64,000 bases of DNA from Patescibacteria group bacterium (GCA_038077975.1 JBBUGM010000006.1:4905-68904); one strand, 5' to 3'. Counted from the stretch's first letter, positions 1-64,000 are shown. Translations and numbers: made by a program. Notes: generated from the sequence alone by a model not told the origin.

Positions 1-2
1 TG

Positions 3-497
3 AGCAACCCCAATCTCGATCATGCCGCGAAAAGCTTCCGCTATACATTCTCTCTCTCCGATCCCACCGGTAAAGTCGTTGCAACTTTTTCCGGAAACTC
101 ATTCCTTTACGCGCGTGAAGTGAAATATATTTTGCTTCCGAACGTTCCCACGCCCGCGGAGGCATTTACTAGCGTTAGTTTCAAAGCCCAAAACGCAGAG
201 TGGGTGGTGAGGGATGAATTTCCCGGCCCGCCGACATTAACCGTTTCCGGGCTAGACACCCGTGTTGAAGGCAACAACCTTATCGTTGAGGGCCGCGTGA
301 CGAATGGAGATATTTTGGCTTTTTCGGAATTGCGCGTTATCGCTCTTTTCCAAGGGCAGTTCGGCCAGCTCGCTGGGGCATCGGAAACGATTATAGACAG
401 GATAGTTCCCAACGAAACCAAGTCATTCTCCATCATCTATCCAGCGATACCGAATGCCGACTTGGCAGGGACGAAGGTATTCGTATACGCCCGCTAA
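3..497 (+). CDS. hypothetical protein (5' partial, continues upstream of window)
   Basis: Open frame runs from position 3 with no stop until 495-497; no recognisable motif. Confidence 0.4.
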   Translation, partial: SNPNLDHAAKSFRYTFSLSDPTGKVVATFSGNSFLYAREVKYILLPNVPTPAEAFTSVSFKAQNAEWVVRDEFPGPPTLTVSGLDTRVEGNNLIVEGRVTNGDILAFSELRVIALFQGQFGQLAGASETIIDRIVPNETKSFSIIYPAIPNADLAGTKVFVYAR

Positions 498-501
498 TTT
501 A

Positions 502-1548
502 ATGTCCCTCTTCCTCCCCGTCGGAATCCTTGTTTTTGCTGGGCTTTTGGCGATCTCGAGCGTTGCCCCCGCGCTTTTCTCTCTACAGCTTATGTGGGTG
601 GCGCTTGGCGTCGGCATCCTTGCCATTTTTTATTTTTTCGACTGGAGAATTCTTTTGACCTACAGGTGGTTTACCGGAGCGCTTTATATTTTTTCCGTGG
701 CGCTACTCACATTCGTTTATTTTTTCGGACCGGAGACAAGAGGTGTGCGCGGATGGATCACGTTCGGTCCGCTTAACTTTCAACCGGTCGAACTTATGAA
801 GGTCGCACTCATACTTTTGTATGCCGGTTATTTTTCACGGAAACACTGGAACATTTCGCGATGGAGCACGATTGCGCGCTCTTTTGTTTTTTTCGCGGTG
901 CCGGCCGCGCTTGTCGCTCTCCAGCCAGACCTCGGCTCGGCGACAATTCTTTTCGGCATCTGGTTCGGTTTTATTTTCTTATCCGGCTTTTCCGGAAAGA
1001 GATTGCTATTACTGCTATTCATCTTCATTATCGCCGCCGTTCTTATGTGGTTTTATTTTCTCGCCGACTATCAGCAGGCGAGGATTACCGGACTCTTTTT
1101 TCCGGAACGAGATGCCTTGGGCGTGAACTACAGCACAGCGCAGTCAAAGATAGCGATCGGTTCTGCCGGATTTTTCGGCAAGGGTTACGGGCAGGGTTCG
1201 CAGGGACAACTAGGGTTTCTTACGGAGCCCGAAAGCGACTTTGTCCTTGCCGCGATAATCGAGGAGTGGGGAATCTTCGGAGGAGCGGTAGCAATAGCGG
1301 CATTTCTCGCCCTCATCGCCGCAATTATGCGGACAGGGCTTAGGGCCGAGCGAAATTTTGAAAAATTCTTGTGCCTTGGCGTAGTTGTGGTTTTCGGCTT
1401 ACAATTTATGCTTAACGGCGGCTCGACCTTAGGCCTTATGCCCGTAGTCGGCGTCACGTATCCCTTCGTAAGTTATGGCGGTTCGAGCATGGTCACGAAT
1501 TTTTTTCTTTTAGGACTAATCAATGCCATTAAAAGGAAGCAGACGTAA
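502..1548 (+). CDS. FtsW/RodA/SpoVE-family peptidoglycan glycosyltransferase (SEDS)
   Basis: Multi-TM protein with the conserved SEDS segment GKGYGQGSQGQLGFLTEPESDFVLAAIIEEWGIFGG; ATG at 502 lies just after the upstream stop. Confidence 0.8.
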   Translation: MSLFLPVGILVFAGLLAISSVAPALFSLQLMWVALGVGILAIFYFFDWRILLTYRWFTGALYIFSVALLTFVYFFGPETRGVRGWITFGPLNFQPVELMKVALILLYAGYFSRKHWNISRWSTIARSFVFFAVPAALVALQPDLGSATILFGIWFGFIFLSGFSGKRLLLLLFIFIIAAVLMWFYFLADYQQARITGLFFPERDALGVNYSTAQSKIAIGSAGFFGKGYGQGSQGQLGFLTEPESDFVLAAIIEEWGIFGGAVAIAAFLALIAAIMRTGLRAERNFEKFLCLGVVVVFGLQFMLNGGSTLGLMPVVGVTYPFVSYGGSSMVTNFFLLGLINAIKRKQT

Positions 1549-2521
1549 AAAGTTGATCTGGTCGGCGGGGTTTCTCGCGCTATTCCTGCTTCCACTAGGA
1601 TTATTTTTTTATGGACTGATGTCTAGAGATTCCGGGACTTTGCCGCAGACAAAAATTTTTGAAGTGAAAGAAGGAGAAGGTTTTTTGGGAATTTCCCATC
1701 GTCTTGAAGCAGAAGGGGTGATAAGGTCCGAACTTGCCTTCGAAACGTTGTCGTTCTTTACTGGCGCGGCGATCCATTTCAAGCCGGGTATTTATCAATT
1801 CGATTCGACAAAAAACGGCCTTGAGATCTTGCGCGAATTGACGTTTGGGCCGCACCGAGAGATTAGCGTGCGAATTCCCGAGGGCGCGAGCGTATATGAA
1901 GTTGACTCGATCTTGAGCGAGGCCGGCGTTGTTCCGCCGAGAGAACTCTTGGCATACGTTAAAGCACAAAGCCGGCCGATCGAAGGGCGCCTTTTCCCGG
2001 ACACATACAAATTTTTTACCGGTTCGCCACCGAAAGACATAATCGAAAAATTTTTAGAGAACTTCCGCGCGAAAACCGAAGGGTTTTTTGACAAGTTGAG
2101 CGAAGCCAAGATCAATGAAATTATCACGCTCGCTTCGATCATCCAAAAAGAAGTTCCCGGCGAAGAAGACGGGAGGATCGTGGCCGGAATACTCCTTAAG
2201 CGCCTTAAGGCGGGGGTTCCCCTACAAGTAGACGCATCAATATGCTACATTAAGAAAATATTGGGCTATCCGGGGGATTCCCCATGTTATCCACTTCACC
2301 CCCTTGACTTCAAGACGGAGTCGGATTATAATACATACTTACGTAAAGGACTGCCGCCAGGGCCCATTGGAAACCCTGGTATTTCTGCGCTTCGGGCGGC
2401 TCTTAGCCCAAAGAGCTCTTCATATTGGTATTACCTAAGCGACCCCGAAACGCAGCGAACAGTTTTTGCCAGCACGCTGGAAGAGCATAACGAAAATCGG
2501 GCTATGTATTTGGGATTATAA
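1523..2521 (+). CDS. mltG: MltG/YceG-like endolytic murein transglycosylase
   Basis: N-terminal TM, YceG-like motifs (ASIIQKEV, LQVDASICY); 26-nt overlap with the SEDS gene suggests one operon. Confidence 0.7.
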   Translation: MPLKGSRRKKLIWSAGFLALFLLPLGLFFYGLMSRDSGTLPQTKIFEVKEGEGFLGISHRLEAEGVIRSELAFETLSFFTGAAIHFKPGIYQFDSTKNGLEILRELTFGPHREISVRIPEGASVYEVDSILSEAGVVPPRELLAYVKAQSRPIEGRLFPDTYKFFTGSPPKDIIEKFLENFRAKTEGFFDKLSEAKINEIITLASIIQKEVPGEEDGRIVAGILLKRLKAGVPLQVDASICYIKKILGYPGDSPCYPLHPLDFKTESDYNTYLRKGLPPGPIGNPGISALRAALSPKSSSYWYYLSDPETQRTVFASTLEEHNENRAMYLGL

Positions 2522-2691
2522 ACCGGCGATAATAAAACTTTCGTAGCCGACTTTATTTCAAAAGAGGTCGTGTTAACTTAAGCAATCAAAATTAAAAAAT
2601 CACGCTTAAACCCTTCTCTTTGAGGAAGGGGTGCGGATTTTTGTCGTGTTTTTGTTCGGGACGTAAAAATGAGCGAATTTTAAATTCCAAA

Positions 2692-5600
2692 ATGTCGGAC
2701 AAATTGCCTAAAAAAGATTTCTCAAAATCAAAGCCGCTTGTTGAGCCATTTAACCTCAACGAGGCGCAGCTTAGGTCTTACCACTGGTTCATGGACCAGG
2801 GGCTCAAGGAACTTTTTGCGGAAATTTCTCCGATCACGGACAACACCGGCAAAGAACTGGAACTGCATTTCGGCAAGTACCGTTTCGACGAGCCGAAGTA
2901 TGACGAGGTGACATCGCGCTACAAAGACGCGACTTACGAAGCGGCACTAAGAGTTGAGTTGAAGCTGGTACACAAGTCGAGCGGCCGCTCGGAAAAACAA
3001 GAGGCCTATCTCGGCGATTTTCCGGTGATGACGCAGCGTGGCACATTTATTATCAATGGCGTGGAACGCGTTGTTGTTTCCCAGCTCATCCGTTCCGCCG
3101 GAGTTTACTTTACCGCCATTCCTTGGCGCGGACGACAGCTTTTTGGCGCCAAAGTCATCCCGAATCGCGGAGCCTGGCTGGAATTCGAGACGGATATCGA
3201 CGGCGCGATCGAAGTGAAGATCGACCGCAACAGAAAAGTTCCGGTTTCAAGCTTGCTCCGCATCTTCGGCATGGAAGACGAAAAGATCAAAGCCGCTTTT
3301 GCGGACGTTGAGAAGGGACAAACGCGCTACATCGACGCCACCTTCAAGAAGGACGTCGCCAAAAACCAGGAAGAATCGTATCTGGAAATTTACAGGCGTC
3401 TTCGGCCGGGCGATCCGGCAACGCCAGCGACCGCGAAGAACCTGATCGATGCGATGTTCGACCGCGTTGATCGATACGACATCTCCGAAGTCGGTCGTTT
3501 CAAGTTCAACCAGCGCTTGCGTCTTGACGCCAAAAACAAGAACCGATTGCTCGGCGCAGACGACCTTGTCGCCATCGTGCGCGAGATCATCACTTTGAAT
3601 AATCGAGTCGACGCGCAGCCGGACGACATCGATCACTTGGGGAATAGGCGGCTCAAAGCAGTCGGCGAGCTTATCCAAGGAAGATTGCGCATCGGGCTTG
3701 CCCGCTTGCGGAGAATAGTTCAGGATAGGATGTCTACCGAGGAGCGTGATAAGCTCATGCCCGGACAACTCATTAATTTCCGGCCGATCGCTGCGGTTGT
3801 TAAAGAATTTTTTTCTTCTTCCCAACTTTCACAATTTATGGATCAGGTTAACCCTCTCGCGGAATTGGAGCACAAACGCAGGATTTCCGCACTGGGTCCA
3901 GGAGGATTGACGCGCGAAAGAGCGAGTTTTGAAGTGAGAGACGTGCACCGCTCGCATTACGGCAGGATCTGTCCGATCCAAACTCCGGAAGGCGGCAATA
4001 TCGGGCTTATCAACTACTTGGCGAGTTTCGCCAAGATCAACGATTTCGGATTCGTCGAGACGCCTTACGCGAAGGTTGCGGACGGTCGCGTGACGGACGA
4101 AATAGTTTTGCTCGACGCGTTAGAAGAGGAAAGATACAGAATAACGCACGCCGGTGTTCAAAAAGACGCGGAAGGCAACCTTTTAGGCGATCGCGTTGAG
4201 GCGAGGGTAAAAGGAGTTGCCGGCACTTGCGCGCCAAAAGAAGTTGATTTTATCGATATTGCGCCGCATCAATTCGTAAGCGTCGCCACGTCCCTTATTC
4301 CTTTCCTTCAGCACGACGACGCGAACCGCGCCCTGATGGGTTCGAACATGCAAAGGCAGGCGGTGGTTTCCGTAAAACCCTCCGCGCCTTACGTTTCGAC
4401 GGGCGAGGAAGACCGCGTTGCCCTGGATTCCGGCTATGTTATTCAGGCCGAGAGCGCGGGCAAAGTGCTCGAAGCGGACGCGAGCCACATCACTATCAAA
4501 TATCAAAAAGGAGGCCTCAAAACCTACAACCTCGAAAAGTTCAAGAGATCGAACCAGTTCACTTGTATTTCGCAAAAACCGCTCGTCGTACCGGGCGCTG
4601 CGGTGAAGAAGGGCGATATTTTGGCGGACGGCCCCTCGATCGACAACGGCGTTCTCGCCCTTGGGCAGAATCTTTTGGTCGCCTTCATGTCTTGGGGCGG
4701 ATACAACTTCGAAGACGCCGTGATACTTTCCGAGCGCGTCGTGCAGGACGATCTTTTCACGTCGATCCACATCGAGGATTATTACTGTGATGTGCGTGAT
4801 ACGAAACTGGGCCCCGAGATAACGACTCCCGACATCCCAAACGTTTCCGAAGAGAAGTTAAGAAATTTGGACGAAGAAGGCATCATCAGGATCGGCGCGG
4901 AAGTCCGGGCCGGCGACATTTTGGTCGGAAAAATATCTCCGAAAGGAGAAGCGGAACTTACGCCAGAAGAGCGCTTGCTCCGTGCGATCTTCGGCGAGAA
5001 AGCGCGCGACGTTAAAGACACATCGCTCACGCTTTCGCACGGCAAACGCGGCCGCGTTATCAATATCAAAGTTTTTGACCGCGAGAAAGGCGACAAACTC
5101 GAGCCGGGAATCATCAAACGTATACAGGTTGAAATCGCGCAATTAAGAAAAGTGCAGGCGGGCGACAAGCTTGCCGGCAGGCACGGCAACAAGGGAGTTA
5201 TCTCGCAGGTTCGCAGAGTGGAAGATATGCCGCATCTTGAGGACGGCACGCCCGTGGACGTTATTTTGAACCCTTTGGGCGTCGCATCGCGCATGAACCT
5301 CGGACAGATCTTGGAAACCCACCTTGGCTGGGCGGCAAAGACGCTTGGCTACAGGGCGGTTACACCGGGACTTGATTCCGCGAGCGAGGAAGAGATCAAA
5401 GAAGAATTGAAGAAAGCCGGCCTTCCCGAAGACGGGAAAATTAAACTTTTCGACGGCCGCACGGGTAGGCCTTTCGACAAGAAGGTCGCGGTCGGAATCA
5501 TTTATATGATGAAGCTGAACCACTTGGTCGAAGACAAGGCGCACATGCGTTCGATCGGTCCCTACTCTTTGATCACGCAGCAGCCCTTGGGCGGCAAGGC

Positions 5601-8600
5601 GCAGTTCGGTGGCCAGAGATTCGGCGAAATGGAGGTTTGGGCGCTCGAGGGATACGGCGCTCGGCACACGCTCCAGGAGATGCTCACGATCAAGTCGGAC
5701 GACGTTTTAGGGCGCGCCGCCGCGTACGAATCGATCATCAGAGGCGAGACGATCAAAGAGCCGAACCTTCCGGCGTCGTTCAATGTTTTGGTGAACGAAT
5801 TAAAATCGCTTTGTTTCAACGTCAAGCCGCTTTACGCAGACGAAACGCAAAGAAGGGAGGCCTTTTCATCCCTGCAGATATCGATCGCGTCTCCCGAAGA
5901 CATCATGAAATGGTCTCACGGCGAAGTAGTGAAGCCGGAAACCATCAACTACCGGACACAGAGGCCGGAGAAGGACGGGCTTTTCTCCGAGAGGATCTTC
6001 GGTCCGACGAAGGACTACGAATGTTATTGCGGCAAATACAGGAGGGTTCGTTATAAGGGCGTCGTTTGCGACAAGTGCGGAGTCGAGGTGACCCGTGCCT
6101 CGGTTAGGCGCGACCGCATCGGCCACATTCAGCTTGCCGCGCCGGTGGGGCACATTTGGTTCCTCAAAAGCGTGCCGTCGCGCTTAAGTTTGACGCTCGA
6201 TGTTTCCGCTCCGAAGCTCGAAAGGGTGCTCTATTATTCCGCCTACATCGTCACAGAAGTCGATGAAACGGAAAGAAAAAGAGCGCTTGATGATCTCGAA
6301 CGGGAACTCAAAAGCCGCGTCAAGGAGATCGGCAAGAACCGCGGGGCGGAGTCGGAATTGAACGAAGCGGCGAAGGTAACCGAGAACTATCTCGAAAAAT
6401 TGCGTGTCGGTCAGGTGCTAACGGAGACGGAATATTTCAATCTTTCGAAGCGTTTCGGAAGCGTCTTTAAGGCGGGTAGCGGAGCAGAATCGGTGAGGCA
6501 CATTCTCGAAGGATTGGATATGCGGAAAGAAGTTCAGAAGATAGAGAAAGACCTGGAGGATGCGAAGGATCCACTCGCGCAGAGCAAGCTTTTGCGGCGC
6601 CTCAAAATGATGAAGTCGATGATCAAGAACCAGGCGCGGCCGGAATGGATGGTCATCACGACACTCCCGGTTCTTCCGCCCGACTTGCGGCCGATGGTGG
6701 CCTTGGACGGCGGAAGATACGCCACTTCCGACTTGAACGATCTCTACAGGCGCGTCATCAACCGTAACAACCGTTTGAAGCGGCTTTTGGAGATCAAAGC
6801 TCCGGACATTATCGTGCGCAACGAAAAAAGGATGCTACAGGAATCAGTGGATGCCTTGATAGACAACTCCGCTAGGTTCGGCACCCAGCAGATGAGCGCG
6901 CAAAGGCGGCCCCTGCGTTCCTTGGCCGACATGCTCAAAGGCAAGCAGGGCAGATTCAGGCAAAACCTTTTGGGTAAGCGCGTGGACTACTCCGGCCGCT
7001 CCGTTATCGTCGTTGGCCCGCGTCTTAAGATCGACGAATGCGGACTGCCGAAGACGATGGCCCTAGAACTTTTCCGTCCGTTCGTCTTGAGCGAGATTAT
7101 TAAACGTGGACTGGCCCACAACATTCGCGGAGCTGCAAGATTTATGGAAGAAGGCAGTGACGAAGTTTGGGAGATCTTGGAAGAAGTGATGAAAGGCAAG
7201 CGCGTGCTTTTGAACCGCGCGCCGACGCTTCACCGTTTGAGCGTGCAGGCATTCAAGCCGATTTTGATTGAGGGTCTCGCCATACAGGTTCCGCCCTTGG
7301 TTTGCGTTGCCTTCAATGCCGACTTCGACGGCGACCAAATGGCCGTGCATCTTCCGCTTTCACGTCAGGCGCAAAAAGAAAGCGAGGAGATAATGGCCGC
7401 AGGCAGGAATCTTTTGAAACCGGCTACCGGAGAGCTGATCACGACCCCGACACAGGACATGGTTTTGGGAATTTATTATCTGACACAGGCAGAAGATCCA
7501 ATTTCCGGGCAGAGAGCGAAGCGATTTGAAAGCATAGAATCGGCTCTTGTCGCCTATGAATTCGGATTTTTGGGCTTGCGCGAACTTGTGAATTTCCAAG
7601 GGATGGAGACGACCCTGGGGCGCATGATCTTTAATGAATCGTTGGCTGGGCGCGTTCCTTATCAAAACGAAGCTATCACCAAAAAGAAGCTGAGCAAGAT
7701 GATCGAAAGGATATTCATCGAGCGTGGCATCGAAGAAACCAGAGACACCTTAAACAGCGTGAAGTTGCTCGGTTTTGAAATGGCCAGCCGTTCCGGCATC
7801 ACTTGGTCGATGTCCGACCTTGTGGTACCGAAAGCCAAACCGGAAATTTTGGCGGCATCGGAAAAGCAAACGGCAGAAGTATACAGCCAGTTCGAAGAGG
7901 GGTTACTCACCGCGGCGGAGCGCCGGGCGAAAGTTATTAGTATTTGGGAAAAAGCTAAGACGGCAATTTCGAAAGTTATCGCCGTCGGCATCGACAAGAA
8001 CAATTCAATTTACCAGATCGTCGATTCCGGTTCGCGCGGCTCATGGTCTCAGCCGATCCAGATGATGGGCATGAGAGGCCTCGTGCAAAATCCTAAAGGC
8101 GAGATCATCGAACTTCCGATCAAGTCATCGCTTAAAGACGGCATGAGTGTTTTGGAATATTTCATTTCAACGCACGGCGCGAGAAAAGGCACTACGGACA
8201 CGGCTTTAAAAACTGCTCAAGCCGGATATCTTACCCGCCGCCTTGTCGACGTTTCCCAGGACCTCGTTGTCCGCGAAGCGGACTGCAAGACGAAAGACGG
8301 CATCGAGATAGTCCGCGCTGATGGCAAGGAATTCAACCAGTCGCTCGCGAGCCGCGTTTTCTCTCGCACGGCGCTCGAAGACATAAAATCAGGAAGAAAG
8401 ACGCTTATCAAAGCCGGCGAGACGATCAACAAGGCCGTCGCAGAAGAGATCGAAGCCGCAAAGATCGACTCCCTCAAGGTTCGATCGCCGATTTACTGCA
8501 AAACGATCTCGGGACTTTGCGCGAAGTGTTATGGCTTCGATCTCGGCGATGATCAGCCGGTGAGATTAGGCATGGCCGCGGGAGTTGTGGCCGCGCAATC

Positions 8601-9429
8601 GATCGGCGAACCTGGCACGCAGCTCACGATGCGTACTTTCCACACTGGCGGCATCGCCGGTATCGACATTACGCACGGCTTGCCGCGGGTGGAGGAGCTT
8701 TTCGAAGTGAGGCCGCCAAAAGGCAGGGCCATTCTTGCTCCGGCGGACGGGATTATTAAGGAAATAGAAGAGAGAGGGACGGCGAAGGCGGTGCAGTTCG
8801 TCCCGAACGAGGGCAAAAAGAAGAAGCCGCAGGAATTTTTGATCCCGCGCACGGCACTTTTGTTCGTTAAGGCGGGGGACGAAGTTAAGCGCGGCGATCA
8901 GCTTTCCGAAGGGCACTTGGACATCAAGGAACTTTTGGAGATCAAGGGTAAGCCGGAAGTTCAGCGCTACATTATCAACGAAGTGCAAAGGATCTATATG
9001 TCCGAAGGCGCGAGTATCAACAACAAGCATATCGAAATTATCGTGCGCCAAATGTTCTCGCGCGTGCGCATCAAGGATGGCGGCGATTCGTCGGAACTCG
9101 TGATGGGAGAGATCGTGGAAAAGGACAAAGTTTTGGAAGCGAACCGCGAACTGCGGAAGCAGGGCATGAAACAGGTTAAAGCTGAAGAAATATTACTCGG
9201 CATCACAAGGGTCGCGCTTTCCGCGGAAAGCTTCCTTTCAGCCGCTTCTTTCCAGGACACATCGCGCGTGCTCGTTAAAGCCGCGATCGAAGGCAGGATC
9301 GACAAATTGCGCGGCCTCAAAGAAAACGTCATTATCGGCCGCCTCATACCGGTTATCGGCAAGGAAGCCGCCGCAGAAGAAGCAGAGGCGCTTTTGCCAG
9401 GAGCGGAAGAAGTTGCAACCCAAGTGTAA
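2692..9429 (+). CDS. rpoBC: DNA-directed RNA polymerase beta-beta' fusion (RpoB-RpoC in one ORF)
   Basis: N-terminal half is RpoB. C-terminal half is RpoC (Zn finger [23 protein letters not shown], catalytic [11 protein letters not shown]). Junction near nt 5830-5880 has no stop or frameshift. Confidence 0.9.
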
Positions 9430-9521
9430 TGCCAATATGCGAATTCATTCGAATGCAACGAATAATGCGAATTCGTACTATTAGTTGCATTAGTACGCAT
9501 TGGTAGATTAGTATTACGTTT
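9430..9521. promoter_or_regulatory. intergenic region with repeated ATGCGAAT/ATTCGCAT motifs (candidate operator) upstream of rpsF
   Basis: atgcgaattc, ttcgaatgc, aatgcgaattcg repeats; same motif family as 60474-60581. Confidence 0.35.
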
Positions 9522-9956
9522 ATGGAAGAAAAAGACAAAAAAAATTACGAAGTCGCATTTATCCTTGAGAAAGAGGAGAATCTTCAGGATTTTTTGAGGA
9601 TCTCGCGCCAGCACAATATCGAGCCACAAACGGAGGCGCGGGCGCATAAGCTGAATCTTGCTTACAAGATCGAAAAAGCCACGCAGGCCTATTTCGGATT
9701 TTTCAGAACTTCTGCGAATCCTGATGATGTGAAAGCGCTCGAAAAGGACCTGAACACGGCCGCCGGCGTTTTGCGTTTTCTCATCGTCAAACTTCCAAAG
9801 GAAGCGTTTGAGGCGAGGAGGGAAAGAGTTGATATGAGGGATATGAGGAGAGAGAGAAAACCAATGCCCAGAAAAAACATGCCGACACAGCCCAGGGCTT
9901 CGGAAACCTTAAGCAACGAAGCGCTGGAGAAAAAGATTGAAGAAATACTTCAATAA
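9522..9956 (+). CDS. rpsF: 30S ribosomal protein S6
   Basis: S6-like pattern (YEVAFIL..., LAYKIEK, VLRFLIVK) and position directly upstream of ssb. Confidence 0.7.
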   Translation: MEEKDKKNYEVAFILEKEENLQDFLRISRQHNIEPQTEARAHKLNLAYKIEKATQAYFGFFRTSANPDDVKALEKDLNTAAGVLRFLIVKLPKEAFEARRERVDMRDMRRERKPMPRKNMPTQPRASETLSNEALEKKIEEILQ

Positions 9957-10052
9957 AATTTCTAATTTCTAAATCCTAATTTCTAAAATTTGACTATTTT
10001 AAATTTTTGGGATTTGATTAGAGCAATTAGTAATTAGAATAATTAGAAATTT
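9957..10052. repeat. AT-rich inverted-repeat module of CTAATTTCTAA / TTAGAAATTAG units around a TTGACT box
   Basis: aatttctaatttctaaatcctaatttctaa on the left is mirrored by attagtaattagaataattagaaatt on the right. Confidence 0.45.
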
Positions 10053-10541
10053 ATGAATCTCAACAAGGCCCTCCTCATCGGTCGCATCACGGCCGACCCC
10101 CAGCTTCGGACAACTCCCGGTGGGCAGTCGGTTTCAGCATTTTCGGTCGCTACGAACCGTGTTTGGACGGACAAGGCGGGCGCGAAGCAGGAATCTGTCG
10201 AGTTTCACAACATCGTCGTTTGGGGCAGGCAGGCGGAGATAGTGACGCAATATTTAACGAAGGGTAGTATGGTTTTGATCGAAGGACGCCTGCAGACGCG
10301 TTCTTGGCAAGGCAAAGACGGCCAGGAGAGGCGCACGACGGAGATCATTGCCGAGCGGGTGCAGTTCGGTCCCCGTTCGGCAAGCTCCCAGCCTTCGCAG
10401 GGCTACGGCGGGCAGGCAGGGCAGGCGAGGCCTGCAGCTGGCAAGCAAGGTGGCGGTGAAAGTCAGGCGACAAAAGAGGAAGAAGTTCCGACGGTGAATC
10501 TTGATAGTGAAGAAGTGAAGCCGGAGGACCTGCCGTTTTGA
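10053..10541 (+). CDS. ssb: single-stranded DNA-binding protein
   Basis: OB-fold SSB N-terminus (LIGRITADPQLRTTPGG..., VEFHNIVVWG), Gly/Gln-rich linker, acidic C-terminal tail ending DLPF. Confidence 0.85.
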   Translation: MNLNKALLIGRITADPQLRTTPGGQSVSAFSVATNRVWTDKAGAKQESVEFHNIVVWGRQAEIVTQYLTKGSMVLIEGRLQTRSWQGKDGQERRTTEIIAERVQFGPRSASSQPSQGYGGQAGQARPAAGKQGGGESQATKEEEVPTVNLDSEEVKPEDLPF

Positions 10542-10990
10542 TATTCATTTTCTTTATGCCTCAATCACCAGAAAAATCTATTGGCGAAAGCAACCCACCC
10601 CCAGAGAAGCATATTAAAGGCGAAGATTTGGAAATAGCAAAATTATATCAAAAAGAGCACCCAGATTTGGATAGAGATAAATTGGGTGTATTACTAGAAC
10701 GCGAGGGATTTGGAGCTGACCACCATAAGTTCAGTGGATGTAGTGATCGAGCAGAATATATCAATTTGGTTTTAGATAAAATATTTCTATCCCCTGAAGA
10801 AGTTGAACGGCAGAAGCAGATTTTGGCATTATTGAAGCAACTAGAGGACGGAGCAATTTATAAGTCAATTATTGGTTTTATGGGACCAGTTACCAACGAA
10901 GAAGAAAGGCTGCGAAAAATAGAAGATAGGAAAACAAAAATAATAGAAGAACTTCGCAATTTAGGATACGAGATGTATCCTCGGGAATAG
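10538..10990 (+). CDS. hypothetical protein (low-GC gene)
   Basis: 150-aa ORF, markedly lower GC than flanking ribosomal genes, no recognisable motifs. Confidence 0.4.
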   Translation: MIFIFFMPQSPEKSIGESNPPPEKHIKGEDLEIAKLYQKEHPDLDRDKLGVLLEREGFGADHHKFSGCSDRAEYINLVLDKIFLSPEEVERQKQILALLKQLEDGAIYKSIIGFMGPVTNEEERLRKIEDRKTKIIEELRNLGYEMYPRE

Positions 10991-10992
10991 AT

Positions 10993-11277
10993 ATGGCCAG
11001 AGAGCAAGAACCAAATTCAAGAGAGCAGTTAGCGCAAGAGTTTTTGGAAGTGCACGAAAAGTTGAAATCCTTGGTCTATGACCTCGGAGGACCAGCAGGA
11101 TATTTGGAACAATTAGAAGATCCAGTTGGAAAGAGAAATTACACGGATTCAGAAATAGATTCTGGCAAACCACTTTCAGAGATTATAGAGAACGATATAT
11201 ATAAAACAATGGAAGCGGTTGAGGCGGTATCAAAAAAGTGGAGAGAATTAAGAGAAAAACTTAGAGAAATTAACTAA
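10993..11277 (+). CDS. hypothetical protein (low-GC gene)
   Basis: 94-aa ORF 2 nt after the previous stop; same low-GC composition. Confidence 0.4.
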   Translation: MAREQEPNSREQLAQEFLEVHEKLKSLVYDLGGPAGYLEQLEDPVGKRNYTDSEIDSGKPLSEIIENDIYKTMEAVEAVSKKWRELREKLREIN

Positions 11278-11283
11278 TTTATC

Positions 11284-11709
11284 ATGGCGAAAAAGATTAA
11301 AACAGTTCTGAAATTACAGCTCCCTGCCGGGGCCGCAAATCCCGCGCCGCCCGTGGGCACTGCTTTGGGGCCTCATGGAGTTAACATCCAGGAGTTCTGC
11401 AAACAGTTCAACGAGAAGACCAAAGACATGACAGGGGACATTGTGCCGGCGGAAATTACGATCTTCGAAGACCGCAGTTTTAAGTTTATTTTAAAAACCC
11501 CTCCGGCCTCCGCGCTCCTCAAAAAAGCCGCCGGCGTTGAGAAAGGCTCCGGCAACCAGCTCAAGACCAAAGTCGGCAAAGTTACCCGTGCCGATATCCG
11601 CAAGATCGCCGAACGCAAAATGCCCGACTTGAACACGGATAATCTCCAAGCCGCCGAAAAAATAATTGCAGGGACGGCTCGGAACATGGGAATCGACGTA
11701 GTCGATTAG
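11284..11709 (+). CDS. rplK: 50S ribosomal protein L11
   Basis: Full-length L11 similarity ([16 protein letters not shown]...[13 protein letters not shown]...). Confidence 0.9.
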
Positions 11710-11721
11710 CCCATGTTCCGC

Positions 11722-11808
11722 TCGAAACCCCGTGTTGGAAGGCCGCCGCGAAGCGGCGGGAGTGGGAAACCAGAAGGTGTCCCAGACGGGGGTCGGGGTT
11801 TCGAGTAG
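11722..11808 (+). ncRNA. candidate structured RNA element downstream of rplK (three-way junction)
   Basis: 12-bp closing helix ctcgaaaccccg / cggggtttcgag encloses hairpins ccgccgc-gaa-gcggcgg and tggga...tccca; no poly-U tail. Confidence 0.3.
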
Positions 11809-11840
11809 GAAAGTGGGAATTGAAGTAGTAGATTGAAATT

Positions 11841-12098
11841 ATGTCCACTCGCGAATCATTACCAAGGCCAGAGGTTGACGCGGAAATTGCTCGCTTGAGG
11901 GCTTGGCTTGAAATTGCTAGAGACAGAGAGGAATACGACGAAAAACTAAGCGGATCATTTTCCCACTTACAACAGGAGCTGGAATCAACTTTGGGTAAAT
12001 TGCGTGGAGGAGATATTGCAAGTGCCGATCAGATATCCGATGAAAATTTAAAGAACCTAGCGGTAGCTTCCGAGCGACTGAAGAAGTTCCTCCCATAA
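11841..12098 (+). CDS. hypothetical protein
   Basis: 85-aa ORF, weak RBS. Confidence 0.35.
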   Translation: MSTRESLPRPEVDAEIARLRAWLEIARDREEYDEKLSGSFSHLQQELESTLGKLRGGDIASADQISDENLKNLAVASERLKKFLP

Positions 12099-12123
12099 GA
12101 GAAATAAAATCTAAATTAAAATA

Positions 12124-12156
12124 AAAGCCCCTCCGCTACGCGGAGGGGCTTTTTGA
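12124..12156. terminator. bidirectional intrinsic terminator
   Basis: aaaagcccctccgc-tacg-cggaggggcttttt between convergent genes. Confidence 0.6.
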
Positions 12157-12159
12157 TTT

Positions 12160-12831
12160 TTAGTTCTCAACAGGCAGAATGGGCAGAAGAACTCGTTTTA
12201 TATCTTCAAATACTTCGCTTTCCAGCTGATCACCGTTTATGACTACGGTATTATCGCGGAAGAGATCATGTTTCGCCAAGGCGAGGTAGTTCATTCTTAT
12301 CTTCTCCAGCTTTTGCTCTTGCTCGAAAAAATCGCTCTTCTTGATTTTTTTAAATCGCCTCTCAACCCTTGTCATCGCCTTATTTGCTGGCATATCTACG
12401 ACGATGTTCAGATGCGGCCATACAAAAAGCGGACCGATAACCTGTTTGTGCAGCTCTATGAAGTAATCAGCTGACTGATTGTAAAGCATGCCATACGCGA
12501 TGGTCGACATGCAGAATCTATCCATAAGGTACAGTCGTTCGCTGTCTTCTTGTAAAAATGGCCTGATGTAACAGAAGAAATCTTGGGCGCGGTCAATGAC
12601 ATATAGCCGCTGAAATTCGACAGGATTTTCTATCATCGGCACATCGTCTGAAAGCATGTTTCTGATCAATCTGCCAGATGGATTCGATTGATCGTTGGGC
12701 TCGAGAGATCCGGCAGTAAGATACCCTTGCTCTTTAAGCCATGCGAAGATTCGCAAAAACTGAGTGCTTTTCCCCGAGCCGTCGATTCCCTCGAAGGCGA
12801 TCAATTTTCCTTTCATGTCTAGCTCCGGCAT
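12160..12831 (-). CDS. tmk: thymidylate kinase-like dNMP kinase
   Basis: P-loop AFEGIDGSGKSTQ plus DRF...STIAYG motif; start taken at the ATG giving MPELD (TTG at 12876 and the ATG giving MKGK are also possible). Confidence 0.65.
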   Translation of the reverse strand: MPELDMKGKLIAFEGIDGSGKSTQFLRIFAWLKEQGYLTAGSLEPNDQSNPSGRLIRNMLSDDVPMIENPVEFQRLYVIDRAQDFFCYIRPFLQEDSERLYLMDRFCMSTIAYGMLYNQSADYFIELHKQVIGPLFVWPHLNIVVDMPANKAMTRVERRFKKIKKSDFFEQEQKLEKIRMNYLALAKHDLFRDNTVVINGDQLESEVFEDIKRVLLPILPVEN

Positions 12832-12897
12832 TGAGTTACTATCTGATATTGTCTGCCTACTCCAAAAACTAGTCAATAAAATTCTGTGGACAGTAAG

Positions 12898-14187
12898 CTA
12901 TGCGCTCGATTTCATGACAATGTCCAGCACCTCTTTTGCGGTCTTCGGGTCGCTAAGCTGTTTTCTATATTTCTCCGGCACGCAGATGCGGAGAGCGATG
13001 TACGATTGCGCGACCTCCTCCATGTTTTGGAAATGAGCCGGGTAACGTTCCTTAAGGGAAGAGATGCGGCCGTCCTTGTGGATACGCACGTCTTTTGCCT
13101 GGAATCGTCCCGGGTTGAAGACGGGGACGACGAGTACTGCCGCTTCCGGTATGCCGGCGATATTGGCGATTTTCTTCTCGAGCTCGCCGAGGCCGGCTTG
13201 GTTTTTTTGGTCCAGCGCAGAGGACTTCATAAGTTTTCGGACCTCATCATCCTTAAGGCCGAATGTCGCAATCGCCTTATCGTTCGCCGTGCCGAGGTTG
13301 GCGAATTTTTCCGGGCGGATGACTATCGCCTCGCGGAAAAGCTCGCGGCGTTTGAGCATGTCATAGAGTTCCTGGACGACGGGATTTTTTGAAAGGCGCA
13401 TGATGCCCAGGAGTTCCGAGTCGGTGAGAGTCGGCAGGTCTTTCTTTGTGATCTCGCCAGCCAAGAGCAGATAATAAACAGTTTTTTGGAACATACGCTG
13501 GGCGATGGCCGAGGTTTTCCTTAAGTAGACGTTTTTATACATTTTGAGGTAGAAATTTTGCGCCTCGATGGCATTGTCGACGACTTTCTCGTCAATCGCG
13601 AGCTCGCCGTCTATAAAGTATATGTGCTCACGCAGGTAATCTATGCCGCTCGGCCGCGAAAGAATGGTCGCGAGTCCGTCGCGTTCAAGGTAATCGAGTT
13701 TTTCCGTGCCGAGATTTTTGTCGTGCACAGCGAGATAGAGCGGATTTTCATGCCTGGCCATCGACTCCAGTAGTTCGTAGTTGATACCGGCCTCTTCGAT
13801 CGCGCCGCGCAGGCCCCTTATGATCTCAAGGCCCAAGGCGTCGTTGTCTTTGTCGCAGAGGTCCTCGACGACGTGTGAAAAAGCGGGGTGGCCGATGTCG
13901 TGGTAGAGAGCGTAGCCGGAAAGTGCGTCCGCCTCGTCTTCTTTTATAAATCCAAGTTCCAGCCAGCGGTCGGCAAGCTTGCGCGTGGCGTGGTAGGCGC
14001 CCAAGGAATGGGCCTTCCTTGTGTGCGTTGCCGAAGGGAATGTGAGGTAAGACATGCCGAGCTGGCGCTTGTCGCCAAGCGCCTGGAATTCTTGAGTTTC
14101 CATCATGGGCAAAACGGGGCGGATGTCTATAATGCCGTAGATCGGGTCGGCAACAACTTTAGGAGCGCTGATTTGCCTTTTCTTCAT
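12898..14187 (-). CDS. HD-domain dNTP triphosphohydrolase (dGTPase/SAMHD1-like)
   Basis: THTRKAHSLGAYH...YALYHDIGHPAFSH HD motifs, about 430 aa; directly upstream of tmk on the same strand. Confidence 0.75.
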   Translation of the reverse strand: MKKRQISAPKVVADPIYGIIDIRPVLPMMETQEFQALGDKRQLGMSYLTFPSATHTRKAHSLGAYHATRKLADRWLELGFIKEDEADALSGYALYHDIGHPAFSHVVEDLCDKDNDALGLEIIRGLRGAIEEAGINYELLESMARHENPLYLAVHDKNLGTEKLDYLERDGLATILSRPSGIDYLREHIYFIDGELAIDEKVVDNAIEAQNFYLKMYKNVYLRKTSAIAQRMFQKTVYYLLLAGEITKKDLPTLTDSELLGIMRLSKNPVVQELYDMLKRRELFREAIVIRPEKFANLGTANDKAIATFGLKDDEVRKLMKSSALDQKNQAGLGELEKKIANIAGIPEAAVLVVPVFNPGRFQAKDVRIHKDGRISSLKERYPAHFQNMEEVAQSYIALRICVPEKYRKQLSDPKTAKEVLDIVMKSSA

Positions 14188-14274
14188 TTGTCGACTTTAG
14201 TATAAAACATATTTACTGCCGAGTCAATTTTGCGCCTCGCAAACGATTTTAGATTTGCATATAATAAATTCACG

Positions 14275-15732
14275 ATGCAGTATTCGCCAACAATCGGCCT
14301 TGAGATACACGCGGAGCTCAAGACGCGGACAAAGATGTTCTGCGATTCTTTGAATGACCCGAATGAGAAGCACCCGAACACGAATGTTTGCCCGGTTTGT
14401 TTGGGGCATCCGGGTACGCTTCCCACGATAAATAAAGATGCCGTCCGGCACGTTCTTAAAGTCGGCCTAGCTTTGGGCGGGAAGATAAATCCGGTCACGA
14501 AATTCGACCGCAAGAATTATTTTTACCCCGACCTGCCGAAGGGATACCAAATTTCGCAATACGACCAGCCGCTTGTTTTGGGCGGGACTTTGAATGGTGT
14601 GCGCATAACAAGGGTGCATTTAGAGGAAGACACCGGTACATTAATACACCATGACAATAACGATGACAATGACAGAAAAAACAAAAGTCATAGTCATGGT
14701 CAAAAGTCATCGTACAGCCTTGTTGATTACAACAGGGCTGGAACCCCGCTTATGGAGCTTGTAACCGAGCCAGACTTGAAGTCGGCCGAAGAGGTCGTTG
14801 CTTTCGCAAAAGAGCTTCAGCTTATTTTGCGCTATCTCGGAGTTTCCGATGCCGACATGGAAAAAGGGCAGATGAGGATAGAAGCAAACGTGAGTATTAA
14901 CATGGGTACGAAAACGGAGCTCAAAAATATCAATTCGTTCAAGTTCGCCAAAGATGCGATCGAATACGAGATAAAGCGGCAGATCGAGGCCATGGAGGGC
15001 GGCCATGAGATTCGACAGGAAACTCGTGGCTGGGACGAAGCGAAGAAAAAAACCGTGAGCCAGCGCTCCAAAGAAGAAGCGCACGATTACCGCTATTTCC
15101 CCGAGCCGGATCTGCCGCCTTTCGAAACCGGCGCCTTTGATTTAGATAAATTACGGGTGGAAGTGCCGGAACTGCCGCAGGCGAAGCGAGCGCGCTTTAA
15201 AGAAGAATATGGGATCGACGAAAAGAAGGCGATGCTTTTGGCCGACGACCAAAAAACAGCAGAGTTTTTCGAGGAATATATTTCCGAACTCCAGAGTTTT
15301 TTGCCCGGAGCGAAGCCGGGCACAGGCGTGGATTATATTTTGAATGACCTCCGCGGCTTAATGGCCGAGTCCGGAGTGAATTTTGCCGATCTTAAAATCG
15401 AACCGGAGCACATTGCTCATCTCGAGGCCTTAATAAAAAAAGGCACGATTGGCAGCCGGCAGGCGAAAGACGTGCTCAAAAAAATGTTCGAAATCGGCGC
15501 CGACCCCGAGGACATCGTCCGTGACGAAGGGCTCGCCACGGTGAAGGACGAAGGCGAGATCAAATCCGTTATTGAAAGCGTCATTGTGGAAAATCCTTCC
15601 GCCGTCGCCGACTACAAAAAAGGCAAGGCGCAGGCGCTGCAGTTCTTGGTTGGCAAGGCGATGAGCAAGTTAAAGGGCAGGGGAGACCCCGGAAAGTTAA
15701 AAGAGATTCTTGAAAAGGCGCTAACGCAGTAG
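14275..15732 (+). CDS. gatB: Asp/Glu-tRNA(Asn/Gln) amidotransferase subunit B, with a low-complexity DNNDDNDRKNKSHSHGQ insertion
   Basis: GatB N-terminus MQYSPTIGLEIHAEL...CPVCLGHPGTLP; C-terminal GatB/YqeY helix. Confidence 0.9.
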   Translation: MQYSPTIGLEIHAELKTRTKMFCDSLNDPNEKHPNTNVCPVCLGHPGTLPTINKDAVRHVLKVGLALGGKINPVTKFDRKNYFYPDLPKGYQISQYDQPLVLGGTLNGVRITRVHLEEDTGTLIHHDNNDDNDRKNKSHSHGQKSSYSLVDYNRAGTPLMELVTEPDLKSAEEVVAFAKELQLILRYLGVSDADMEKGQMRIEANVSINMGTKTELKNINSFKFAKDAIEYEIKRQIEAMEGGHEIRQETRGWDEAKKKTVSQRSKEEAHDYRYFPEPDLPPFETGAFDLDKLRVEVPELPQAKRARFKEEYGIDEKKAMLLADDQKTAEFFEEYISELQSFLPGAKPGTGVDYILNDLRGLMAESGVNFADLKIEPEHIAHLEALIKKGTIGSRQAKDVLKKMFEIGADPEDIVRDEGLATVKDEGEIKSVIESVIVENPSAVADYKKGKAQALQFLVGKAMSKLKGRGDPGKLKEILEKALTQ

Positions 15733-15744
15733 TATGATGAGCGT

Positions 15745-16068
15745 ATGGCAAAAACAGCAGCTTCAAGCCCCATAACAGCGAAAGAAATAGTTGGCGTCAT
15801 ACTCCGCGACTACGGGCCGGTTGAAAAAGTTATTTTGTTTGGTTCGCGAGCAAGGGGGAATGCCGACGAATCAAGCGATCTCGACCTGATTGTCGTGAAG
15901 AATACCGACAAGCCGTTTGTACGACGATTGGTTGACGCCCCTTATTTTTCAATCCACTCCGACATATTTGTTTACACGCCCAAAGAATTTGAACAAATGC
16001 AAGAAAATGAGAACCCTTTTGTAATGAACGCGCTTGAGCACGGAGTTGTGTTGTATCCCGCGTCTTAA
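15745..16068 (+). CDS. minimal nucleotidyltransferase (MNT) antitoxin-like protein
   Basis: GSRARGNADESSDLDL pol-beta NTase motif, 107 aa. Confidence 0.75.
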   Translation: MAKTAASSPITAKEIVGVILRDYGPVEKVILFGSRARGNADESSDLDLIVVKNTDKPFVRRLVDAPYFSIHSDIFVYTPKEFEQMQENENPFVMNALEHGVVLYPAS

Positions 16069-16069
16069 C

Positions 16070-16480
16070 ATGAAAAATTCTTTTCTAAACGCTCGCCGCT
16101 GGCTGAGGCAGGCTGAATACGACTTTGAACAGGCAGAAAAATCATTTGACGACAAGTCGTACGCCTACGCCGCATTTTTCAGTGAGCAATCGGCACAAAA
16201 ATCACTAAAGGCAGCGCTTTTTAAGAGCGGGAAGCGGGCTATCACGATTCACTCGATTGCGGAACTGGCAAAAGAAGCCGCTGCTGTTGCGGACAAATCA
16301 TTTGCGGAACTTGTTGAAAGCGGCGCGCGGCTCGACAGGCACTACCTTGCCGCGCGTTACCCCGACGCTCTGCCCGAACCAGCCACCCCCTTCGAATCTT
16401 ATGTCGAACAAGACGCGGCAGAGGCGATAGCGTTTGCCCGCAAGATTCTCTCGGCCGCAAAGAAGTTTGTCGAGCGATAA
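16070..16480 (+). CDS. HEPN-domain protein (toxin partner of MNT)
   Basis: Immediately follows the MNT gene; HEPN-like helical protein of 136 aa from the internal ATG. Confidence 0.65.
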   Translation: MKNSFLNARRWLRQAEYDFEQAEKSFDDKSYAYAAFFSEQSAQKSLKAALFKSGKRAITIHSIAELAKEAAAVADKSFAELVESGARLDRHYLAARYPDALPEPATPFESYVEQDAAEAIAFARKILSAAKKFVER

Positions 16481-16500
16481 CGGCGTTTTCGCCAACCGGA

Positions 16501-16632
16501 GCCGCCGCCGACTACAAAAAAGGCAAAGCGCAGGCCTTGCAATTCTTAGTGGGCAAGGCGATGAGCAAGTTAAAGGGCAGGGGAGACCCGGAGAAGTTGA
16601 GGGAATTACTAAAGAAACAGCTGGGGACATAG
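16501..16632 (+). pseudogene. orphan duplicate of the gatB 3' end (attR-like remnant)
   Basis: About 85% identical to 15601-15732 at an exact 900-nt offset; a 20-nt identical core gccgactacaaaaaaggcaa, then decaying identity, ending at an in-frame tag. Confidence 0.7.
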
Positions 16633-16709
16633 TTGCGAGAGAAAATAACTTGGCAAAAACCTAAAGAGCACTAGAATGTGTTTAGAAGCTTTGAGCGGAG
16701 GGATGTAAG

Positions 16710-17045
16710 ATGGGCCTTCGATCTTGGTTGAGTAAGCACGTGGAAGAATTCCGAGTTGAACCCGAACCCGAGTGCGGACACGAAGTTCCATGTCTTTGCG
16801 ACAGCTATTTGCAGGGTCTCTCCTATGAGCAATTACTCAGATTGCGCGTAGGATACAGCATTGTTGTTCTTCCAGATCACTTTCAAAAGTCGCCGACATT
16901 GGCTGCGATTCCGATTATCATTGAGGGAGACGGCGCACCGGAAAATCCCCGAACTGAATTCAGGCGCGCCAAAAACGAAGCGAAATTGGCATGCGCGAAA
17001 ATAGACAGAGTTCTTCACGATAAGTTCAGAGTGATTTTCGTTTGA
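16710..17045 (+). CDS. hypothetical protein
   Basis: 111-aa ORF with GGAGGGA RBS. Confidence 0.4.
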   Translation: MGLRSWLSKHVEEFRVEPEPECGHEVPCLCDSYLQGLSYEQLLRLRVGYSIVVLPDHFQKSPTLAAIPIIIEGDGAPENPRTEFRRAKNEAKLACAKIDRVLHDKFRVIFV

Positions 17046-17168
17046 AGGTCGAATATTCATGGCTACGGCAACAACCGTAGCCATTTAGCTTATAAACGTT
17101 TGCCTTGCCTTTTGCGCGTCAGAGTGTAGCATCTAATCAGGAGCTTTGATACATTGAGGAGGTTAGCC

Positions 17169-17876
17169 GTGAAATTCCCGCATACGATAATTGATGCAGG
17201 CAGGGAGCGCCTTCAATCCTTTGAGGAATCTCTGAAAAAGATTAATCTTGCCGCTAGGGCGTCGCCGGATCGCCATGTTAAAACAGGGACGACCGTTGTG
17301 GCCTTTGTTAGTAAAGACGGACAAGTCGGCGTTATCGCGTCTGACGGTCGCATTTCGATGGGGACAATTTCTTTTAAGGAGGAATACAGGAAAATTTTCT
17401 CCTGTCGTATCGGCTTCGTCGGTGTTGCCGGTTCGTTGACCATGGTTCAGTTGGTCATGCCGAACTACAGATTGGACCTGAATAACTTTTGCGACGGGAG
17501 AAATCGTCTTGTTACCGCATCTGGCGCGGTCCACCGGCTTTTCCAGTATTATTTGCGTGCCGCACAACAGGAGGAAGGACAACTTGAATTACTGCCGCTT
17601 TTTTGGGATTTTGAAGAGAAGCAGTGCCGACTCTACGCGCTAGCGGGAATGTGTCACGTGAGAATGAATCACGCATGTGCGATCGGAAGCGGTGTTGGAG
17701 TAAATGGGCTGGATATTGACCGGCAATATACTCCGACGAATTCCAAAAGCCGTCTTATCGCCAATGCGCGCAAGTACATCATAAGGGCGTCTGCTAAAGA
17801 CGGCGCCACAAATCGCCACATTTTCTATGGAATTATAGATAAAGGGAAATTTGACGAAAAGGAGGAGGTGCTCTGA
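17169..17876 (+). CDS. prcB: proteasome beta subunit (Ntn hydrolase) with propeptide
   Basis: TG|TTVVAFVSKDGQVGVIASDGRISMG matches the beta N-terminus Thr1-Thr2 through D17 and K33 context; AGGAGG RBS then GTG start. Confidence 0.7.
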   Translation: MKFPHTIIDAGRERLQSFEESLKKINLAARASPDRHVKTGTTVVAFVSKDGQVGVIASDGRISMGTISFKEEYRKIFSCRIGFVGVAGSLTMVQLVMPNYRLDLNNFCDGRNRLVTASGAVHRLFQYYLRAAQQEEGQLELLPLFWDFEEKQCRLYALAGMCHVRMNHACAIGSGVGVNGLDIDRQYTPTNSKSRLIANARKYIIRASAKDGATNRHIFYGIIDKGKFDEKEEVL

Positions 17877-18619
17877 TGACCGGACTAGGCAGAGTGAACT
17901 ACGGCGCGTTTCTTGCGGACAAGAGAGCAGAGATTCTCAAACATTTGGAAGGATCTTTGCCGACAGTGATTGTCCCGACGTCAAGGGGCATCTATGTTTT
18001 TGCCGAGGAAATTGCTAAGGTCCATTCCACGATTTTGATCGCAGGCGCCGGAAGAATGCTTCCGTCCATTGCCGATTGGTATCGTGCCCAGATGACAGAC
18101 ATGGTTCAGGGCTGGAGTCCGCGCGAACCGAAAGCAAGCGCCGATGTCAATCTTCTGCAGCAGATTTTTTATCCGAACCTGAGCGTAGTGCCTGATGTTT
18201 TTCTGGCGGACCTTGTTCTTGTAGAAATTGGCGCGCAGAGAAGCAGCGACTACATTGCCCGCGTTGACGCTTTTTGCGAAATGAGCGATTTGAGCGACGA
18301 GAAAGTCGTCATAGTAAGTTATAGGGTCAGAAAAGAAAATGGCCACAACGATGACGAGAGCGTCGACGAGCCCGATACCCCATTATCAATAGAGGCCAGA
18401 AAGCAAGCGGAGGATGCCGTTAAAGCCGAGCGCGAAAACGAACTTAGATCTGAATTTTTAGATCTAGGCATGGCTTTGCCGGATAACATGGAAGAACGGC
18501 AAGGGGGAAAGGCAGGCCTTCTCAAGGCCCTAGAGGAGCAATATCCCGGTAAAGCCGTTTTACTCAGGCGCGATTTTGTCAGAAAAAAGGAGTTTGACTG
18601 GGTTTTTGAACCCCTGTGA
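17876..18619 (+). CDS. prcA: proteasome alpha subunit
   Basis: Pattern like actinobacterial PrcA (…SLPTVIVPTSRGIYVFAEE…ILIAGAGR…); TGATG overlap with prcB, GGAGGAGG RBS. Confidence 0.65.
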   Translation: MTGLGRVNYGAFLADKRAEILKHLEGSLPTVIVPTSRGIYVFAEEIAKVHSTILIAGAGRMLPSIADWYRAQMTDMVQGWSPREPKASADVNLLQQIFYPNLSVVPDVFLADLVLVEIGAQRSSDYIARVDAFCEMSDLSDEKVVIVSYRVRKENGHNDDESVDEPDTPLSIEARKQAEDAVKAERENELRSEFLDLGMALPDNMEERQGGKAGLLKALEEQYPGKAVLLRRDFVRKKEFDWVFEPL

Positions 18620-18625
18620 TAGTTT

Positions 18626-18658
18626 GTGCGGGCCCTCTTTTCGGGCCCGTTCTTTTTT
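18626..18658 (+). terminator. intrinsic terminator after prcBA
   Basis: gcgggccc-tcttttc-gggcccg followed by ttcttttttg. Confidence 0.55.
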
Positions 18659-18706
18659 GTTAGTATTGTGTTAGATGTTTGAACGCTTTGGTTATGGGAG
18701 GATGTG

Positions 18707-20389
18707 ATGCCGAGAGAAAATCCCGAAAGACAGCCGGAACTTAGCGCCCAAGAACTTTTGAATCGGCTGCGAAACTGCGAAGATGCATATGCCCGATCCG
18801 CTAGCGCGAACGATAAATTGGCCGAGTTGATTTTTAAACTTGCCCCGTTTAGAGAGCCGCCATACAGCTTGGCAGTTTTCGTTTCTCTGTCCGATATAAA
18901 CGACGGCAGGGAAGAAGGACTAAGAAGATCGCTCGCGTCGCTGGGGGTCGATTCACCCACGGACGGTTTTTCGAAGTGCTATCTTTTGCTGAATAACGGC
19001 GCCATGGCGATCGGCACGGTTGAAGATGAATTAGGAAGAGGCCTCAAGTCGGGACAAGTGGTTCTTGTAAGCGGCAACATGGGGGTTGTGGCCGCGGTTC
19101 CGGACGAAGAAATCAGGCATCTTAAAAGTGTTACGGTAGCGACCATCGAGCAAGTTGTGGACGATTTTATCCTGATTGACGACGGCGCCGGATATCGAGG
19201 CGGAGGCGTTGTTCTTTCTCCTCGTCTCCGGGAAGAGTTGGGGCGTAAACCTCTTGAGAACGGCGACAAAGTTCTGCTTTTTGGGAAATGTATTTTGCGC
19301 GTGCTTGAGAGACAGGAAAAGCGTATAGGTACGCTCGAGAAGGTGACGTTTGAGGATATCGGCGGCCTGGAAAAACAGGCGCAGGAAATCCGCGACCTTT
19401 TGGGCCTCGATTTCTCCGAGGAGCTTAAGCTCAAAATGAACAGAGAGTTTCCGCGGGGGGCGGTCCTTTACGGACCTCCCGGAAACGGCAAGACCCTACT
19501 TGCCCAAGTTTTGGGCAATGAGCTCGGATTTTTCATCGAGCTTGTCAGCGGTCCGGAAATAGAGAGTATGTGGGTTGGCGAAGGGCCGAAAATGATGAGA
19601 GCGAAGTTCGGGAGAGCCTATAAGAACAGGCCGTCTCTTCTGGTTTTTGACGAAGCTGATGTTCTTTTCCCGGTCCGCGGCGCCTCCGTTAGTGAGGGAT
19701 ACAAAACAGATTACCTTGCGCAGTTCAACGTTCTTATGCAGGGAGTTGAGAGTACCGCAGGCGTTTTCGTGCTTTTGCTGACGAATCGAGTTGACCGCAT
19801 TGATCCGGCAGCCATTCGAGCTGGGCGCGCGGATAAGAAAATTTTCATACCGCGTCCCGGTATGGACGGAGCCAAAAAAATCTTCTCGATCCATCTTAGG
19901 CGCTATCCTTTTGCCGGCGCGGATGACGATAAAACGAAAAGAAATCTCATGCGCGGACTTGCAGAGAAAGTGATCGAGGCAGTTTTCAGACGCGGGTCGG
20001 ATACACATCTTTTTACGGCTTTTCGCGGAACGGACGAGACAAGGTATTACATCAGAGATTTCGTTTCCGGAGCGCTGTTCAAAAATATAGCGGACGAGAT
20101 TTCTTTGCGCGCGATGAAGCGCCTTAAAGAGGATGGCACGGAAGCAGATTCTCCGCAGTGCGGTATCACAGAGATAGATGCGGACGGCGTTGCTGCCCAG
20201 GCGATCAGTAATGAGATACCGCGCGACGACGATTCGAGAAATCAATGGCTTTTAACGAACGGATATAAACCGGCAGACACATTTAGAAACGGTCCGGCTC
20301 TCGAGGACGAGAAAGAGCTGGCAAATCGCAGAAAAGTTATGATCCGCAGGCATGCAGTGAGGAAAACAAAGAAAAAGAGGCCCTCGTAA
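18707..20389 (+). CDS. ARC/Mpa-like AAA+ ATPase (proteasome-associated)
   Basis: N-terminal coiled coil, Walker A GPPGNGKT, Walker B LLVFDEAD; basic C-terminus lacking the usual GQYL tail. Confidence 0.7.
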   Translation: MPRENPERQPELSAQELLNRLRNCEDAYARSASANDKLAELIFKLAPFREPPYSLAVFVSLSDINDGREEGLRRSLASLGVDSPTDGFSKCYLLLNNGAMAIGTVEDELGRGLKSGQVVLVSGNMGVVAAVPDEEIRHLKSVTVATIEQVVDDFILIDDGAGYRGGGVVLSPRLREELGRKPLENGDKVLLFGKCILRVLERQEKRIGTLEKVTFEDIGGLEKQAQEIRDLLGLDFSEELKLKMNREFPRGAVLYGPPGNGKTLLAQVLGNELGFFIELVSGPEIESMWVGEGPKMMRAKFGRAYKNRPSLLVFDEADVLFPVRGASVSEGYKTDYLAQFNVLMQGVESTAGVFVLLLTNRVDRIDPAAIRAGRADKKIFIPRPGMDGAKKIFSIHLRRYPFAGADDDKTKRNLMRGLAEKVIEAVFRRGSDTHLFTAFRGTDETRYYIRDFVSGALFKNIADEISLRAMKRLKEDGTEADSPQCGITEIDADGVAAQAISNEIPRDDDSRNQWLLTNGYKPADTFRNGPALEDEKELANRRKVMIRRHAVRKTKKKRPS

Positions 20390-20458
20390 TGGGGGCCTCC
20401 TTTTATTTGCGGCAATGCCTTATAATGCAGATAGCATATTGATTCTAAGGAGAATAAG

Positions 20459-22000
20459 ATGGCGCTGATCATGGGTTCGGAAACGGAATTTGGACTGACT
20501 TCGCGCGGCAGAGCTGGCATCCACGATTTTTTATTCGAAATCGACAAACAGCGCGGCCCGGCGTTTACTTCAAGAAAAAGCGGTGAAGTTGCCGAGGCGG
20601 CAAAAAAATTGAATTGGTGGGGCGAGGATCTGTCTTTTGACGAAACAGTTGATAAGCGTGCGGGATTTGCGGATGTCGCTAGGCGCCTTGGCATGAGTGG
20701 AGATTATTTAAGCAACGGAGCTCGTTTTTACAGAGATTGCGGCCACCTGGAGTATTCTACGCCTGAATGCCGTAATCCGTGGGAATTGGTCGCTTACGAA
20801 AAGGCCGGCGAGGAGATCGTGCGTTTATGCGTCGCTCGCGCCGCGGAACGCCTCGGTTCGAAAGCAGATTTACTCAAAAGAAATGCCGATTATCATGACA
20901 GTTCTTACGCGTGTCATGCCAACTATCTTCTAAGCAGAAAGCTGTTCAATCTTCTGGTCCCGAGTTTTGATGTTGAAACCTTGGGAGCATCGGACTTTTT
21001 GAGTCGCGAGCAGGCCATTTGGACCGCGCACAACATCAGTATGCAGATATTTGCTGGCGCAGGGAGGATTGTCCCCGGCATTGCATGGCCGGATTGCTTT
21101 ATTCCTTCGCAGCGGCAGAAATTCATTACCCACTTTGCCGCCCTAGATACAACTCATGCGCGCAGTATCATTAATACCCGCGATAGACCCTATGCCGATC
21201 CGTCTCGGTTTGCGAGATTGCATGTAATTTGCTGCGACAGCAACAGGGCTGATTGGTCGAATATCTTGAAGTACGGCACGTCGTCCCTGGTTTTGGGAGC
21301 GCTTGAGGACTTCGCGGCATTAGAGAACGAAAGTTACGGTTATCTTACGCCGGCAAACGCGGTGCAAAGCTTCAGAAATCTCAAAGATAGAAATAGCCAG
21401 ATTGAAACTTCTGCTGGAATAATTACCGCTCTCGATATGCAGAGAAAAATCCTTGAATTTGCGGCTAATTGGCACCAAAAGCACGGGAAGCCCGGGTATG
21501 AATGGGCGCCGCTCCTTTTTGCCATGTGGAAAGAAATTCTTGATCTACTTGAGAGAGATGACGAAAAGTTGCGTATGCTACTCGATCGATATATCAAACA
21601 GAGGGTTTTTGAAAAAGGGTTTGGCAGTTCAGATCAAAACTCCCGGACGTTAAAGTCGTTAGAGCACAACTATCATCTCGTAGATCACAACTCTCTTTTC
21701 GGCCGATTAGAGAAGGAAGGACACGTTGATGTTGTTGTCGGGAGCGACGACGTAGAAGCGGCTTTTGCTTCTCCGCCGCCCACAAGAGCCAGCCTTCGTT
21801 GCAGATTACTCCGGTTTTTAAAGAAAAGATTCGAAGATGGTCGCGGGGTTGTGTCTTGGCACTCTTTGGGCTTCACCGATGGTCGCAGGAAAGTTTTTAT
21901 TTCACTTCCTGACCCTGCGTCAAGCCGCGCACATGAAATTTCCGAAGAGAAAAGTTCGTTTTCAGAGAGATTATTTTCTCGCAAAAGGATCTGGGGTTAA
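20459..22000 (+). CDS. PafA/Dop-family protein (Pup ligase or depupylase), paralog 1
   Basis: GSETEFG N-terminus and NGARFYRDCGHLEYSTPEC signature of the PafA/Dop carboxylate-amine ligase fold. Confidence 0.75.
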   Translation: MALIMGSETEFGLTSRGRAGIHDFLFEIDKQRGPAFTSRKSGEVAEAAKKLNWWGEDLSFDETVDKRAGFADVARRLGMSGDYLSNGARFYRDCGHLEYSTPECRNPWELVAYEKAGEEIVRLCVARAAERLGSKADLLKRNADYHDSSYACHANYLLSRKLFNLLVPSFDVETLGASDFLSREQAIWTAHNISMQIFAGAGRIVPGIAWPDCFIPSQRQKFITHFAALDTTHARSIINTRDRPYADPSRFARLHVICCDSNRADWSNILKYGTSSLVLGALEDFAALENESYGYLTPANAVQSFRNLKDRNSQIETSAGIITALDMQRKILEFAANWHQKHGKPGYEWAPLLFAMWKEILDLLERDDEKLRMLLDRYIKQRVFEKGFGSSDQNSRTLKSLEHNYHLVDHNSLFGRLEKEGHVDVVVGSDDVEAAFASPPPTRASLRCRLLRFLKKRFEDGRGVVSWHSLGFTDGRRKVFISLPDPASSRAHEISEEKSSFSERLFSRKRIWG

Positions 22001-22012
22001 AGGAGGCGAACG

Positions 22013-23533
22013 ATGGTCAGATATTTTGGCACGGAAAGCGAACACAACGTTTCTTATCGTTCGAAGGAGGGAAAGATCCATAATTCCGCCAACGACGGAC
22101 TTCTGTCGCGCAACCCGCCCACTTTAGCCGATACGGAAATTTTACTGTCGGACATTAGCCCGGGAGAGCTTGGGCGTGACATCTTTTTTAACCCGAGCAA
22201 TATTTGGCTTGCGAACGGAGGCAGGCTATACAAAGACGGAGCTCTTACGGAATATGCCACTCCCGAATGCCAAAGCGCAAAGGAGTTGGTTCTTGCCGAG
22301 ATGGCCGGAGACGAAATTGTGGCGCGCGTAGTGAACAAATTAGCCGATGCCAAAGACGTCTACGCCCTTAAAAGAAGCGCTTCGAAAGAAATGGATTTAA
22401 CGCGCGGAGCCCATGAAAGCTACGCGATTCCGGAGAGTTTTCACAAGGAGCTGATAACGGATATGACGTTGAGCCACCGCATTTTCAAGTTTTTTTCGGC
22501 CAGCCGTCAAACTTTTGCCGGAGCCGGCCACCTTGGTTATCTCGGGAGAGACAAGGTGTCTCATCTTATGTTCTGGGTCAGTCCTAGAATATACTTTATC
22601 GACCTTGAGCTGAATACTGGCACAGTAAGGAACACCGGGCGAGCTTTGGTAAACTCCCGTATTAAACCGCTTGTGGCGGGAAACCTCGAGGGGATGCAGA
22701 GGTTACACTGCATAGTCGGCGACATGAATCGGTCTCCGTGGTCGATTTATCTCAAAATAGGAGTCACGGTTTTGGTCTTGGAGTTTCTTCAACTCGTTAG
22801 TTATGAAGCGTTGAATCGTCTTGGCGGAAAGATGAAGTCGGACGGCACGTTGATTCACCGAGCGAAGGCAGCCACGCTTTTCCTAAACGACAATGCCCTG
22901 AAAGACGACTTTGATTTTTTACTCGATATCCAATACCGCTTAAGCGATGCGGTTTGGGGCATGAGGGAAGAGATTTCCGAAAGACACAATGAATTTGAAG
23001 AGATTTTTTCTTTATGGCGGGAAGCGTTGGATGCCGCGGCCTCTGAAGGCGTTGCGCGCAAGAAATTTGAGAAGCGGCTCGATTGGCTGATCAAAAGGAA
23101 GTTTATTCGCGAACTCGTCGGCGGAGAGATTCCTGCTTTGGACAAAATAGAACGAGGCGATAAATTGCGCAAATTACTTTCTTTCGACTTTGCGTATCAC
23201 CGGGTTAACCACAAAGACCTGTATAAATTTCTGGTTAAGTCGGGCGCCATTGAAGAGAAATATGCGGAAAGCGAAGCTGCGCATTATCTCTCTAGCCCTC
23301 CGGGAGGAAGGGCGAAAAGCCGCGTGTTGATTGCGAGACGAGCGCAGGAGTTAGGCATAGTGAGAAATATCACCGATTTTGACTGGGCAAGAATAGGTTT
23401 TATCCGGGATCTTCTGCCGCAGGCCGATTACGACAGAAGAGTGCCGCCGAGACGAGAAATAGCGTTTGACGACAGAAGCCCGGAAACGTTAAAATTACAC
23501 TTAGAAGATATATACAACTGGATTCGAGGGTGA
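22013..23533 (+). CDS. PafA/Dop-family protein, paralog 2
   Basis: GTESEHN N-terminus and NGGRLYKDGALTEYATPEC; GGAGG RBS. Confidence 0.75.
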   Translation: MVRYFGTESEHNVSYRSKEGKIHNSANDGLLSRNPPTLADTEILLSDISPGELGRDIFFNPSNIWLANGGRLYKDGALTEYATPECQSAKELVLAEMAGDEIVARVVNKLADAKDVYALKRSASKEMDLTRGAHESYAIPESFHKELITDMTLSHRIFKFFSASRQTFAGAGHLGYLGRDKVSHLMFWVSPRIYFIDLELNTGTVRNTGRALVNSRIKPLVAGNLEGMQRLHCIVGDMNRSPWSIYLKIGVTVLVLEFLQLVSYEALNRLGGKMKSDGTLIHRAKAATLFLNDNALKDDFDFLLDIQYRLSDAVWGMREEISERHNEFEEIFSLWREALDAAASEGVARKKFEKRLDWLIKRKFIRELVGGEIPALDKIERGDKLRKLLSFDFAYHRVNHKDLYKFLVKSGAIEEKYAESEAAHYLSSPPGGRAKSRVLIARRAQELGIVRNITDFDWARIGFIRDLLPQADYDRRVPPRREIAFDDRSPETLKLHLEDIYNWIRG

Positions 23534-23536
23534 TCC

Positions 23537-23686
23537 ATGCCAGGTCAGAAACAGCGCGAAAGGCATAAACCCGAAGAAGAGGACAGTCAATTCCCAAAGC
23601 CGCCATCCCCGCTCGACGACATACTCAAAGATTTTGTTGAAGAGCAGGAAGAGGTTTTGGATCAGGAAGAAGACGACGGAGAATAA
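23537..23686 (+). CDS. Pup/UBact-like small acidic ubiquitin-like modifier candidate (49 aa, C-terminal Gly-Glu)
   Basis: Not in the ORF track (under 60 aa). Translates to MPGQKQRERHKPEEEDSQFPKPPSPLDDILKDFVEEQEEVLDQEEDDGE; starts 3 nt after the PafA/Dop paralog 2 stop and is followed by a terminator. Confidence 0.55.
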   Translation: MPGQKQRERHKPEEEDSQFPKPPSPLDDILKDFVEEQEEVLDQEEDDGE

Positions 23687-23690
23687 CGTG

Positions 23691-23722
23691 CCCCGTGCCA
23701 ATTTCGGCTCGGGGCTTTTTTA
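23691..23722 (+). terminator. intrinsic terminator after the Pup-like ORF
   Basis: gccccg...cggggc stem followed by ttttttatt. Confidence 0.5.
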
Positions 23723-23741
23723 TTGAGAAAAAGATCGCGTC

Positions 23742-23769
23742 TTGCCCTCTTAGCGATGGTGGCTATAAT
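23742..23769 (+). promoter_or_regulatory. sigma70-like promoter for lon
   Basis: TTGCCC-N16-TATAAT. Confidence 0.4.
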
Positions 23770-23803
23770 GGGATTAGACCATTGATATTCTGTGAGGTGG
23801 TTT

Positions 23804-26380
23804 ATGGACAGCGAAACTCCGCGGAATGGTGAAAACGGCGAAATTTCGCTGGTTTCCATGCCGAAGCGGCTGGTTGTTCTTCCTTTAAGCGGCCTTACGC
23901 CTTTTCCGATGGTGTCCACTATTCTCTCGTTTTCTCGCAATGAGTTTGTGGAAGAAATAAAGAAAGATTTGTTTTTCATCGCCACTGCTTTCGTGCGCGG
24001 TGATAGTATTGGGGTGCAAGGCGAAGAAATAGGCGTTCTTAGCGTCGTAAACAAAGACACAATCGTGACACAAGGAAATGCGCATATAGTCCCGGTGAAT
24101 TTTATCGCCAGGACGTTGATTACCGATGTGAAGACGCGGCTTGAAGTGAACAACCTTAAAATTTTTGAGTGCATCCCCGCGCTAAGCCCAGGCGAAAAGA
24201 TCTCTTCTGAAGCATGGGACGATGTTGAATTCCAAAAAAGAATGGCGACACTCAGAGATCTATTAACCGCTTTTTCGGGAGAAGTTTACACTTTATCGGG
24301 CATGCAGATGAATCGCTTGGGAAAGTTTGCCGCGGAAGATCGAACTAGGGCGTTCAAAAAGTTCATTTTGCGTAAGTCGCTAAGCGTTCTTGAAGGTGCC
24401 CTCCAGCGTCTTCGCGACGCGAACAGAGATGATTTTGGGACGTGCATCGACACAGCTGCGGCGCTCCTCGGAGGGCATCTTTCGGGGGGACTCGTCGATG
24501 ATATTACAAGTGACATATTTTGGGGAAAATCCCGGGACGTGTTAAGGGGTTTAGATGTCATGGAAAGGGCGGAGAGCTTTACGGAATTGCTTAATGAGGC
24601 AAGGGAGCTTGTGGCCGCCGCTGGAGAATTTTCACCAGACGATTCCACGGCGATAAACGAGGATTCTTTGCCAGAGAATGTTCGCGAAGAAATCAAAAAA
24701 CTTTTACCCTATGCGCAGGCTAATCCGCCAACCGCGGAGAGCGTTGTCGCGCAGAAACGCATCGAGTGGCTGCGCAATATTCCATGGACGAAGAGAAGCG
24801 AGGACAAAAAAGATTTTGTGAAGATCGAAGCCATTCTCGAAGAAGATCATTGCGGTTTAGAAGAGGTTAAAGAAAGGATCAGCGAATTCATTGCCGTAAG
24901 AAGATCGAAGCCGGACGCAAAGGGCTCCATCCTGTGCTTGGTTGGCCCTCCCGGCGTCGGAAAAACTTCGCTTGGAAAATCCGTCGCGAGAGCCATGGGA
25001 AGAAAATTCGTTCGGCTTTCGCTGGGCGGAATACACGATGAAGCCGAAATTCGCGGGCACAGGAGCACCTATGTGGGCGCCTTGCCTGGACAGATCATGC
25101 AGGCAATGCGTCGCGCCGGAACAAAGAACCCCGTCTTCATGCTGGACGAAATTGACAAGATCGGAAGCGACTTTCGAGGCGATCCGGCCTCTGCGCTTCT
25201 TGAAGTTCTTGACCCAGAACAAAATCATGCATTTCGAGACAATTATCTTGACCAACCCTTTGACCTTTCGGAAGTTTTCTTCATTCTTACGGCGAATACC
25301 GTGTTCACGATACCGCTCGCGCTTTTGAACAGGATGGAAGTTATCGAACTTCCGGCGTATACGGAAGAGGAGAAGATGGAAATCGCTTTTCGCCACATCA
25401 TTCCCAAAGTAACGAATGAATTCGGCATTAGCGAAGAAAATCTTCAAGCCAAAGAAATTCCGGTCTTTAGTGTTGAATTCGAAAAAAAAGCGGTTCAAAA
25501 TATAGTGAGTGTTTATACGCATGACGCCGGAATGCGCAATTCGGAGAGAGCTATTCAGCGTGTGCTAAGGAAGATTTTGAGAGTCGCCGAGAAAAAGCAA
25601 CTGTCGGAATTGACCAGTGATAATGTTGTCAAAGTCACGCCGGAGCTCCTGCTTTCTTTATTGGGTGAACCGAAGCAGCAAGAATGGCTTCCCGGACTAT
25701 TGGGCAAATTGCCGGTTGGAACTTCCGTTGGTATGTCGATCGACGGAACAGGACAGGGTGGAATTTTGGCAGTGGAAGTATCGCTATCCACGCTGGCATC
25801 TCCAAATGAACCCGTCAAGATCAAAAGAACCGGATCATTGCATCCTGTAATGAAGGAATCGATTGGTGTCGCCGTTGACCGCTTGAACAAAATCGGAGGC
25901 GTGCTCGAAGGAATGGCTAACGGTCTATTTGTTCGCATTCACGTGCCCGATGGCGCGATTCCTAAAGATGGCCCGTCGGCAGGCGTTGCTGAAATCGAGG
26001 CTCTTTACTCGGCGATTTTGAGTTTTAGGAGCGGCAAGTCCATTTCCGCCAAACCGTTTTTTGCGGCGACGGGAGAGATCACGCTCAATATGGATATCTG
26101 CGCGCCTATAGGCGGTGTTACCGCCAAACTCCTTGGGGCGCGACGTGCCGGTATTCGCGAAGCAGCGATTCCGTACGCGAATAGACGTGATATCAAGAAA
26201 GTTCCGGCGGGATGGCGCATCATTACGCCAGAAGACCGCGACGGCAAGTCGTGGAAAGAGCTTTCGCTCGAAGAAAAGCCCGAAGGAAGTTTTACCGTCT
26301 ATTGCGTAGAGAGGCCGGAAGACGTTTTGGAACTTGCTTTCCCGAACGACTATCCGCCTCGAAAGCAGGAAGAGAAATAA
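23804..26380 (+). CDS. lon: ATP-dependent Lon protease
   Basis: LON N-domain, AAA GPPGVGKTSLGKS, proteolytic DGPSAGVA Ser site. Confidence 0.9.
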   Translation: MDSETPRNGENGEISLVSMPKRLVVLPLSGLTPFPMVSTILSFSRNEFVEEIKKDLFFIATAFVRGDSIGVQGEEIGVLSVVNKDTIVTQGNAHIVPVNFIARTLITDVKTRLEVNNLKIFECIPALSPGEKISSEAWDDVEFQKRMATLRDLLTAFSGEVYTLSGMQMNRLGKFAAEDRTRAFKKFILRKSLSVLEGALQRLRDANRDDFGTCIDTAAALLGGHLSGGLVDDITSDIFWGKSRDVLRGLDVMERAESFTELLNEARELVAAAGEFSPDDSTAINEDSLPENVREEIKKLLPYAQANPPTAESVVAQKRIEWLRNIPWTKRSEDKKDFVKIEAILEEDHCGLEEVKERISEFIAVRRSKPDAKGSILCLVGPPGVGKTSLGKSVARAMGRKFVRLSLGGIHDEAEIRGHRSTYVGALPGQIMQAMRRAGTKNPVFMLDEIDKIGSDFRGDPASALLEVLDPEQNHAFRDNYLDQPFDLSEVFFILTANTVFTIPLALLNRMEVIELPAYTEEEKMEIAFRHIIPKVTNEFGISEENLQAKEIPVFSVEFEKKAVQNIVSVYTHDAGMRNSERAIQRVLRKILRVAEKKQLSELTSDNVVKVTPELLLSLLGEPKQQEWLPGLLGKLPVGTSVGMSIDGTGQGGILAVEVSLSTLASPNEPVKIKRTGSLHPVMKESIGVAVDRLNKIGGVLEGMANGLFVRIHVPDGAIPKDGPSAGVAEIEALYSAILSFRSGKSISAKPFFAATGEITLNMDICAPIGGVTAKLLGARRAGIREAAIPYANRRDIKKVPAGWRIITPEDRDGKSWKELSLEEKPEGSFTVYCVERPEDVLELAFPNDYPPRKQEEK

Positions 26381-26386
26381 CAACAA

Positions 26387-26417
26387 GGGCTGTGCTTAGG
26401 CACAGCCCGTTTTTTTA
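26387..26417 (+). terminator. intrinsic terminator after lon
   Basis: gggctgtgc-ttag-gcacagccc followed by gttttttt. Confidence 0.6.
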
Positions 26418-26420
26418 TTC

Positions 26421-26495
26421 GTCATTGCCCGACTAGATCGGGCAATCCAGTTTCGTATTTACATTTTAGATTCTCGGATCGAGTCCGAGAATGAC
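26421..26495. repeat. two-hairpin MITE/REP-like element, copy 1
   Basis: GTCATT-gcccga-ctagatc-gggcaATCC, a 21-nt spacer, then GATTctcgga-tcgag-tccgagAATGAC; hairpin B supplies the last 11 codons of miaA. Confidence 0.5.
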
Positions 26496-27649
26496 AGAGA
26501 GAATTTTTTCACCAACGACTCGGCCTCCTTCTCGCTTTTTATCCAATTTATCCTTTTGTCTTTTCTGAACCACGTCATCTGCCGCTTGGCGTAGGCCCAG
26601 GTATTTTGTTTGATTTGTTTTGCAACTTCCTGCGGAAGCGCCGATTTATGCTGATTTGGCTGATTTATGCTGATCTCTTTAAGAGGCACCGATTGCTCAA
26701 AAATGTTATTTCCTGAGTGGGTCGAAGGATAACATTTTTGAACGCCGCCCTTCGATAAACTCAGGGAAGAATAGCATCCTGCCGCAAGATAATCGATGAT
26801 CTCGCGATAACCAATCGTGTTTATAAGTACCGACGTCCTGCCGTACTTGTTGAGCAATTCTTGCACTTCTTTTACGAGTCCAGCGCGGATCATTTCGTCC
26901 ACGCGGCTTTCTATTCTCTGCCGCAGTTTTACGGGCGGCAATTTTACTCCAAGTTCAAGCGCGTCAAAAAGCGGTTCGCCTTTTTTCCGCTGGGCAGTAA
27001 AGGGTTTTCCGGTTTGGATGGCAACCTCTAGCGCGCGCACGACACGGCGGGGATTTTTGAGGTCAACTATGTAAGCCGCTTCCGGGTCCAGTTTCAAGAG
27101 TTCTTCGGCAACGGAATCTAATCCTTTCTTCTCTATTCTCTCTTTTATCTCCTTGCGTAGCTTCGGATCCGCCTTGACTTCCGGTATGTCTAAATTCTCA
27201 ACGATCGCTTTTACATAAAGTCCCGTGCCGCCAACGAGTATCGGCAGTTTGCCGCGCCGCAATATGCCGCGGATGGCGCGCAAGGCGTCGCGTTTGTAAT
27301 CTGCGAGTGAGTATTCTTCGTCCGGATTTTTGATGTCGATAAGATGATGTGCTATCTTGCTCTTTGCGATTTGCGCTTTGCCCTTTGCGGTGCCGATATC
27401 CATCCCGCGGTATATTTGCCTTGAATCCGCAGAGACAATCTCCCCATTGAATTTTTTGGCGAGCTTAAGCGCGAGTGCGGATTTGCCGCTTGCCGTGGGG
27501 CCCACGATAACCAGTATTTTTGGCAAGGATTTTGTGGCGCGGCGACTCGATGAAGCCAAAAATGCTATTTCCTGAGCTGGTCGAAGGATGGTATTTTTGG
27601 CGGTACCCTTCGACAAGCTCAATGGATGAAAATTACTCGTGTTTGACAT
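26459..27649 (-). CDS. miaA: tRNA dimethylallyltransferase carrying repeat-derived in-frame insertions
   Basis: P-loop GPTASGKS, DSRQIYRGMDIGTAK, YAKRQMTWFR. About 90 aa longer than typical MiaA because of two in-frame copies of a 69-nt palindromic repeat plus a 15-nt microduplication; N-terminal start uncertain. Confidence 0.75.
   Translation of the reverse strand: MSNTSNFHPLSLSKGTAKNTILRPAQEIAFLASSSRRATKSLPKILVIVGPTASGKSALALKLAKKFNGEIVSADSRQIYRGMDIGTAKGKAQIAKSKIAHHLIDIKNPDEEYSLADYKRDALRAIRGILRRGKLPILVGGTGLYVKAIVENLDIPEVKADPKLRKEIKERIEKKGLDSVAEELLKLDPEAAYIVDLKNPRRVVRALEVAIQTGKPFTAQRKKGEPLFDALELGVKLPPVKLRQRIESRVDEMIRAGLVKEVQELLNKYGRTSVLINTIGYREIIDYLAAGCYSSLSLSKGGVQKCYPSTHSGNNIFEQSVPLKEISINQPNQHKSALPQEVAKQIKQNTWAYAKRQMTWFRKDKRINWIKSEKEAESLVKKFSLSFSDSIRESKM
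26698..26766. repeat. 69-nt palindromic repeat, copy A (inside miaA, in frame)
   Basis: aaaaatgttatttcctgagtgggtcgaagg...cccttcgataaactcaggg with inverted arms; encodes the ...SLSLSKGG... insert. Confidence 0.6.
27558..27625. repeat. 69-nt palindromic repeat, copy B (miaA 5' region / N-terminal extension)
   Basis: aaaaatgctatttcctgagctggtcgaagg...cccttcgacaagctcaatgg, about 80% identical to copy A. Confidence 0.6.
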
Positions 27650-27671
27650 AGTTCTTCTTTTCCGCTATAAT
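27643..27671 (+). promoter_or_regulatory. consensus sigma70 promoter TTGACA-N17-TATAAT
   Basis: Perfect -35 and -10 hexamers; drives the small plus-strand gene and overlaps the annotated miaA ATG. Confidence 0.55.
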
Positions 27672-27707
27672 ACCATTAGATTTAACTTTTGGCAAAGGAG
27701 CAATGCG

Positions 27708-27902
27708 ATGAAACGATTCGGATATTTTTTGATGGCAGTGGCTGCTGTTGTGGGCATAGGGTTTGCCGCCAGGCAAATTGCGCGTTTCCGCGACGAGCGC
27801 GACGCGCGCTTGTTGCTGGATCTTCATGACGAAGAGGAGAAAGAGGATGAAAACCTCTTCATGGCCCGTCGTGCAGAGATGCGGCCCCGCTGGATCATGT
27901 AA
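27708..27902 (+). CDS. small membrane protein (64 aa)
   Basis: AAGGAG RBS 8 nt upstream of ATG; one TM helix then a charged tail. Confidence 0.5.
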   Translation: MKRFGYFLMAVAAVVGIGFAARQIARFRDERDARLLLDLHDEEEKEDENLFMARRAEMRPRWIM

Positions 27903-27912
27903 TGTTTGTTTC

Positions 27913-27942
27913 GACCCCGTTTTTCTTCGGAAAACCGGGGTC
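27913..27942 (+). terminator. intrinsic terminator (12-bp stem)
   Basis: gaccccgttttt-cttcgg-aaaaccggggtc. Confidence 0.5.
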
Positions 27943-27972
27943 TTGACTTTTTATAGAGTTCCATGGTATAAT
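27943..27972 (+). promoter_or_regulatory. sigma70-like promoter TTGACT-N18-TATAAT
   Basis: Hexamers close to consensus upstream of the 28047 gene. Confidence 0.45.
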
Positions 27973-28046
27973 GTTAAACAGCAAGACAGTAGTAAAATCC
28001 TCCGTTGCCGGCTTCGGCTGGCGCTAACGGATCAAAGAGGTGATGT

Positions 28047-28355
28047 ATGGATCTCCAAAATGTTCAGATCGTCCTTCTCGTTGCGGGTGTGGCCCTTCTC
28101 ATTGCTTCCGTGGCAGTTTTTCTGCTACGGCGTGCCCATGCAGATGTCCAAGGATCTTTGCAGGAATCTCCGGTTGTGCGGGAGGCTGTTTCGCTTGGGC
28201 CTGGCGACCGCGTCACTTATCCTCATAGGAAGAGGACAGGGAATGGGAAAGCCACTATCTTGAGCATCAAAGACCGGCGCGGTGAACCGTGGGCTCGGAT
28301 GTTCAATGGGTCAAGCTTTCTTTCCCGCCCACTCCGGGAACTGCAGCGAGCCTAA
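28047..28355 (+). CDS. hypothetical membrane-anchored protein
   Basis: AAAGAGGTG RBS, N-terminal TM helix. Confidence 0.45.
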   Translation: MDLQNVQIVLLVAGVALLIASVAVFLLRRAHADVQGSLQESPVVREAVSLGPGDRVTYPHRKRTGNGKATILSIKDRRGEPWARMFNGSSFLSRPLRELQRA

Positions 28356-28470
28356 GACAAGCACAACCACAGCCGTAGCGCATTCCCAAAAGGGCTCCTC
28401 GATTCAATCGCGGGGCCCTTCGAATTTATGGCAGCTTCTCACAAGGATTTTCTCTTATTGGTGTTTTTCG

Positions 28471-28496
28471 TAGCGCTATCCTATAGGATAGCGCTA
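28471..28496. repeat. perfect 26-bp palindrome adjacent to the thrS stop
   Basis: tagcgctatcctataggatagcgcta equals its own reverse complement. Confidence 0.5.
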
Positions 28497-28498
28497 GC

Positions 28499-30250
28499 TT
28501 ATATAGTTTTCTCTTCTATTTCTCTTTGAAGTTGTTCGATGAATTTTTCGGTTTTTACTTCGCCGAGCTGACTTTTGCGGTAATGCCTTACGTTCACCGT
28601 GCCGTTTTTTTCTTCTTTTTCTCCGACAACGAGCACATAAGGGATCTTTCTCATTTCCGCTTCGCGGATGCGTTTACCGAGAGTATCATTCGCATCGCTC
28701 ATTTCTACCCGGATACCGCTTTCGCGGATTTTTGCAAATACGCCGGACGCATACTTGCTGAATTTTTCGCTTAGGGGTAAAACGGCGGCCTGTACAGGCG
28801 CGAGCCACAAAGGGAACGCTCCGGCGAAGTGCTCGATCGCGATGGCCAGGAACCTTTCAAGCGAACCCATGATCGCGGCGTGTATCATTACTATCCTTTC
28901 TTTTTCGCCTTTCTCATTTATGCACGTGAGGTCGAACCTCTCCGGCATGTTGATGTCGAGCTGTATCGTCGCCACTTGCCATTCGCGGCCCAAAGAATCC
29001 TTCGCGAGGAAATCGAGTTTCGGGCCGTAGAAATTGGCTTCACCCATTCCCTCGAATGTTTTGGCTTTTTTGCTTTTCGCTATCTCGCGCAAGATATCCT
29101 CCGCCTTTTTCCAGTCGGCGGCAAACCCCAGGTATTTTTCCGGCTGTTTTGGGTCGTGGAGTGAGATCCGCACCTTGAGTTCGAAGCCGAAGACGCCATA
29201 AAATTCTTCAACGATGTCCCAGATCGCGGAAAATTCTTCCTTTATTTGCGACTGACGGCAAAAAACGTGGGCGTCGTCCTGCGTTATCGCGCGCACCCTG
29301 ACGAGGCCGGAGAGTTCGCCGGTTTGCTCGTCGCGGTAAACTTTGGTCGTCGAGGCGTATCTTTGCGGCAGTTCGCGGTAGCTCCATTGCTTCCTCGCAT
29401 AAATTTGCGTGTGGTGCGGGCAGTTCATCGGCTTTAGGGCGAACAAGTGTTCCTCGCGCGTTTTTATCTTAAAGAGGTCATCCTTGAATTTTTCCCAATG
29501 CCCGCTTTTTTCATAGAGATCTTTTTTCGTGATGTGCGGTATATCAACCTGTTCATATCCGCGCGCTTTGCGGAGTTGCCAGACGAAGTCATCAAGAAGA
29601 TTTCTCACAAGCGTTCCCTTCGGGGTCCAGAGAGGGAGACCGGAGCCCACGAGTTCGGAAAAAGTGAAGAGGTCCAGCGCGGGGCCGAGTATTTTGTGGT
29701 CTCGCTTTTCCGCCTCTGCGCGCATCCTCACGTATTCCTCAAGCTCTTTTTTGGAAGAGAATGCCAGGCCATAGATGCGCTGAAGTTGTGGTTTTTTCTC
29801 GTCTCCACGCCAGTATGCGCCGGCAAGCTTGTCGAGCTTGAAAGCATCTGCGAGTATCTCGGAGGTGTTTTCCACGTGTCCGCCGTGGCAGAGGTCGACA
29901 AAAACATCGCCGGTGTAGTAGGCCGTGAGCTGCAGTTTTTCTTTGGAAAAATCTTTTATGAGATTGAGTTTGAACGGCTGTTTCGAAAAAAGTTTTTTTG
30001 CCTCGGCAAGTGTAAGTTTTTTGCCGGAGAACGGCAGTTTCTGCGCGATAAGCGCACGCATCGTTTTTTCGAATTCTTTAAGATCGTCGGGTGTGAGCGC
30101 GCGCGGCAGAAGAAAATCATAGTAAAAGCCGTTTTCGATCGTGGGGCCGATACCGAGCATGGCGTCGGGGAAATTTTTCAAAACAGCGGCGGCAAGCAAG
30201 TGCGCCAACGAATGGCGAATGTTGTCGAGGGAAGTTTCGTTTTTGACCAT
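28499..30250 (-). CDS. thrS: threonyl-tRNA synthetase (no N-terminal TGS domain)
   Basis: HSLAHLLAAAV editing-domain motif, class II core, C-terminal anticodon-binding domain; start at the ATG giving MVKNE. Confidence 0.85.
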   Translation of the reverse strand: MVKNETSLDNIRHSLAHLLAAAVLKNFPDAMLGIGPTIENGFYYDFLLPRALTPDDLKEFEKTMRALIAQKLPFSGKKLTLAEAKKLFSKQPFKLNLIKDFSKEKLQLTAYYTGDVFVDLCHGGHVENTSEILADAFKLDKLAGAYWRGDEKKPQLQRIYGLAFSSKKELEEYVRMRAEAEKRDHKILGPALDLFTFSELVGSGLPLWTPKGTLVRNLLDDFVWQLRKARGYEQVDIPHITKKDLYEKSGHWEKFKDDLFKIKTREEHLFALKPMNCPHHTQIYARKQWSYRELPQRYASTTKVYRDEQTGELSGLVRVRAITQDDAHVFCRQSQIKEEFSAIWDIVEEFYGVFGFELKVRISLHDPKQPEKYLGFAADWKKAEDILREIAKSKKAKTFEGMGEANFYGPKLDFLAKDSLGREWQVATIQLDINMPERFDLTCINEKGEKERIVMIHAAIMGSLERFLAIAIEHFAGAFPLWLAPVQAAVLPLSEKFSKYASGVFAKIRESGIRVEMSDANDTLGKRIREAEMRKIPYVLVVGEKEEKNGTVNVRHYRKSQLGEVKTEKFIEQLQREIEEKTI

Positions 30251-30312
30251 CTTTCTATTATAACCGCAGTTTGTGTTTAAACGAAACGAGAATTGATATA
30301 TCATTAATAAAT

Positions 30313-31545
30313 ATGCTCGACATCAAACTTCTTCGCGATAGTCCTCAAGTTGTGAAAGACGGCATTGCCGTGAAAGGCGCGGGCCCTAAGCTCGTCGACG
30401 AGTTTTTGCGCCTAGACGGAGAATGGCGAACTTTCACGGCGAATTTGGACGAAAAACGCGCTTTGCAGAATAAATTGAGCAAGGAAAGGAATATCGAAGC
30501 GGCGAAGAAGAACAAAGAAGAGATAAAAGAATTGGAATCAAAATTGGCGGCAACGGAAAAGTCGCGCGAGGAAATATTGTTGCAAATCCCGAACTTGCCG
30601 GATGCGGCCGCTCCCCGAGGCAAAAGCGAGGCGGAAAATAAAGTTCTCCGCGAAGTCGGAAAAAAGCCGAAATTCGATTTTACCCCCAAAGACCATCTCG
30701 AACTTGGCGAGGCCTTGGGCATCATTGATTTCGAGACTGCCTCAAGAGTTTCCGGTTCGGGATTTTACTATCTCAAAAACGACGGCGTGCTACTGGAGTT
30801 CGCGCTTGTGCATTATGCCTTGGATTTTTTGCGGAGCAAAGGATTCGATTTGTGGTTCACGCCGGATTTGGCGCGGGAAAAATATTATCTGGGAACGGGA
30901 TATAATCCCCGCGGTCCGGAGGCGCAGACGTATCTCATCGAAAATTCCGACCTCGGCCTCGTTGCCACCTCCGAGGTGACGCTTGCCGGTATTCACGCGG
31001 GGGAGTCGTTTGCCGCTGAGGCCTTGCCGAAGCGCTACGCCGGCTATTCGCATTGCTTCAGGCAGGAAGCGGGCGCTTACGGCAAGTATTCGCGGGGACT
31101 TTACCGCGTGCATCAGTTCACGAAAGTGGAAATGTACGTCTTCACCCGCCCCGAGGATTCGGCGAAAATGCACGAAGAACTTCTCGCGCTCGAAGAAGAG
31201 CTTTGGCAGGGCCTCAAGGTGCCTTACCGCGTGGTTGAGATATGCACCGGGGACTTAGGCGCTCAGGCATCGAGAAAATTCGACCTCGAAGCGTGGATGC
31301 CCGGCCGCAACGATTGGGGAGAGATCACTTCGACCTCGAACACGACCGATTACCAGGCGCGGCGCCTCAATATCCGATACAAAAAAGGCGGCGAGAAACC
31401 GGAATTCGCGCACACCCTGAATGGCACCGCGATCGCGACTTCGCGGGCGATCATCGCGATATTGGAAAACTACCAGCGCAAGGACGGCAAAGTGGACGTG
31501 CCCAAGGCGTTAGAGAAGTATATGGGGAAGAAAGTGATCGGATGA
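30313..31545 (+). CDS. serS: seryl-tRNA synthetase
   Basis: MLDIKLLRD... N-terminal coiled-coil arm, class II motifs, about 411 aa; divergent from thrS. Confidence 0.9.
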   Translation: MLDIKLLRDSPQVVKDGIAVKGAGPKLVDEFLRLDGEWRTFTANLDEKRALQNKLSKERNIEAAKKNKEEIKELESKLAATEKSREEILLQIPNLPDAAAPRGKSEAENKVLREVGKKPKFDFTPKDHLELGEALGIIDFETASRVSGSGFYYLKNDGVLLEFALVHYALDFLRSKGFDLWFTPDLAREKYYLGTGYNPRGPEAQTYLIENSDLGLVATSEVTLAGIHAGESFAAEALPKRYAGYSHCFRQEAGAYGKYSRGLYRVHQFTKVEMYVFTRPEDSAKMHEELLALEEELWQGLKVPYRVVEICTGDLGAQASRKFDLEAWMPGRNDWGEITSTSNTTDYQARRLNIRYKKGGEKPEFAHTLNGTAIATSRAIIAILENYQRKDGKVDVPKALEKYMGKKVIG

Positions 31546-31706
31546 ATTTTTATTGAGTCGACTTACCCTTTTTGGTTGTAGTCCTATTTTCTTATTCGCG
31601 CGAATAAGAAAATAAGACAATCAAAAACAAACAGAAAGCGAAAAATCTTATTGAACCGTTCGCACGAATGGTTCCATGCGAGGTTTTTGAGCCGATACCG
31701 CCGCAC

Positions 31707-31734
31707 TTGCATTTTTCCGCCAGCGTGTTATAAT
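31707..31734 (+). promoter_or_regulatory. sigma70-like promoter TTGCAT-N16-TATAAT
   Basis: Followed by AAAGGAGG RBS and ATG at 31784. Confidence 0.4.
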
Positions 31735-31783
31735 TGGGCCAGCGTGGGGAAACTCACGACTTTACAGAAAAAGGAGGCTGACC

Positions 31784-32380
31784 ATGTCAAAAGACATGCT
31801 CGGCACTTTGGTAAGAAAGTTGGTCAATGTCCCGGAGGAAGCACTCGGCACGTTGATCGATCTCTCGGAGAAGCTTGCCGGCCCGAACGGTAAGGAGTGG
31901 CTGGTTGCCCTCAAGCATTTCCTTCGCAAGGAAGGCATGGCAATGTTGGAAGTCTTCCGCGTCACGGTCGACTACTCGATGACCATCGAGCAGATGATCG
32001 CCGCGGGCCGCTACGACTGGCAGAACAACGACGTGAACGACAAGCACTTCCCAATTCCGCCCTCGAAACGCGGGAAACAGGAAGTCGCGATCGAACTCAT
32101 CAAATTCGACCGCGATATGGAGTCCAATGAAGTTCTCCGCGAGCTCGACAAGATGGGCCTCCGCTCAGCCGAGTTGCCGGAACTTCTGGCCTTCGGCGCC
32201 GCCTACCCCGAGAAGCAACGTGAATTTCCGGTCGTTGCTCTTGGTTCCGTGTGGCACTACTGGGACGGCGATCGCGGCGTTGCGTGCCTCTGCAGGCACG
32301 CCGGCGGGCGCTACCTCGACCTCCGTTGGTGGTGCGGCAGGTGGTTCTCGCACGGTCGCTTCGCAGCCGTTAGCAAGTAG
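31784..32380 (+). CDS. hypothetical protein
   Basis: 198-aa ORF with strong promoter and RBS; no motif recognised. Confidence 0.5.
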   Translation: MSKDMLGTLVRKLVNVPEEALGTLIDLSEKLAGPNGKEWLVALKHFLRKEGMAMLEVFRVTVDYSMTIEQMIAAGRYDWQNNDVNDKHFPIPPSKRGKQEVAIELIKFDRDMESNEVLRELDKMGLRSAELPELLAFGAAYPEKQREFPVVALGSVWHYWDGDRGVACLCRHAGGRYLDLRWWCGRWFSHGRFAAVSK

Positions 32381-32434
32381 CATTGGTCCTCGGACGCTAG
32401 GATCCTCTGGCCTTTCAGATCCTTTGATCCTTTC

Positions 32435-32474
32435 GCCCGTTGAAACTCCGGTTTCAACGGGCGTATTTTTTTTG
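32435..32474 (+). terminator. intrinsic terminator
   Basis: cgcccgttgaaac-tccgg-tttcaacgggcg followed by tattttttttg. Confidence 0.6.
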
Positions 32475-32508
32475 AGCAAAAAATACGATAGCATGAAAGG
32501 GATATCTT

Positions 32509-33747
32509 ATGGCAAAAGTTTTAACAAAAACACACAGAACGTGGATTGAAATCGATTCGCGGGCGGCGAAGAAGAATTATGATACGTTTCGGAAGTTGAT
32601 CGGCCCTGTTCGACCCCTTCGACAAGCTCAGGGTATAAAAGCTCAGGGCAAGCGCGGAACGCAATTGTGGTCTGTTGTGAAGTCGAATGCCTACGGGCAC
32701 GGGATAGTCGTTTTTTCGAAATTAGCCGACCGCTTAGGGGTCAATGGTTTTTGCGTTGATTCTTTGGTTGAGGGAATTCGTCTGCGCAAAGAAGGAATTA
32801 AAAAGCCGATCTTGGTTCTGGGCCCGACCTTGCCGGCACTACTTCACGAAGCGGCGAAAAGGAAAATAACGATCACAATTTCCAATTTTGATTCTTTGAA
32901 AGTATTAACATCGATTGTAGCTAAAAAAGCTACAATCGACGGAGTGCCGGAATTTCATTTGAAGATCGATACCGGCATGCACCGCCAAGGGTTCTACCTC
33001 GCGGATTTACCAAAGGTTCTTAAATCCCTAAATTCTAAATCCTCAATCCTAAATTCTCGTTTGCGGGGCATCTACACCCACTTCGCTTCGGCAAAAGACA
33101 CGAATTACCCGACTTATACCGAAAAACAATTCGCCGAATTCCAAAAAGCGATAAAGCTTTTCGAAGACGCCGGTTTTCCCGCCGAAGGCGGGTCCGCCTC
33201 TGGCGGAAAGAATTCCATTACCGTCCATTGCGCGGCAACAGGCGGGACACTCGTGAACCCAAAATATCATCTCGATGCCGTGCGAGTTGGCATCGGACTT
33301 TACGGATTATGGCCGTCAAAAGAACTGGAGGTCCAGCTCGGCCGCAAAATCAAACTCTATCCGGTTTTATCATGGCGAGCTGTTGTGAGCGAGGTGAAAA
33401 ATTTGGAGGCAGGGGATTATATTGGTTACGACCTCGTTGAACGCGCCCCGCGGCCGATGAAAATGGCCGTGATCCCCGTTGGCTACTGGCACGGATTGCC
33501 GCGTTCGCTCTCCGGCATCGGTGAAGTGCTTATAAATGGCCGCCGCGCGAAAATTCTTGGCCGCATTTCGATGGACCTCATCGCCGTGGGGCCGGTTACG
33601 GGTGTAAAGCCGGGGGATATCGCGACTTTCATCGGTAAAGACGGCAAAGAAAATTTTCTCGCATTCGACGTCGCGGCGCGCGGCGGCACTATCCACTACG
33701 AACTCTTAACGCGACTTAATCCCTTAATCGAGCGCATCATCCAATAG
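32509..33747 (+). CDS. alr: alanine racemase with two repeat-derived in-frame insertions
   Basis: PLP-lysine motif VVKSNAYGHG and C-terminal racemase domain. Insert 1 (32598-32640) matches one arm of the miaA 69-nt repeat. Insert 2 (33001-33060) is the CTAAATTCTAAATCC AT-rich repeat. Confidence 0.85.
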   Translation: MAKVLTKTHRTWIEIDSRAAKKNYDTFRKLIGPVRPLRQAQGIKAQGKRGTQLWSVVKSNAYGHGIVVFSKLADRLGVNGFCVDSLVEGIRLRKEGIKKPILVLGPTLPALLHEAAKRKITITISNFDSLKVLTSIVAKKATIDGVPEFHLKIDTGMHRQGFYLADLPKVLKSLNSKSSILNSRLRGIYTHFASAKDTNYPTYTEKQFAEFQKAIKLFEDAGFPAEGGSASGGKNSITVHCAATGGTLVNPKYHLDAVRVGIGLYGLWPSKELEVQLGRKIKLYPVLSWRAVVSEVKNLEAGDYIGYDLVERAPRPMKMAVIPVGYWHGLPRSLSGIGEVLINGRRAKILGRISMDLIAVGPVTGVKPGDIATFIGKDGKENFLAFDVAARGGTIHYELLTRLNPLIERIIQ

Positions 33748-33806
33748 AGCACAAAAGTCCAAACCACAAATTACAAACAAATTTGAAACACAAAACGGCG
33801 CGCCGT

Positions 33807-33863
33807 GTCATTCCTGCGGAAGCAGGAATCCAGTCCTGGTTCCCAAATCAAGTTTGGGATGAC
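33807..33863. repeat. two-hairpin MITE/REP-like element, copy 2
   Basis: GTCATTcctgc-ggaa-gcaggAATCC, 9-nt spacer, tcccaaa-tcaag-tttgggaTGAC; same architecture and flanks as 26421-26495 with compensatory stem changes. Confidence 0.5.
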
Positions 33864-33884
33864 GGCATGGCCGTCGGTTTTTTT
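33861..33884 (+). terminator. intrinsic terminator after alr
   Basis: gacggc-atg-gccgtc followed by ggttttttt. Confidence 0.6.
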
Positions 33885-33934
33885 GGATTTTGATATTTGA
33901 ATTTGTGTATTGTTTGTAATTTGGGATTTGTAAT

Positions 33935-34771
33935 TTGGACTTTATGCCAAAAGCAGATGTTTATGTCCCCGACGGCCGCGGCGAGCGCAGAAAAAAGCGC
34001 TTTATTTTTGTCATTGTCATGGTCATTGTCACCGCGTATCTCTCGGTCCTTGCCGCCGGCTGGCTGATTTTGCGTAATCCGGTTTTCCGCATCCAAAATG
34101 TCGAAGTTGTCGGCAATATCGATGTCTCGGGCGAAAGAATAAAAGGAGTTGTTCTTTCGCGCATTGTACGCGGAAGTTTTTGGCGGGCCTTGATTGGCAT
34201 CAACAATGTCCTCATCTGGCCGGAGCGTTTAAGCGCGGAGGACCTCGTTTTTTTACCGGAAGTGAAGAGCGTGGAACTAGAGAAAGATTACGCATCGCGA
34301 AGCGTTTTAATAAACGTTGACGAACGCAAACCGCGCGGCATCTGGTGTCTTGCCTCGCCGCCCGTAGGCGATAACTGTTGGTGGTTCGATGACGCTGGCG
34401 TGCTTTTCCGCCGCGCAATATTCGCCGAAGGAAGCTTGATCACTGTTGTTGTTGACTACTCCCAGGAAAATTTCGGCCTGGGATACAAGATCTTACCGGA
34501 GGAATTCATTGATAATGCCTTTTCCGTTTTCGATGTCGTGCGTAGTAGCGGATTAAGAATCAAAGAGGTACGCCTAAACGACCTTGAACTTGAAGAGGTG
34601 GAGGTTTTGACTTTCGACGGTCCGCGCGTTTTGTTCAGCTTACGTTTTCCGTCCGTTAACGCGCTCGAGGTTATACAAAAATTATTTTCCGCCAAAGGCG
34701 GATCCGCCCCTGGCGGGAAAGATTTGGATTATTTGGATTTCAGAGTGGAAAACAGGGTATACTATAAATAG
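33935..34771 (+). CDS. FtsQ/DivIB-like cell-division protein (TM plus POTRA)
   Basis: Short cytoplasmic tail, one TM, then a POTRA-like segment VFRIQNVEVVGNIDVSGERIKGVV. Confidence 0.55.
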   Translation: MDFMPKADVYVPDGRGERRKKRFIFVIVMVIVTAYLSVLAAGWLILRNPVFRIQNVEVVGNIDVSGERIKGVVLSRIVRGSFWRALIGINNVLIWPERLSAEDLVFLPEVKSVELEKDYASRSVLINVDERKPRGIWCLASPPVGDNCWWFDDAGVLFRRAIFAEGSLITVVVDYSQENFGLGYKILPEEFIDNAFSVFDVVRSSGLRIKEVRLNDLELEEVEVLTFDGPRVLFSLRFPSVNALEVIQKLFSAKGGSAPGGKDLDYLDFRVENRVYYK

Positions 34772-34794
34772 AACTGATTTTTTGGCGGTGCAGC

Positions 34795-35076
34795 GTGGCC
34801 GGTGTTCGATACAGTAACAAAAAGTTTATAGCCGCTTATAAAGAGTGGTTTAGGCGGCAAATTGACATGAATGCGCGCATAGTTTTATGCGAAGACGACG
34901 TGCCGCGCTCTGCAAGTGAGATTGTGAAAGCTCTTAGGGCCGGCGAAGATTGGGCGGTGAAGTCGTTGATAAAAAAACTTGTCATGGTCGCGCGAAAAAA
35001 ACGCATGGACCCCTTTAAGCTTTTGCGAAGCTTTAAGGTTAGAACTATTTATACAACTTGTCCGATCAAATCATGA
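34795..35076 (+). CDS. hypothetical protein
   Basis: 93-aa ORF, no motif. Confidence 0.3.
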   Translation: MAGVRYSNKKFIAAYKEWFRRQIDMNARIVLCEDDVPRSASEIVKALRAGEDWAVKSLIKKLVMVARKKRMDPFKLLRSFKVRTIYTTCPIKS

Positions 35077-35123
35077 CGGCGCGCTGTGCGCGCCGTTCTA
35101 ATTTTTAAGGTAAAATTTTCTCA

Positions 35124-37073
35124 ATGGCGGTTGACGAGATAAAAAAGACGGGTCTTCCGCGCGGAATTGGTTGGGGGATTTTCGCGCTGATTTTGGTTTT
35201 CATCGGCGGGCTATTTTTAACTTTCGGCCGGACGAAAGATATTACCGCGGAAAGGGTGGCAGGCAACATCGATGAATTGAAGAGCGGCGTCGAAGACCTG
35301 CGCAACTTTAACACCGAATCGGCTAAAGAGAGATTTTCTCGAATAGGAACGGAGATAGTCGATATTAGGGATTCGGTGGGAATTTTCGGCTCGCTTTTTA
35401 GTGGCACGGGAGAGCTTTTGCTAAATTTTCAAAACGTGACAGCGCAAGGCATCGCCTTGAGTGGCGAGATGGAATTCCTGCGCGCGAACGCGCTCGGTCT
35501 TTTCCTTGAAGACGGAAAGACGCTTCTCGAACATCTTAAAACTGTCCAGGGTGCGCTTAGAAGTGTTGATGAGTCGGCGCGCAAGCTCGCTACGGCGGCG
35601 TCCGGTCTCAATGAGGCCGCTTCGCTCGCCGGAGAATTCTATTTGCCGTTCCAGCTCGATCTCGCGCGGTTCATGGGTTTTCTTGATGCGCTTTTGCCGA
35701 AGCTCGAAGCGGAAGAGATAAATTTTTTGGTCCTTTTCCAAAATCCGTCGGAGATAAGGCCCGCGGGAGGATTTCTCGGGAGCTATGCCGTGGTTTCGGT
35801 GAAGGGGGGCCAGCTCCAAAACGTGGAAGTGCACGACGTAAACGACGTCGACCGTACTTTTGAAGATAAGATCACGCCGCCGCGGCCGCTTCAGGCGGTT
35901 GCGAGGTCATGGCGTCCGTATGACGCAAATTGGTTTTTCGATTTTGCTCTCTCGGCAAAAAAGGTTGCGAAATTTTTCGAGACATCCGGACTGTACCGAG
36001 ACAAGGCCGCCCCTGACGGTGCCGCAGCCCCGTTTGACGGGGTGATGGCAGTTTCTCCTAAGGTTGTCGAAGACATTCTTGCGCTTACCGGCCCCATCGA
36101 ACTACCGGAAAGAAAATTGGTTTTTAATGAAGATAATTTTTTGATGGAAACCCAGCGCCTTGTGCAGGAAGGCCAGGCGACGAACTCGACATATCCCAAA
36201 AAAATATTGGAAGAACTCGCGCCGCTTATATTTGAGCGCGTCAAAACGATGGACGACGCGCAAAAAAATGAATTTTGGAATTTGGTTTCTGATTGGATCA
36301 GCCGCAAGGACATTATGGTTTATTTTGTGGAGCCGAAACTCCAGAGTTTCGCGCGGTACTACGGGGCAACGGGTGAGACATACGAATTATCGCAGGATTG
36401 GAATGGCAATTACTTAGCGCTCGTCGATGCGAACATTGGCGGCGGCAAATCGGATCTTTTCATTAAGCAAAATATCGTCTTGGAGAGCCAGATCAATGCC
36501 GACGGCACTATTTCCAACCATCTGGTCGTTGATCGCATCCACGAGGGTAATAGATCGAAGTACTGGTGGTACAAGGAAACGAACCAAAATTACCTTCAGG
36601 TTTTCGTGCCAAGTTCCGCGCGGCTTACGAACTTCAAAGGTGGCGTGGACAAAACAATTACGCCGAAAGTGAATTACGTAAAAGAGGGATATGACGTGGA
36701 CAGCGATGTTTCCGCTATCGAAAGTTCGGAGGAAGCGGTTTTCAATTTCCCTGCGGTTCGTATGCACAAAGAACTGGGCAAGTCGGTTTTCTCCACCTGG
36801 TCGGCAACAAAAGCGGGCGCGAGAACACAGCTTGTTTTCGATTACGTGACGCGGCTCGCTCTCGCTCCCGAGGACGGAGTGGAATATCACTTTGTTTTCG
36901 AAAAACAAGCCGGGACTGCTCGCAATTATAAATTCCAGATCAGCGCCCCGGCCGGATTTCGTTTCGCGGAGAGCGGCTTGCCGGTATTTGCGTATGAAGC
37001 AGTGAGTAACGCTACGTCTTCTAGTGCGCTCCCGGGGCGGTTGATCGTAGATTTGACATTGGAGAGGATCTGA
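35124..37073 (+). CDS. DUF4012-like membrane-anchored extracytoplasmic protein
   Basis: N-terminal TM, 649 aa, motif NPSEIRPAGGFLGSYAVV recalled from the DUF4012 family. Confidence 0.5.
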   Translation: MAVDEIKKTGLPRGIGWGIFALILVFIGGLFLTFGRTKDITAERVAGNIDELKSGVEDLRNFNTESAKERFSRIGTEIVDIRDSVGIFGSLFSGTGELLLNFQNVTAQGIALSGEMEFLRANALGLFLEDGKTLLEHLKTVQGALRSVDESARKLATAASGLNEAASLAGEFYLPFQLDLARFMGFLDALLPKLEAEEINFLVLFQNPSEIRPAGGFLGSYAVVSVKGGQLQNVEVHDVNDVDRTFEDKITPPRPLQAVARSWRPYDANWFFDFALSAKKVAKFFETSGLYRDKAAPDGAAAPFDGVMAVSPKVVEDILALTGPIELPERKLVFNEDNFLMETQRLVQEGQATNSTYPKKILEELAPLIFERVKTMDDAQKNEFWNLVSDWISRKDIMVYFVEPKLQSFARYYGATGETYELSQDWNGNYLALVDANIGGGKSDLFIKQNIVLESQINADGTISNHLVVDRIHEGNRSKYWWYKETNQNYLQVFVPSSARLTNFKGGVDKTITPKVNYVKEGYDVDSDVSAIESSEEAVFNFPAVRMHKELGKSVFSTWSATKAGARTQLVFDYVTRLALAPEDGVEYHFVFEKQAGTARNYKFQISAPAGFRFAESGLPVFAYEAVSNATSSSALPGRLIVDLTLERI

Positions 37074-37129
37074 TATATAATGCTTCCAGCATCGGCGGAT
37101 TCTAATCTGCCGAAAACAAGGAGGATAGC

Positions 37130-37408
37130 GTGAAGAAAGCACTTGTGTCACTTTTCGTTCTGATGGCTGTGGCCTCCACACTCAACTTCATGGCAAATCA
37201 AAAAGTTACCGATAAAGTCACTGATTACGATTCTCTTGCGGTTGTGCATCAAACACGCGACGGATGGTTTGTAACCCATCCTTCATTCGCGCGACGCCTG
37301 CCCGATGAAATGAAGGATCTGTTCCCAATCCCACGCCGCATCTCAATTCATTACGAATTCCTAAAGAAAGAAAAAGTAGTAATTACGACAGAAACGATAG
37401 AGTACTAA
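37130..37408 (+). CDS. small secreted protein
   Basis: GGAGG RBS, signal-peptide-like N-terminus MKKALVSLFVLMAVAS. Confidence 0.45.
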   Translation: MKKALVSLFVLMAVASTLNFMANQKVTDKVTDYDSLAVVHQTRDGWFVTHPSFARRLPDEMKDLFPIPRRISIHYEFLKKEKVVITTETIEY

Positions 37409-37531
37409 GTTCTTTTCCCCTAGCCCCGTGCGATTTCCGCGCGGGGTTTTCTTTTACGGACCAGAATTTTTACCTTGCGAGCCCAAAATTTTCCGATTGC
37501 AATCCAGCAAAAAATTTGGTACAATTAAAGT

Positions 37532-37777
37532 ATGAAAACAAACATTTTAAGGCGGCTTCCAAAAAACCTTTATGGATATTTTTGGGAAATTGATCGGAAG
37601 TCTCTCGACGCTAAAAAGTATGGCGCGTACATCGTTAAACGCCTTTTGGAGCATGGCCGGCCGGAGGCGATCCGTTGGGCGTGGAAACATATCCCAAGGC
37701 GGGTATGGCGTAAGGCGCTCCAGTCGCGCGAGATTTCGCAAAGAACCCGCTCGTTTTGGGAATCGCTCGTGCGCTGA
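37532..37777 (+). CDS. small basic protein, putative AbiEi-like antitoxin partner
   Basis: 81-aa ORF ending 9 nt before the AbiEii-like gene. Confidence 0.35.
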   Translation: MKTNILRRLPKNLYGYFWEIDRKSLDAKKYGAYIVKRLLEHGRPEAIRWAWKHIPRRVWRKALQSREISQRTRSFWESLVR

Positions 37778-37786
37778 CACACTTTT

Positions 37787-38425
37787 ATGGTTGTCCTCGA
37801 CAATCTGCCAAAAAATACGCGGGGCGCCCTCGAAAAACTTGCCGGCGCCGCTTTTATAAAAAAATTTTATCTTGCCGGCGGCACGGCCGCGACGCTTTTT
37901 TTTAGACACCGGGAATCCAAAGACCTCGATTTCTTTTCCGAGGACCATTTTCGGACACCAACACTTATTAGACACCTCGCGAAAATCGGCTCATTCGTTA
38001 CTACTAAAACCGCAGAAGATACGCTAGAAGGCAGATTTGAAAAAGTAAAAATTAGCTTTTTCACGCTTCCATACAAATTGCTCGAAAAATCGCTCAAGTA
38101 CAAAAATATGCGCATTGCTTCCCTGGTTGATATTGCGACGATGAAAATTCTTGCCATATCTGATCGCGGTACGCGGCGCGATTTTATAGATCTTTACTGT
38201 CTGGCTACGCGGGTAAAGCCGCTCGACAAACTACTTCTCGATTTTGAGAGAAAATTCGGGAAATACGACTACAATTTACACCACATCATCGCAAGCTTAA
38301 CTTATTTCAAGGACGCAGAGGAGGAACCGATACCGCATCTTTATATCGATCTTGAGTGGAAGAATGTTAAGAGGTTTTTTTTACACGAAAAACCGCTTCT
38401 TGCAAAGAAGTTTTTGATTGGATAG
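37787..38425 (+). CDS. AbiEii/DUF1814-like nucleotidyltransferase toxin
   Basis: YLAGGTAATLFFRHRESKDLDFF nucleotidyltransferase motif. Confidence 0.7.
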   Translation: MVVLDNLPKNTRGALEKLAGAAFIKKFYLAGGTAATLFFRHRESKDLDFFSEDHFRTPTLIRHLAKIGSFVTTKTAEDTLEGRFEKVKISFFTLPYKLLEKSLKYKNMRIASLVDIATMKILAISDRGTRRDFIDLYCLATRVKPLDKLLLDFERKFGKYDYNLHHIIASLTYFKDAEEEPIPHLYIDLEWKNVKRFFLHEKPLLAKKFLIG

Positions 38426-38486
38426 TTCCCTTGGCGACAAAGCCTCTTCTGCCTTCTCCGACTCGACAGAGGCGAGGCGAGCGAGA

Positions 38487-38559
38487 TCGGCTTGCCGGTA
38501 TTTGCGTATGAATCGCACGAATCTTCATCATCGACGAATCAGATGCCGGGGCGGTTGAT
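38487..38559 (+). pseudogene. orphan duplicate of the 3' end of the DUF4012-like gene (attR-like remnant)
   Basis: 25-nt identical core cggcttgccggtatttgcgtatgaa (36974-36998 vs 38487-38511), a diverged middle, then shared ccggggcggttgat. Confidence 0.6.
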
Positions 38560-38677
38560 ATCATATTTTGCGCGACGCAGATTTAACGGCGGATGAATTG
38601 ATGAATTTGTTATAGACTAATTTGATTTTTATCGAGCATTAAGATATACTGCGGGCAGTACTTAGAGGAGGATTCAC

Positions 38678-38947
38678 TTGAAGACAGCTGATAAAGTTGA
38701 GCTTCTGGGAGCAGCATCTGGTGTCATCACAACCGCATCTTTCGTGCCGCAAGTAGTGAAAATCTGGTGGGCTTATCCCGCGCCGGCAAACGACATTTCT
38801 CTCTTGGCGTTCGCCGCGCTCACTTTCGGCGTCGCCGGCTGGATCGCCTATGGTGTGTTCAGGAGATCGCCTTCTTTGATAATCGCTAACTCGCTCACAT
38901 TTGTATTCGCCGGTTCGATCCTTGTCTACAAGCTCATTTGCGGCTAA
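38678..38947 (+). CDS. SemiSWEET/PQ-loop-like 3-TM transporter
   Basis: 89 aa, three TM helices, PQ motif FVPQVVKI in TM1; GAGGAGG RBS with TTG start. Confidence 0.5.
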   Translation: MKTADKVELLGAASGVITTASFVPQVVKIWWAYPAPANDISLLAFAALTFGVAGWIAYGVFRRSPSLIIANSLTFVFAGSILVYKLICG

Positions 38948-39050
38948 TCGATTCCTCGCCCCGCGCGATTTTCGCGCGGGGCTTTGTATTGTCTTATATC
39001 GTGCGATCGCAGCGTATAAGAATTTTCTGCGCGGGGCGGAGGATACTCGA

Positions 39051-40802
39051 TTATTTTTTGAGTATCTCTCTGAACGTTTCCGGCGGGATGTCAACGCGCG
39101 CCATTGATTGCAGTTTTTCCTTCCCCCTCGCCTGTTTTTTCCAAAGCTTCATTTTGCGCGTTCTGTCGCCGCCGGTTTTTCCGAAATTGCCCAAAAGTTT
39201 CTTCATGGCCGGAATCGTTTCGCGGGCAATGATGCGCCCGTGCGCTTGCGCTTGTATCGCCTGCGTAAATTGCTGTTTGGGCAAAAGCTCCTTGAGGCGT
39301 TCCACGGTTTGCCGCGCCTCGCGCTCAATGTCTTTTTCCGCAACTATGCGCGTTAGAGCCGGCACAACGTCGCCCACAACAAGAATTTCGAGTTTCGCCA
39401 CCTCCGCCTCTTCTTCGCCTGCAAGCTCGTAGCTGAATGATGCGTAACCTTGGGAAGCGGACTTCAACTTGTCATCAAAATCGCGGATAAGTTCCGCAAG
39501 CGGCATTTTTGCTTCGACAATGACGCTGTCGCCCATGGTTTGCACTTCGAGTATTTCAATATCAAAAACGTTCTTCAGCATCGCCACGGAATTCAAATAT
39601 TCCTTTGGCGCCAGAATTTCGAGCTTGATCATTGGCTGCCATGCTTTGTCCGGCTTGTCGGGAAAATCCTGCGGCTGTTTGATAACTTTTTTCGTGCCAC
39701 TCTCTTCGATTGTGTAGGCAATGGTGGGGAAACTGGTAAGGAATTCCAAGCTGAATTCTCTTTCGAGGCGGCTTGAGACGATCTCGAAATGAAGCTGTCC
39801 TAAAAATCCTACCTTTAGTCCACGCCCAAGGGCCTCGTTCGCTTCGGGCTCGATCGAAAGCGCCGGATCCGAAAGGCGCAAACGATCCAGGCCTTTCTTC
39901 AAATCCTCGAATTTGGTTTTGCCATCCGGATAATAAGAAATGAAGACGACCGGTGCCACCTCGCGATAGCCCGGAAGCGGAGTCGCTTCGCGGCCTGCTG
40001 GTCTTATTGTGTCACCAATACGGACAAGCGCCGGCTCTTTGAGCCCTGTTGCAACATAGCCGATCTCGCCGGAACGAACCGCTTCGGAACGCTTGAATTC
40101 GGGAGTAAAATATCCGACTTCTTTGGGATGAAACCTGGTTCCGCCGGAAGCAAATTGCATTTCACTTCCGCCGAAGTCGCCCGAAAAGACGCGCACGAAT
40201 GCGATGATACCCTTGTGATCATCGTAGAGTGAGTCGAAAATCAATGCCTTCTCGCCATCCGTAGCACGCGGTGCAGGGAATTTTTCGATGGTTGCATTGA
40301 GCAATTCCTCAACTCCGACGCCCGTCTTTGCCGAAATACGAAAAATCTCTTCGGCGGGAACTCCGAGAAGTTCGGCGGTTGCCTTCACTGTTTTTTCGAT
40401 GTTCGGTAAGTTGAGATCAATTTTGTTCACGGCGCCGATTATTTTTAGACCCGCCCTTCTCGCGGCTCGCAAATTGGAAAGCGTCTGCGCCTGAATTCCT
40501 TTCGTGGCATCAACAAGCAGGATCGCGCCCTCGACCGCCGCAAGAGCGCGTGAAACCTCGTAGGAGAAATCGCTGTGTCCCGGCGTGTCGATCAGATTCA
40601 GAATGTGACCCTTGTACGACATCCTTACCGGCGCCATCTTGATTGTGATTCCCCGTTCGCGCTCGAGCTCCATCTTATCCAAATACTGCGGCTTCATCTG
40701 CCGCTTATCCACCGTTCCTGTGATTTCCAAAAGCCGATCGGCGAGAGTCGATTTACCGGAATCGATGTGGGCAATAATACAGAAGTTGCAAATATTATTC
40801 AT
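39051..40802 (-). CDS. lepA: elongation factor 4
   Basis: G domain AHIDSGKSTLADRLL, DTPGHSDF, and LepA-specific C-terminal domain. Confidence 0.9.
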   Translation of the reverse strand: MNNICNFCIIAHIDSGKSTLADRLLEITGTVDKRQMKPQYLDKMELERERGITIKMAPVRMSYKGHILNLIDTPGHSDFSYEVSRALAAVEGAILLVDATKGIQAQTLSNLRAARRAGLKIIGAVNKIDLNLPNIEKTVKATAELLGVPAEEIFRISAKTGVGVEELLNATIEKFPAPRATDGEKALIFDSLYDDHKGIIAFVRVFSGDFGGSEMQFASGGTRFHPKEVGYFTPEFKRSEAVRSGEIGYVATGLKEPALVRIGDTIRPAGREATPLPGYREVAPVVFISYYPDGKTKFEDLKKGLDRLRLSDPALSIEPEANEALGRGLKVGFLGQLHFEIVSSRLEREFSLEFLTSFPTIAYTIEESGTKKVIKQPQDFPDKPDKAWQPMIKLEILAPKEYLNSVAMLKNVFDIEILEVQTMGDSVIVEAKMPLAELIRDFDDKLKSASQGYASFSYELAGEEEAEVAKLEILVVGDVVPALTRIVAEKDIEREARQTVERLKELLPKQQFTQAIQAQAHGRIIARETIPAMKKLLGNFGKTGGDRTRKMKLWKKQARGKEKLQSMARVDIPPETFREILKK

Positions 40803-40992
40803 AAATCAAAGCATAACCGCTTGTGCAGAAAAGAGAAAGGCGCAACGAGAAGCCCACCCGAAACGTTCCGGGAGATTTTGAAAAAGTAAGTATTATTATA
40901 TCGTACGATCGGAACATTTAATAAAAATGCCCCGAGCGAATTAGTGTAAATTTGTAGTTCCGATTGTTTTTCAGTATCCTTAAATTGCAATT

Positions 40993-41280
40993 ATGAAACT
41001 TATTTCCGTAATCGTTCTCGTGGGCATTCTGGTTCTTCTCGGCACCCAAATCTATTCTTTTTGGGGCCGCCGAAGCGAGCTTAAGGCCGAATTCGGGGAA
41101 TTGCAGGCAAAATTGGATCGCTCGCAGGCAGATAACGCAAAATTCCAGGCAGAACTCGACTATTATTTGAATCCCGCTAACTTAGAAAAAGAACTGCGCG
41201 CGCGCTTCAATTATAAAAGACCGGGAGAGAAGCTTTTAATCATAGTTCCTCGCAGCGAAACGACAACGGCAAGCAATTGA
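40993..41280 (+). CDS. FtsB/DivIC-like septum-formation protein (TM plus coiled coil)
   Basis: 95 aa, N-terminal TM then heptad-rich segment. Confidence 0.4.
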   Translation: MKLISVIVLVGILVLLGTQIYSFWGRRSELKAEFGELQAKLDRSQADNAKFQAELDYYLNPANLEKELRARFNYKRPGEKLLIIVPRSETTTASN

Positions 41281-41403
41281 CCTAATTAACCTAATTTCTA
41301 ATTGCCCTAATCAATATCCAAAAAACAAAGCGGTAAAATTTAGAAATTTATTCATTGGGATTTATTTAGGTCAATTAAGTTAATTAGAAATTAGACATTT
41401 ATA
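41281..41403. repeat. AT-rich inverted-repeat module of CTAATTTCTAATT / AATTAGAAATTAG units
   Basis: cctaattaacctaatttctaattgccctaatc on the left, ttaattagaaattagac on the right; same family as 9957-10052. Confidence 0.45.
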
Positions 41404-41979
41404 ATGATCCGTTATCGCATCTACATCATTTTCTCCATCATCATTGCTTTGGGCGTGAGCGCCATTTTTTTGGTCTCGCAGGGATATTATCCGGTCGCGC
41501 TTGTGGAAGGCGATTTTGTGAGCGCATATGAGTTCGCGCGCGAATACCGTGCCGCGACTATTTATTACCAAAACCTTTTGAAGACCTACGGTGCCGCCTT
41601 TGAAGAGAAAGAAAAGATCTCGTCCGCCGATCTGGAACTCGCGGTGATCAACAGTTTGATAGAAAATAATTTGATAGCGAAAGGCGCGCGCGCGGAAACG
41701 GGAGAGGACTTCGAATATTTGCTGGAAAACAAATTGAGCAAGTTCGTGGGCGATGCCGAGCTTGAGAAAGCCGCGCTTGCGCTCTACGGCCTCGAGGGCA
41801 ATGAATTCCGCGAAGACGTCCTCATTCCGCAGGCGGAACGGGAGATCTTGGCCGGGCGGCTTTTCTTGCGCGGAGAAAAGATCGAAGATTGGTTGGCAAG
41901 CACCAAGCAGGCGGCGCAGGTTATCATTTTTTCGCCGCAATTCGAATGGAACGGGGAGAGCGTCGTGACCCAACAGTAG
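41404..41979 (+). CDS. hypothetical membrane-anchored protein
   Basis: 191-aa ORF with N-terminal TM. Confidence 0.4.
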   Translation: MIRYRIYIIFSIIIALGVSAIFLVSQGYYPVALVEGDFVSAYEFAREYRAATIYYQNLLKTYGAAFEEKEKISSADLELAVINSLIENNLIAKGARAETGEDFEYLLENKLSKFVGDAELEKAALALYGLEGNEFREDVLIPQAEREILAGRLFLRGEKIEDWLASTKQAAQVIIFSPQFEWNGESVVTQQ

Positions 41980-42016
41980 AAAACCGCTCCGGGCATAGTG
42001 CCGGAGCGGATGTATT

Positions 42017-43096
42017 TTAGTCCCAAATCGCAGGATGGTCGTGTTTTCTTCTGCCGAATCTTGTCATCCATGCATTGTGTTCGAAGTTTATGAACTCACG
42101 GCCGCTGAACGAATATTCCGCTTCCACCATATCAATGACTTCAGGCATCTGGGGGAGAAAGAGATCGTCGTCGGGATTCAAGGAGCAGAGAACATGGCTT
42201 TGCAGAAGATCGCGTATCTTGAGGTAGCCCGTATTGGGGATCAGGCCAGAGGAATAATTCGATCCCGGACAAAGTTCAATGCCGATCCTATTTTCTACGA
42301 CATATTTGACGAGGTCATTATCATAAGCGAGAGGAATGGCGTGTCCGACGCGGTCGGCGCCAAGATTAAAGATGGCGGTACGGATGTTGCGCAAAAGAGA
42401 TGGCTTGTCGCGCTCGGCCAGTTGGCGGATGCGGCTTGCAAGCCCCGCTCGTTCCGATGAGTTGCTTCCTGCAGGATAATCCGTTGCCACCCATTCCCCG
42501 GCATGAATCGAAATTTTAAGTCCAAGTTTTTTAGCTAACCGGAACGCCACCATGTGTTTTTCCGGAGGATGACCGGCTTCGTCGCAGACAAGTCCTACGC
42601 CGACAACGTAATTCCGATCGCACTCAGATGCGAGACGGATCAACTCCTCGCTTCTTGCTAGATCAACTTCTCTGCCGATCGTAAAAAGCAGATTGACCTC
42701 AATTTGCGGAAATTCTGATTCGGCCCTTTTGATCCCCTCAATGAGCGCACCGATCACCTCTTTTTCTTTCATACCTCCGAACATATGATACTGCGGCGCA
42801 ATTGTTGCTTCGCAATAGAGGAATCCTTGTTCTGCGCGCGTTCTCGTATAAGCTTCTCCGGCAAGGGCCAAAGTTTCGCGCGATTGCATCACGCCTGTCG
42901 TGTTGGAAAATCTTTCGACAATGTCGAGCTGGACATTGTTGAAAAGCGTTTTCACCTGTTCACACTGCTCCGCAAAAGTTCCCTTGAAAGGATATGGTTT
43001 TTTGCTGATCCGGAAGAGTTCCGGGAGAACAGTCATAAGCGGATACGAGCCATCAAGGTGATCATGTAGGAGAACTCTGGGAATGGAATGTTTCAT
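42017..43096 (-). CDS. add: adenosine deaminase-family metallohydrolase
   Basis: LHDHLDGS and SIHAGEW motifs of the adenosine/AMP deaminase fold. Confidence 0.8.
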   Translation of the reverse strand: MKHSIPRVLLHDHLDGSYPLMTVLPELFRISKKPYPFKGTFAEQCEQVKTLFNNVQLDIVERFSNTTGVMQSRETLALAGEAYTRTRAEQGFLYCEATIAPQYHMFGGMKEKEVIGALIEGIKRAESEFPQIEVNLLFTIGREVDLARSEELIRLASECDRNYVVGVGLVCDEAGHPPEKHMVAFRLAKKLGLKISIHAGEWVATDYPAGSNSSERAGLASRIRQLAERDKPSLLRNIRTAIFNLGADRVGHAIPLAYDNDLVKYVVENRIGIELCPGSNYSSGLIPNTGYLKIRDLLQSHVLCSLNPDDDLFLPQMPEVIDMVEAEYSFSGREFINFEHNAWMTRFGRRKHDHPAIWD

Positions 43097-43221
43097 GTTG
43101 TGCTTCCTCGGTTTGTGAATTTATCCTATCGCAAGTTTAATTTTACGATGTTAATTTGTCAATTTCGCGCCTTCATCAACCTTTATGCCGTTTCTGGTCA
43201 TCGGACACGCTATAGAGTACA

Positions 43222-44778
43222 ATGAATCCTGGGTCAATTATCCACATGCTCAATTCTCAATCAAAAGTTAATGACAGGAAGATGCAAGTCGGAGAACTTG
43301 GGACTCCGGCCTTGTCAAAAGAAGAACGCCTCGCTATCGAGAAGTTTTTTTTGGCGAAAGGGCTTCCTCTCGACCGCGCGGTGACTTTTGCCGACGTTAC
43401 GCTTCCCGAGCGCTATTCCGACATCCGCACGCGCTCGGAGGTTTATGATTTTAAGACGGAACTTGTTCCGGGCTTTTCGCTTGCCATTCCGGTTGTGAGT
43501 GCGAACATGGAATCGGTAACGGGTCTTGAGTTATCCGTGGCGCTTGAGTGCGAAGGGGGATTGGCTTTCCCGCCGCAGACCCTGCCGGTCGGCGAGCGCG
43601 TGGAGCTTATCGAACGCATTGCGCGGGCAGATTCCGCTTTTATTGAAAATCCGCTTACGGCAAGGCCGGAGTGGACGCTTAACAAGGCAAAAGAATTGAT
43701 GGCGGAGTATGGCGTGAAGAGTTTGATAGTTACGGACGAGAAGAAGAAAGTAGTCGGCATCTTTACAAAAAGAGATTGGTTCTACGAGAACGACGACAAG
43801 ACATTGGTGGGCGATCTGATGACCAAAAAGGTAATAACGGCGGAGCGCGGCGTTAATTTCGAAAAAGCAGGCGAGATCTTGCGCAAAAATAAAATTGAAA
43901 AACTCCCGCTTGTGGGGAAGCAAGGAGGCCTCGCGGGGCTTATCACCGCTAACGGCCTTTTCTATAAATATCGGCATCCGCGGGCGACGCGTGACGATAT
44001 GGGAAGGTTCGTCCGTACGGGCTCGATCGGCGTCGGCAAATCTTTTAGCGATACGCACCTCAAAGAAGTCGAATCGCAAGTTAAGGCAGGCATATCATTG
44101 CTCTTAGTTGACACTGCAAGGGCGTTTTCGGTGAACACCGAAGAAGCTGTGAAGAGAATAAAAAAAGAATTTCCCGCGCTTCCGCTCGTTGTTGGCAATG
44201 TTTCTACCGCCGAAGGGGCAAAATTTTTATTCGAGACGGGTGCGGATATCGTGAAAGTCGGCCAGGGTCCCGGTTTTGCCTGCCGCACGCGCGCGATCGG
44301 AGTCGGCGTGCCGCAACTCTCCGCCGTTGCGGAATGCGCGGTTATTGCCTCGTGCTACGGTAAAACCGTCATTGCCGACGGAGGAATGAAAAGTCCGGGT
44401 GACGCGGCGAAGGCCTTAATCGCCGGAGCGCGGGCCGTGATGCTGGGCAATATGCTCGTGCGCGCGCAAGAATCCGCCGCGCCGATGTTCGTTGACGAAG
44501 ACGGCAGGCCGGTAAAAAATTATGTCGGTTCTGCGTCTTTCGCCGCGCAGATGGCGCGTCTCGAACGCGGCGATCTCTCGCATCTCCGCCGCCCGGAAGG
44601 CGTAACGAAAGTTGTTCCGGTCACAGGCACGGTGGAAGAGATTGTGAATGACCTAATGCGCGGCTTGAGTTCTACGATGGCTTACTTGGGAGTGCGCAAT
44701 CTCAAAGAACTTCGTGAGCACGGGAGATTTATTTCGCAAACTTCTGCAGGGTATGTGGAGGGCGTGAAGAAAGGATGA
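43222..44778 (+). CDS. IMP dehydrogenase/GMP reductase-family protein with CBS pair
   Basis: TIM-barrel motif VGQGPGFACRTR with catalytic Cys in place; CBS-like segments; atypical N-terminus. Confidence 0.65.
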   Translation: MNPGSIIHMLNSQSKVNDRKMQVGELGTPALSKEERLAIEKFFLAKGLPLDRAVTFADVTLPERYSDIRTRSEVYDFKTELVPGFSLAIPVVSANMESVTGLELSVALECEGGLAFPPQTLPVGERVELIERIARADSAFIENPLTARPEWTLNKAKELMAEYGVKSLIVTDEKKKVVGIFTKRDWFYENDDKTLVGDLMTKKVITAERGVNFEKAGEILRKNKIEKLPLVGKQGGLAGLITANGLFYKYRHPRATRDDMGRFVRTGSIGVGKSFSDTHLKEVESQVKAGISLLLVDTARAFSVNTEEAVKRIKKEFPALPLVVGNVSTAEGAKFLFETGADIVKVGQGPGFACRTRAIGVGVPQLSAVAECAVIASCYGKTVIADGGMKSPGDAAKALIAGARAVMLGNMLVRAQESAAPMFVDEDGRPVKNYVGSASFAAQMARLERGDLSHLRRPEGVTKVVPVTGTVEEIVNDLMRGLSSTMAYLGVRNLKELREHGRFISQTSAGYVEGVKKG

Positions 44779-44979
44779 CTTGTCATTGCGAGGCCGAAGC
44801 CGCCAGGCGAAGGCCGTGGCAATCCATAAATGCTAGAATGAAACACATGAGAGAAACTATTTCAACCAAAAAATCCGCCCAAAATATTCAAGACGAAATT
44901 TTCAGCAAGATGTCGCCTGGAAAAAAAATAAAATCAGCCGCAGAGCTTGCGGCGCTGTGCTTAAAACTTAACCGCCTCA

Positions 44980-45552
44980 ATGGAGCTAACCAGTCAGGAA
45001 AAAATTCTGATTGATGTAGCAAGAACGCTTGAAAAGCTACACCTCCCGTATTTTGTTACAGGTGGTTTTGCGGTTTCTCTCTGGGGTCGCCCTCGAGCCA
45101 CTTTTGACGTGGACATCGTGATTCAGCTTATGAACTCGGATATCAATCCACTTGCTAAGGCGCTAAAAGAAGTTTCTAAATTGGGTTACATAGACGAAGA
45201 CATGATGAAAGACGCTGTCAAATGGCACCGAGAATTTAATTTCATTGATCCGGAAAGCGGCATGAAGGTGGATTTTATGGTTAGTCCCAATGACGAGTTC
45301 TCCCGTTCAAGATTTAAACGGAAGAGCGCGAAAGAAATCGGTGGACAGCAAGTATATTTTACATCACCGGAGGACTTGATATTGAGCAAACTCTTATGGC
45401 AAAAGGAATCCGGCTCCGAATTGCAGCTTAGAGATGTGGAATCGATCATCAAAATTTCTGGTCGTAAGCTCGACAGGTCTTATTTGGAAGAATGGGCAAG
45501 AAAATTGGGCGTTTGGGATGTTTTGGACGGCATTTTAGAAGACGCGGCATAG
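44980..45552 (+). CDS. predicted nucleotidyltransferase-fold protein
   Basis: YFVTGGFAVSLWGRPRATFDVDIVI NTase-like core; preceded by a small overlapping ORF (about 44838-45014). Confidence 0.45.
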   Translation: MELTSQEKILIDVARTLEKLHLPYFVTGGFAVSLWGRPRATFDVDIVIQLMNSDINPLAKALKEVSKLGYIDEDMMKDAVKWHREFNFIDPESGMKVDFMVSPNDEFSRSRFKRKSAKEIGGQQVYFTSPEDLILSKLLWQKESGSELQLRDVESIIKISGRKLDRSYLEEWARKLGVWDVLDGILEDAA

Positions 45553-45660
45553 TTCTGGTTGCCGGCTTTTCCCCAATTCCGCGCCCTTGCGCGGTTCTTC
45601 TTTTTTTGCAATGATGAAGGCAGGAATTGAACTTGAAAATTCAAGAAGAGGAGGACTCGA

Positions 45661-48399
45661 ATGAGTCGAAACCCGAAAGAGCAAGACAGCAAGCGAGATC
45701 CGCAAGCAGAACAGGCAGAGAAAGAAAAACAGCAAGTGATGCGGTTTTCGAAAAAACTGCGTCCGTATCTCAAAAAGTCAGGCCGTATTCGCAACCAGCA
45801 AGTTGTGCAGGCGTCCAATGTCGAAAAGAACAAGGCCCGCGGTTTTCTGGCCAAACTTGTCGAACTGGGATACTTGATCAACGTTGCCGATTCAGAAGAC
45901 GGCTGTACATGGTATTTCTCGAACGAAGAAGGTTTTTACGAATCCGAAGAGCTCTACAAACTCATCCCCGAACAAGAGCGGAACAGAATTTTGGAACACA
46001 TCGATGATGAAGTCATCACGCTCGACAGTTTGGCCAATGCGTTGTATGGCAACCGAGCGCGTGGAGTGAACTTCTTGGAGACATTCCTTGATTATTATGT
46101 TGACCTGGGATTGATCCAGTTCAGCAACAAGGAAGACGGATATTTACTGACCGAGCGTGGCGCTGAACTTGGCGTTGATGCTCAGTCCGTGAGAACTCTC
46201 GAGGCCACCGCACTTGAAAACGATATTTTCGTTAAGAGCGAAGAAAACGCAGAGCTTCCCGCGTCTTTGAAGACAGTGGGAGAAGCTTTGAAACAGGATA
46301 TCGTGAACAAAACGGTTCCCGTTATCGACCTTACCAAAGAACTTGGCGGCAAGGACCTCAAAATCCTTTTTGTCGGCGAAGTTCTCTACGGCAGTCAGTA
46401 CACCGACCAAGAGCTTCTTGACTGGGTGCTTGACGCTACGGACAAACCCAACCTCATTATCACGAGCGGGCTTGTTCAAGGCAGGTTTGAGACCAAGAAC
46501 AAGGCGAAGACGAGGATGCTCGCGGAAACGGGCGGTCTCCACAGGATCGAAACCCAATTCCATTCGGCCGGCATGTTGCTCGATTGGTTCGAGAAGATCG
46601 CGACCAACAGGGTTTGTCTGATCCAGAGCGATGACGATTGGCGTCTCGCCGAAGATTATGCGACCTTGATGCATCTTGCCGAAGGCAAAAACCCCTGGAA
46701 GTTTGGCGTTGATTGGACCAGTTTTTCTGCCGAAATGAAGCGTCGCCTTGAAAACAAGGAATTGCGGCGCAAGATCCGCATTCAGTGGGAAATCATTCAA
46801 GCGTACATGGGACGCATTGGTCGTTCGCTTCTGAACAAAAAGGAAGTGAAAGCCAGAATTGGCATTCGCAAGAGCGAATATCGCCTGATCATCGAGACCA
46901 TGGTTGCGAAACGCAACAACTTCGATTACCCGAAGGAATACGAAAAAGTCGTGAACGTTGAAGCTCTCTATGGCAATATCGGTAAACGCATTGTCACTCC
47001 CGATACCTTGCGCCTCAAAGTCAGAGAGGGTAAGGAGATCAGAGTTACCCATAATGCCGGATTTTCGGACATCACTCAATATCAGGACACGATCCAACAC
47101 CTTGATGCGATCGCGAGACACCTCGGCCTTTCCAGACAGGAATTGCCCTGGGTGCTTGCCGATTTCCACCAAGAATCCCTTTTCGGCGAATACCTGATGG
47201 GAACCTGGATCATGAACCTGCCGGGCATGCAGAACACGATGCCTGCGGCCGCATACACGCTCAAAGAATGGAACGCGAAGATCCTTGAATCTAAGGAACG
47301 GAGACAAAGCCGGGTTCGCAAAGAACCTGCTTCGCCCGCTGCGACGGAAATTAATTTCTGCGCAGATGGCCGTATCCGTATCCGGCTGATGAATCGACAC
47401 GTGATGGAAGTTCTCGCTGCGCAAAAAGGTGAAAAGGAACGAAGAGAAGTTGGTGTCCTTGGAACCGATCTGCAGTTCGGCTCGATCACCAATTGGCCCG
47501 AACTTTCCGCCAAGTTTCTCGACTACGGCCTCTATGGTCGCAGGGCGACGAAACTCTGGCTGAACGGCGACATCATCCACGGCAACATTTACCCGCAGCA
47601 TACCGCGGAGAGCAGGCCGATGCGTTTGACCTCTCTGCACGCTCAAAAGAAATTCGCTTTTAACTTGCTTGCTCCGCTGATCCTTGACGCCCCGAACTTG
47701 AATGATTGCGCGGCTTGGCTTGGCAACCATGAATGGAACAACTTTGATGCCAAGCGTTCCGGCGACAGCCCTCTCACCTTTCTTGAGATCGGCCTCCAAG
47801 GCGTTCTCATGGAAAGGAAGCGCGTGGGTACCGAAACCCCGCTCGAGAGAGCCATGACCGTCAGCCGGATCCGCTGGCGCGATACGCACAATCCGCAGGG
47901 CGACATCATCAACTGGCCTTTCTTCGCCGACACGATTTGCGGCTTCAAGGTTGCCATTCAGCACATGTGGCAGCCGTTTGCCGGAAAGACGCCGGCCAAT
48001 GAAGGCAAAAAGTGGCTCAAGAACATGGCACGCGCGGCAAGAGGATTTGACCTTTTGCTTGGCGGCGACAAGCACTCTGTTTGGATGGCTGGACTTGGCG
48101 ACAAGTTCATCGTTCAGGCGGGTGCGGGTGCGAGCCAAAGCGGCTATGAACTTGCGCGCGGACTCATGTCCACGGTGATGTTCACACTTGTCGAATTTTC
48201 GAACCGCGACGGCATTACCGTTGAGTTCGTGCCCTGGGAATTTTTGCTGAACAACTATGAATTCCAATGCCCGGCCTACAAAGGCAGGGATGCGGAATTT
48301 GTTCGTCCGGCTCCGGGGACTAAGGCGTACAAACAAGGCAAGATGGCTCCGGCCATCGAAGAGATGATCGAAGACCTGACTGCCTATCCCGAAGTCTAA
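45661..48399 (+). CDS. large hypothetical protein: N-terminal wHTH-like region plus C-terminal degenerate metallophosphatase-like motifs
   Basis: GAGGAGG RBS; 912 aa; C-terminal half has DLQFG, GDIIHGN, GNHEW, GGDKH in calcineurin-like order. Antisense 730-aa ORF judged a shadow. Confidence 0.6.
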   Translation: MSRNPKEQDSKRDPQAEQAEKEKQQVMRFSKKLRPYLKKSGRIRNQQVVQASNVEKNKARGFLAKLVELGYLINVADSEDGCTWYFSNEEGFYESEELYKLIPEQERNRILEHIDDEVITLDSLANALYGNRARGVNFLETFLDYYVDLGLIQFSNKEDGYLLTERGAELGVDAQSVRTLEATALENDIFVKSEENAELPASLKTVGEALKQDIVNKTVPVIDLTKELGGKDLKILFVGEVLYGSQYTDQELLDWVLDATDKPNLIITSGLVQGRFETKNKAKTRMLAETGGLHRIETQFHSAGMLLDWFEKIATNRVCLIQSDDDWRLAEDYATLMHLAEGKNPWKFGVDWTSFSAEMKRRLENKELRRKIRIQWEIIQAYMGRIGRSLLNKKEVKARIGIRKSEYRLIIETMVAKRNNFDYPKEYEKVVNVEALYGNIGKRIVTPDTLRLKVREGKEIRVTHNAGFSDITQYQDTIQHLDAIARHLGLSRQELPWVLADFHQESLFGEYLMGTWIMNLPGMQNTMPAAAYTLKEWNAKILESKERRQSRVRKEPASPAATEINFCADGRIRIRLMNRHVMEVLAAQKGEKERREVGVLGTDLQFGSITNWPELSAKFLDYGLYGRRATKLWLNGDIIHGNIYPQHTAESRPMRLTSLHAQKKFAFNLLAPLILDAPNLNDCAAWLGNHEWNNFDAKRSGDSPLTFLEIGLQGVLMERKRVGTETPLERAMTVSRIRWRDTHNPQGDIINWPFFADTICGFKVAIQHMWQPFAGKTPANEGKKWLKNMARAARGFDLLLGGDKHSVWMAGLGDKFIVQAGAGASQSGYELARGLMSTVMFTLVEFSNRDGITVEFVPWEFLLNNYEFQCPAYKGRDAEFVRPAPGTKAYKQGKMAPAIEEMIEDLTAYPEV

Positions 48400-48405
48400 A
48401 AAATA

Positions 48406-48441
48406 TGGCCCCTGCGCAATGCGCCGGGGCCTTTTTGTTTC
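48406..48441. terminator. bidirectional intrinsic terminator
   Basis: ggcccctgcgcaatgcgccggggcc followed by tttttgtttcttttc, between convergent genes. Confidence 0.55.
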
Positions 48442-48446
48442 TTTTC

Positions 48447-48992
48447 TTAAAATGTTCCGTCTATCGCGGCGAGGATTCCTGTTCGATCACTTTGCATATA
48501 GAGCGGATTTTTGCGGTAAGGAAAGTGGCGGCGGAATTTCTTGTTGCGCACTTCAACCCAAAGGCGGAATTGCGAATCCCAGCGCGTGTTCCAATAAGGA
48601 CGTCCCAGTTCTCTGTTGAGCTTCACTCGGCGCTGCCTCATATTTTCGAAAGATTTGCTTCCCTTGCCTCTGTAATAGCGTTTGGCCTGACGCGTGTCCC
48701 AGTGGATTACATACGGTTTATCGGTGTTTTGCGCGCCATCGCCAACATGGTGGAAAGCGCAAAGCGTGATGCCGTTTTCCGGGGAATTCACGTCCCAGCC
48801 GCAGCCCTTATAGTGAGCATCGTAATATCCGCGCGGCGCGATGTGATGCACCTGAAGATGCGTTTTGTTGCGGCACCTCTCCCACTTCTTTGTTCCCGCG
48901 TTGTATGTCATAAAACAGCACTGATGTCCGTCGCGTTCAAGTATCCAGAGGCGTTGTGATTTGGTGAGGCCAGGAACTTTTTCTTTTGCCAC
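48447..48992 (-). CDS. HNH endonuclease
   Basis: RDGHQC...C...LQVHHIAP...NGITLCAFHH HNH/Zn-finger motif, 181 aa. Confidence 0.75.
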   Translation of the reverse strand: MAKEKVPGLTKSQRLWILERDGHQCCFMTYNAGTKKWERCRNKTHLQVHHIAPRGYYDAHYKGCGWDVNSPENGITLCAFHHVGDGAQNTDKPYVIHWDTRQAKRYYRGKGSKSFENMRQRRVKLNRELGRPYWNTRWDSQFRLWVEVRNKKFRRHFPYRKNPLYMQSDRTGILAAIDGTF

Positions 48993-49036
48993 AATGCACC
49001 GCCGATTTTGAAGGTCTGTGCTTATTATACCAGGCT

Positions 49037-49073
49037 ATGGAAGTCCGACTTCCATTAGGAAGTCGGACTTCAT
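49037..49073. promoter_or_regulatory. tandem palindromic operator-like sites in the divergent HNH/pcm promoter region
   Basis: atGGAAGTCcGACTTCCat followed by aGGAAGTCgGACTTCat. Confidence 0.4.
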
Positions 49074-49085
49074 AAAATTAGAGCA

Positions 49086-49790
49086 ATGGCTCGTACCAAC
49101 AAAGAACTTGCTGAAGAGCTCATCCGCGACGGATATTTGAAGTCGCCGCTTTTGATCAGGGCCTTTCGCGCGATCAACCGCAAAGATTTCGTTCCGAAAG
49201 AATTTTGGGACGAGGCATACGGAAATTATCCGCTCGATATCGGCGAGAGGCAGACGATCTCGCAGCCGTTAACGGTCGCTTTTATGCTCGAGCTTCTTTC
49301 GTCGCAGCCAGGAGAAAACATTTTGGATATTGGCACGGGTTCTGGATGGGTGGCCGCTATTTTGGCCTACGTGGTTAGCCAAAACAGCGGAGATCAAAAT
49401 GTCGGAAGAGTTATCTCAATCGAGCGCATCAAAAAACTTTCAGAAAGTGCAGAGAAAAATTTGAGAAAATATGGATTTATAAAAAAAGGAATTTTAAAAT
49501 TTATCGTCGGTGATGGCTCGCGTGGGTATGAAGCGGAAGCTCCATATGACAAAATTATTGTCGGAGCTGCCGTTCAGGTGGCGGAGATCCGCCGAAGCCC
49601 AGAAGGGCGAAGGAGGACCGCCGCGGCAGGGGAGCGAATTCCCATAGCATGGAAGAAGCAACTTAAGGTGGGAGGCAGAATAGTCGCGCCTGTCGGAAAT
49701 TCCGTGGTCGTCGTCGACAAAATTTCGGAAAAGAAGTTTCGCTCTCGCGAATATTTTGGGTTCAGTTTTGTTCCGCTTGTGAAAGGATAA
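49086..49790 (+). CDS. pcm: protein-L-isoaspartate O-methyltransferase
   Basis: ERQTISQPLTVAFMLELL and LDIGTGSGW SAM-binding motifs. Confidence 0.8.
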   Translation: MARTNKELAEELIRDGYLKSPLLIRAFRAINRKDFVPKEFWDEAYGNYPLDIGERQTISQPLTVAFMLELLSSQPGENILDIGTGSGWVAAILAYVVSQNSGDQNVGRVISIERIKKLSESAEKNLRKYGFIKKGILKFIVGDGSRGYEAEAPYDKIIVGAAVQVAEIRRSPEGRRRTAAAGERIPIAWKKQLKVGGRIVAPVGNSVVVVDKISEKKFRSREYFGFSFVPLVKG

Positions 49791-49815
49791 TCGGACAGCG
49801 GTAGCTAAAAATATT

Positions 49816-49916
49816 TGTCATTCTCGGACTTGATCCGAGAATCCAGACAATGCCCTTCGGGACACACGTCTTCGACTGCGGCCATGGACTAGATTCCCGC
49901 TTTCGCGGGAATGACA
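49816..49916. repeat. two-hairpin MITE/REP-like element, copy 3 (longest)
   Basis: tGTCATTctcgga-cttgatc-cgagaATCC, 42-nt spacer, GATTcccgc-tttc-gcgggAATGACa; terminal inverted repeats GTCATT / AATGAC. Confidence 0.55.
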
Positions 49917-50106
49917 AAAACGCATTATTCGCCAAGCTCACTTTTGGACACTTGCGCCTATGGCGCGATATTGGCGATATCAATCAATATCCATAAGTAT
50001 CAATAAATATCAGCAAGTACCGGTAGCTTCCGAACACTCTTGCATTATGGGGGGCACAGGCATACCCTAATCGTAGATATTCGACTCTTTAAGGAAGGGT
50101 GATTCG

Positions 50107-52824
50107 ATGAAACGAAACTCTGTTTTTGTGCTGTGTTTCATGCTTTTGGCCGTTTCTTTGGCCTTGGCCCAGGATACGCCCGGGCAAGGACCGCAGGGAC
50201 CGCAAGGACCCCAGCAAGGACCGCCGGGTGATTTGCCCAATAACCAAACCCCCGAGGTTCGTAAACAGACCGAAGCCGAAAAAATCCAAGAACTTCAAAA
50301 GAGAATCGCAAATAAAGAAAAAGAAGTTGGTGAAAAAGAACAAAAACATCAGGCCTTGATTAAGGAGTCGGTCGACAAATTCGGATTTACCGCCGAAGAA
50401 CTCGCCGTGCTCGAAGAACTTGTTGCGGAGAAAGAAAAAAACCGCAGGAAGGAACTCGAAAACCGAGTGCCCGAGGACAAGCGCAAACAAGCTTCGAAGA
50501 TCATAAAGTCCCTCAAGGATCTCACGAAAAAGAGAAGCGAACTTGCCCGCCTAAGAGAAGACCTTTCCGCGCTTCAAGCCCGTCAAGATTCGCCGGAGTC
50601 CGTGAAGAGTGGATCGCCGGAAACCAAGGGCGGTTCTTTCGACAAGAAAGCGGAAAAGAAGATCGCGGAAAAGATCAAAGATTTAGAAACGGAATTGGCC
50701 AGGACAAAGTCGGATTTCGAGCGCAAGAAGATCGAACGCGAACGTGAAATTCAAGAAGAGCAATCGGAAGAGAAACGCGCCGAACTTGAGGAAAAATTCG
50801 CGAACTTTATCGAAGACAATCGCGAAAAAGTCCAAAAACTCGAAACCAGGATCGAGGTACTGCAAGGGATGCCTGTTGAGGCCCTACGCAGGGAAGATGA
50901 TGAGTTCAAGAAAGTTGCGCCTTATTGCGGTTTGCGCGATCCCAGAGATTTTTGGGGAGACCCGCAAGATACGATCGAAGACCTGGACTTGCCCGACAAG
51001 TGTACTTACGTCGACAGAGTAAGCGTCACCGTGCCTGTCGGCCAGATCAGCGCGGCGACCGCTGCCGTTTGTACTGCGAGAGGGATGTTGTGGAGCAATC
51101 AGCTCACGATCAACAACCTTTCAGCGCTTTTTTTCCACTACTACCCCGTGAATTCTCCGCCCCTGCTCATCGGTTACACCCCGTATTTTCCACAACTCTC
51201 GATGTTGCAATTCGAGCTTTCCCCGATCTCTCGCGACCAGCTTATTGCGGAAATCTGCAAAATGGGAGGAGTTGCTTCCGCCGGAGATTTCGACTGGGTC
51301 GAGGTTCTGACCGCGTCTCCGAGCGAAGCTCATTCTCCCGAACAAATGCTTGCTCAGATCTTTATGGATCCGCAACGGCGTAGCGGCGGGCAGATGTCCG
51401 GTTTTCCCGCGCCCAAGAGCGAAATGCCCGACTTCGGCCTCTGCAACATCGTTTTCGATCCAACCCTGAGCGATCTGCTTCTCAAAGAAGGCGAAGCATT
51501 CGAGGCGATCGTGAACAGCTTCTCCAAGGAGCTTCAGCCGCTCGAAGCCGGTTTGCAGGAATTTGAGGATTTCGAGAAGGCCATTGAACAATTGCGCAAG
51601 AATTTCGGTTCGAATTCCGGACCGGAAATCCTTGCTTTGGCCGAGAAAGCCGAATCTTCAAAGTACCTGCTACCCTATGCCTCGGAACTCCGCAATATCG
51701 CAGGCAAAGCTGGCGCAGGCGACTTGAAGGGTGCGAAGAAAGATCTCGAAAAATTGAACAACAAGAAGATCAAGAAAGACCACAAAAACCTGCTTAAGGA
51801 ATATGTCAGGTACGCGCAACATATTGCGCGCGCGGCCGATCTTCGTAATCAGTTCGAATTTACCGCGATCCAAACTCAAGGAGCAATTAGCGACCTCATC
51901 AAGATCAAACCGAAGGAAGAGCGGGACCCTCTCTACGCGCTCGAAAAAAAGCGCATGGAGTCGGCCCGCGCCTTCCAGGATCGCTACGATGATCTCAAGA
52001 AAGCTCTTGCGAGAGAACTTAACGACGCAGACCACATGGAGCCGGTTATTGTCGATTTCGGCGATAAGCGAATGGTCCTTACGTCTTTTGAAGGCGTTCG
52101 CAGGAACCAGAGAACAATGAGCGCTCGCCTGAAGATGAAGTTTTCTTCTTCCTATCTGCCGATGAAGGCGGATGGGACGATCGATCTTGACGCGAAGCCG
52201 CTCGATGACGCCATCCCCGCGGTTTTCGAGATAGACGAACTCCTTGGTCTTGGCATCAAGGGTATCGTACCGCCTCATGGCCCGATCGTATGGCTCGAAG
52301 AGCTGAAGGAACAAGGGCATAAGCAAGTTACTGCCGATCTGCCGAAAGGAAAACCTGGCCGCAATTTCGTTTCCGTCGAAGAATTGATCCGTTTTGGCGG
52401 GAATGATCAGCGCCTAATGATCGATGGACAGGAAATCGCACTTACCGACCTTGCCGGGAAGGGTGTTTACTTGTTTTTGGTGCGTTCCAACGCAGAGCCC
52501 GATCCAACGTATCACCCCGACTATATCCCGAGCAGAGAGAATCAATATCTCTCGGTCGCGAAATTTGTCGCAGAGGACTCCGCGCAAAATAAAACTGTTA
52601 AAAAGCAGTTCACCATCGTGCGTCTCATTTTCGAGAGCAAGCGAACTCTAAGCACTCTCAATAACGAAGAGAATCCGCAGACGATCGAAGTTCCGTTCCG
52701 TCTTCGTCCCGGACTCTACCGCAACCGATTCATCGTTTATGATGTCTTCCAGAAGAAGGGCGTAAAGCTGCCACCGATCGATTTTCGCGTTTTGCTGCCG
52801 GAGGAAACTCCGACGCAACCCTAA
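50107..52824 (+). CDS. large secreted protein with collagen-like GPQ repeats and long K/E-rich coiled-coil region
   Basis: Signal peptide MKRNSVFVLCFMLLAVSLALA, QGPQGPQGPQQGPPG, then about 200 aa of charged heptad-like sequence and a globular C-terminal region. Confidence 0.6.
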   Translation: MKRNSVFVLCFMLLAVSLALAQDTPGQGPQGPQGPQQGPPGDLPNNQTPEVRKQTEAEKIQELQKRIANKEKEVGEKEQKHQALIKESVDKFGFTAEELAVLEELVAEKEKNRRKELENRVPEDKRKQASKIIKSLKDLTKKRSELARLREDLSALQARQDSPESVKSGSPETKGGSFDKKAEKKIAEKIKDLETELARTKSDFERKKIEREREIQEEQSEEKRAELEEKFANFIEDNREKVQKLETRIEVLQGMPVEALRREDDEFKKVAPYCGLRDPRDFWGDPQDTIEDLDLPDKCTYVDRVSVTVPVGQISAATAAVCTARGMLWSNQLTINNLSALFFHYYPVNSPPLLIGYTPYFPQLSMLQFELSPISRDQLIAEICKMGGVASAGDFDWVEVLTASPSEAHSPEQMLAQIFMDPQRRSGGQMSGFPAPKSEMPDFGLCNIVFDPTLSDLLLKEGEAFEAIVNSFSKELQPLEAGLQEFEDFEKAIEQLRKNFGSNSGPEILALAEKAESSKYLLPYASELRNIAGKAGAGDLKGAKKDLEKLNNKKIKKDHKNLLKEYVRYAQHIARAADLRNQFEFTAIQTQGAISDLIKIKPKEERDPLYALEKKRMESARAFQDRYDDLKKALARELNDADHMEPVIVDFGDKRMVLTSFEGVRRNQRTMSARLKMKFSSSYLPMKADGTIDLDAKPLDDAIPAVFEIDELLGLGIKGIVPPHGPIVWLEELKEQGHKQVTADLPKGKPGRNFVSVEELIRFGGNDQRLMIDGQEIALTDLAGKGVYLFLVRSNAEPDPTYHPDYIPSRENQYLSVAKFVAEDSAQNKTVKKQFTIVRLIFESKRTLSTLNNEENPQTIEVPFRLRPGLYRNRFIVYDVFQKKGVKLPPIDFRVLLPEETPTQP

Positions 52825-52837
52825 AAATGAATAACCG

Positions 52838-52868
52838 CGTTGCTTGAGCAACGCGGTTTTTTTGTTTT
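52838..52868. terminator. bidirectional intrinsic terminator
   Basis: aaccgcgttgc-ttga-gcaacgcggtt followed by tttttt. Confidence 0.6.
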
Positions 52869-52874
52869 GAAAAA

Positions 52875-53936
52875 TTATCTGCCAAGCTGTCGGGTGTACC
52901 AGATATCGTAGTCGAAAGGACGGAAAATACCTTTTTCATCGGTTTCGCCGACTTGTAGGATCACTTCCTTCCCTTTATTGCCTTTTTTGAGGTAGAAGCC
53001 GACCTCATACATTTTACCGAAGAGTTCTGCGATTTTATCGAACTTTTCTCCCGCCTCGTTCGGTTTTTCCGCGGTGAGGCGCCTCCCTCCGGTCATTGCC
53101 GTGAGGAATTCGAGGTCTTCCTGAGACAGGCGTAATTGTGGCTTGTCGCTGAAACGTCCGGCAAAATCAACGATGTAAATGCTGGTGTTTGATAGAGCGA
53201 AAGCAGTGACGAGGTCATCAACCCCGACCGTTCTGCAGGAAGCAGATGCCGCAGTGCAGGGTGTCCCGCTCGCGCTGTCAATGAGTTTGCGTTTCAGTTC
53301 GCGCGACTGGTCGAAGGTGTCAGTTACGACAATTACCATGTTGCGCCGGTTTTCGTTATCGCGGCCAAGCATTTCCTCTGAGGCATAGTAGAGCGTGTCG
53401 AGCAAGCTCGTATTGTTGTCGACGGCCTCGATCGAGGCAATGCCCGTTCTTACCGTTTCGATATCCTTCGTCCAGGGAACAACAACAGAACGTTTGTCGT
53501 TCATTGTCCAGACGGAGAATTCATCGTCCGTTCGGCTGATAGTACGAATGAAACGGCGTTGGGCCGGTTTCGAAAAACGGTTGAGATGCGCTCTCGCCGA
53601 TGCCGAATTGTCATCAATAAATAGCAAGTTGACCGGAGGCCGGTTGAATTCATTGGAGAAAGCGATCTCTTCAGGGTTGGCGCAGGGAGTTTTCGGTTGT
53701 TCTTCGAGTTTCATTTTCTTGCTGCGCTTGGTGGTTGTTTCTGTTGGGCAAGCCCGCCAGTTTTCTTGCTTGATGCCCGAGATGGCCATGCCTTTGCGTT
53801 CGACCGTGACCATGCGTACCACGAGTTCGACGTCTACGCGGATCGTTGTGCCTTCTTGAGAATGGTTTTGCGCCGTGGCCAATGCCGGCTGAAACAGCAG
53901 ACAGAGCATTACTCCGAAGTGCAGGATCTTTTTCAT
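52875..53936 (-). CDS. secreted von Willebrand factor A (VWA)-domain protein
   Basis: Signal peptide, MIDAS-like DDNSAS (DxSxS) and downstream VVTDTFD; GGAAGGTGG RBS. Confidence 0.55.
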   Translation of the reverse strand: MKKILHFGVMLCLLFQPALATAQNHSQEGTTIRVDVELVVRMVTVERKGMAISGIKQENWRACPTETTTKRSKKMKLEEQPKTPCANPEEIAFSNEFNRPPVNLLFIDDNSASARAHLNRFSKPAQRRFIRTISRTDDEFSVWTMNDKRSVVVPWTKDIETVRTGIASIEAVDNNTSLLDTLYYASEEMLGRDNENRRNMVIVVTDTFDQSRELKRKLIDSASGTPCTAASASCRTVGVDDLVTAFALSNTSIYIVDFAGRFSDKPQLRLSQEDLEFLTAMTGGRRLTAEKPNEAGEKFDKIAELFGKMYEVGFYLKKGNKGKEVILQVGETDEKGIFRPFDYDIWYTRQLGR

Positions 53937-54009
53937 TGAAACCACCTTCCATATTCAAAATTTGCTGGTTTTATAATACACTAAGCGTAAAGAAAGTACA
54001 AGGAGGATC

Positions 54010-54136
54010 GCCGCAAACTTTTTGAGAACCGGCGTCGCTTCGCTTCCGGCGAGCGAAGCGCATCTGCATCTCGCCCCGGCGGCTCTTCGAGACCAAGCCC
54101 GCCGGGCCTCCGATAGCTTCTCAAAAAGTTTGCGGC
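54010..54136. repeat. 127-bp structured region bounded by a perfect 19-bp inverted repeat
   Basis: gccgcaaactttttgagaa ... ttctcaaaaagtttgcggc enclosing two GC-rich hairpins. Confidence 0.45.
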
Positions 54137-54163
54137 TCGCTTTATGATTGGCGAGGCAGTAAC

Positions 54164-54197
54164 GCGGGATTAGTACAGTGGCAGTACGGTTGCTTCC
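54164..54197 (+). pseudogene. tRNA-Gly 5'-half pseudo-copy
   Basis: 29 of 34 nt identical to the 5' half of the tRNA at 54259; no T-arm or acceptor 3' strand follows. Confidence 0.4.
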
Positions 54198-54258
54198 TCC
54201 CGTTTCTGTTTGAGCGAAGCGAATTACAGAAACGCAACCCCGTTCAATTTTGCGCGAT

Positions 54259-54332
54259 GCGAGGTTAGTACAGTGGTAGTACGCCTGCTTCCCAAGCAGG
54301 AGACGCGAGTTCGATTCTCGTACCTCGCTCCA
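54259..54332 (+). tRNA. tRNA-Gly (anticodon CCC), CCA encoded
   Basis: Hand-folded cloverleaf: acceptor gcgaggt/acctcgc, D-arm gtac-agtggta-gtac, anticodon arm cctgc-ttCCCaa-gcagg, T-arm gcgag-ttcgatt-ctcgt, then tCCA. Confidence 0.85.
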
Positions 54333-54502
54333 AGCTAAGCAAAATTGCTACGGGGCCAATGTTGAAGTGACGCCAGTTCCCTGCCCGCCGAAGCCACTTC
54401 GGCGCAGGCGGGGATTCTGGTATCCCGCTCAAAAACTTGACGTTTATACAAAGCACCGAATATACTCAAGGTAGAAAATGTATATCAACACGGGGGCGTA
54501 GC

Positions 54503-54673
54503 GTGAAAACACGTTTCAAGGTGGGAGATTGGATTCGTGCTGTAGCTGGTCCAGAAAAAGGAAAAGCAACTACTATTACGAATGTTGTCACGAGTGGCGA
54601 AGAACCGGTTTACGTGGGTTATTACTGTGGACTTCCAATTTGGGTGCGCGAGAGTGAGGCAGAACCGTACTAA
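54503..54673 (+). CDS. small hypothetical protein (56 aa, GTG start)
   Basis: GGGGG RBS then GTG; followed by a terminator. Confidence 0.3.
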   Translation: MKTRFKVGDWIRAVAGPEKGKATTITNVVTSGEEPVYVGYYCGLPIWVRESEAEPY

Positions 54674-54681
54674 CCAGAAAC

Positions 54682-54711
54682 AGGCAGTGTAGCAAGCGCG
54701 CACTGCCTTTT
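54682..54711 (+). terminator. intrinsic terminator
   Basis: ggcagtgtagcaagcgcgcactgcc followed by ttttctttt. Confidence 0.55.
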
Positions 54712-54835
54712 CTTTTATGTAAAATCAGACACGAAAAATCGTTTTCCATCCCAATCCAATAGGTTCTAACGTCGTTCGCTAAACCGCTCAAATAAAAAAC
54801 TGCTCGTAAAAGCAGTTTTCACTTTTATAAAGCCC

Positions 54836-55603
54836 CTATTTTTTTCTTTTGATCGCCGCAACTGCGAAAATTGCCGCGGCTACGACTACTACCGTTGGCC
54901 CGAGTTCGAGTTCGTATGCCGAAGAGAGCGCGAATCCGGCGACAACCGAGAGCGCCGCGAATATTGCCGAGTATGCGAGGAATTGCCCCAAGCTGTGCGT
55001 GACCTGCCTTGCGGCGGCCGCAGGGATGATGATGAGCGAGCCGGCAAGGAGAGCTCCCAAGAATTGCAGGCCGGAGAGTATCGTGAGCGCGAAGAGTAGC
55101 AAGAACCAAAGGTTTACCGAACTCGTTTTTATATTCATAGCTGCGGCTAGGTCTTCGGAGAAAAGCGCGATGATAAGTTTGTTTCGCAGTATCCAAAGCA
55201 TGACGATGACGAAGATACTTACAGCCATTCCGAAAATAAATTCATTTAAGGAAAGTTTTACGAAGCCGCCGAAAAGCGCGTCTATCAAATCTTCTTCGGA
55301 ATTGATCAATAGCGCTCCCAAGGCCACAGAAGAGGCGAAGATGACCCCGATCGCCGCATCGGATGAGAGCGTGGTCTTTTTTTCAAGCTGCCAAATAACG
55401 ATCGCGCCAAGGATCAATGTTGTCCCGCCCCCCAAGATCGGATTCAAACTCCAGAGCAAGGCCAATCCCAGTCCGGGTATCGCAAGGTGAGACATCACGT
55501 CGCCCGCGAGCACGGTTTTTTTCATCAAGGCGAAGGCGCCGACAAGTCCGGCGGCGCTTGCCGCGAACACAGAGAGGACGACAGAAAAATATTCGTTAAT
55601 CAT
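54836..55603 (-). CDS. znuB: ABC-3 family metal (Zn/Mn) transporter permease
   Basis: 8-TM ABC-3 permease pattern; overlaps the ATPase gene start. Confidence 0.75.
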   Translation of the reverse strand: MINEYFSVVLSVFAASAAGLVGAFALMKKTVLAGDVMSHLAIPGLGLALLWSLNPILGGGTTLILGAIVIWQLEKKTTLSSDAAIGVIFASSVALGALLINSEEDLIDALFGGFVKLSLNEFIFGMAVSIFVIVMLWILRNKLIIALFSEDLAAAMNIKTSSVNLWFLLLFALTILSGLQFLGALLAGSLIIIPAAAARQVTHSLGQFLAYSAIFAALSVVAGFALSSAYELELGPTVVVVAAAIFAVAAIKRKK

Positions 55604-56300
55604 TTTTATGGTAATAGTGATGATAGTATTTATGCGGCCCGTAAATTTTTTCCAAAGCTTCCGGTGTTAATGTTTCTTGGGGTTCGCCGAAGCAAATTTC
55701 CGATTTATTGAGGCACAGAACTTTCGTCGCATAGCGGTAGACGAAATGAAGGTCGTGAGAAACAACGACAGGTGTAATATTGTGTTCGTCCTGCAAGCGA
55801 TGGATGAGGTCATAGATCTTTTCTTCGCCGGGGATATCGATGCTCGCGGTCGGCTCGTCTAAGAGAAGTACGTTAGGTTCGCCCAATAAGGCAAATGCGA
55901 TAAGCGCGCGCTGGAATTCTCCGCCGGAGAGATGTCCGATGGGCGTGCGGAGCCGTTCTCTGTCGAGTCCAACATCTTTTACGACTTTCTCGATAACACC
56001 ATTTTTTATTTTTAAGACCCTGCTTTTCGCTTCAAGTAAATTGCGCAGATTAAGCGGTAAGTGTCTGTCGGCCTCGATTTTCTGCGGAACGTAACCAATT
56101 TTTATATTTTTCTGCCAGCGTACTGTGCCGGAGTAAGGCGTGACGTGAAGAAGCGCGCGCAAAAGCACTGTCTTCCCAGAGCCGTTGGGGCCGATGATCG
56201 CGAGCGATTCGCCGGCATCGAGTTTGAAACTCAAGTTATTGAGAGCGATAAAGTCGCCAAAGGCAACTTTTAAGTTTTCTACAGCCAAAATTTCAGACAT
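55596..56300 (-). CDS. znuC: ABC transporter ATP-binding protein (Zn/Mn type)
   Basis: Walker A GPNGSGKT, signature LSGGEFQR, Walker B LLLDEP. Confidence 0.8.
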   Translation of the reverse strand: MSEILAVENLKVAFGDFIALNNLSFKLDAGESLAIIGPNGSGKTVLLRALLHVTPYSGTVRWQKNIKIGYVPQKIEADRHLPLNLRNLLEAKSRVLKIKNGVIEKVVKDVGLDRERLRTPIGHLSGGEFQRALIAFALLGEPNVLLLDEPTASIDIPGEEKIYDLIHRLQDEHNITPVVVSHDLHFVYRYATKVLCLNKSEICFGEPQETLTPEALEKIYGPHKYYHHYYHKND

Positions 56301-56327
56301 TATGTTAATATTAACCTATCTAAGTAA

Positions 56328-59300
56328 ATGCGCAGAATTCTAGTTTTGTCGGTCATGTTTTTGGCGCTTGGTTTATCTTTTCTGCCTCGCGGCGCGGATG
56401 CGTTTTCCTTTTCTAATCTCCGCGCGGAAAATATTTATGGGCCTGGCGCGCAGATAAAGTGGACGACAGATGAGTCGGGAGATTCGAAAGTGTATTACGG
56501 GACATCGCCCGGCAACTACCCTAATCACGCAGCGGGGGATTGCCTTTCACCAAGCTCTCCGGTTTTTGAACACTGCGTTAATTTAACAAACCTCGCAGCG
56601 AGTACAAAATATTATTATGTTGTTAAAACCACTGTTGCCTCCGGCAGTTATCCAGAGTACACCTCCGAAGAGAAAAATTTTGATTCAGCAACATCCTCTT
56701 CGACTTCAACCAGTACCTCAACAGGTACATCTCCACCTGCGGCGCCTTCTGGGTTTATAGCGGCTCTTTCCGGAAATGACGTAAAGCTCGACTGGCAAGA
56801 CAATTCGAGCGACGAATCGGATTTCAAGATATTCCGAAGGCCGCAGGGTGGCATTTGGGCTTTTATTATATCTCTTAGCCAAAACGTAACTTCTTTTACG
56901 GAGTTTGGTTTTGCGGTTAATTTCTCGCCGGGAACTTATGAGTATCATGTTAACGCCTGCAATCCGGCCGGTTGCTCTCCCGACTCGAATATCGTCTCCG
57001 TTAGCATTGGGGGCGCACCTCCATCAACAACCACGACAGAGGCGACTTCGTCTCAACCCACTGCGCAGACGACCGTCGTCTCCGGCATCGCTCTCGACCC
57101 AATCGGTAAAGCGGTTGCGGGCGCGGGTGTCAGAATTTTTAAAGAGGACTTCAGCAGAAATTATGGGATCTTAAGCGGGGCGGATGGTTCTTGGAAAATC
57201 AGCGGCGTCGAAGCCGGCAATTATTGGCTTGAAGCCATGCCTCCGCCGGAGAGAACAGAACTTTCGCGCGCGGAACCATTTAGATTTAGCATTTCAGACA
57301 ACGAAACAAAGGTGTTCACCTTAAAATTCGTCGGCACAAGCAAGAATGTTTCGGGAGCCGCCTCTTTCTCCGACGGCACTCCCATCTCGGATGCCGAAGT
57401 CGGCGCCTATTCAAGTGAAACGAAGCAATGGAAGAGCGTTTTTGTTGACTCCGGTGGCAGATATAACTTGGCTTTGAGTGGCGGCATTTGGCAGTTGGGC
57501 ACCCGGCCGCGCGATCCCGCGAGCGCAAAGTGGTCGTGGAACGGGCCTTTTTCTGAAGTGGTTTTTGCGGATGACATAACTCCAGAGAGCCGCACGGTCA
57601 ACTTCGTCATACCGATTTCCGACTCCAAGGTCATCATCAGTGTGCGCGACGAGGCGGGTAAACCATTGGAAGGCGCGGGGATAATGCTCGATACTTTGAG
57701 CGCAGGCGATCAATCGTCCCTGCGTCCACCGCCGGATTACAAAAAAAGCGATGCCCAGGGCCTCGCGACTTTCCTTGCTAGAGCCGGGACATATTACCTC
57801 CGCGCATTCCTTCCTTCCGAATTAGGATACCTGAATCCGGAAGAGCAAAAGATATCTATTCTGTCTGGCGAAACAAAAGACATCGCATTCGTTTTCCGCC
57901 GGCCGACGCTTTTTGAAACAGTCAAGGTTTTCGGCACGACAAAAATTTCCGGCGTCGGACCTGTCGACGCATTCGTTTGGGCATGGTCGGAGAAAGGTGG
58001 AAACGTTAACTTGCGGGCAAGCGCCGGGGGAGAATTCATCGCCGTGCTTCAGCGGGGCGACAAATGGAGGATAGGAGCAGGCAAGGAAGAGAACGGCATT
58101 CCGTATAAATCCGGAGAGATAATTTTAGACACTTCCCAGCCGGTGGGTTTGGTTGAGCTCATACTCGAAAGGTACGGTTTGGAGGCATTGCCGCCGCCGG
58201 TTTCTACAAGTCAGTCGGCAACCAAAGAGATATTTGTGCAAACCGCCGATGGCGCCGAGGTGAGAATTCCGCCGTCCGCCGCGGGGACGAGCGGCACGGT
58301 CAGTGTTGAGATCACGCCAACGATCGAGGCGCCGTCCCAGCCGGCAGCGAAGGTTGTAAGCACCGTCTACGAAGTAACCATAAAAGACAGCGCCGGCACG
58401 AACATAGAAACATTGCAGGATGAAACGGAAATAGTTATTCCCTACGATCCGGAAGTATTGAAAGATCAGGGCATTACGGAAGACGCGGTTGTCCCTAGTT
58501 TCTTCGACGAGTCGACTGGTGTATGGGTGAAAGTAGAGAGTTATACAGTTGATAAAATTCGCAAAGTTTTCATTTTGCGCGTCACGCACCTGACGATATT
58601 TGCCCTTGTTGCCGCGGCGGACACAACGCCGCCTAACCCCCCGACGAACGTGACTGCATCGTATGGCACGGATGGATCAATCGTTATTTCGTGGATAAAC
58701 CCCACTGCCGATTTCAGCCATGTGAGAGTTTATCGCTCAACGGAAAGAGGATTCTTGGGCGACGTAATCGCGACGAACCTCAAAAAGAATACGCTTACAG
58801 ACATAAATGTTACAAAGGGGGTTGTTTATTACTATGTCGTGCGCGCGGTTGATCCGGCTGGTAACGAGACATCGAACAAGAACCAGGTCGTGATCGAGGC
58901 GACGCAAACTTTATCCGTGCCGCAAGGAGCAATCGCAAAGCTCGAAATATTGCGCAACCTTTCCGCGGGCTCGTCGGGCGAGGACGTTAAAGCGCTTCAG
59001 AGTTTGCTTCTCGCCGAAGGCGTCTATCCCCAAGGCCTAATCACCGGATTTTTCGGGGAACTTACTCGCCAGGCAGTTATCAGATTTCAGGAGAAATACG
59101 CGGACGAGGTTTTAGCTCCTGCGGGGCTCACTTCCGGCAATGGTTTTGTCGGGCCGCTCACGCGTAAAAAAGTGAATGCGCTTACCCTTGGTGCGGCCGC
59201 GCCGGCCGCGGAAGCCCCTCCCGCAGAGACGCCTCCACAAGCTCCTCTGGGACAGGCAACCAAAGCAGAAATTTTGCGCGACCTTACGGTCGGTTCGACG

Positions 59301-59510
59301 GGAGAAGATGTAAAAGCGCTTCAAGAATTGCTTCTTGCCGAAGGGGTGTATACAGAAGGCCTTATCACGGGATTTTTCGGATCGCTCACCAAGCAAGCTG
59401 TTATTAGGTTCCAGGAGAAATATGCGGATGAGGTTTTGGCTCCGGCCGGGCTCGTGAACGGAACCGGATACGTTGGTCCCGCGACGAGAGCGAAGATCCA
59501 AGAGCTCTAA
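56328..59510 (+). CDS. large cell-surface protein: FN3-like and carboxypeptidase-regulatory-like domains plus two C-terminal peptidoglycan-binding repeats
   Basis: Signal peptide, Ser/Thr-rich linkers, tandem about 84-aa repeats (nt 58929-59180 and 59257-59507) with the PG_binding_1-like motif GEDVKALQxLLLAEGVY...GFFGxLTxQAVIRFQEKY. Confidence 0.7.
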   Translation: MRRILVLSVMFLALGLSFLPRGADAFSFSNLRAENIYGPGAQIKWTTDESGDSKVYYGTSPGNYPNHAAGDCLSPSSPVFEHCVNLTNLAASTKYYYVVKTTVASGSYPEYTSEEKNFDSATSSSTSTSTSTGTSPPAAPSGFIAALSGNDVKLDWQDNSSDESDFKIFRRPQGGIWAFIISLSQNVTSFTEFGFAVNFSPGTYEYHVNACNPAGCSPDSNIVSVSIGGAPPSTTTTEATSSQPTAQTTVVSGIALDPIGKAVAGAGVRIFKEDFSRNYGILSGADGSWKISGVEAGNYWLEAMPPPERTELSRAEPFRFSISDNETKVFTLKFVGTSKNVSGAASFSDGTPISDAEVGAYSSETKQWKSVFVDSGGRYNLALSGGIWQLGTRPRDPASAKWSWNGPFSEVVFADDITPESRTVNFVIPISDSKVIISVRDEAGKPLEGAGIMLDTLSAGDQSSLRPPPDYKKSDAQGLATFLARAGTYYLRAFLPSELGYLNPEEQKISILSGETKDIAFVFRRPTLFETVKVFGTTKISGVGPVDAFVWAWSEKGGNVNLRASAGGEFIAVLQRGDKWRIGAGKEENGIPYKSGEIILDTSQPVGLVELILERYGLEALPPPVSTSQSATKEIFVQTADGAEVRIPPSAAGTSGTVSVEITPTIEAPSQPAAKVVSTVYEVTIKDSAGTNIETLQDETEIVIPYDPEVLKDQGITEDAVVPSFFDESTGVWVKVESYTVDKIRKVFILRVTHLTIFALVAAADTTPPNPPTNVTASYGTDGSIVISWINPTADFSHVRVYRSTERGFLGDVIATNLKKNTLTDINVTKGVVYYYVVRAVDPAGNETSNKNQVVIEATQTLSVPQGAIAKLEILRNLSAGSSGEDVKALQSLLLAEGVYPQGLITGFFGELTRQAVIRFQEKYADEVLAPAGLTSGNGFVGPLTRKKVNALTLGAAAPAAEAPPAETPPQAPLGQATKAEILRDLTVGSTGEDVKALQELLLAEGVYTEGLITGFFGSLTKQAVIRFQEKYADEVLAPAGLVNGTGYVGPATRAKIQEL

Positions 59511-60473
59511 ATGCCAAAAAGCATTTTCGGCAAATTGTCGGTTATCGCCGTCATAGTTGCCGTCTTTGGCGGCTTTTCCTTTGCCGGTTATTACTATTTT
59601 AGAGAGGAGAATATTCTTCCGGCGAGAGAACTGCGCATCGCGCATTTTTATAACGATCCAGAAACAAGCATTGAGAAGATTGGTCTTAGGGTTTTTTACG
59701 CGGTTCCCAAAAATCGCGAAAAAGATTTTGATCAAAAATGGCGCGGAAAAATCGATCCGGTGCTCCTCCGGGCGTCGCGATTTCATTTTTTAGAGCTGCG
59801 CGGTCTTTCCGAGTTAGACTACAAACTTTTTCCTCAGCCGGTTTTTTTGGAACACGACGATCCATTTTATTCCACCTCGACCGACGGCGGCAATCCGCGC
59901 GCCTTGATTGCTATTGCTGAAGAAATTGACAGGCGTGTCTTCGGCGCAGGCGGCGATCTTTATGATCCCGAATTTGCGAAATTTGAAGAAGGCCCGCCTC
60001 GCGTCGATGAGCCGACGCGAGTCGAGGCGGGCGAATATCCGGCGATGGGTATTATTTACGAAGGCGTTGGAGCTTCTGGCGGCATTATCTATAAGACAGA
60101 AGAGGACTTGACGCGCGCAGAGATCGCAATGCGTTTAGGCGTGCCGGAATCAATGGTTTTCCTCTTGGACATCGAGTCGGTGCGCGGATTTTTCATCTTG
60201 AATTACGAATTTTTGAGCGACAAGGAGTTTTCTGTTTTTGGCCCCACCTACCTTTACCACGAGTTCGGCCACTCGTATGGTTTGCCGGACCGCGACGAAG
60301 CGGCCCCGTTTAGTGTCGACTCGCCTCAACTCGGCGAAGCGGGCGATCAAGCGCGGTTCGAGGCCAACAAAGCGCCTCCTGGCAATGACATTATGGGCTA
60401 CGGCCGGAAAGAGCCGCTTGAGGTAATGTATATTGGAAGGGATTTGCTCAAAGGGTTAGGGGTTATTGATTAA
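59511..60473 (+). CDS. membrane-anchored putative zinc metallopeptidase
   Basis: N-terminal TM and HExxH motif LYHEFGHSYGLPD. Confidence 0.5.
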   Translation: MPKSIFGKLSVIAVIVAVFGGFSFAGYYYFREENILPARELRIAHFYNDPETSIEKIGLRVFYAVPKNREKDFDQKWRGKIDPVLLRASRFHFLELRGLSELDYKLFPQPVFLEHDDPFYSTSTDGGNPRALIAIAEEIDRRVFGAGGDLYDPEFAKFEEGPPRVDEPTRVEAGEYPAMGIIYEGVGASGGIIYKTEEDLTRAEIAMRLGVPESMVFLLDIESVRGFFILNYEFLSDKEFSVFGPTYLYHEFGHSYGLPDRDEAAPFSVDSPQLGEAGDQARFEANKAPPGNDIMGYGRKEPLEVMYIGRDLLKGLGVID

Positions 60474-60581
60474 GACCTAATGCGAAATGCGCGAACACGA
60501 TTATGCGAATCATGCGAAAACGAAACCGTTTTATTTCGCAATATTCGCATAGTTAATTCGTAATTTCGCATTATTATAATT
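60474..60581. promoter_or_regulatory. intergenic region with four TGCGAA and three TTCGCA repeats (candidate operator array) upstream of the histidine kinase
   Basis: atgcgaaatgcgcgaac...atgcgaatcatgcgaaaacg...atttcgcaatattcgcatag...aatttcgcatt. Confidence 0.4.
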
Positions 60582-62429
60582 ATGTTCCGCGGCAAACTGC
60601 GCAACAAAATAATTTTCTTTATGGTGCTTGTGAGTGTCGTGCCGGTGCTCGCCGCTGGCTTTTTGTCCGTGTGGAGTATCACCTTATCGCACAAAATTGA
60701 TGTCGCCAATCTCGAAACGGCTCTTATTGAGCAGAAATACAACGAAATCAAGCGTTTTATGGATAACACGGTGCTTGGGAATATCATTGTTAACGTATCC
60801 TATGAACAGACAACGGACGTTGCGCCGCAAGATCAAAAGTTCTTGTTGGGCGGTATTTTGGAGAGGGTCCCGGGGCTGGAATGGGTTTCTTTCATCAATT
60901 TAGAAGGCCGCGAAACCACGAGATTGACACGTTTGGAGCCGGATGGCGTTTCTGAAGAAGACCTGCGAAATTGGAGCGGGATAGAGGGATTCTCCGAAGC
61001 CAAAGCAGAGAACACTTATTTGAGCCCGGTTCATTTCACCTTGAACGGTCCGATGGTTACGGTTTTGGCTCCCGCGAAAAATAAAAACGGAGTTGTGATA
61101 TTTGTTACGGCTGCCGAAGCAAATTTAGAGAAGATCAGAGAAGTGGTGGAAAATGCGTCGCTCGGCAGCTCGGGGTATGTTTACCTTGCCGATCAATCGG
61201 GGTCGTTTATCGTCGGTAGCGGCCCATTCGATAATATTGGCGGGGGGACCAGCTTGGAGGGCGTCGGCATCATTTCCGGTCTTACGGGACGGAGCGGGAT
61301 ACGCGCATCCGATTGGAAAATCTCGGCGCGGCGCGAAGATGCGAAAGACGACATCACCATAAAGAGGGATTTTCTTGGCACAGAAGGACAGAGGAAATAC
61401 GAAAGCTTTTTTGGAGAAAAAGTGGTTGCCGCCGGCAGGTTTCTGCCGGAGTATAACTGGGCTCTGATCGCCGAGTGGCCCGTAAAGGAGGCGGATGCGA
61501 GCGTCAACGAACTTATCTACAACAACGGAATGGTTTCCATAGCCGTTTTTGCGGCAGCGGTAGGCGCGAGCATTTTACTTGCCACATTTATCGTTCGTCC
61601 CGTTAAAACTTTGGAGGCGGGGACGGAAAGGGTTGCTCAAGGCAAGTTCGAAGAAAAAATAGAGATAAAAACCGGCGACGAGCTTGAAGAGCTGGGTGCG
61701 GCGTTCAACAAAATGATGGCTGGCCTAAAGCGCTTGGAAGAACTGAAAGAAGAGTTCGTCTTCGTTGCCGCGCACGAATTGCGCACACCAGTCGCGGCGA
61801 TGAAGGGGTATTTATCGCTTATTTTGGACGGCACGACTGGCGGAGTGAATGACCGCACCAAGGATTTTATAACTAAAGTAATTCAATCCAACAATCGCCT
61901 TGTTCAGCTTGTGAACGATCTCCTCGAAGTTTCTCGTTCCGAAGCCGGCCGGCTGACGATCAGGGTTTCGCCGATCGATCTTGTGTCTCCGATCCATGAT
62001 GTCTTGGTAGAGCTCGAAAAAATGGCTGAAGAAAAGCATGTGCAGCTCGTGCATGAAACTTTGCCGCAAATGCCAAAAATTTTAGCAGACCCAGATCGCT
62101 TGAAGGAAGTACTCGTGAACTTGGTCGGAAATTCCATCAAATACATGGGCGGCTCGGGCACTGTTACTATTTCTCACGAGCTAAAAGCTAACGAGCTCAT
62201 TACTCACATCAAAGATACCGGCATCGGCATGTCCAAAGAAGCCCAGGAGAAACTTTTTGAAAAGTTTTACAGGATTGCCACGGACAAGACGCGCGAAATC
62301 ACGGGCACCGGCCTCGGCCTTTTCATCGTCAAAGAGATCATCGAAAAAATGAACGGAAAAATTTGGGCAACGTCAGAAGGGGAGGGGAAGGGGTCTACGT
62401 TCAGCTTCAGTTTGCCAGTTGCAAAGTAG
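60582..62429 (+). CDS. sensor histidine kinase (TM, extracytoplasmic sensor, HAMP, HisKA, HATPase)
   Basis: H-box FVAAHELRTPVAAMKGY, N-box VNLVGNSIKY, G-box GTGLGLFIVKEII. Confidence 0.85.
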   Translation: MFRGKLRNKIIFFMVLVSVVPVLAAGFLSVWSITLSHKIDVANLETALIEQKYNEIKRFMDNTVLGNIIVNVSYEQTTDVAPQDQKFLLGGILERVPGLEWVSFINLEGRETTRLTRLEPDGVSEEDLRNWSGIEGFSEAKAENTYLSPVHFTLNGPMVTVLAPAKNKNGVVIFVTAAEANLEKIREVVENASLGSSGYVYLADQSGSFIVGSGPFDNIGGGTSLEGVGIISGLTGRSGIRASDWKISARREDAKDDITIKRDFLGTEGQRKYESFFGEKVVAAGRFLPEYNWALIAEWPVKEADASVNELIYNNGMVSIAVFAAAVGASILLATFIVRPVKTLEAGTERVAQGKFEEKIEIKTGDELEELGAAFNKMMAGLKRLEELKEEFVFVAAHELRTPVAAMKGYLSLILDGTTGGVNDRTKDFITKVIQSNNRLVQLVNDLLEVSRSEAGRLTIRVSPIDLVSPIHDVLVELEKMAEEKHVQLVHETLPQMPKILADPDRLKEVLVNLVGNSIKYMGGSGTVTISHELKANELITHIKDTGIGMSKEAQEKLFEKFYRIATDKTREITGTGLGLFIVKEIIEKMNGKIWATSEGEGKGSTFSFSLPVAK

Positions 62430-62474
62430 CATGCTATCATTACGTTAGAAACTTTTGGAAGCGAGGTTACGATT

Positions 62475-62759
62475 ATGTGTACAAGGCAGTCAAAGTGCGG
62501 CATCATTGTTTCTCTTGAACAACGTATGTCTGCCAGAAACGCCGAATTAACCGAGTCCAAGAGAGAAAGCTTAGATCGGGCCGTACTGGATGCCATACGG
62601 ACACATCCTGCCCTGACTCCGGTTTTGTTAATGTTTTACCTGGAAAATACTTATCCGATTTCGTGGAGGGACGGCGACATCAAAGATGCTTTGTATCGAC
62701 TCACGGAAAGCGGCAAAATTGTACTCAACAGCGACCGCACATTTGGCTTGGCTGCTTGA
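62475..62759 (+). CDS. hypothetical small protein
   Basis: 94-aa ORF, no response regulator motif. Confidence 0.3.
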   Translation: MCTRQSKCGIIVSLEQRMSARNAELTESKRESLDRAVLDAIRTHPALTPVLLMFYLENTYPISWRDGDIKDALYRLTESGKIVLNSDRTFGLAA

Positions 62760-62858
62760 AGGTTCGTATTCCCCGTCCATGTCGGATGGGGATTTTTTGT
62801 AAATTCCAAAACACGATGCTATGATGTGAGTAGAATTTTGTGAACAGGAGTAGCCGAG

Positions 62859-63149
62859 ATGGATAACCGTTTGTTGTCGGCAACGGTGAAGAAGCTATAT
62901 ACCTTTGCCGATGTGCATGACGCTACTCTTACTATTGAAAGGGACGCTAATCTCGACCAATTCGTAGCATTTCTCCGCGACAAGAAGACCAAGGAAAGAT
63001 TGGGACTAAAAACTGAAAAAGGTATTTATGATAGCGTCATTTTTGAACATGTATCAGGCGTAGACCGGTCTCCAGTTGTGGCAATATGCAGATTAGCCGA
63101 AAAAGTTGAGAGCCACGACTTTCAGCTTGTGGTTCGGAGGAAGCGGTAA
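62859..63149 (+). CDS. hypothetical small protein
   Basis: GGAG RBS; stop overlaps the next start (ATGA). Confidence 0.35.
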   Translation: MDNRLLSATVKKLYTFADVHDATLTIERDANLDQFVAFLRDKKTKERLGLKTEKGIYDSVIFEHVSGVDRSPVVAICRLAEKVESHDFQLVVRRKR

Positions 63150-63376
63150 TGACCGACGCCGAGCGCCTGGAAAGATTGACCGAGATCGCGAGCTTCGCAA
63201 ATCGCGAACCCTTGACCGACGCAGAGTTCGCATTCTTGGAAAATAACTTCGAATGGAACGCGCAACTTTTGCGCCGAGTCCGTTTTACCCGCGCGCGTCC
63301 CTTCGAGGCCTTCCTCGATGGCTTTACAGAGAGGTGTCTAACTTGTAGAGTCGAACGCAATTATTGCTGTGATTAA
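63149..63376 (+). CDS. hypothetical small protein
   Basis: 75-aa ORF translationally coupled to the previous one; terminator-like hairpin follows. Confidence 0.35.
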   Translation: MTDAERLERLTEIASFANREPLTDAEFAFLENNFEWNAQLLRRVRFTRARPFEAFLDGFTERCLTCRVERNYCCD

Positions 63377-63407
63377 AATATTTCCCCGTCCGAAAATGGA
63401 CGGGGAA

Positions 63408-63749
63408 TTAATTTTCCAGAATCACCTCAAACGCGACGTATTCTTTTACCGGACCGAGCAGTTCAAGGTTTTCTTTTATTGCTTCCTGTTTGTTTTTCGC
63501 GCACGGTTCGATTTGCTCGAACGGTATCAGCCGGAAAATTGTTTGGAGTGAGCCGAAAACGACTCTGCCAATCTTTCCGTACAAGCGTGGGCCGCTGTAG
63601 CCGCAAGACAAAGTTGTTTTTCTTCCGGTGCGGAGCTGACCTCTATTCCACTGCCGTTCAGCGCGTCGCACTTCCCATCGCTTTCCGCGCGAACGGAAAT
63701 CCTCGAACGATTCTGTCGCGAGCGGTACGAAAACGGGTGTTTCGTTCAT
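63408..63749 (-). CDS. hypothetical protein (possibly ASCH/PUA-like)
   Basis: 113-aa ORF; weak resemblance to ASCH domains only. Confidence 0.3.
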   Translation of the reverse strand: MNETPVFVPLATESFEDFRSRGKRWEVRRAERQWNRGQLRTGRKTTLSCGYSGPRLYGKIGRVVFGSLQTIFRLIPFEQIEPCAKNKQEAIKENLELLGPVKEYVAFEVILEN

Positions 63750-64000
63750 ACTGCTTTACGTCTCATCACTTCGTCTCTCTCTATGCGGCGCGATGGCAAT
63801 GCTAACGTACCAGTTTTAGCAAGCTGCACTTCATTCAGGAGCTGCAGTAAGCTCGGGTCGTTCACAAAATCCCACGAACCCTTATATTTCCGGCTAATTT
63901 TTTCTCTCCACTCTTGAGTTAAACGGACATATTCGTACCGCTCTTCTATTGGAACAAAGTCCATGTCCGGATCCCAGAGGATCCTCGCGAGCGTGATTAC
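63746..64000 (-). CDS. hypothetical protein (partial, open to window end)
   Basis: Frame stays open beyond 63964 to the window edge; 4-nt overlap with the downstream gene. Confidence 0.3.
   Translation of the reverse strand, partial: VITLARILWDPDMDFVPIEERYEYVRLTQEWREKISRKYKGSWDFVNDPSLLQLLNEVQLAKTGTLALPSRRIERDEVMRRKAV

Follow-up and report, generated by a model that had tools for sequence, protein, structure and literature searches.

Gene organization of the locus

The window analysed here, a 64,000-nucleotide stretch of DNA from a Patescibacteria group bacterium, contains a large open reading frame (gene X) on the plus strand (45661..48399, 912 aa) that converges with a smaller one on the minus strand (48447..48992, 181 aa), and both frames, as called in the initial annotation, are real. 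The space between them holds the bidirectional intrinsic terminator (48407..48432) that had been postulated there, a hairpin flanked by A- and T-tracts with dG values of -21.1 (plus strand) and -21.4 kcal/mol (minus strand), z-scores of -3.6 and -4.1, respectively, and U-tracts on either side. An orthologous hairpin lies 3′ of X at two other loci (L008 and L001); the terminator belongs to X and now serves the minus-strand gene as well. The product of the latter is an HNH endonuclease (Pfam HNH_2, PF13391; E 1.9e-5, 24.9 bits versus a cutoff of 21) with the motifs HLQVHH at residues 45-50 and NGITLCAFHH at residues 73-82, in accord with its earlier assignment. The 181-aa frame carries the H-N-H residues and Cys pairs of stand-alone HNH_2 endonucleases, although its clade is tiny (nine proteins, the window's own and only eight homologues) and neither a DNA-binding domain nor an intron or intein context is recognisable for it. 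Further along the plus strand lies pcm (49086..49790), encoding protein-L-isoaspartate O-methyltransferase (Pfam PCMT, E 7.4e-55).

The product of X has no signal peptide or hydrophobic N-terminus and is a cytoplasmic protein. Its 31 close homologues (39-76% identity) are without exception labelled ‘hypothetical’, as are all 182 clusters at 50% identity that an exhaustive profile search assigns to the family. Members are recorded from Jorgensenbacteria, Yanofskybacteria, Paceibacterota and the Patescibacteria group, and all labelled ones derive from Patescibacteria/Paceibacterota-type MAGs. The proteins measure ~900-1250 aa, many of them with an extra N-terminal module, and a scan of eight of the longest distant homologues gave no fused domains. 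The earlier statement that the large protein matches no recognised family holds for Pfam, NCBIfam and PADLOC, and also for PHROGs, and literature searches returned no description. The family is undescribed, lineage-restricted and chromosomal, and X is a syntenic core gene.

Domain architecture of X

From its N-terminus, X is built of two winged helices and then a pair of calcineurin-like metallophosphoesterase (MPE) folds, the pair having come about by internal duplication. The full-length AF2 model has a pLDDT of 81 and a pTM of 0.79. The domain reading first given for this protein, a winged helix joined to a calcineurin-like phosphoesterase, is thus correct in kind; the N-terminal segment in fact holds two winged helices, as indicated by AF2 secondary structure, by Pfam HTH_45 and by a weak MarR/MntR match of the N-terminal profile (E 0.0023). 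Winged helix 1 (residues ~41-90; 45781..45930, plus strand) is modelled as helices 45-52 and 56-68 and strands 72-77 and 82-87, and gives a Pfam match to HTH_IclR at E 0.012; the MarR match of the N-terminal profile also falls here. Winged helix 2 (residues ~118-165; 46012..46155, plus strand) is modelled as helices 121-129 and 136-148 and strands 152-155 and 160-163; HTH_45 matches residues 139-180 and is present in 10 of 27 family members, two of the 27 having a Myb-like match.

The first MPE fold (residues ~228-522; 46342..47226, plus strand), which had been overlooked, is degenerate and is interrupted by a helical insert of ~100 aa (~341-440). Aligned with hhalign, the middle and C-terminal regions are colinear, motif to motif (probability 89%, E 2.3e-7). 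Residues 221-592 modelled separately (AF2, pLDDT 81.8) match DP1 (1.8e-6) and the Pol alpha B-subunit (3.3e-6) in Foldseek, followed by Vps29 and Mre11; 38 PDB matches fall at E<=1e-3, and among the best 50 listed nearly all are MPEs. Relict motifs can be placed at EVLYGSQ (240-246), SGLVQG (269-274), DDDW (324-327), H464 and HQE (503-505), the relict residues being conserved in only 48-64% of 116 members. This copy has lost its metal ligands. A profile of residues 218-442 gave nothing meaningful against PDB sequences apart from one PPR-repeat artefact. A Toprim reading of the region (E240 ... GDDD324-326) was dropped because hhalign pairs it motif-for-motif with the C-terminal MPE and the isolated model matches MPE folds alone; the acidic residues are, moreover, poorly conserved in distant members.

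The second MPE fold (residues ~593-860; 47437..48240, plus strand) has a catalytic appearance, with D603-x-Q605, G636-D637, G688-N-H690-E, H768 and G802-D803-x-H805. The four motifs on which the phosphoesterase assignment had been based are found at DLQFG 603-607, GDIIHGN 636-642, GNHEW 688-692 and GGDKH 801-805, far above chance. Foldseek searches with the full-length model gave 42 PDB matches at E<=1e-3 (best E 6e-6), nearly all of the best 50 listed being MPEs, and X is modelled as a two-layer beta-sandwich MPE fold of the calcineurin-like superfamily. Pfam Metallophos (PF00149) matches 12 of 27 members, at best with E 2e-4, and none reaches the gathering score.

Conservation of the predicted C-terminal metal site

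Of the five motifs of the superfamily pattern (DxH, GD, GNH[DE], H, GHxH), four have the canonical form and hardly vary, whereas the His of motif I is mostly replaced by Gln. In the 116 full-length members D603 and D637 are conserved in 100%, N689, H690 and H768 in 99%, and H805 in 96%. Position 605 is Q in 108 members (93%) and H in the other eight, and the ‘degenerate first motif’ of the initial annotation is therefore not a sign of decay, D-x-Q being the norm of the family. Position 803 is H in 91% and D in 8%, with D in the window protein, and position 640, the His of GDIIH640 in the window protein, is H in 43 members and Q in 62. Judged by its sequence, the second MPE copy appears to keep a complete, near-invariant dinuclear-metal site in which Q605 takes the place of the usual His. 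Conservation of 91-100% at the seven metal/catalytic positions, versus 48-64% in the dead copy, bears the mark of an active site under selection. Catalytic activity of X is only plausible, because Q stands for the motif I His in 93% of members and D803 stands for H in the window protein.

Relationship to DP1, Mre11/SbcD and phage MPEs

A signal among PDB sequences is seen only with the C-terminal-domain profile, for which the best match is DP1, the small subunit of PolD and an archaeal 3′-5′ proofreading exonuclease (6knb_A, E 5.1e-6, 29.5 bits), at ~13% identity, in an alignment that spans motifs I-III and has SDxxxGS and GDxxxGxxxYPxQ in common. The same profile matches Thermotoga maritima Mre11/SbcD at E 0.004, aligned over motifs I-II, and Pyrococcus abyssi DP1 only at E 0.1, and the full-length sequence and full-length profile return only noise from PDB sequences (CD8, an antibody, acetyl-CoA carboxylase). 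By Foldseek, the model of X is best matched by DP1 and then by Mre11, with a TM-score of ~0.4 normalised to the target, and M. jannaschii Mre11-DNA complexes are among the fold matches. Rv0805, GpdQ, MJ0936 and putative 5′-nucleotidases are also matched, all below DP1 and Mre11. In BFVD the best matches are phage MPEs (E down to 2.9e-9), several of them annotated ‘DNA polymerase II small subunit’, and phrog_284 ‘exonuclease’ is matched at E 0.005. The similarity to DP1 and Mre11 is remote; sequence profile and model alike suggest that the live MPE of X is closest to the nuclease branch, as a best match and not a secure clade assignment.

DP1 and Mre11 have in common a His-assisted two-metal nuclease mechanism, and in the DP1/polymerase B-subunit family the PDE domain houses an OB fold in its N-terminal part (PMC4996933). 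Limited 3′-5′ exonuclease activity is described for a phage DP1-like MPE (PMC11795197). X resembles DP1 in being a multi-domain protein with an N-terminal helical/winged-helix module ahead of the PDE fold, and DP1 is the top fold match for both of its MPEs; unlike DP1, it has no OB fold in the PDE (the AF2 model shows no five-stranded barrel) but a dead MPE in its place, its motif I is D-x-Q versus D-x-H, its host is bacterial and identity is only ~13%. At the loci examined, over ~6-8 kb where contigs allow, X has beside it no DP2-like partner, no polymerase gene and no large gene lacking annotation.

Mre11 acts as a dimer of MPE domains, and SbcD is likewise a homodimer. The tandem MPE fusion of X could imitate this two-MPE arrangement, and the GDxxH of motif II, found in the window protein and in 43 of the 116 members, and the near-invariant, putatively catalytic His690 of GNHE are also Mre11-like. 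In contrast with Mre11/SbcD, one ‘protomer’ of X is catalytically dead and the winged helices are N-terminal. Only ~50 residues follow the MPE core, and no capping domain is recognised in them. No Rad50/SbcC-like ATPase was found around X in the window or at the loci examined (~6-8 kb where contigs allow). The phage DP1-like and Bxb1 gp47-type exonucleases, are 250-500 aa long and mostly matched over ~270-370 alignment columns, about the extent of a single MPE domain, whereas X belongs to a family of chromosomal proteins of ~900-1250 aa with winged helices and a duplicated fold.

Genomic context of X and the HNH gene

Gene order was mapped for 20 X-bearing locus entries, a few of which represent the same contig twice; the contig scan, made with exact peptide patterns, gave only 10 loci. 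X lies in conserved housekeeping synteny, in the orders LepA-ADA-IMPDH-X and X-pcm, which is kept across 43-76% identity. In at least 11 genomes the pcm gene follows X directly; it does so on the same strand at L005, L006/L011 and L014-L020, and follows X with genes inserted between at L008 and in the window. In the closest clade X is flanked by adenosine deaminase/IMPDH on one side and a cytidine-deaminase-like gene on the other, a context that is restricted to one subclade, the others having ddl or a GalT-like gene upstream of X. The conserved neighbours (pcm, ddl, the GalT-like and the cytidine-deaminase-like gene) are not indicative of DNA metabolism. Upstream of X in the window is an NTase/AbiEii-like pair, the NTase matching AbiEii in PADLOC at E 0.0048. 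At L022 a ribosomal-protein operon contains an island in which a very distant homologue neighbours an IS30-type transposase; the two 261-aa genes that flank the homologue were considered as IS copies and discarded, as they are unrelated to each other.

Across the 20 mapped entries, the window and its close relatives L008 and L010 are alone in having an HNH homologue in the neighbourhood of X, and the gene is missing at five independent orthologue loci (L001, L003, L005, L006 and L007). At L008 and L010 a 342-aa cytidine-deaminase-like gene separates X from the HNH gene. No homologue of it was found in the window by tblastn, and the HNH gene adjoins X there because the cytidine-deaminase-like gene was lost between them. 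At L009 an HNH homologue occurs without X, in an unrelated GATase/PFOR context. Searches of PADLOC-DB v2 gave no matches for X and, for the HNH protein, only REase_MTase_IIG at E 0.057. The HNH gene is a small accessory endonuclease gene and not a partner of X; being unrelated, it does not form a defence pair with X.

Proposed function and alternative explanations

We interpret X as the product of a core gene that acts as a DNA-directed, metal-dependent phosphodiesterase, built as a fused Mre11-like pseudo-dimer and unconnected with the HNH gene, and assign this reading a probability of about 0.5. The substrate would be nucleic acid. The winged helices, together with the extra N-terminal module of many homologues, would hold DNA or a DNA-bound partner, and the dead MPE would pack against its live counterpart, so that a single chain mimics the Mre11/SbcD homodimer as a pseudo-dimer. 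The live site may then hydrolyse phosphodiester linkages, either at the ends of DNA or at 3′ termini, through a canonical two-metal, His-assisted MPE mechanism in which His690 of GNHE would be catalytic.

An alternative that we consider unlikely is that X is a small-molecule phosphoesterase (a 5′/3′-nucleotidase, a 2′,3′-cNMP/cNMP phosphodiesterase or an Ap4A hydrolase) of nucleotide salvage or signalling, its winged helices serving regulation or oligomerisation. The position of X between ADA/IMPDH and a cytidine-deaminase-like gene would suit such an enzyme, but is limited to one subclade, and the families concerned (Rv0805, GpdQ, MJ0936 and the putative 5′-nucleotidases) are matched, yet rank under DP1 and Mre11 in sequence and fold searches alike. 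In E. coli the nucleotidase gene surE adjoins pcm. The lack of de novo nucleotide synthesis in Patescibacteria (PMC10633639) is also in favour of a salvage enzyme, whereas ~600 aa of winged helices and dead MPE would be an odd accessory for one.

In eukaryotic polymerase B-subunits and in Vps29 the MPE fold serves as a scaffold, and by analogy both MPE folds of X could be scaffolds in a non-catalytic, DNA-binding regulator or adaptor. The highest-ranking fold matches include Vps29 and the inactive B-subunits, for the middle domain especially, and Gln at the motif I His and D803 in the window protein point the same way. The strong conservation of the seven C-terminal positions relative to the dead copy, and the canonical D-x-H retained in eight members, argue against a loss of catalysis, which we regard as distinctly improbable.

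It is more doubtful still that X is a PPP-like protein phosphatase (Ser/Thr/Tyr or His) tied functionally to protein repair by Pcm: GNHE and ‘GDxxxG’ are similar to PPP signatures, and the pcm adjacency recurs, but neither PPP structures nor sequences of ApaH/PrpE type occur among the PDB matches, a terminator belonging to X stands ahead of pcm or the HNH gene, and the adjacency may be synteny inherited within one class.

The scarcely credible proposal of the initial annotation, that X and the HNH gene are the two halves of a phage-defence or mobile-element module, could draw on their convergence upon one terminator, on the accessory genes to either side of X in the window (the NTase/AbiEii-like pair upstream, HNH downstream) and on the island setting of L022, but is already largely refuted by the lack of any PADLOC match for X, the absence of the HNH gene from most X loci, the gene intervening at L008/L010, the occurrence of HNH without X at L009, the terminator being X's own and the housekeeping synteny of X. 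The two outcomes that had been named as counting against that module were only partly borne out: the HNH gene does occur in unrelated contexts, and X is core and syntenic but falls in no named housekeeping family. A false lead is thereby removed, the adjacency of the HNH gene being an accident of insertion and deletion and not a defence module.

Returning to the DNA-directed phosphodiesterase, a more specific version can be put forward only tentatively, namely that X is a self-contained, Rad50-independent nuclease of Mre11/DP1 type, a fused pseudo-dimer of one live and one dead MPE that brings along a DNA clamp made of winged helices. Such an enzyme would give Paceibacteria-type Patescibacteria an activity in DNA-end processing, proofreading or DNA degradation (nucleotide salvage) that is otherwise missing from their reduced genomes.

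Implications for Patescibacteria

Patescibacteria account for a big part of the diversity of bacteria, and a function has been assigned to only a minority of the conserved proteins specific to their lineages. The X family consists of large proteins and is conserved across many genera, yet missing from Pfam, NCBIfam and PADLOC; an architecture and an active site are now proposed for it that are concrete enough to test. If the Rad50-independent nuclease reading is true, the exonuclease lineage of archaeal PolD DP1 would have in X a bacterial relative of novel build. As a nuclease, X would be a rarity among bacteria, a protein related to the DP1/Mre11 branch that acts with no partner ATPase or polymerase of the usual kind, and would provide an example of a homodimeric enzyme that has become a fused live/dead pseudo-dimer.

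Domain architecture and the duplicated metallophosphoesterase fold

The 912-aa protein (here X; 45661..48399, + strand) has no family match in Pfam, PADLOC or NCBIfam, and its 31 close homologues (39–76% identity), all from Patescibacteria/Paceibacterota MAGs, are without exception labelled 'hypothetical protein'. An exhaustive profile search extends the family to 182 clusters at 50% identity (161 with E ≤ 1e-10), with full-length members of nearly always 900–1250 aa and no named protein among those looked up; the labelled genomes are Jorgensenbacteria, Yanofskybacteria, Paceibacterota and 'Patescibacteria group'. The family alignment yielded a good AF2 model (pLDDT 81, pTM 0.79). From the N-terminus it has two winged helix-turn-helix units (residues ~41–90 and ~118–165), then a helical linker and an alpha/beta domain (~228–522) into which a long helical segment is inserted, and finally a short beta-hairpin/helix linker and a second alpha/beta domain (~593–860). 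The winged helices draw weak but repeated profile support: HTH_45 matches 10/27 family members, and the N-terminal profile gives a MarR/MntR match (E 0.0023). Many homologues carry an extra N-terminal extension of 100–200 aa.

The C-terminal domain contains the calcineurin-like metallophosphoesterase (MPE) motifs in the order and spacing described in the initial annotation (DLQFG 603–607, GDIIHGN 636–642, GNHEW 688–692 and GGDKH 801–805). Over 116 full-length family members, D603 and G636-D637 are invariant (100%), whereas N689, H690 and H768 are each conserved in 99%, H805 in 96% and E691 in 91%; position 803 is H in 91% and D in 8%, the window protein having D. Motif I had been considered degenerate, but position 605 is Q in 108 members and the canonical D-x-H is kept by a minority (H in 8), so that D-x-Q is a family-wide variant and not decay. 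X belongs to the MPE superfamily, although with this D-x-Q motif I and a score under the Pfam threshold; Pfam Metallophos matches 12/27 family members (best E 2e-4). The C-terminal domain is a metallophosphoesterase whose active site looks intact.

Profile–profile alignment (hhalign, from the 116-member alignment) of residues 225–530 with 590–872 gives 89% probability, E 2.3e-7 and 231 colinear columns, and pairs EVLYG with DLQFG, SGLVQG with NGDIIQG, Q299 with Q662, GDDDW with GNHEW, H464 with H768 and DFHQE with GGDKHS. Residues 221–592 modelled separately (pLDDT 81.8, pTM 0.82) match the PolD small subunit DP1 (1.8e-6) and the Pol alpha B-subunit (3.3e-6), with Vps29, the Pol epsilon B-subunit, GpdQ and Mre11 also among the hits. 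The middle domain repeats the C-terminal MPE fold in a dead form. As it pairs with the C-terminal MPE, hits MPE folds and has drifted at its former ligand positions (conservation only 48–64%), the layout of X is wH-wH-dead MPE-live MPE, an architecture for which Pfam, NCBIfam and the literature searched give no description. The drifting of the first site against the frozen second site argues that the latter is under selection for catalysis.

Relationship to DP1 and Mre11

The best PDB sequence for the C-terminal profile is DP1 (6knb_A, E 5.1e-6), in an alignment that spans motifs I–III with SDxxxGS and GDxxxGxxxYPxQ common to both, and T. maritima Mre11/SbcD is next (E 0.004). Foldseek with the whole model likewise ranks DP1 top (6.4e-6) and then Mre11, followed by Vps29, the Pol alpha and epsilon B-subunits, MJ0936, Rv0805 and GpdQ. 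The top viral-model matches are phage MPEs (E down to 2.9e-9), several labelled 'DNA polymerase II small subunit', and PHROGs returns a weak match to 'exonuclease'. The live domain is nearest to the nuclease branch (DP1, Mre11/SbcD), which is a best match and not a proven clade, since the similarity is remote (~13% identity, P. abyssi DP1 only E 0.1). DP1 and Mre11 are mutual closest relatives with a common two-metal mechanism, and both need the His of their GNHD/E motif (H451 in DP1, H85 in Mre11) to act as nucleases (PMC4996933); 3'-5' exonuclease activity is measurable for a phage DP1-like MPE (PMC11795197). In its probable mode of action X comes closest to DP1 or Mre11, yet it belongs to neither family: DP1 has an inserted OB fold and the partner subunit DP2, whereas X has neither that fold nor a DP2 gene nearby, and Mre11 has a capping domain, none being recognised in X, and Rad50/SbcC, for which no gene adjoins X in any locus examined.

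Genomic context

The protein-L-isoaspartate O-methyltransferase gene pcm is the most constant neighbour across 20 locus entries that contain X, a few of them duplicates of one contig. It follows X directly and in the same orientation in L005, L006/L011 and L014–L020, and with intervening genes in L008 and the window. On the upstream side the neighbour is variable, being ddl in six loci, a GalT-like gene in three and IMPDH within the closest clade; the order adenosine deaminase-IMPDH-X is kept in L001 and L008 (72%- and 76%-identical orthologues), and LepA upstream also in L001. Directly downstream of X in L001 (10855–11865), L003 (11215–12261), L008 (8130–9158) and L010 (849–1877) lies a cytidine-deaminase-like gene, not found in the window, for a 336–348-aa protein with an HxE...CCGNCRD signature. 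The L001 and L003 copies are 41% identical, and one copy matches TIGR01354 cytidine deaminase (E 2.5e-5); the C-terminal half is uncharacterised, with no Pfam family above threshold.

The convergent 181-aa ORF (48447..48992, − strand) is an HNH endonuclease as first proposed (above the Pfam HNH_2 threshold, E 1.9e-5), and the 47-bp gap holds the expected bidirectional terminator, a hairpin at 48407–48432 (~-21 kcal/mol on either strand) with A-/T-tracts on both sides. The suggestion that the two form a functional nuclease/phosphoesterase pair is not supported, as HNH, with only 8 homologues, is missing from X loci L001, L003, L005–L007 and L011–L020, occurs without X in L009 (flanked by a glutamine amidotransferase gene and by PFOR genes) and in L008 and L010 lies beyond the deaminase-like gene, away from X. 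The post-X terminator of the window is orthologous to that of L008, and the tail-to-tail arrangement around one common terminator thus arose by loss of the deaminase-like gene. The pairing is coincidental and HNH is not the partner of X. Upstream, the window has a 79-aa ORF and a 190-aa nucleotidyltransferase (44775–45552) that L001 and L008 lack in the interval from IMPDH to X; accessory genes were gained on both flanks of X, itself a syntenic core gene.

This upstream pair (+ strand, 35-nt overlap; nucleotidyltransferase DUF6036 E 7e-5, PADLOC AbiEii E 0.005) is a toxin-antitoxin-like insertion. At 49039–49072, ending 13 nt 5' of the pcm start codon, a perfect 14-bp hairpin (dG -26.9 kcal/mol, z -7.6) is formed by the palindromic unit GGAAGTCNGACTTC in duplicate; the unit has no other occurrence within the window, and the hairpin could be an operator, attenuator or insertion scar. 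A 905-aa protein (50107–52824, + strand) without a Pfam family has a signal-peptide-like N-terminus, and its sequence includes a Gly/Pro/Gln-rich stretch and a long region, rich in Lys and Glu, that is probably coiled-coil; a secreted VWA-domain protein follows on the opposite strand (52875–53945). The L001 LepA (2291–4540, 749 aa) carries a PDDEXK_3 nuclease domain inside its GTP_EFTU domain, absent from the 583-aa window LepA (39051–40802), that could be a mobile insertion or intein-like element. In L022 (2604–12320), a very distant 1283-aa X homologue lies in a ~9.5-kb insertion that separates the ribosomal protein genes L24 and L14. The homologue adjoins an IS30-type transposase (rve + HTH_38), and a 55-nt sequence recurs 5' of several genes, one copy immediately preceding the start codon of X. 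The X gene of this lineage may reside on an accessory or mobile island.

Proposed function

To the observed architecture, duplication, conservation pattern, nearest relatives and context we add a mechanism, given a probability of about 0.5, in which the live domain would be a phosphodiesterase with a dinuclear metal site that cleaves nucleic acid, either as a 3'-5' exonuclease or as an end-processing endonuclease. The winged helices would position DNA or a partner, and the dead MPE would stand in for the second 'protomer' of a dimer like that of Mre11. An unlikely alternative, favoured by the ADA/IMPDH/CDA-like context in one subclade, is a phosphoesterase for small molecules that serves nucleotide salvage or signalling. 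A non-catalytic scaffold or regulator is more doubtful still, and a protein phosphatase linked to Pcm is highly improbable. A defence pair of X and HNH is least credible of all. To connect X with DNA uptake as a source of nucleotides is tempting, but the case is weak: in one cultivated Saccharibacterium com genes make no significant fitness contribution in Tn-seq and a comEC deletion mutant is viable (PMC10633639). For X, a conserved dark-matter protein, these results provide a solid and testable lead.
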